Shown here one piece after another: positions 1 through 33,132 of a stretch of 33,132 bases of DNA. The position numbers and the translations under genes were made by a program. Below the pieces are notes generated by a model that did no database searches, had not been told where the DNA came from, and worked only from the letters and a program-made list of their open reading frames with translations. This stretch comes from Pelomyxa schiedti (lineage: Eukaryota > Protista > Evosea): contig JAHLWZ010000985.1 of NCBI GenBank assembly GCA_020536535.1, positions 1-33,132 on the forward strand, written 5' to 3'. Numbering within the stretch: the first letter of the stretch is position 1; every line of letters starts with the position of its first letter.

Positions 1-193
1 TTGAAGGTAATATCAACAAAAGTCAGTTCATCAACGAAATAAGAGCATAATAGATAGTACCACTGCACAAGAACTGAAAACAGTAGTCACCTTTGTCACG
101 AGCCGGAATTCCCAAAAAAAAAAAGAACAAAATGAACTCAAAAAAACTCAACCAAAATCGAACTGGGCAAGATCCACCCAAGTTGGGGACCGG

Positions 194-2095
194 ATGGATG
201 TCGCGTGTAAGGTTGTTGGGTTCCCGTTTAAGGCACGGGTGAGAGCGGCGTGGATTGTTGTATTCGGCATTGCTATCGACTTTGGTATTTCTTCTGTAGA
301 GCTGATGTGACTTTTTTTTTTTCTTTTCTTCCCCTCCTAACAGGGTTGTATGATTCTATGGTTCCGTTGATGCCTATTTATCAATCTATGATGGAGTGAG
401 TGAGTCAAAGTTAGACTTTTTTCTTGGGTTATCTAATTGTTCTTTTCAAACAGGCTGAGCCAGACACAAGTGGGTGTATTTTTTGGAATTTATAGCCTTG
501 TGGCTTTGGTTGTCTCGTTTCCAGTGGGAATACTGTCCGATAAAGTGGGCCACTTAAAACTGTATTTTATCGAACTTCCTTGTGTACTTTCCTAACAGAT
601 TCAGGTGGTTGGTGGGATCTGGATTTCTCCTCACTTTTTCTTCCCTCATGTTCGCTTTTGCAAATTCCTATGGTGTTCTTCTTGGTGCTCGTTGTCTTCA
701 GGGGTAAGGTACAACAGAAAATATGTGAGTCTTACATTTCCGGCAGTTTTTCTTCTTCGATCTCATGGACGGTGTGAAAATCTATTTCTATGACAACATT
801 CAACTTTATTTTAGGTCGCAATAGCGTATATGGCTATACCTTACAAAGAGTCATTTGCAGCAGTTTTTGGCATTGCTTCAGTGTGCTTGTTATTTTTCTT
901 TTGTGAGACTTAACTCCTCAAAACAGGCAGCATGTCTCGTCGGATCTTTGATATTACCGGCAGTTACTGGATGGTTATACATGGTCCAGGATGATGTTTT
1001 CCTTCCTTGCATTACTATTGCTGGAGTCTGCGCTTTGAGCTGTCTTCTTGACTTCACTCTCCCGTCTTTCAGCTCTTCACCAAGTATGAGTCCGACGTCG
1101 GCTACTGCTCCACGTGTGCCAGTTAATGTGGATGAGAGTTATGCGGACTCGACCTACGGGTCTGCGTTATTGGCCACAGAAAAGCCGCCAGCGGCTAAAC
1201 AACTACCAATGAAAGTGCTTTTACACTCCTCAGGGTTGTGGTGCGTGTACTGCTCTAATTGTTTGCTGTCTCTGCACCTGGGCTTTGAGTGTGCTTCCTG
1301 AGCTTGGTCAAAATTTAGTCTGCTTACTCGGAGTAGATACATATGTTTTCCGCTATACATGTCTGATGTCTTGCACCTTTCAAGTGGCTTTGTTGGATCC
1401 ATTTTTGCTGTCTCTGTACTCTGTACTCGCTCAAAATCAGAGATTGTTTGGCTTGTAGCACACTAATGCACTCCTTAGTGGACATCATTGTCTCTGCACT
1501 TCTTGGACCATTGATGGACAAAATTCCACGTTCAAAGCTTGTTGTAATGCTTATATCTGGTTGGATAGCAGCGTCACTGCCACTTCTGACTCTAGTTTGC
1601 ACAAATAAGTGGGTGTTCTCTGCTCTGTATGTTATACAAACAACGGCATTGCAAATTTGTGTACTCCCAGAGATTACCCTGTTTTTCCGCATCTACCTTA
1701 AGTTGTGCGGCACCTCCCCCTCTTCATCAGAAACAGAGTCCACTACCAAATTTGATGATGCGACTTCTTATGGCAAGGCTTTTGGAGCCTTCAACTCCTC
1801 CTTCTATCTTGGTATCCCCTACACGCGCACTAGTAAGTTGCAAAATAACAATAACCAACTCCATCCAGGTCTAGCACTGAGCACCGCCCTTTCACCCCTA
1901 TGGGAAGTAATTGGTTCCTTTTATATGTTCTGTATAACTGGATCCCTGGTTTTCAGTGCTTTGGTTGTCACGTCTACCAAGTATTACTGCAGTATTTTTA
2001 AACAAGGTGCCCTGCACACAAACTGCCTTCTTCAACTCACAACCCAATCCCTCAGAAACATGACTGCACGTGGCTCAATCACCACGCCTTTCTAG
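194..2095 (+). CDS. Major facilitator superfamily transporter (DHA1/SLC18-like), multi-exon
   Basis: Spliced translation from ATG194: MDVACKVVGFPFKARVRAAWIVVFGIAIDFGLYDSMVPLMPIYQ...FPVGILSDKVG (motif A)...LLGARCLQG; second-half motif LGPLMDKIPR; many hydrophobic helices. The 3' end is approximate. Confidence 0.8.
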
Positions 2096-2114
2096 GAAAA
2101 TAATCACAACAAAA

Positions 2115-3176
2115 ATGAACCGTTTTGTAGTTATTGTTGTTGGAGTGGCGACTTTTGTTTGTCTATCGGCAGCAGCTGATATTGTGAACCTCGATGTGCC
2201 CATGGTTCATCAGGTACAAACTAAAAAAAAGTGAAGTTAAAACAACTTGTCTGTGGTTTATAGGCCTCTGTCATGAGGCATACAAACAATAACACAACCA
2301 CACAGAAGTGGGATGTTCCCACTTGGTATGATGGCAGCTGGGGATGCGGACCAACCAGCACATTGATGGCCGTGGCCTATTGGGGGAGGTTGCTGCCATA
2401 CACAATTTGGTTGGATGAGCCTGATTCTCACACAAATGACTATGGCTGGTACTGCTTGTTTTGGGTGGGGTATCACTTTTGCTTGTTGTTTTTGATTTGT
2501 ACCTTCAGGTATGTGCCAAACGTATATACATGGGGGGAGACAACATTCAATGTTACGCAAGATGATGCGAGTGGAAATCCTGCTTGGGGTGCCTACGGCT
2601 GGTGCACAGTTGAAGGTATTGTTCTGTGCTAATTTCACTGTACGTTATACACTGACTTTGGTTTTTCCGCTTCCTCTTTTTGTTTTACCGCTATAAAGGT
2701 GCCGCTTGGGCTGAAAAGGTCAGAAAACACAGTTCCCTTTTTGAACTGCTAATTTTGATGCAGATGCAATCTTATGCAAATCAACACAATCTCCTCTCGG
2801 ATTTCAATCAAACGGCAACCCTTGACTATGTTAAATTATTGCTGGATAAAGGGCATGTTGTTGTTCTTGATACCTGGTGAGTATTCCATTTTCGTGCCCC
2901 TGTGCTTGTCGGTTCAACATTTAATTGCATTTACGGCAGGTTAACATCATCAGGCCACATAATTACTGTACGAGGCTATGATGATTCTGACAGAGTTATC
3001 TGTAATGACCCCTATGGCAATGCCAACAACAAGAAAACATATGGCACACTTACAGACGGAGGTATTTCGCATTGTATCCCATTCCCTCGACCTGAGGATC
3101 ACTATTAGAAAACGTGTATTACACATGGGACTTTGTGGGACCGAAGTGGATGATAGACGTTTACCCACCTCAGTAG
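2115..3176 (+). CDS. Secreted papain-fold peptidase, C39-like (Peptidase_C39_2-type), multi-exon
   Basis: Signal peptide MNRFVVIVVGVATFVCLSAAA; VPMVHQ|KWDVPTWYDGSWGCGPTSTLMAVAY (oxyanion Gln, catalytic Cys); SGHIITVRGYD (His); NDPYG (Asp); last exon ENVYYTWDFVGPKWMIDVYPPQ, stop 3174-3176. Confidence 0.8.
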
Positions 3177-3361
3177 GATCAAATCAAACTGACTAGGCGA
3201 AGTAAAATAACCTTGTCCAGTTCTAACAATTTGGAAATTCAAAACAGAAAGCCTTTAGCTTCGTATTGTAATTTGTTTTAAAAAGATGGCTACAGTGTAC
3301 GTGCTTATGTTTATTGGGTTGGCATGTGGGCAGTGGGTGTTTCGTTCTGTGGATGTTACGT

Positions 3362-5540
3362 TTATGTTCCCTTCTTGCACATCTTCTTGGCACAGTCACA
3401 GTAGCAACTGTCAGCCCAGTCCTGGATAAGGGTGTGCCTCTTGTGACAGAGCCGTGCACAGGTGTCGCAGTACCCCACTCTGGATGTCTTCCAGTCAGGG
3501 TTGCAAGTCTCACACCAATACCACTTCTGGGATGATGGGTTGCTGCCGGTGGCAACGTAGGTGCACTGGTTACGTGCCACGCATTGGGTGATAGCGTCTG
3601 CATAGGGATCGAATCGCTTGCAGCTTTGTTGCTCACAGTCACAGAAGCATTGCACACTGAACTTGTGAGTGAGGTTGTGTCCGGAGTGGCACCGCTCGGC
3701 ACAGGATTGGCAGCACCCAACACCAGTCTCGTCACAATTGGGGAAGCAGGTGTAGCAAGAGTAGAACTCCTGAGCACAGTAATTGGCGCCGGTCACAGTC
3801 CTTGTACATGTGTGCTGTGCCACTGCCTTCCTAATTCCATCTTCATAAGGATCAGGCTTCTTGCAGTCCGCATTCTGGCAATCACAGAAACTCTTGCTGC
3901 TTGGTACTACAACGAGGTCGTGGTTGGAGTGGCACCTCAGTGCGCAAGACTGGCAGTAACCAACTCGAGAAGTTTGCCAATCTGGGTTGCAGGTGTTGCA
4001 CCAGTTCCACGGCTGCGCTGTAAGGGTTTCCCCTGTAGCAGTGAGGGTACAAATGTGGTGCTCCAGGGCATACTCCAGTGTTTTGGTGGAATCGACTGGT
4101 CTGGTTTTTTCAGAAGATTAAAACTTTGTGAGTATAAAAGTACGAATTACGTTGGAGTAGGGGGTGCCACTGGAGTTGGGATAACCGCCGGAATCTGCAC
4201 TTGAGGAAGGGCGGTTGGACTTGTCACAATAGGCACAGACACAGTAATCCCAGAACTTGTAAGAGATGAAGTGCCAAGAGGAGTTTCACCGGACCCCGAC
4301 ACGGACGAACTGTCCTTGTGGTGGTGATGCTTGTGTTTATGGTGATGTTTGTGGCCATCCGGCGGTGGCGATGTTTCGACAACGGGGGTTGCCACCACAG
4401 GAGTGGCCACTACAGGGGTTGTTACTGGTGTGGGAGTTACTGGTGCTCGACTTACAGCTGGCATTGGAGTTGGAGTTGGTGTAGCGGTTGGTGTACTGGT
4501 AACTACAGGTGTGGGGGTGGGAGTTACTGCCGTTGGTGTTGCTGTAGTTTTTTCATCACGATTTTCTGCCCCACCTTCTACATTTTTTACTCCAGCAGTC
4601 TGTGTTGGTGCCTTTGAAGCTGAAAGGGGTTATTATATTGTGAAGCAAGTATTCACGTACCGGAAATGAGGTTGGTGAGAAGAAGAGGAGAATCTTCACA
4701 GAAGGTGAGCTCAATGATAAGCAAAGTGCCGCTATCCAAAACGCTTTCCACGAGGAACTGCACTTCAGGTTCGAGGAGAATTTCTAAAATTGAATTCGTT
4801 GTCAGTAAGCCTTGACACCTTAAGAAGCTCACCCCTTTCTGAAGGAACAAAAGAAAATGCTTGTAAGTCATATCCCCAAGAATTCTTCAGGAAGAATAGA
4901 GAGCCAGCACAAACGCCAGTTTCTTTGTTCGTCAAGAAATTTTTTGTAACTTCCATATCCAGTGAAGTGGAGGTAAAGCTGTGCCAGGTGATCCTATTAC
5001 CACGTCGATAGTGGTTCTGATCTACTGAGACACGAGTTGTAATGCCACGATATAGTCGCTCAGTTGCAGAGCAAGCAACACGTGGCATTTTGCGCAGTCC
5101 AGCCAATAGAAGGTAAAGAAGGCCACGCATCTTGCGAAGCATGAGAGTGCTGCGAGTATACAGGGCTTTATTAATAACACAGTATGGGTTTTTGTCGCTC
5201 TCCTCGGGGCCGAAGTCGAATGTATACAAGACAACAGCACATCTTTCTTCAATATTCATGTCAAAGCAATCTGCTTCACTGATCTTTTCTTTGTAAATTA
5301 CAGCTGCCACCAATCCAGCGTCTTTAGCCACTAACAAAAAAGAAGAAGGGGAGTTTTTACCGAACAAGCGCGTTCGACACACGCCTCGATAACTTCTTCG
5401 GCATGAGCAATGCCGGCGTCAACAACTGCACGGTCAAACGTGGGTACTTTCCAGTCGGAGGGGAAAAGTGGCGCCAGATCGTTCAAACGCGACAACAAGT
5501 CGTCGCCACCAATGTTCGCCGTAATAACTCGCGACGCCAT
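3362..5540 (-). CDS. Arg-specific-type mono-ADP-ribosyltransferase (R-S-ExE) fused through a Thr/Pro linker to three tandem UBR-type zinc fingers
   Basis: ATG5540. ART motifs: AVVLYT, NPYCVINKAL, RLYRG (~5042-5058), SFTSTS (~4960-4980), and PSEREILLEP after removing intron 4784-4832. GT-AG splices keep the frame into a TP-rich linker and three C-x-x-x-x-TG...Q-x-W/F-x-x-C-x-TC...C-x-x-CA-x-x-CH-x-x-H...CDC units. TAA at 3362-3364. The first intron donor is uncertain. Confidence 0.8.
4350..4545 (-). repeat. Thr/Pro/Val low-complexity coding repeats (TPVVA x3, TP dipeptides)
   Basis: Translation TPTPVVTSTPTATPTPTP...TPVTTPVVATPVVATPVVET. Confidence 0.8.
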
Positions 5541-5761
5541 CGCTCACGCCCTGTTACTTGCTTTTTATGCAAAATGAAAAAAAAAAGCAACGTTTTTTTT
5601 CGTCTCCTTCGCGCAGGGAAGCAGCGTAAAGGTGAAAACGGTTTTCAAAGAGAAGGAAAAAGCAATTGAGACCCAGACAAATCCAGTTTTTTTCCTCGGG
5701 CTGGTTCTAATCTGTTGTGCATTCCAGTGGGATAAAAATCAGATACCGGTTCTCTGGCACG

Positions 5762-5826
5762 GTGAGGTGTGACCCTCACTTCAGGGCAAGGATGATACTG
5801 TGGTTATCATCATGTGATCTTGCCCT
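5762..5826. other. Two adjacent inverted repeats (possible RNA structure) in the ART/cpRAS intergenic region
   Basis: gtgagg 5762-5767 / cctcac 5774-5779; agggcaag 5783-5790 / cttgccct 5819-5826 enclosing gatgata 5791-5797 / tatcatc 5805-5811. Confidence 0.3.
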
Positions 5827-6065
5827 TCTGCCCCTAAAAGAGCAACAACTCACTCTTCCTACTGCCCAACCGATTGTGGGAGAACCCGTCTCTACAAAAA
5901 TGAAAACCTCGCATTCAATGAACCAACTTCCGCAGAATTTCGGCACCGCTCAACGCGGGGAACGAAAAAATGTCCCTATGTACTTACCAAAGCCAATGTG
6001 GAGAATAAAGCAATAATAAAACCAAAAGCAAAGCAACAATACCCAACAACACCAACTCAACGAGA

Positions 6066-9000
6066 ATGCACTTTGGGAGTGAACTTGTGTTTTGCAGCAC
6101 GGGTACCAGCACCAGAGACGTTGCTTCTGCATCGTCATCATCACCTTGCACTTTTGGGGAGTGCCTGTGGGGCCCCTCATCCGTGGAATCTATTGAGGAA
6201 GATCTGCTGACGAGGTCAATCGGGGCTCCTTTGCCCAGTGCTACCTCTTTTGGACTACCGCCGGATGGGGGAGAGGAGGGCAGGTGCATGTTGGGTGAGT
6301 GTTTAAGATAACAGATATTAGATGTGTGTCAGATTCCTAATTGAAAAATAGAAATATTGGATACTGCAGGAACAGAACAATTCACTGCCATGAGGGATTT
6401 GTGTATGTTATTGTAATCGTGACATTGCAATTGATTGAAATAACTGAAGATATGAAGAATGGTGATGCGTTTATAATCATATACTCGATTATTTCCAGAG
6501 GCACCTTAAATGATGCTCGAGATATTCATGAACTTATTTCACGTGTCAAGGATAGTCCTTCGTTCCCCTGTGTTCTGATTGCAAATAAGATAGGTCAGCT
6601 AATTTAAGCAATTTCGTTTTCTGAACTTGGCAAATTAGATTTGCCTGAATCGAGGCTTATACCTGCAGAGGAGGGAAGAGCCCTTGCCGATTCGTGGGGT
6701 GCACCGTTCTTTGAGGTACTCCTGTGTGTATGTAGTTACCCACTAAATTCTCTAAATGTAGACTTCTGCCAAAGTACGTGTAAATGTGAATGAGGCTGTA
6801 TCCCAGCTTCTCAGAATAACTCCAAGAAAGCGGGAATACAAAATTGTGATTCTAGGTTCTGGAGGTGTAGGCAAGGTAAGTCATGAATCGATCTCCAAAC
6901 AAACTCAATGGTCAACACAGAGCTCATTTTGTGTGCAATTTGTGCAAGGAATCTTTGTCGAAAAATATGGTAGGCGTCCTGGTTTTGAATCACTCCATTT
7001 CACCAAAGCACATAGATCCCACAATTGAAGACTCCTACCGAAAAGAAATTTGTGTTAGTGGTCTACCTCCTTTTCCTGGGGCATCGAAGACGAAAACCAA
7101 GTCATCCAGCAGTGGTTTCTTCAATTGGTTCTCCAAAACAACTACGAGTTCTTCTGCCTCCACACCCAAGACAGCCAGTGGCCCTGTCGTAGTAGCGCCA
7201 ACAACAACAAATATCCTGGGATTGTCTCTAGGAACCCTAGCAGAGAAGATAGAATTGGCCACAGGGGATCCTGTATCATGTGCAGTATGTGGAGGGGCTG
7301 TAGATAGTCTCACACATGCAAATGGTAGAAGGATTCTGATATCAACAGCAATAACAATATAACAGGACCAACATGGGAATGTAATTTCTGTGGGCACACA
7401 AATTCCGGACCTGTTGAAGAAGAGTTGATTCTCCGAAAAGAAGCGGATTTCATGCTTCAAGCACCTGCTTCTGCTACAGGTGGTAGTCGAGAAGGACTGC
7501 TAATCCTGTGCGTTGATATCAGTGGTTCTATGTGTATCACTAGCGAAGTCCCAAAGGTACTGCGCACTTACAGTGATTTTTGGTTAATAGTTGCAGCTTC
7601 AAGCCGAGTGGATGAAGCTACAAAGTAAAACAAAGACCAAGACAGAACCCACTCTTGGGTCGGAAAAAATCAGCCGCACCACGCAGGTTATTAGTTACTT
7701 ATCTCGAATTAGTCTTAGTTCTCCCAGTTCCTTCCTCGTGAATCCCATGCTGCTTCCTATGTATCCAGAATGGTACTGAGACCTTTTTTCTTGAATTGGA
7801 TAACCAAGTTCAACTTAGGACTGCCTGAAAGCCGCACTTGAGTGGCAACTTGGGTGGCAACAAACACAAAATCCAGATAGAAGAGTTATTCTTCTGACAT
7901 GTAATATCCTCAATCATAGACCTTCATCTTATTTTGTAAAGTCAATAATTCTGTTACCGTTCTAAGTCCGGCAAAGAATGGTGCCGGCACAGCTGTTCTG
8001 GAGGGAGACATACTCGATAGCTATGACGAGCTATTTACAGCCGGAAGTTCTCATAGTATCACCGCAGTCCCTCCACTCAAAACAGGGATTGATGTTCTAC
8101 GACAACAAATTAAGGACATCTCTGAGGAAGGCTCAACCGCACTTGGTCCTGCTCTCACTGTTGCCTTGGGAATTGCTTCTCAAGTACCTGGATCCGAAGT
8201 TTTGATATGCACTGACGGTAGGATTGGTTTCTGTTCCCCTTTACTCATTTGTACAGGCATCTCCAATGTCGGAATTGGGAACCTAGAAAGCGGACACAAT
8301 GAGCTCTATGGGGTGGGCATTGAATATATTTTGCTATATAACCTTTTCTCATTAGCCACGTAGGAATTGGGTACCCTCGGGAAAAAGCAGGAAACAAAGG
8401 TTTCCATCATCGGAATTGAGGGTGATGATTGCGTGGCACTACGTACGATAGGAGAGTGCTGTGACAAGACAGGAGGGACTGTAAATTGTGTGAAAGCTAT
8501 AGAGCTTTTGACACAAATCGTCAAGTACGTACTTCTAACCAGTTTCTGAAAAACTAAAATTCCACGCAGGGTGTCACAAAGACCTGTTGTTGCCACCGAT
8601 GTAAAGGTGAAATTATATGCACCAAAATATATTTCCTGGAATCCACACCACTATACGAAAACCTCTTCACCAGCCAAAACCACTACTACAACCACCTCTA
8701 CAACTACAACTACCAGTTCTTCTGTTGTGTATCCCTCTGTCAGTGAAAACTCTTCTCCAAATATTCTCACTGCAATCATTGGCAATGCTACTGTAGAAAC
8801 TGATGTGGCTTTTTCTTTATCTTGCTCCCCAACCAAGCCTATAACCCAGATACCATTCCAAGTATTTCTGTTTCTGGAAGCTTTTCCCCAGACTAACAAC
8901 TCTCAGGTCCACATTGAGTACACAAGACAAGATGGATGCAAGTGCCTCAGGGTCCTACATCACCAAAGCAAAGCCACAACGGACCGGTGACTACAACCTT

Positions 9001-9495
9001 ATTCTTATCCCTTTTTTCACATATTACAGAAATGCAGCCGAATCCTCATGTGATGTGGCTGTGACAAGCCTATACCACATCCAGGACTTGGCCTGTGTGG
9101 CTCTTGAGGCCCTGACATCCCCAGACAAATCCAACAACAAATCCGTAGGCAAAGCCGCCAGAGCGAGGCTCTTTGCAACACACCAAATGCTCACAAGAGC
9201 ATCCAAGACTGCAGTTCAGAGAGAGGAGCTGGCGAATTCCATGAACTCGTTGCGGGAATTGGATTCAAACCTGAATTCCATAATAGGCGCTTCCGGCTCA
9301 CCTTCCAGCAAAAGTTCTGATGATGCTCAGGCCAAGGCACTTTACAACGCTAAGGCAACACACCTGATGTCACTTCTGAGTGGCGAGAGGAAGAACCTTC
9401 AGAGAAGGGTTGGTGCGTGCAATGATCAGCTTTCTGCATTGTACTATGGGTACAAATTTGCTGCTGATGCAAATCTTACCAGAACGGATTCTTGA
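6066..9495 (+). CDS. cpRAS: Circularly permuted Ras (cpRAS) with Sec23/24-like Zn finger and vWA domain
   Basis: Spliced order: G3 [13 protein letters not shown]4 ANKID, G5 ETSAK, G1 GSGGVGKS, G2 YDPTIEDSY; then CAVC...[10 protein letters not shown]; v[16 protein letters not shown]...GSTALGPAL...ICTDG. TGA at 9495. The start ATG6066 follows an A-rich leader. Confidence 0.9.
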
Positions 9496-9569
9496 ACACC
9501 CAAAACCTTGTAATGTAAAGGAAAAAGGAACAGAGTTTTTGTTATTGTATAAGATTGGTTTTTTTTGTC

Positions 9570-12021
9570 TTATCTGGAACAACAAAAATAGCCAGAGAGG
9601 GTTGGCTTTTCAGGAAATTCCCGAAGTTTGCTATAACGTATACCATATAGGAAGTAAATAATCAGTCCAATTGGAATCCATATTGCTATCCTTATCCAGG
9701 CAGAACTATCCAAACCGGACTACACATTTGTTAGCGTGGAAAATCTGAAGTATTGAAGTATACAAGAAGAAATAAGTTTACAGCAATTCCAAGGAATGGG
9801 GTGAAAGGCACGAAGGGGCATAAAAATGAAGCCTTGGGCATCTCCTTTGGAATGAACCACCACATAGCTCCAACAGCTGGTAGAGCTAGCACCAATAGTG
9901 TAATGGAAGCCCACAACTCGACGCTTGATACATTTAGAAAGATGGAATTTACTGTAGGTACATACTCGCACTGAAGGCAGTAGCAGCCAGAAAAAAAGAA
10001 AACAATGAACCATGCCAAGAACCCATGTGGAAGGAGTGTTAAATTGTGATGTTTATGTCTGGTCAATATGAGACCGCAGTCAACAATACAAAAGGCCAAA
10101 AGTGTTCCAATAGATATTGTGGAAGACAGGGTTTCCAGGGAAGCAAAGAACGCAATAAGACAACAAAAAAGTCCTTCTTTAGATGAGAAGGGTTGTAGGA
10201 AGGAGTTAGGTAAGACCTGTTAATAGAACACCGAAAACTGGTGCACCTGTCCAAGCAGAGACATATCCAAAAATCTCAAAAAATATCCCCTGTGAAAGTC
10301 AGTAAAATGCAGGCTCAAAGGTATCACCCACATCCCGAGACATCCGGAAAAAAATTCTACTTTGGCCTAGAAGAGAATTGAAACAAGAGGCCATCGTTCC
10401 TAGTACAGCACCAATGGAGACAAACTGGGAAGCAATGGGCATCCCAACTAAATCAAATACAGAAGAGAGAGCCGTATCTCCGGTAAGTTCAGTGTACGGA
10501 ACCATCCCAGTTATTATCAGTGCCAATAGAACCCTGAAGTTTCGATTTAGTACTTCTCTTTCAGGAAAGTTAACTACATGAGGACTGTGGCTACCCCCAA
10601 GGTAGACATCAACCCAATAGGAATGTAGACAGGCCTTTTAACTTCCTCTACCACTGTTGTTAACTTAGGATGTTAAAGGATGGAAAGTTAAAGTCCGGCA
10701 TACAAAATCAAAACCCAAAAATGCCATGTACAGTTGGCCAGCTGCAGTTGCAACAGAATTAAATCCCATTGGGAAAAAAGAATCGTTGACTGCTGTCCAG
10801 TTGGCGGAGTCTACTTGTATGCCACCTAACCTTGTGAGAGAAGGAAAAAAAGGAGAGCAGAAACCAGCTATAATAGCAAAGCACAAAACGATCAAGTTCC
10901 CTGTTGTAACAACAGCATTGAAAATCGCTGATGACTTGACTCCAGTACAAATGGTTAAGGAGCACAGTACTATCAACAAAGAAGCCAATGGGCTGCAGCT
11001 AAGATCAAAAACATTCAAATTTGTAAGCCATGAGGGAACCTAGGAATTGTGAGTTGTATTCTCCCAGTTTTATGATGGTAAAATTGGTTTTAGAAAAAGG
11101 AAAGAATTTCGCACATTCACACCAAAGGATGAAAGTACAATAACAAAGTACTCCCCAAAGGATCTAGATATAACAGCAGAAGAAATTGCATACTCCAGGG
11201 TCAGTGCCCACCCAATACTAGGAGAAAACAGTGCGTTAGCACCACAAGACAATCAAATTAAAGTAGTGCCCCAATTCTCAAGGGTGGGAGTACCCAAAAG
11301 CCACAAGCTCCCCAAAAATGACATAGGCATAAGTGTAAGCACTTCCAGCCACCGGAACTCTCGCCGAGAACTCCGCATATACAAGTGCAGTCATGAGGCA
11401 AGAAAATCCACACAGCAGGGCTGAAACAACCACACCAGGACCTGCAGTCTGTGCAGAGATTCCAATGAGAGAATACACCCCAGCCCCAATGGTGGATCCT
11501 ATACCCAGGAATATAACATCCAAAATTCCCAGTTTTCTCCTCAGTGACCTTTCATTCCCCCCTTTTTTGGAGGATTCCTCACCACTGTCAATGCCAGAGC
11601 CTGAACCCCACCCACAAGTGCGAAAACACTTGCGCAATATTGTACCTCGTCCTCCGAGATTATAGCAAGAACTGTTCTTTTTGGTATTTTCCTCACAGAC
11701 ACATTGGTCAATGTGCTTTGGTTCTTGGGACTCGGGAGTGAGACTGGCCTCAGTCTCAGGGGTAGAGATCGGACCGTCTCCCTCGTCGTTTCTTGTTGCA
11801 GAATCGGAAGTTGCAGTTGATGGTGTAGACTGAGACTGTAAAGATACTTCAGAGATGCATTGTTGGATACTCTTGGTTCTCATGAGTGCCCTGAGGGTGT
11901 ACGCCTCAGTGCAAACTCTGAGTCTTCCTCTAGGCCCGTTTCGGAGTTGTAGATCCGATGTAAGTGGCTGCTTTTCCCCTGAGCAATCGCCTTGGCCGGT
12001 GTCACAACTGACCGAGAGCAT
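9570..12021 (-). CDS. Cationic amino acid transporter (APC superfamily, CAT/SLC7A-like)
   Basis: LRRKLGILDVIFLGIGSTIGAGVY, YAEFSARVPVAGSAYTYAY, GWALTLEY, LLGQSRIFFRMSRD; C-terminal FLCPFVPFTP...AWIRIAIWIPIGLIIYFLYG; TAA 9570-9572. The start codon is uncertain. Confidence 0.9.
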
Positions 12022-12143
12022 TGTGATTGTTCTTCTACGAACCTGAAATACCAATCACCATCACTTAGAGGCAACTGCAAAAATAACTTCGAAGAAGGGG
12101 CAAAAAAAGGGTCACCAACTAAATACAACAGCGCCATCCTGCC

Positions 12144-14134
12144 ATGGGGCGGAATAAGATCAAAATAGAACGCATCCAAAATGAAAGAAACAGACAGGTT
12201 TCGTTGTGCTCCTCGCGTCCCGATGCGTACACAAAAAAAAAAAAAAACTTGTCACAAAATGACAGCAGTTCCCTGTCGTCGGCACTACTTTTTTTTTTCC
12301 ACTTATTATTTTATTATCTTATTTTAATTGTCTGTCGCAACATCGACCGACACGTACAGGCGACGTTTACGAAACGCAAACTTGGTTTGATGAAGAAAGC
12401 AATGGAACTTTCCATCCTTTGTGAGTGTGAAGTGGGGCTTATCATGTTCAGTTCCAGCAACAAGTTGTTTGTATACGCCAGTGGAAACATAAGTAGTTTG
12501 TTACTGAGATTCACGGAGTATAGCGAGCCTTACAGGGTTCTTACTAATGCTGATGTGTGTTACCATCACTTCCTTATGCTTATATTTCTTACTGTATTCA
12601 GTATCACAAGCAGTTTGACCGAAAGTCCACAACGAGCAACGTTGCGGAGCAAACGGCGTCCCCGCCAAATGGCTACAACCAAACTTCTAATTCATCTCTA
12701 CCTACAACAGGAACTCCCCAACCTGTTCCAGATAATGCCACTCAGTCAGTTTCCACTTCTCTAACTCCTGCCCCTCCACAACCTCCCGTACAAGGCTCTT
12801 CAGTACCGCCACCGATGGCGGCACCAGTGCCTCCTCCACCATTGACTCAATATGGAATTGACCACACAGGTCAACCCACTGCTTTACATGGGCATCCTCA
12901 GTCGCAGTCACCACAGTGTGGCCAAACAAACTCGCCTCTTTCTTCGCAAACCCAACAGATGCAGTTGCAAGCTCAACAAATGCATAATCAACAAATGCAG
13001 GTCCTTGTTCAAATGCAAGCCCACAATCAAATCAGCTCCCCGCAGTCACATTCTCCTGCTTTGCAAGGTATGCCAAAGTCACCCACACTGCAGCCTCCAG
13101 CCCAAGCATCTTTACAGCTCCAGCAGCGTGTCCCTATTGTTCAGACACAATCTCAACCGTCACGTGGTGAGCAGCAGCATAGCTTGCACCAATATCACCC
13201 TTGTCAGTCTTATCCCAATGGCATGATTTCCCCAGATGCTCCGTTTATGCAAATGTATGTCCCAATAGCCCAAAATAGCGCAGTCCAACAAAGTCAACTG
13301 GCTTTTTCTCACACCCAAGCCATGTACAACGCAACTGGCTCACCTCCTGGGCAAACACACCAATCTGAGGGCTCCTCAATACAACCGCCACATTTTTCTA
13401 CTCAGTTTAATTCTGTGGCTCTTGAACAAGATGTATGCCCTGATGGAAACGCGACTGAGCCTTGTAACAAACGCTCTCGGCAGTCCTGTCCACTGGAGAA
13501 TTCTCCCCCTTCCAAGCAGGAGCAATCCTCTCCGTCTGGGGGTGAATTGACTGAAGTTGAAGGTAGTAATTCTCTCCCTGACGAATTGGAGTCACAGCAG
13601 CCTGGTAAAGACCAACATACACCGCTGTGTGAAGCTGACAGTTCTATTGCATCCGCTACGGCTTGTGGTAATTCCTCTGTGAACGATGCTTCAGACACTT
13701 GCGCTTCTGGAAATTCCGGTGCCGCCAACAATTCCCTTTCCATGAATTCCGCTACACAGGCTCAGTCACATCCCTACATGGGCACTGTCATTGCACAGTA
13801 CTCTATTTCTCCTCAGGAAAGGGAACTACATGAAAGGCAAGGAAAGCAGTTGCATCATAACCCTGCAGCCCCTATGGTGCTACCCGGTAATCAGTCATAT
13901 GTATGTCTGGGCAGGACTTCCTTATTTGCTTTAACCTTTGCCTATATAGTCTCTGGTACAAACCCTCCTGGGGACTGGAATGTGTACACAACAACAGATT
14001 CCCGCCGGCATGGTGTATCCTGGAATGCCCAAGTAGTTTGTCACTCCCTAAACACCAATAACTTTTCCTGCAGTACCGTTCAGATTTCGTATGCACAGCA
14101 GCCAATGTGTCAGACTTACCTAACTCCTGTATGA
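12144..14134 (+). CDS. MEF2: MEF2-type MADS-box transcription factor with long Q/P/S-rich C-terminus
   Basis: [18 protein letters not shown]|[41 protein letters not shown] plus the MEF2 domain [19 protein letters not shown]; intron 12198-12359. The 3' end is approximate. Confidence 0.9.
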
Positions 14135-14330
14135 TTAATGCCAAAAACAGTACTTTCAAATCCCCTCACCTAGTTACCCTTCCAGATTACAACTACTATG
14201 ATCAACAGTGCATACAACCCAGCCATGAAACCCTCTGACCTTCATTGATCCCTACTGTTCTTTCTGGAAACAACAGGAAAAACCAACAGAATTTCAAGAG
14301 AAACAGTTTGTGCTTTTATTTTTTTTTTTA

Positions 14331-15630
14331 TTACAATCCGTGATTGAGGCTACTGAGGGAACTACGCAAAGCGGAAGTTAACCCTGAGACACTAACACCT
14401 CGCTCTAGTGACACTGAAACATTGACTGGGGGTGCTTCTTTGTATGACATGAATTTCTTGGCATAGTGGTTCATAACCAACAGAATGGTGAGGAAAACAA
14501 GAGGTTCTTCCCCTAAAAGGTGTAAGTAAATTTGGAATGGATACACTACCCACCTTGGGCTATTTCCATTGCAGCGTCGTTGTGTCCCTTGTGTGCCTCA
14601 ATTTTGGCAATTGGCTGGCCAGCCCTTATTGAGTGCAGTGTGAGTGTTGTTGATTGTTAGGGAAATTACAAACTTACTTGAATACTTGGAAGACTCCGGC
14701 CTTGGCATCACCAGTGCATGACAGGGGAGAAGTGTAACCAGAAAAAGTGAAACCCATATTGTCAGCATTGAAATAGGAACCACGGACCATTGTGAGTCTC
14801 TTTTGAAGTTGGCTGGTATTTGGTTACATTTCTCTTGGCGAGATGTTGCAGTTGGAAAAATACAAAAATATGTCAACTGCTCCAGAGACTTTTGCACAAC
14901 GAGAGGCGTTGCAGGTTCTTCCTTTCGGATCTCTGACAGTAATTGCTGGTGCATCACCCTCCCAGGTGAAAGACTGAATTGGTGTTTAAAAGGGTTCACC
15001 AAAACAAAACTAGATAAAAAGTAGGCACACCACACTTCCAGAGACATCTTTTATATGTTTTCCATGCATATTGTACTTCACCATCTGTGGTATCTTCATT
15101 ATTTTGGCCAGTCTGAAAAATAGGGTTACCTGTGGCCTTGCAGGTTGCACTGTTGGTGACGAAACAAATGTCGGAGAAGGGTATGCCGCGGTAGTTGGTG
15201 GCGACATTGGCATCGAGGGACCTGATGGCATCGCCTGGTTTTGATCATTAGGAAGAATTATCTATCTGGCTTTGAAGCTAGATACCGAGGGAGGATAGCC
15301 TCCAGGAGGAGGAGCCCCAACTACAATATACGCTGTCCAGTGGTTAACTTCGTTTTGATCCAAGAAGCCAATTTCAAACAACTATATACAGAATTAGTAG
15401 GCTACAGAAACAAACAAAAAAAGTAGTTCAAGTGTCAGTTAAAGTTTTCTGAACTATTTATAATAAATCGAGACCTTTTTGAGGGTAGCAGCAGCCTGAG
15501 CCGGGGGAATTGAAGGATTGAACGCCTGGGACAACAAACCCTGCTTATGGGTGACGTATGTAGCCCCTAATGTCTCTCGTATTGTCAACAAGGCACGGCA
15601 CCGCTCGATGAGTTGCGACATGGGATCCAT
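14331..15630 (-). CDS. Hypothetical protein with C-terminal LURP-one/Tubby_C-like domain and Pro-rich linker
   Basis: Spliced translation ...DIFFQLQKRLTMVRGSYFNADNMGFTFSGYTSPLSCTGDAKAGVFQVF...QPIAKIEAHKGHNDAAMEIAQGEEPLVFLTILLVMNHY matches the LURP-one pattern by eye only; TAA 14331-14333. Confidence 0.5.
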
Positions 15631-15853
15631 GATTGACAAGATCTGGGTGTGTATACACTAGCGTGTTCGGTTGTGGTTTTTTTTTCCTTCTGGCGTTGCT
15701 ACGGTGGCCCAGAGCAGTTTGATTTTTCTTTTTTGTTTTGAGTTTGCACGAAATCAACGCAGATCCACAAGGAAAAAAATCGATCTAGACCTGATTGCCC
15801 TGGCTGATTGGCTTTTAAGTTGAGAGCCTAAAAAAAACAGTCCATCAGAATAA

Positions 15854-18800
15854 ATGAGCAGCACAATACCCCCACTCGGCGCCGATTGTGGGACGCCAAC
15901 AAGACCAGAACCCACAATCGAGAAACAGCCGCAAGGCACCACACCCACCGGGGGCCTGCTCGCCCCTCCGTCGCCCAAACGGTGTCGCTTCGGCACTGGG
16001 CCGTGCAGTCCACAAGTACCGCAGCAAGCGCACCCCGACTTCATGCCGACTAGCGAGCATTATGGGCAAAGGAACGGCGCAGGCCACGCTGCGTCGGGCG
16101 CCGCGTCCGCTGGGCTGTATCACGATCACGGTGGCGGTGAGGTAGAGAGTGAGGACTACGAGAACGAGAACGGCGAGGACGGAGATGGCGAGGAGTACGG
16201 GAACGGCGACGAAGGAGGGGCCGCCTATCAGGAAGATTATTATGGGTCCGCGGCGGCCGCAACTACTACCACCACAACAACAACCTCGTCCTACGCGGCG
16301 ACGTCTCCGCCCCCTCCTTCTGTGGAACTGTCGTTCGCTACTCCTCAGACTCTGTCAATGGCCACTGTCCGCAGGGTAACAAGCGGCGGGCTCCCTCCCA
16401 TAATTCCGGCGTCCCCGCTACCGCCGATTCTGTCGCCGCCGCCGCCTCTCTACGGTGCAATCTCGACGCCTCAGTCCCCTCCCCCTACCGTGGTTGGTGT
16501 CCCTGGACAAGCCGTCCCGGTGCTCGGCACACCGTGGCAACAGCAGCAACAGGGCGCCGGTTCAATCCCGCCCCCTACCATCACCTCTTTTAGCCACCAC
16601 GACTTCGCCGCCCTCGTCCAAACTCCCGGCGCCATCCAAACCCCCGCCCCCGACCACGAACCTGGCCCAGACCCCCCACCCACAATCCCAATCTCGTCGG
16701 CGTCCGCCCTGATGCCTCCCCCCAGGACCGTCCCCACCGCCACCGCCGCCCCCTCCTCCACCTCGGCGGCCCTGGCCGCCCTGGACTCCGTGCTGATGCC
16801 CCCGCCGAGCTCCGTCTCCGTCTCGCACGGGGGCGCCCCGGGCGCGGGGGGCGGCGGCGCCGGCGCGGCGGCCCTGGGCGTGGGCGAGGACGCGTACCTG
16901 AGCTCGACGTCGCGGCGGACGACGCCCAAGACCGGGCGGCGCGCCCCGGGCCGCGTGTCGTCGGCGGTGGCGCCCGACACGCGGCGGTCCGCGCGGCGCA
17001 ACCAGGCGCTGCCGACCGGCGCGAGCAAGCACGCCAGGGAGGTCATGATGGCGCACAGGAAGCCGTCGCAGAAGATCAACGTGGCGGACTTGGCCCGGCA
17101 GTTCCGCACCGCGGTGGTCGCCGTCCCCCCAGTCGTCGGCGTGGCGGCTGCCGCTGCTGCTGCTGCGTCGCCGCCGCCGCCGCATCCCCCGCAGCAATTG
17201 CAGCCACAGCCACAGTCACCGCAGCCGCAATTGAATTCTCAGTTGCAGTTGCAGACGCAATTACACTCGCAGTCACAGGTGCAACTGCAGTCGCTGCTGC
17301 AATCGAATTCTCAGTCGCAGTCACTTTCACCACCACAGTTGCACTTTTTACAGTTGCAGGCACAGCTTCAGTTGCAATTACAGTCACAATCGCAGTCGCA
17401 GCTGCAATCACAGTCACAGGCAGAACCCCTCCAATCAAACACTGTGGCTTTGGTGGAACACAACGATGTTGCTCATGTGGCTGCTGGGTCAGGGCCTAAC
17501 AACTTGCTTGGTAATCACGATGCTACAAGTATTGAGGGACTTGCCTCGGGGAGCACTGAGCCCCCTGCTAACACCATACCCCTTTCAACCTCATACACTG
17601 AGAGTACATCATCTTCGTTGAACTCGGGGCCAACCGCAGTTAATCTTCCTATGACGAGTTCATCATCAAATTCTTCAATTCCTCCAATGGACAGTCTCGA
17701 TTCAGAATTGCTTGCAACAGAGACAGACATTTCGTATCACCATATCTACAAGAATATCAGAGCTAACTCCTTGCTTAGGTATGAAGATTTGCGCCTACTT
17801 TCTGACAGGGATATAGTTGAGAAGAGAATTCAAGAGGAATTGGTTTTTCCTTTCTAATAGTGATGTGTGTTAACTTCTTAGCAGGCCTTGCATCAATGTC
17901 CAAAAGAGCTTCAAGCTAAATTGGGCGCTATACCAGATCAAGGTTTTGTGCCTCCCTTTTTTCATCTAATGGTGTTGATAGGTCTGCTGGAAGACGTACG
18001 AAAAGAGCAACCGCACAATGCTCCACTCGAATCGCTTCAGTACATACAGAAAAATCCGAAAGACCCAAGATCTGTCTACACTCGAAGACACATTAACTTT
18101 GTTACAGAAAACATGAGGGTAATGGCCTGCAATTGTTGCACAAAATTTCTTAACATAGCAACTAAAGGAAAAACGGGAACAAGAAGAATGCCAGATGGAA
18201 AATCAGGAACTTGTAGGTACTGAAGAAATCGTTCTCACTGTTGCTATATATCATCCAACTAAGCTGCAGAAACACCAAGTTTTTTTTGTTTGTTTTACAA
18301 TCCTTGTCAATCTTCTAAAGGAATTTGCTGTTCTTGGATCTCAGAAACTTACTGAGTTGAAAGACAAAATATACTGTCTGAATAACAATACTTCAGCACC
18401 CGTCAACAGTAACGCTTCAGCACCAGTCGACAATACTGCTTCAGAACCTGCCGATAGCAATCCTTCGGCACCAGTAGCCAGCAACCCTTCAACACCAGTC
18501 CACGACAATTCAGCCATCAATGGCAATAATTCAGCACCAGTAAATAACAGTACGCCAAGACAAATCGCCCCTGGGCACGTTGTAGCATCAGCACATGTGA
18601 ACTACCCCAGCAGCTTTTTTTTTATTGAAGGGACATTTTATGACGATATGAGAGAGCCCAACAATATTCGCTACAGTGTACCAATTATAGAATTTGCCAA
18701 CAATATCACTCACAATTATAAACGACCATCCTTGGCTAAATCAAGGCAATCGAAAACTTCTACCTCCCCAACAGCCTTGCCAGCCTTGCCAAGTCCAAAT

Positions 18801-19575
18801 CTCCCCCCACCAAGCCCTCTGCTGACAAGTAGCATTAATTTTCCACCCAGAACATCCCTAGATGAAAGTGAAGAAGCCATAGGGTCTGCAGATGTAGATT
18901 ATGAATCTCTCGCACAATCCACACCCTGCACCTCTACACCACAAAATCAAAGTCTTGGGGACCAGAGAAATGATCCGCGTTGGAAAGCAGAAATTCGTCC
19001 ACATAATCCTGAACTCTGGCGGAATGCTAACATGGAGGACACCTCATTCAGTGACCTGTGTTTACGGACCAATGAGCCTTATCTGTTCTGCCACCAAGCC
19101 ACCTGCGAACACATTATTATTTTCACCGACGTTAGGTTTGCCTAATTCCTTTTGCCTGTTTCCTTGAGGCTTCTACTCACTAGTTCCCTCCAGGCTCGTT
19201 ACCGACTTTGACGAACATAAGAAGAGTTCTTATCCACTCCTTGTCTATCAGAACCGAATTTACGCTCAGAAGTGTACCATCTGTGAACTGTTTGATGCAA
19301 CGTAAACCTTCAAAATAGAATTCCTCCTCAACTCACTCAATGAAGAACAATTGTTTACAATGACTCACTGGCACCTACCAATCCATGCTACTTCTGTGCT
19401 ACTTGCTACAGTATTTTGTAACTCCACTCCACTCACTTTCTAATCATACACAGGACTTCTACATTACGAACCGAATGGCACTGGCCGAGTAATTCATTTC
19501 CCAAACCATTTTATTGTACTTACTCTATCCTTACAGCACCGTGACCACCTCATCTATGACTACCGTCACGATTGA
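15854..19575 (+). CDS. SNAPC3: snRNA-activating protein complex subunit 3 (SNAP50) with long low-complexity N-terminus
   Basis: EFAVLGSQKLTELKDKIYC, SSFFFIEGTFYDDMR, YLFCHQATCEHIIIFTDVR, CTICELFDA, PCYFCATCY, LHYEPNG; ends IYDYRHD, TGA 19573-19575. Confidence 0.85.
17192..17419 (+). repeat. (Gln-X)n dipeptide low-complexity coding repeat
   Basis: QLQPQPQSPQPQLNSQLQLQTQLHSQSQVQLQS...QLQLQLQSQSQSQLQSQSQ; recurrent CAGTTG/CAGTCA/CAATCG hexamers. Confidence 0.85.
18390..18551 (+). repeat. Degenerate 24-bp (8-aa) tandem repeat, 5 full plus 2 partial units
   Basis: Units start at 18390, 18414, 18438, 18462 and 18486 (consensus nCTTCAGCACCAGTCnACAnnAAn) and encode SAPVNSNA/SAPVDNTA/SEPADSNP/SAPVASNP/STPVHDN. 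Confidence 0.8.
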
Positions 19576-19730
19576 AGCTGGATATGCCAACACCACAAAA
19601 CAACACACCCCTGGATTTACTTGTACAGATAGCATCCCCACTCACAAGTTTGGAACGAAGGGATTGGGAGAAAAAAAAACAGATAGTTTTAGTGAATGTC
19701 TTTGGGGAGTGTAACGTGTGTACTGAACAG

Positions 19731-21511
19731 TCACAGGAATGCTGCCTTGTGGTCTGCAATGTACTTGGAAAGTGGAATGGGTTCTTTTCCGGTAACGCGC
19801 TTGACAACATCAGTAACGACTGTGGCCCAGCCATTTTTCTTCACGGTTTCAAGGTCCATCATACCCTAGACGAGTTTGAGTGTTGTGGGTAGTGGGTGGA
19901 AATAGAAAAACAAACCTGAGCCAACTTCTCTGGCATTCCGTGTCCTTCAAGTGCCTTGCCGTATGCCTCTGCTGGCAAGTCCACATACTGAGAGCCGGGT
20001 CAGTTGAGGTGCAAAGAAAGAAGTCTATTACCTTTACTGGCTTGGCGATAACTTTGCTGATTACATCCACACATTCAGCAGCAGTAAGGGCTTCAGCGGC
20101 AGTGATAATGAGAGTCTGGCCAGCGTATGTGGTTGGGTTAAGGAGTACACCGGTTGCTACTGCGGAAATGTCCTCGGTGGCAACAAATGCAGTTTTTCCA
20201 TCACCTGACGCTCCATAGACTGCGCTATCCTTCTTGACTGTGGCACCGTTGAAGTTGGGCCAGTTGTCAGCAAAGAATGTAGGCTGTAGAATTGTGAATG
20301 GTATTCCGGATCCTTTGACGAGATCTTCGCATCTTCCGTGCTATTGAGTATTTGTTACCGATAAACCTTAGACACAAGAATGTGTACCTCAGCAGACAAG
20401 AACATTGGGGAGGAGGAGTTAGCCCCAAGGCCGGAAAATTCGCAAATGAATTTAGTCCCCTCCCTTTTGGCTGTCTCAACAGCAGCCTAGACATAAAAAT
20501 AATTAAAATTAATTTTCCAAGATAAAGAAGGTGAACTTGCCTGGAAGATGCCAACCCAAGTAAGTTGGATTGGGGCCAGTAAGAAAATACGGTCCACCTT
20601 GTTGAATGCTGTTGTGATAGTAGCGGGAGTGTTCCAATCAAGTGTAACCACTTCGGCTCCTTTTGCTTGCAAGTCGGCAACCTGTCTTGGAATTAAACAG
20701 TGACAAAAGATTGGATAAGGGCCTACCTTTGCTGGATCCCTAACTCCGACTCTTACGCGTGCTTGCTTGGAAGCCAAGAGCATTTCAGCTACTTTTTTAC
20801 CGTTGTTACCAGAAGCACCAGTTATGAGAATCAGTGGTTGAGCTATTTGGACAGTTTCTTGCTGTTTGAAAAGATCAGAAAAAGACAAGTGATTCTATCA
20901 CAGACCTTGAATGTCTTCATGTCAACGAACTGGACTGTGTCAATTGTGAGGAGCAAAACAACAAAGTTTGGATCTTCAACACCAGTATAGCCAAACTATT
21001 AATTTTAGCGTGTCAGAAACGCGTCCAGACCTGAGAAGGAGATACCTGGGTGAAGTTATCTCTCCACGCTTGGTACCTAACCCAAGGGTCAGTTGAAGCA
21101 GTGCAAGTAGCCAGAATCTGACAATAGCATGATGCTGTCATCCCCTGCCTTGGAGCCGTTAATTAAACAAAAAGCCCATTTGTAGAGAAATTAAGAAATA
21201 AGCAAGTTGTAGGGAGGGAAAAAAAAATTTAACTACTACACACTTGCCAACAAGAACGTTCACGTCGCCGTTTGCTGCTAATTGTTCGAGCTTTCTGGAA
21301 CCCTTGCGTGTTCCCATGTAGTACCCCAGAATAGGATCAAAATTTAACACCATTGGTCGCGTGGCCATTGATGTTCCTACATTTGTTTTCAAGCGAGGAG
21401 AGGAAAAAAAAAAGAGTGAGTCTACAAGCGACCAAACAACTGGCAAGAACCATTATGGGTGGTCAACAAACAGACTGGATTTTCCGCGTGCGCTTTGGCG
21501 ATGAACTCCAT
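19731..21511 (-). CDS. Fusion of a PNPOx-like FMN-binding split-barrel (general stress protein 26-like) and an NmrA-like/atypical SDR NAD(P)H-binding oxidoreductase
   Basis: ATG21511 MEFIAKAHAENPVCLLTTHN|GTSMATRPM...MGTRKGSRKLEQLAANGDV...DPWVRYQAW...GVEDPNFVVLLLTID...MKTFK|QETVQIAQPLILITGASGNNG...VRDPAK...ILQPTFFADN...TAFVATEDIS; TGA 19731-19733. Confidence 0.8.
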
Positions 21512-21727
21512 CTCGTGGCGTTTGGTTTGTTGGTTTTTTTTTTGTTTTTTTTGTTTCTTCCTTTTTTTCCTTTTCCTTCAAAGGGTTTTTTTTTGTTTCT
21601 GTTTGTTTGATCTTTGCCGCGAATAATAATTCGTTGGTTTTGATCCTTCCGTAAGGGGTGAACAGGGCAATATCACGAGGGACCGTCTCTCGTTTTGACC
21701 AACAAAATACAAAGCAAGTCATTTTTT

Positions 21728-24700
21728 TTACATTTTGGATGCCCACATCTGTTTGGTTGGTGAGAGGAATGTTGTGCACAAAACATGGGAATTACCTTAA
21801 TGGAGTGGTCGGCTGAACCACTGAATAGAGTGTTCCCGTGAACCAGAAGTGCGTCGACGCTGCTTGAGTGCCGCACCATTGTTTGAGTGCACCGCCAGGT
21901 GTCTGTGCTCCACACTTTGATGCTACTGTCATATGACCCACTGAAGAAGCGGTTCTCTTGAACTCCCAAGGAGTACACAGCTCCAACATGGCCTTCCAGT
22001 CTGCGCATGCAAGTAAACGTCTCCATGTTCCATACCTTATGAAGTTAGTTTGGTTGCCAGACATCCTATCATGGCACCTCGATTGAGTTCTCGTAGATAC
22101 CCGCAAGTAGATACTTGTTACAAATTGCCAGTGCATATATACTCCCCCCATGTGATACTAGAGTTCTTACACATGTAAATCTTTCCAAGTCCCATTGCTT
22201 GAATAAGAAATGAGATGGTACATGGATCAAATCAAACGCAAACCTTTATCAAATTGTAAGACCCGCTATACAAGTAACCACCACCAGATGTTATAGCTCT
22301 CACCCAGTGGTTGTGCCCAACTAAAGTTGTTATGCATTCATAGGTGTCTAAGTTCCAGACCTAGAGTTGGTAAGGAGTAATAGGAAGAGGAGTGCAAAAT
22401 CACTTTGAGCTGTTGATGAGACCCACTAATCAAATAGCCAGCAGCAATAGTAAGTGCACAGACAGTATTATCATGTCCTGGGCATGTTGTGATGCATTCC
22501 ATTCGCTCCAAGTCCCACACCTTCACAAACAATGAAAAAAAAAAAAAAAAAAAAAATGAGTCAAGAGCTGGCGGGAAAAATGTGTTTCCTGGCGTGCCTT
22601 TATTAGTTTATCAGATGAACCGCTAAAAAGTTTATTCCCAATGGCAACTACAGCATGAACAATTCCTTCATGGCCTTTAAGCACTTGCTTGGTTTTTACA
22701 GATTTCAGGTCATTTAGATCCCACACCTAAGCTGTAAAATATATCATTTCCCCTTTAATACATATTTACACTGCGTACTCTTATTGTATAATCAGAAGAG
22801 GCACTGATTAGCATGTTTGCTGAAACAGTAAGAGCCCAAACAGGGCCAGTGTGCCCACTGAATGTACCCTTGCAATTAAGCTGTGGCTCAAGGTGAAGAG
22901 GATGCTCTTGTAAAAGTAAGAAAGCGATAATGCAGTGGTGTGGTACCTTCATGAGGGGGTGGTGGGGGTGGTAATGCGGAGATTTGATTTTTCATTTCTT
23001 GCAAAGCCTCCTTTGTCATTTCAACTGTTTGTTGGAGACCGGAGACTGTACTTTCAAGTTTATGTATTCTCTCTAGGACAATTAGTTTGGTGAACAGTGA
23101 GAAACAGGATGGGTGGGCACTTGATTTTGCGACCAGTTTTCCTGCAAGTTCCGCATACCTTGTTTCCATATTTGAGAGTTGCTCTTGCAGGCGATGATTT
23201 ACTTCGTCTCTTTCAATGATAATTTTACTGTGTAAGGTAGTGAGTGACTTCGTTCTTTGCTGAATGACACCCTACTTAAGGTCATTGATCTCTCGTGAGG
23301 TCTTCTTGATAAAAGATTTAATTTTTTCATATGTGCACTCCGACAAGTGTTGTTCAAGTTCTTCCTTTACACCCTCAAATTTGCAGCCAGCCTAGAAAAT
23401 AATTATGGTCAAAGCCTTACATTGGAAGTACTTTTCTATGGGGACAGGGTCTGTGATTACAAGTCTTCTTGTGCTCCACCATATCCATCCTCCTTAAAGG
23501 AGCACAACTTTCACTGTAGGGACATTGCTCCCAGGCATATTCACAAGTTTCCTTAACACTTGAGCGAAATTGGAAGTAAACAACTAAGGGAACCTGGTGA
23601 TGCAACAGGTCCGCCAATTGCACTTCCGCGGGGCATCCCTCTGGATCCGGGATAGGATCCCCATTATCATTTGATTTTACACCATATTTACATTTCACTA
23701 ATAACTCTTCAATTTGTCCAGCAAGCTGTAGGTATTGTGAGTGAGAGACTTTTAGTATTCTACCTACAGCAAGGTTCGCAACAAGGTCGTCAATTTTCAG
23801 TTCTCTATTATCAAGAGGACACAGAAAGATTTGAGCTTGTGCAGAGGATCGCCTGGTACTAGGTGGGAGTATTCCTGACGAAGACACCGAAGGAGGTGGG
23901 GGATTGCCTCCAATGGGTGGTGGTAAAATGCTATTGTTGTTGCTGTTTGCTGTGGATGCAACAACGTGTGAGGACTGCTGCTGTGACACACTTACTATGC
24001 AATGCAGGCAAAATGTGTGGCCACACTTAGCAATTACAGGATTCTAAAGAGGCCGTTATGGGCGAGATTGGAATGTGACAAATACCAAGAACAGGCCCTT
24101 GTGCAGTGGGCACAAGAGAGTCTTAGATGGTTTAGTCACGAAATACAAATCCTGGTCACCAGGAGTGATCGATATGAGGCTCGATCTTGTATGTGCAGCT
24201 GCCGCAGCTGAAGCAGACGCTGAGGCAGAGGCCATTGATATAGCTGTCGGGACGCTGGAAAGGCTTCCTATTGTGGAGGTGGGAGATGATGTAGAACGTC
24301 CCGTTTTGTTTGGCACACTTGTGGGGGAACTTACTGATGTTGCATTTGTTGATATTGGGGGTGGAGGGGGTGATTGCAGGTATTGTTGTCTATAGAAGGA
24401 ACTCGGAGGAAGACTGTGCCTATTATTTACACTACCTAGACTGCCAGGAATTACCGAGCTGTCAACATTGTCTTGGCAAGAGGCACTGGACGCTGTAGAT
24501 GAGGAGTGGCGGTGAAGTGGTCGCCTTGGTGAGGTGGGTGGAGTAATTTCCTGATAGTGGCATGGTAGGCTTGGAGAAGGAGAGTCATACAGATCGTCCT
24601 CGATGTCGTCTCCATAGGCCTCCTCATCATCCACGTCATACACCTCGTCGCCGTCGTTCTGATGGTGGAACAGCTCCGGCTGGTGTGGCCGTGCCTGGGG

Positions 24701-25195
24701 CGGCGGCTGCTGTTGCTGCGAAAAGCTCTGTCTCGAGTTCGAACGAGAGTGCGAGTGCTGGTGCGAGTGAGAATGCTCCGCAGAAGGGCGCTCCGACGCG
24801 CGGGAGTGCGAGCGGGAGCGCGAGTGCGTGGGAGTGGGAGGCGCCTGTATCGCCGGCGCCGGGATAAGCACGGGAGGCGGAGGCGCCGGCACGGGCACCG
24901 GGACGTACGACGGCGATCCCGGGGGGTCCGCGGGCGCGCCGATGGGCAAAGGAGGCAGCGGCGAGTTGCTCATCGCCGGCGGCGGAGGGATGTTCGAGGC
25001 GTCATTGAAATTGGTCGTTGTCGGCGGCGCCGGTACGACTGGCGGCGGGGGTATTGGCGGCGGCTGGATCTCGTCGTACGTAGTGGGCTGCGGGATCTCG
25101 CTGGGCTTGGTACTGCTGCTTACGGCATGTATGTTTGAGCTTGTTGTGCTGTGCCGGCTTCCGTGCTTGCTGCTTTTGCTTCTCGACGAGGACAT
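21728..25195 (-). CDS. TRAF7: TRAF7-like E3 ubiquitin ligase (Pro-rich N-terminus, RING, TRAF Zn finger, coiled coil, WD40 repeats)
   Basis: YFVTKPSKTLLCPLHKGLF...PVIAKCGHTFC...CPLDN; CKYG...DPEGCP; CKGTFSGHTGPVWAL; GHNHWVRAI...YLYSGSY; GGSIYALAI...YENSI; MVRHSSSVDAL. Each matches the TRAF7 pattern as I recall it. Confidence 0.85.
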
Positions 25196-25419
25196 TTATT
25201 ATTTTCTTTTTTGTGCCCGGAGATCTGGTGGACGTATTGTCGGTTACTAGAAATCGTAATATCCGGGCTTTGCAGTTTGTTTACAAAGTTTTTTCCTTTT
25301 GACATTTCTTTGCATTTCGTTTATTTATTTCCTTTCCGTTCCATCAGCATTATCTACGGCTGTGCGCTCCTTGGTCCTTGTGCTTACGAGGGAAGATCTA
25401 GATCTCCTAGTCACCCACT

Positions 25420-28377
25420 ATGCACAACAAAAGTGCCAGTGAGACTAGCTTTTTCCTTCCGTCGATAACAACGTCGTCGACTGTGTCGTACGGCCATTCT
25501 CGACAGCACACTAATTCCGATGAGGCTATTCCCGTTTTAAGACACCCTCTGGCGAGGCCGAGCCTTCACCACCACTCCAATCCTGAAATCACTGTTTCTG
25601 GTAGAAATTGTCCTGTTCACTCACAAACAACCTCAGTGACCAGTTTGTCACCAAAGTCTCCTTCTCCCACAACTTTCACGTTACCCCCTGTAACACAATC
25701 ATTCACGTCCGTATTCCACCCTGCACCTGTAACATACACCTCAGCAGCTAGGCTAGCCGACCCGTCTTTTCCTTCTTCCACTAAGTGTGTACTTTTTCCA
25801 CTTGCAACCTCATAACGACTGATCCCAATTCACAGCCACACAGCAACTACAAAAGCAACAGTGACTGTAGTGCCATATCCAACCGTGAGTTTTTCCATCT
25901 TCCCCCTGTGCTATTTCTTCCTTTTAAAATACCAGTGCTAGCATGTAGATACTTTTTCCACAGAAGGAAAAGTGGTACGGGAGGATGAAATCGTGTTAAA
26001 GTCCATGATTGGAGAAGGACAATTTGGTTTGTGACATTTCTTTCCCTATGCACAGATGCCACTTCCAAGTTGTAACATTTTCAAAAATCTTCAGGACAAG
26101 TATATGAAGCTGTATGCAGGCAGAAGCGAGTTGCTGTTAAACTTTTACCTTCAACCAATTTCAATGACGAGCAAATCGAAGAGGTTAAAAGAGAAATTCA
26201 AGTGATGTCGTAAGCAGTGTGTTTCATATTTGCAACACCTCACCACTGGTCCACCAAAAGAAAATTTTCACATCCAAATCTTTGCATGTATATGGGTGTT
26301 TGCACTGAATTCCAAGGGAAAATCGCTATCATAATGGAGCTGTACAATCAAAGTCTTGATAAACTCCTCTTTTCAACTCACCAGCTCTCACTCCCAATGC
26401 GAATGCGAATGGCCTTAGATGTTGCTCAAGGGATGAACTGGTATTATAGTTCTTTTTACTTTCTTTGGTGTTTATTTGGTACAGGTTACACTGCAACACT
26501 CCAAAACTTATACATTCCGACCTCAAGGCAATTATTTCAATATTGGGAGATCTCTGCCTTACATGATTCATCTAGGTGGGAAATATTCTGATAGCTGACA
26601 ACAATAGATGTGTAGTGAGCGACTTTGGGGAAGCAGAAATTTTTAGAGATGTTAAGGAGCAACAAAATTCCGGGGGAGGGTATGTTTATCTCCCTTTTTT
26701 TTAGCTAAGTGCCCTCTTGTAACTGTGCGTCTAGAACACTCCTGTATATGGCTCCAGAAAAGCTGCAAGTACTCCTATTATTTAGTTTTACTTTCGCATA
26801 ACCAAGCAATTCAAGAGCCAGTCATATACAGATAGCATCGATGTGTATAGTTTTGGGCTTCTCCTATGGGAGGTTAACATTTTCCATCTACATGCAATAG
26901 AATATATCCTTGCAACCGAGAATTTTTAAAATCTGCACAACAGTTGTTCACACGCCGCCGGGCGTTTGAAATGTACATAAATCAGCCTTGTGTTTCGTTT
27001 ATCACAGCAATATGCGAACGGGGGGAACGGCCCCAAATTCCTGAGGGTTGCCCGAACTCACTGAAGGTATGGACCATTTTAATCTTAAGAGAAGTCAAAA
27101 TACATTTTCACAGAGATTGATTGTAGCTTGTTGGTCACCAAATCCGGAACTGCGCCCACCGTGAGAAAATGTTTAATTTCTTTGTTGTTTATTGATACCT
27201 GTGTAGGTTTTCCACCATCATATCAGCTCTTCAGGAAGTGATTGTGGATTGCTCTTTCAATGAAAATACGGCCAGAAAGTTCTGGAAAGTGAATTTTGGC
27301 ACTAATGTAACACCATCTTTCATCATGGAGTGCTAACTTATAATCAAAAGGTGTCTGTTGAGTGGGTAATTTTCAGTCAAGCACTGCGCAATTTTTTGAG
27401 GCGGCACTCGACTTTTTGGATAAAAGCTTTGATTGGTGGGTATAACTTGGAGCTCTTTATTTCCATAACAACCACTTGAAGGGGAAAAGAAACCGTATAT
27501 AGCTAGTGGTGTCTCAGGAATACAGGGAGCTTCGACAAAGGGTACGGCTGCCTGGCAACGTAGTGGGGCTGAGTTGTATGTCAGCTGTGAAAAGTTTGGG
27601 AATCTGGTAACTTATTTTGGTCCATTGGTAAGAGAAGTAGGACCAATGAAATTGCTGTCCACGTGCTCACGGAAATCCACCAACTTCTTGGATAAGGTAT
27701 CACACTGTCTCCACTAAGGACAAACGCCGACTTACCTTCAAATACCAAGGTGCAATGCACGCTCATGTCTCCTTGGTTTCATGGGGAGATTAGCAGCGCT
27801 GATGCAGCGTGCTTCTCAGAGCATACCACAAACCCACGGCCTTTTTGATTCGTTTCAGTTCACGGGAGCCAGGGACATTCACACTTACTCGCATGTTCAC
27901 AAATGTAAATGGCGAGAGGGAAGTACAGCATCATCGACTCCCCAACACCCCAACTGGGCTCCAATTTGGAGCCATTGTATTCAGAAGCCTTGGTGAGTTC
28001 GTAAAGAGGGCTGCAGGACCCCTGCACCTCAAGAACCCTTTGACACCCAGCCCATACCATCACCATCAGACCGTCTGGCAAGACAAACTGACAAAGAAGC
28101 GCCACCAAGGCTTTTGTCCAGACTCTGGCGAATGCGGAAATTACGCCCCGCTTCCCACCGATCATCAGTCAACGTCAGCGTCAGCTTCAGCTTCGGCACC
28201 AACGTCAACGTCGCCAACGTCCCATGCGTCGCCCTCACTTCAGATCGATTCTGTGGATTCACCCTGTAAGTGTTCCCACCTCTTTCACCAGGAATAATTA
28301 TTAATGGCCCCTTCAATGCAGCGGGATTGGATCTCGTTGGTGCAATTGGCAAGTTCATCCAAGGCAAGAAGAGCTGA
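25420..28377 (+). CDS. TKL kinase with C-terminal SH2 domain (Dictyostelium SHK-like)
   Basis: IGEGQFG, VAVK, HPNLCMYMG, HSDLK, SDFG, YMAPE, DVYSFGLLLWE, CW; linker VSCEKFGNLVTYFGPL; SH2 WFHGEIS...FLIRFSSREPGTFTLT; TGA 28375-28377. Confidence 0.9.
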
Positions 28378-28515
28378 TGCAAAAAGAAAAAGAGCCCTAA
28401 CCCACACTGACAAACAAAAACCCGTACTTAGTGTGGAAGGAAGTGTTTGTCAATTTTGGAAAAAAAAAACTTTGTTGAATTAAATGCTCTTCTGTTTGTA
28501 TTTATACTCTGCTTC

Positions 28516-29884
28516 TTATTCACTATCATCTTCAGCATTGTCCTCTTCATCCCCCATCCCATAATTATCTTCTTCCTCGTCTTCTGTGCCCGTGGTCCTG
28601 TTTGTGGATGCGGTAGTTTCATAGAACTCTTGTATCTTTTTTTGCTCTGCGTCAGCTTTCTTCTTTTCTTCCTCTAACTGTAGTTTGGTTATTAGGAGAT
28701 AAGACTAAATTTGCAGAGGATACCCGGAGAGATTCTGCAATAGCCCAGCTTAGTTGGTCTTCATAATTGGTTCCTGTAGTTGGTTTGGATACTGGGGCAG
28801 CAGCAGGACGAATGCTTGCAACTTGTTTTGGTACCAGTTAGGTTGGGGTAAAATGACTCAGTATTGCCCAGCTTACTTTTATCATAAAGCTTTCTTAGGT
28901 CATCACTGTTTGGAACTTGGCGCAGCCCAACACGAGTGGCTTCTAAGGCACCGATTTTGTCTTGCATCTCATTCAAAGCAAATGCCAACCTGTAGTGTCC
29001 CTGTGCATGCTGGAGTTTTGTAAACTTAGGGCACTCAAACCTTTTCGTATATGGTGTCAAGAACTATACTCTCCTTTGAATCTCTAACCGACTCAGCAAA
29101 CCGAGAAACTTTGATATAACACTGAGCTCTGTTGCCAAGTATCACCGCCAGTAGTTTCTTGGAATGTGTGCTTGGTTCTGGAACAGACCTTCCCAGTCAG
29201 TGAGTATGTCTTTGTTACCATTAGGAGGATACTTCAAGTAATCAATTGCCATCCCATAGAGCTTTTATTAGGTTCGTTTGAGAAAATCAACAAAGCGAGG
29301 ATTAGCCAACCTGTATTGCTTTCAAATATTCCCCAGCCATAAACCACTTATTCCCCTCTTCCTTCCAAAGTTCCGCTGCAAAATAAGAATCACAAAATCA
29401 AGTGAGTACAAGTGATGTTGCGCCACGTAACACCACCGCCAAAACAATAAGAAGGAAAATGCGGAAAAAGCCAAAAACACAAACCTGGCAACCGAGTAAC
29501 GGTGTCACGGCAAACATCGCCCAACCTGCCTTGCGCTATCTGCTGTATCTGAATCTGAGTCTGTGCATCACCAACGCCGCTGCCAACTTCGCTTTCTCCC
29601 TCTCCTCCTTGTAGGTGTTGCTTATGTGAAAGCGTCGCCACCGCGTTCGCGATTTCCGCGATCTCGCAGGTCGCGTCGGCGGCAGTAGGAGCGTGTTGGA
29701 GGTTGCAGTTGCTGGTCGGCAGGTCGCGGGTTTTCGCCAACTCCACGAGATCCCAGATCGCGTCCGCCGCCGACGTGGCTATCGACGACGCTTCGGTGCC
29801 CCAGTCGTGCCCCGCAACTTGTTGTAACTTGGCTACAACTTGTGTCTTACGGTAGCGCTGCGGTTCTACGTCCCTCCCGGCCAT
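28516..29884 (-). CDS. TPR-repeat protein with C-terminal UIM-like motif and acidic tail
   Basis: ATG29884. Spliced AELWKEEGNKWFMAGEYLKAIQLYGMAI; AVILGNRAQCYIKVSRFAESVRDSKESIVLD; YEKGHYRLAFALNEM; YEDQLSWAIAESLR|LEEE; TAA 28516-28518. Confidence 0.75.
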
Positions 29885-30018
29885 TAGATTTGTGGTTACT
29901 CGTATAATGGACCCAACTTCCTCAGTTACAGGAAAAGTCGATTTACACAACAACCGAACAGAAACTCAGTCAAAGACTGATAGGACTCTCGTTCCCATTT
30001 GAGTTGTGTGCGTGATAG

Positions 30019-30192
30019 TGTCTATCAAGAAGAATTATTTTTGTTATTATTCCTATTTACAATCTTTCTGTGGTACAACGGCGGGTGATTCAAGGAAAGG
30101 CCATTAGAATGAACGCTCCGGCCGTTCCTGTGAATGGCCGGCTATGTCCCGAACCAAGTTCCCCGATGATTCTTGGAACTTGCTCTCTGACA
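30019..30192 (-). repeat. Putative 3' LTR (~174 bp)
   Basis: Begins TGTCAG after the PPT. The candidate end ...AATAATAACAAAAATAATTCTTCTTGATAGACA gives TGTC/GACA termini. The 5' LTR is not in the window, so the end is unverified. Confidence 0.45.
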
Positions 30193-33132
30193 GATTATCC
30201 TCCCCTTTTTGAAATTGTCGTCCTCGACAACTCCTAACCGCTTTGGTGCCGGTGGAGTAACTGCGTACAGCTTGTAGTCGCTGAGGCGGGCTGGAGGGTG
30301 GCGTTTTCGGGTTGGTCTGCTGGTATTCGTTGTTGGTGCGGTCACCGCTTTTGTCGGTGTTGAGTCGGCACCCGTGGTGGGCAGGTCTGCATCGCTATCG
30401 GCCTCCTTGTGGGTCGATTGTGCGGCTCGTGTTGATTGTGCAACTTGTGTTGTTGTTCTTGTTGTCTCGGGTGGTTTTGTGGGCTCTGGCGTTGTTGGTG
30501 GTTGCCACTCCGCGTCTCGTGGGTCAATGCCGCCATTGGCGTTGCGTGTAAGGGAAGGTACTTCTTCGTACTTTTCAATCTCTCTCTTCCTGTTTTGTCT
30601 CTTCCTTCCCTGCTTTTCTTCCCACCTTTGGTGTCGTTCTTCTTTTGTGTCCAGGGTGCCCTTGGGTTCCAGTGATGGATCAAATGTATCTCCTGCTGCA
30701 ATTTCTGGTGCTGCCTCTGGCGTTCTTGGGTAATACTCCTTGAGTCTGCTCACGTGGATCAGCTGGGCAAGGGGAAATCCTCTGTCATTCTCCAGTTGGT
30801 ACAGATTAGCATTGACTTTGTCAATGATGACAAAAGGGCCTTGCCAACGAGCTGCAAACTTCCTGCCCTCCTTGTCTTCATTCCGTGTGATCTGGTTCAC
30901 ATACATCCAGACTTGCTGTCCCACATGAAAGCTTGGAGGATTCTTCATTCGACCTCTCTCAGTTTCCTCCTGATGTAACTTTTCCTTTTCCAGATACATC
31001 CTAACAAATTTAAAGGACTCGTGCAAGCCTTGAATCCAGCGTTTCGTTTGCTGCTCAATGCCGCACCTTTCCTCCTCCCTCTCAAATTGCCTGTCCCCAG
31101 GCAATTGCATCTCCGTTCCGTGTGCCAGGAAGAAGGGAGTGTGCCTAGTTACGGCATTGGAGCTCGACCTGTAAGCACACAGCACCGGCTGGAGATAGAT
31201 ATCCCATTTCTGCTTGTGGCTATCTGCATAGATCCGTAGCATGTCAATCAGTGTCCTGTTGAAGCGCTCAACCTGTCCATTTGTCTGAGGTCTGTATGCT
31301 GTTGTTAACCTATGTTCAATGCTGAAAATCTTATTGACTTCTTCCACCAGATCATTCAAAAAGTGACTGCCTCTGTCTGAAATGAGGATGTCAGGGATCC
31401 CATGGCGGCAGATCCAGAAGTCAATAAATATTCGTGCAGTAGTTGCTGCGTCTGCACTGACTGTGGCAAAAGCCTCAGGCCACTTTGTGAAGTGGTCCAC
31501 GAATACCAGGATGTATTCGTTCCCTTGCTTGGTGCGTGTCAACTTACCAATATAATCCACACCAATCATCTGACGTGGTCTAGATGCAACTGGCAGGCTC
31601 ATGGGAACTCCCTTGTTCAAGTTGGATCTGTTCCTGTACTCTTGGCATTCCCGGCAGGTTTTGCAGTACTGCTGAATGTCCTGCGCCATCCCCTTCCACC
31701 AATATCTCCTCCTGACCTTGTCAAAGGTTCTAGCATATGACAGGTGGCCGCCTGCAAGCGGGGAATCATGAAGCTCTTGCAGGACTCCCTCCTTCATGCT
31801 GCTCGGCAATACTACACAAAGGTTTGGCATCTGTCCACGCCCAGCTGTGCACCATCTATACATAATGTCATCATCTCCCTTGAGAAACAGCTCTTTGGTG
31901 TGCCACAGCTCCCGGTTCCATTGCTTATCTCTAGAACCAATCTCTCTTCCACTGACCATGTTCTGTATGTCCAGAATGTTCTCATCAAGGCGCTGACTGT
32001 TTTGTATCTTGGCCTTGAGCTCATCTGCAACAATAAACAGGAGTTTATCTATCGGATAATGTGAGAGTGTGTGAGGTACTGCCATCTCTTTCCCAGGTTT
32101 GTGAATAATTGTGGGGTTAAATTGCAAAAGGGTTAGAGACCAGCGTGCCAGTCTTCCTGAAAGATTCTTTGCTTCCAGCAGATACTTCAGAGCAATATGA
32201 TCTGTATACAGGATAAGTGTTGAGCCATGAATATAGCTCCTCCAGTGCTTCATGGCATCCACCGCTGCCAAACATTCCCGCTCTCTGGTGTCGTAATTCT
32301 TCTCTGCCGGCGTCAGGCTTCTACTCCAGTAAGCTAATGTTACCCTCCTTTTATTAATTTCTTGAAACAAGACCGCTCCTAACCCGATTCCAGATGCATC
32401 AGATTCGATGCAGAAAGGTTCCTTACGCACTGGGAACCCCAATATTGGCGCTTCGACCATTGTGCGTTTCAACTCCTGGAATGCCCTCTGTTGTGGTTCC
32501 TCCCATATAAATACGCTATCTTTCTTATATAGTTCCACCAAGGGCTGGCTTTTGCTTGCAAAGTCTCTTATAAATCGCCGGCTGAAGCCCACCAACCCAA
32601 TGAACTGCTGCACATCAGCTGGTGTTTTTGGGGTTGGGAATTTGCTTACAGCTTCGACGTGGCTTAGGCTAGTTGCTATACCTTCACCAGAGATTCTGTG
32701 CCCAAGGTAAAGCAATTCCTTTTGAGCATACTGACCTTTATTCATGCATATGAATAGGTGGGCATCACTGAGCCTCTGAAGGACATGAATCAGCCTCTGA
32801 TTGTGTTCTGGCATGTCTCTTCCAAATATTAATATATCATCAATATACACAAGGCACTCCTCCCAGAGGAGGCCTCACAATATTAGATCCATGGCCCTTT
32901 GAAAAGTTGCTGGAGCATTGGAAAGACCGAATGGCAGTCTATTCCATTCGAACAGGCCACCTCTAGTGGTAAACGCGGTTTTGTTGCTTATCTTTCTCAG
33001 ATATTGGGATTTGCCAGTATCCACTGCATAAGTCGAGGAGCGAGAATACCTTCTGTCCCGCCAGTGTTGTTAAGCATTCCTCAATGTGTGGTAAAGGGTA
33101 TACATCCCTCTCTGTCACCATATTCAGCTTTC
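30142..33132 (-). pseudogene. pol: Disrupted Gypsy pol polyprotein
   Basis: Open for 902 codons from 32850, but the upstream RT has a 1-nt frameshift near 32983 (DKQ-c-KTAFTT) and an in-frame TGA at 32875-32877. Confidence 0.85.
30195..30210 (-). promoter_or_regulatory. Polypurine tract (plus-strand primer) of the retrotransposon
   Basis: AAAAAGGGGAGGATAA on the minus strand, 2 nt before TGT at 30192. Confidence 0.75.

Follow-up and report, generated by a model that had tools for sequence, protein, structure and literature searches.

Vis of Vibrio splendidus (4xzj), HopU1 (3u0j), rat ecto-ART2.2 (1gxy) and Tre1 (6dre/6drh) are arginine-specific mono-ADP-ribosyltransferases (ARTs) of the PF01129 family whose structures have been solved. 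They are single-domain enzymes that are secreted, injected or attached by a GPI anchor, or else domains of polymorphic toxins. UBR boxes, in turn, are known from UBR4/BIG, UBR5 and UBR6/FBXO11, in which a common fold carries 9 Cys and 2 His together with an Asp and an aromatic residue at the α-amino site. ADP-ribosylation and N-degron/UBR recognition are each well studied; we found no described link between them, nor, in the literature searched, any paper containing both 'zf-UBR' and 'ADP-ribosyltransferase'. The protein described here, from the anaerobic amoeba Pelomyxa schiedti, combines the two and is a new architecture built from known parts. It shares the family, the catalytic motifs and the fold of Vis, HopU1, ART2.2 and Tre1 (only 15–22% identity in structural alignments), but it has spliceosomal introns, no signal peptide and three UBR boxes tethered to the enzyme. 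In contrast to UBR4/BIG, UBR5 and UBR6/FBXO11, it has the box in three tandem copies and has no RING, HECT or F-box. SidE-family Legionella effectors, which have an R-S-ExE mono-ART domain acting within the ubiquitin system and are associated with bacteria that infect amoebae, provide a lead only: their domain partners and logic differ from those of the P. schiedti protein, and neither the family-profile search of the PDB nor the Foldseek search with the head matched a SidE protein.

The gene lies at 3362–5540 on the minus strand of the window, which is the entire 33132-bp contig of P. schiedti. These coordinates are exactly those of the CDS of KAH3743499.1 ('hypothetical protein Pelo_15094', 653 aa). 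The exon map was obtained by matching the KAH3743499.1 protein exactly to the window and by reading the sequence. Five exons, all on the minus strand, encode an ART domain, a linker and three UBR boxes from start to stop codon. Exon 1 (5361–5540, residues 1–60) specifies the N-terminal helices of the ART domain, exon 2 (4833–5283, residues 61–210 and the first base of codon 211) its core, and exon 3 (4661–4783, from the remainder of codon 211 through residue 251) the strand with ILLEPE that follows ExE, as well as the last ART β strands. Exon 4 (4151–4619, residues 252–408) encodes a Thr/Pro/Val-rich linker that is predicted to be disordered, and exon 5 (3362–4100, residues 409–653 and the stop codon) the array of UBR boxes. 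The exons are separated by intron 1 (5284–5360, 77 nt, phase 0), intron 2 (4784–4832, 49 nt, phase 1), intron 3 (4620–4660, 41 nt, phase 1) and intron 4 (4101–4150, 50 nt, phase 2), likewise on the minus strand and all four with GT-AG borders. An in-frame stop lies 6 nt 5' of the ATG. Exons 2–5 joined directly form a single open frame, and the full gene is open over 653 codons. Introns 3 and 4 were placed from the deposited model and from sequence reading. For intron 1, to which the sequence-only reading had assigned no bounds, the deposited model, the phase test and the alignment of relatives were used: the 77-nt form fits the phase, and it fits the relatives' alignment better than shorter alternatives. 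We rejected a 30-nt GT-AG stretch (5360–5331), which failed the phase test, and 35- or 50-nt alternatives, which have poor donor sites.

Intron 2 falls inside the codon of the catalytic E211, which is split between base 4833 and bases 4783–4782. The sequence-only reading had placed the last Glu codon across an intron at 4784–4832, and this was borne out by a P. schiedti paralogue, P0155, in which the intron has the identical position and phase. Bacterial contamination was rejected as a source of the gene on the grounds of its spliceosomal introns, one of them common to the paralogue, and of eukaryotic neighbour genes (MADS, SH2, SNAPC3 and Ras). Scanning the window for Rfam families and tRNAs gave no matches.

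We considered whether the fusion could be artefactual, either because the gene predictor had combined two distinct transcripts or because amplified single-cell DNA had been assembled into a chimera. The KAH3743499.1 model was made with Augustus, PASA and EVM, an automatic prediction on an assembly from multiple-displacement-amplified single-cell DNA (PMC8887013), and whole-genome amplification is able to create chimeric joins. Retention of intron 3 would put a stop two codons past the ART exon, an in-frame Met is present in the linker exon (ORF 4147–4464), and the matches listed include no second ART-UBR instance. However, the four introns keep one frame over the whole coding region, GC content is even across the ART-UBR join, and exon 5 is without a usable start codon, Met being absent until its last 10 residues. 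The paralogue P0155 also argues against an artefact: the C-terminal part of its ART domain, a linker of the same type and a C-terminal module lie within one uninterrupted exon. We therefore consider an artefactual fusion very unlikely, and the two-gene reading is likewise unlikely. The earlier claim that the parts form a single spliced protein lacking a signal peptide stood, with the deposited model, the shared intron, the layout of P0155 and a hydropathy scan in agreement.

The ART head spans residues ~15–257, and homology to relatives begins at residue ~15. In a Pfam scan of the full protein, PF01129 scored 41.8 bits over residues 73–236, the curated cut-off being 22.3; exon 2 by itself gave 32.7 bits. 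The catalytic residues are R139 within LYRG (5049–5047), S165-T166-S167 within FTSTS (4971–4963) and E209 within SERE (4839–4837), all on the minus strand, followed by E211. R139, S165, T166, E209 and E211 are invariant among 17 relatives, as is the joined 'E-x-E-ILLEPE' motif in these 17 family members. In the alignment to ART2.2, R139, STS and ExE fall on its YRG, on its FTSSS and on the loop leading up to its catalytic Glu. A PDB search with exon 2 only reached just E 0.2 to ART2.2, and a family profile was needed; with it Vis was the best match (E 5e-11), followed by HopU1, ART2.2 and Tre1. The AlphaFold model of the head has pLDDT >90 over residues ~30–245, and Foldseek with this model returned HopU1, XopAI, ART2.2, Tre1 and Vis at probability 1.0 (target TM 0.59–0.78). 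Scores, motifs, profile and fold matches thus upheld the earlier assignment to the R-S-ExE mono-ARTs. The head most likely moves ADP-ribose from NAD+ onto protein arginine side chains, an arginine specificity suggested by the ExE motif and by the nearest solved relatives. The N-terminus is not hydrophobic, and we found neither a signal peptide nor a transmembrane segment (maximum 19-residue Kyte-Doolittle value 1.48); the secretion or anchoring signals that go with vertebrate-type ecto-ARTs are accordingly absent from the protein. We infer enzymatic activity and a cytosolic location.

The linker of ~150 residues encoded by exon 4 has pLDDT <50 in the AlphaFold model and a Thr/Pro-rich composition, with a His/Lys patch at residues 341–352 (window 4353–4318). 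The linker of P0155 is of the same Thr/Pro-rich type, also with His/Lys patches. We discarded an extracellular mucin-like reading, with a Thr/Pro stalk and a disulphide-rich domain, since the protein lacks both a signal peptide and a transmembrane segment and its Cys and His residues are arranged as UBR zinc ligands. The full-length AlphaFold model was uninformative on the arrangement of head and fingers; the fingers were without alignment depth in that run.

The C-terminal array consists of three 63-residue fingers at 81-residue spacing, and the 9 Cys and 2 His of each finger keep the same register throughout. A scan of all six frames of the window gave exactly three occurrences of their core Cys/His pattern. 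Against a custom profile built from 41 Pfam-certified UBR boxes, box 1 (residues 425–487, 3863–4051, minus strand) scored 44.1 bits, box 2 (residues 506–568, 3620–3808, minus strand) 42.3 bits and box 3 (residues 587–649, 3377–3565, minus strand) 47.7 bits. In phmmer searches of the PDB the fingers matched BIG (E 6e-9), UBR4 (2e-7) and FBXO11 (6e-6); the best match of box 2 was the BIG/UBR4 UBR box, and box 3 matched the UBR4 UBR box 8j9r. The array model (mean pLDDT 83) gave 8j9r in Foldseek at TM 0.75 and rmsd 2.2 Å, together with UBR5 and UBR6, and weaker matches to UBR1, UBR2 and PRT6. The three fingers of the sequence-only reading were confirmed as UBR-type by phmmer, the custom profile and the fold search. 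Of the ART and zf-UBR profiles that it proposed as a check, PF01129 detected the ART domain; Pfam zf-UBR (PF02207) had no match in exon 5 at E up to 1 or in the full protein up to 0.1, and NCBIfam had no match on the finger exon. The Pfam scan of the full protein found only the ART domain, the remainder being linker and fingers, and no E3 module (RING, HECT, F-box or PHD) was found.

The zinc-ligand scheme and residue roles of UBR boxes have been described (PMC10687169). All 11 ligand positions are filled in each finger, giving 33 ligands over the array. The last ligand of the second zinc site is Cys rather than His; an all-Cys second site is characteristic of subfamily 2 UBR boxes (PMC10687169), and the fingers are therefore assigned to that subfamily. 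They are UBR boxes of the UBR4/5/6/7 subfamily and not of the canonical UBR1/2 type. On this point the earlier reading, which drew on canonical UBR boxes as readers of N-degrons, has to be amended: the fingers lie nearest to UBR4/BIG, UBR5 and UBR6. Compared with the boxes of UBR4/BIG, UBR5 and UBR6/FBXO11, the fingers have 3 more residues in the loop between Cys pairs 2 and 3 and a shorter loop ahead of the last Cys. The fingers are 40–51% identical to one another and scarcely alike in DNA, which indicates that the array is old and maintained.

These assignments bear on what the array may bind. The α-amino group of an N-terminus is held by D150/F148 in UBR2 and D1715/F1713 in UBR4, through the Asp and a backbone carbonyl (PMC10687169). 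At the corresponding place, aligned to FCDC of UBR4, finger 1 has FCDC, finger 2 FCDC and finger 3 YCDC; none of them has lost the Asp or the aromatic residue. The presumed counterpart of the loop with the Arg-selecting Asp (D153 of UBR1/2) appears short and different in the fingers. The loop after CDC reads QNAD, EQQS and AKKM in fingers 1–3, with an Asp in finger 1 only and basic residues in finger 3, and has 4 residues against 7 in UBR4. Ligand binding in subfamily 2 is mixed: UBR4 favours aromatic N-termini (PMC10687169), and UBR6 forms zinc-mediated dimers and does not bind N-degrons (PMC5606531). Recognition of Arg/Lys/His N-degrons, a speculative function for the fingers, can therefore not be taken for granted, and binding of N-termini is not a safe default.

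Considering these features together, we lean towards a cytosolic modular mono-ADP-ribosyltransferase in which the head is tethered to UBR boxes that aim it. In this model the ~250 N-terminal residues would supply a complete R-S-ExE catalytic unit, cholera-toxin-like and of ARTC type. The UBR boxes would serve as the aiming module that attaches the enzyme to partner proteins, possibly through a grip of the conserved (F/Y)CDC Asp on free N-termini. Thanks to a flexible tether, the head would be able to modify any protein bound by the fingers. Pocket-lining positions are not the same in the three boxes, whose preferences may therefore differ as well. The role in defence or symbiont control put forward in the sequence-only reading is speculative. 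A stricter version, in which the three boxes capture exposed or newly cut N-termini and the head marks the captured proteins on arginine, appears unlikely. If this N-terminus-directed writer did exist, it would constitute a ubiquitin-independent counterpart of the N-degron pathway. More generally, an ART head wired to UBR boxes would be a case of a UBR box aiming something other than a ubiquitin ligase.

A less likely reading is that the head is active and the array is a general zinc-finger docking or oligomerisation module and not a reader of N-termini. The ligand of such an array could for instance be an internal motif, a ubiquitin-system component or something else; binding it would position or regulate the enzyme instead of selecting N-degron-like substrates. 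This would fit the presence of UBR6/FBXO11, the zinc-dimerising box without N-degron binding (PMC5606531), among the closest boxes, and the presumed counterpart of the Arg-selecting loop, which is short, and non-acidic in fingers 2 and 3. It would also fit the company that UBR arrays usually keep, which is UBA, ubiquitin-like and RING domains; these partners suggest a connection with the ubiquitin system as a whole and not with N-degrons in particular. Against it, the α-amino-site Asp and aromatic residue are retained throughout the array (residue roles in PMC10687169), and the best fold match, 8j9r, is a peptide-bound UBR4 box. The aimed mono-ART remains the reading that we prefer.

Both parts of the protein belong to families that exchange partners. 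The P. schiedti gene belongs to a family that recombines the same head with varied binding modules: Sel1, Lcl_C with SH3, Flg_new with TM, SPRY and AAA, a set in which receptor-like repeats are represented. In the same genome is the paralogue P0155 ('sel1 repeat family protein', 1024 aa), whose ART head is 44% identical and shares the phase-1 ExE intron, and which has C-terminal Sel1 repeats instead of UBR boxes. The family includes a Coxiellaceae bacterium, and the Coxiellaceae/Legionellales-type Lcl_C-ART-SH3 proteins (ORF 1930–3978 of locus L009, and P0156) have heads 40–41% identical over residues ~18–250, with the same catalytic motifs. These genes are bacterial and intronless, adjoin groES/groEL/accBC/lolB or a SET-domain gene, and combine the head with Lcl_C and SH3, without a UBR box. 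A toxin-like ART head common to anaerobic protists and Coxiellaceae, recombined with many binding modules, is little described.

A second ART-UBR fusion was not found among the matches listed from 1.84 billion representative proteins, and a word-indexed search with the UBR region returned the query itself only. The fusion is a singleton, and its conservation is therefore not demonstrable. We asked whether the gene might be a recent exon-shuffling product with no selected function, the combination being neutral, lineage-specific and transient. Its status as a singleton among those matches and the freedom with which the ART-head and UBR-array families swap partners are compatible with this view. 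Against it, the catalytic residues and all 33 zinc ligands are intact, and the divergence of the fingers indicates a long-maintained array. The introns of the ART part, one of which is common to a paralogue only 44% identical, likewise argue against a recent origin. A neutral product is, in our estimate, decidedly improbable. These conclusions concern a single gene, from one genome obtained by amplifying the DNA of single cells.

The zf-UBR Pfam profile matches 118 of the 132 listed relatives of the array, and none of the listed relatives carries an R-S-E ART. UBA, ubiquitin-like and RING domains are the commonest partners; others are astacin, serpin, kinase, AIG1, calpain and, twice, PARP. 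The closest listed relatives of the array are protist and metagenome proteins with multiple UBR boxes, 33–44% identical and with the same box spacing. Among multi-box proteins, P0004 of the amoeba Pyxidicula operculata has 5 UBR boxes and a RING, and P0002 has 20 boxes. Tandem UBR4-type boxes are a widely shuffled and little described protist adaptor, found with proteases, serpins, kinases, GTPases, PARP and RING.

The PARP-UBR combination came to light through clustering and subsequent Pfam scans; a motif search for PARP signatures had yielded nothing. Two marine-metagenome proteins, P0062 and P0180, are 82% identical to each other and have a PARP-type catalytic domain plus 2 UBR boxes; the second PARP match is probably this 82%-identical relative or another member. 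The sequence-only reading knew of no described ART-UBR architecture: no other was found among the matches listed, but the PARP-UBR proteins provide a partial parallel. As in P. schiedti, an enzyme of the ADP-ribosyltransferase superfamily comes first in the chain, and tandem UBR boxes of that type follow it. The catalytic domain of these proteins is of the PARP clade (PF00644) and not R-S-E, and is unrelated in sequence to the P. schiedti head. If the coupling is real, this separate fusion in marine microbes would mean that it has arisen more than once.

The gene on the minus strand at 5540–3362 coincides with the coding region of the deposited model KAH3743499.1 ('hypothetical protein Pelo_15094', 653 aa). 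Its five exons, all on the minus strand, lie at 5540–5361, 5283–4833, 4783–4661, 4619–4151 (a Thr/Pro-rich linker) and 4100–3362 (the fingers), and are separated by four GT-AG introns of 77, 49, 41 and 50 nt. For a frame test we joined the exons solely as predicted, leaving the sequence unaltered; exons 2–5 then formed one open frame ending in the stop at 3364–3362. A 30-nt candidate for intron 1 failed the phase test and was ruled out, while the deposited 77 nt restored the frame with no unmatched insertion against relatives. The sequence-only reading had proposed that the ExE motif has its last Glu codon split by intron 4784–4832, and this was borne out, the E211 codon consisting of 4833 plus 4783–4782. 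In the P. schiedti paralogue P0155 (1024 aa), which joins the ADP-ribosyltransferase (ART) head to Sel1 repeats, an intron occupies the identical aligned position and phase. The joined motif, E-x-E-I-L-L-E-P-E, was invariant in 17/17 aligned family members, most of them from uninterrupted ORFs.

Pfam PF01129 (NAD:arginine ADP-ribosyltransferase) matched the full protein at 41.8 bits (cut-off 22.3). The catalytic residues R139 (LYRG), S165-T166-S167 and E209-R-E211 are all present in the head and invariant among relatives. An ART-family profile matched the solved structures of Vis from Vibrio splendidus (E 5e-11), followed by HopU1, rat ART2.2 and Tre1. The AlphaFold model of the head, with the family alignment as input, had a pLDDT above 90 over residues ~30–245, and its best fold matches were HopU1, XopAI, ART2.2, Tre1 and Vis. 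The head is probably active, and specificity for arginine is a reasonable inference because these solved relatives belong to the R-S-ExE clade and modify arginine. Unlike the vertebrate ecto-ARTs, the protein carries neither a signal peptide nor a membrane segment by our search, and an in-frame stop lies 6 nt upstream of the ATG.

Exon 5 encodes three fingers, at residues 425–487, 506–568 and 587–649, each with 63 residues, nine Cys and two His. They are spaced 81 residues apart in identical Cys/His register. Their pairwise identity is 40–51% and their DNA is barely similar, indicating old duplicates. The Pfam zf-UBR model did not detect them in scans of exon 5 and of the full protein. With phmmer, however, they matched the UBR boxes of BIG (E 6e-9), UBR4 (2e-7) and FBXO11/UBR6 (6e-6) among PDB sequences. 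Among 1.84 billion representative proteins, a search gave 600 relatives of the array; 118 of the 132 scanned were Pfam-certified zf-UBR proteins, and a profile built from 41 boxes of such relatives gave scores of 44, 42 and 48 bits for fingers 1, 2 and 3. Modelled with AlphaFold (mean pLDDT 83), the array best matched the boxes of UBR4, UBR6 and UBR5, with weaker matches to UBR1, UBR2 and PRT6; against the peptide-bound UBR4 box 8j9r it gave a TM of 0.75 and an rmsd of 2.2 Å. Together, the phmmer hits, zf-UBR relatives, custom profile and fold matches identify the fingers, by sequence and predicted fold, as UBR boxes of the all-Cys 'subfamily 2' (PMC10687169), with their zinc ligands intact. 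The earlier observation of an ART and three UBR boxes in one gene is confirmed.

Four observations favour a single protein, as judged from the gene's sequence and its models. The deposited P. schiedti models were made with Augustus and refined by PASA/EVM and transcriptome data (PMC8887013). The first Met of exon 5 comes ten residues before the exon ends, too late for the finger array to be started on its own. Retention of either intron 3 or intron 4 ends the frame almost immediately, and the linker exon thus makes sense only when spliced on both sides. P0155 has a linker of the same Thr/Pro-rich kind with His/Lys patches, and there a single uninterrupted exon runs from the last part of the ART domain through the linker to the Sel1 repeats. 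The assembly was made from amplified single-cell DNA (PMC8887013), which is a caveat. Against an annotation or assembly artefact stand the even GC content throughout the region, the missing start in exon 5 and the single-exon arrangement of P0155, and we consider such an artefact very unlikely. His/Lys-alternating patches occur at 4318–4353 in the window (residues 341–352) and at residues ~343–350 and ~392–396 of P0155; that a disordered tether has kept such patches is a hint of function, e.g. metal binding, pH sensing or localisation.

No ART related to this head was found in the best 149 UBR-array relatives (from the best 150 of 600 listed), and no UBR box in any of the 18 ART relatives from a word-indexed, length-limited protein search. 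The UBR Cys/His pattern was absent in any frame from all 80 metagenomic ART loci, which are mostly 1–3 kb, and gave exactly three matches in the window as a control. Our literature search found no paper pairing 'zf-UBR' with 'ADP-ribosyltransferase'. The claim that no such architecture has been described thus held among the relatives and literature searched: the protein, already in GenBank but uncharacterised, combines two known kinds of domain in a new architecture. Its nearest analogue is an unnamed, undescribed one in marine (TARA) metagenomes, where P0062 (L006 2234–3415) and P0180 carry two UBR boxes after a catalytic domain of the PARP clade. Here an enzyme of the ADP-ribosyltransferase superfamily has been paired with UBR boxes independently, which either hints at functional coupling or reflects mere promiscuity of UBR arrays. 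Among the 132 proteins scanned, tandem UBR boxes were joined to UBA (16), RING (about 10), astacin (4), ubiquitin-like (4), serpin (3), protein kinase (3), AIG1 GTPase (2), FBXO11-like beta-helix (2), PARP catalytic (2) and calpain (1) domains. That the ART-UBR protein is a neutral product of such shuffling seems improbable to us. The closest relatives of the array among the matches listed, the metagenomic P0002 (L002 6001–10272; 1423 aa, 15–20 matched stretches) and P0003 (993 aa, 12–14), consist of nearly nothing but UBR boxes. On its 335-kb contig, P0002 immediately follows a gene whose protein has about 6400 aa.

UBR2 and UBR4 hold the substrate alpha-amino group by an Asp and the backbone of a preceding aromatic residue (UBR4 D1715/F1713; PMC10687169). 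By transfer from the phmmer alignment, the equivalents are the D and F/Y of FCDC, FCDC and YCDC, kept in all three fingers, and binding of free N-termini is accordingly plausible from the sequence. At the position of UBR4 F1671, which confers the preference of UBR4 for aromatic N-termini (PMC10687169), fingers 1–3 have L, Y and P, and at the second-pocket position K1708 they have P, F and W. Preceding the last Cys is a four-residue loop (QNAD, EQQS and AKKM) whose UBR1/2 counterpart holds the Arg-selecting Asp. These differences suggest that the three boxes may differ in ligand preference. UBR6, among the nearest relatives of the fingers, binds no N-degron (PMC5606531). The sequence-only reading thus stands for the R-S-ExE ART and the UBR boxes, while its premise that the boxes read Arg/Lys/His N-degrons is not established, given the varying pocket positions and UBR6. 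A non-N-terminal ligand is a live alternative. An active head whose fingers dock on something other than N-termini would fit UBR6, with the conserved alpha-amino site counting against it, and we regard it as a possible but less likely variant.

The head (residues ~15–257) has relatives at 28–44% identity joined to other modules: Sel1 repeats in P0155, SPRY, AAA ATPase, Flg_new repeats plus a membrane span with the ART C-terminal, and, in bacteria, Lcl_C and SH3. We propose that the ART-UBR protein is a cytosolic mono-ADP-ribosyltransferase with a constant head and an exchangeable C-terminal binding module that would direct it; in this protein the module is a trivalent array of UBR boxes, carried on a long, flexible tether. 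We give this reading somewhat better than even chances. The role in defence or symbiont control suggested by the sequence-only reading would be speculation. As a single instance known from sequence, it would be a testable curiosity for researchers of ADP-ribosylation and N-degrons.

P0156, of the bacterial Lcl_C-ART-SH3 type, adjoins lolB, groEL/groES and accBC, and a Coxiellaceae genome bin encodes a 682-aa protein of this type (L009 1930–3978; head 41% identical) next to a SET-domain gene (L009 4542–5909). Both of these neighbours have eukaryote-like domains, as is typical for effectors of amoeba-associated bacteria. One Flg_new-ART gene adjoins a eukaryotic splicing-factor gene. Since the head occurs in intracellular bacteria and anaerobic eukaryotes, it has been exchanged between them, in one direction or the other. 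A scan of metagenome contigs gave 126 further relatives, of which 80 were kept (L013–L092; median GC 21%). These loci, on short contigs that stem from a few metagenome projects, suggest that the family has expanded in some group of AT-rich eukaryotes. On the contig of P0155 (L008 9304–9354 and neighbours), genes for a FIST and TIR-domain protein and a G-alpha/Arf-like protein lie beside the ART-Sel1 gene, which may be coincidence.

The window spans the whole of a 33,132-bp contig from the anaerobic amoeba Pelomyxa schiedti (Archamoebae), and Rfam and tRNA scans of it gave no match. It is otherwise ordinary eukaryotic sequence, with MADS-box, SH2, SNAPC3, Ras, amino-acid permease and peptidase C39-like genes. 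A multi-exon plus-strand gene (~2273–3108), with a Peptidase_C39_2-like C-terminal part (26.9 bits), converges on the ART-UBR 3' end across a gap of roughly 250 nt. At 30142–32850 (minus) a 902-aa ORF encodes a Ty3/gypsy-type retrotransposon pol with a reverse transcriptase end, RNase H, integrase zinc finger and core, and a Tf2-type SH3. A 667-aa ORF at 15854–17857, of Pro/Ala/Gln/Ser-rich low complexity, accounts for a sharp GC peak of 0.70 at 16001–17000 against ~45% for the rest of the contig, and a second peak at 24001–25000 coincides with another Pro-rich ORF.
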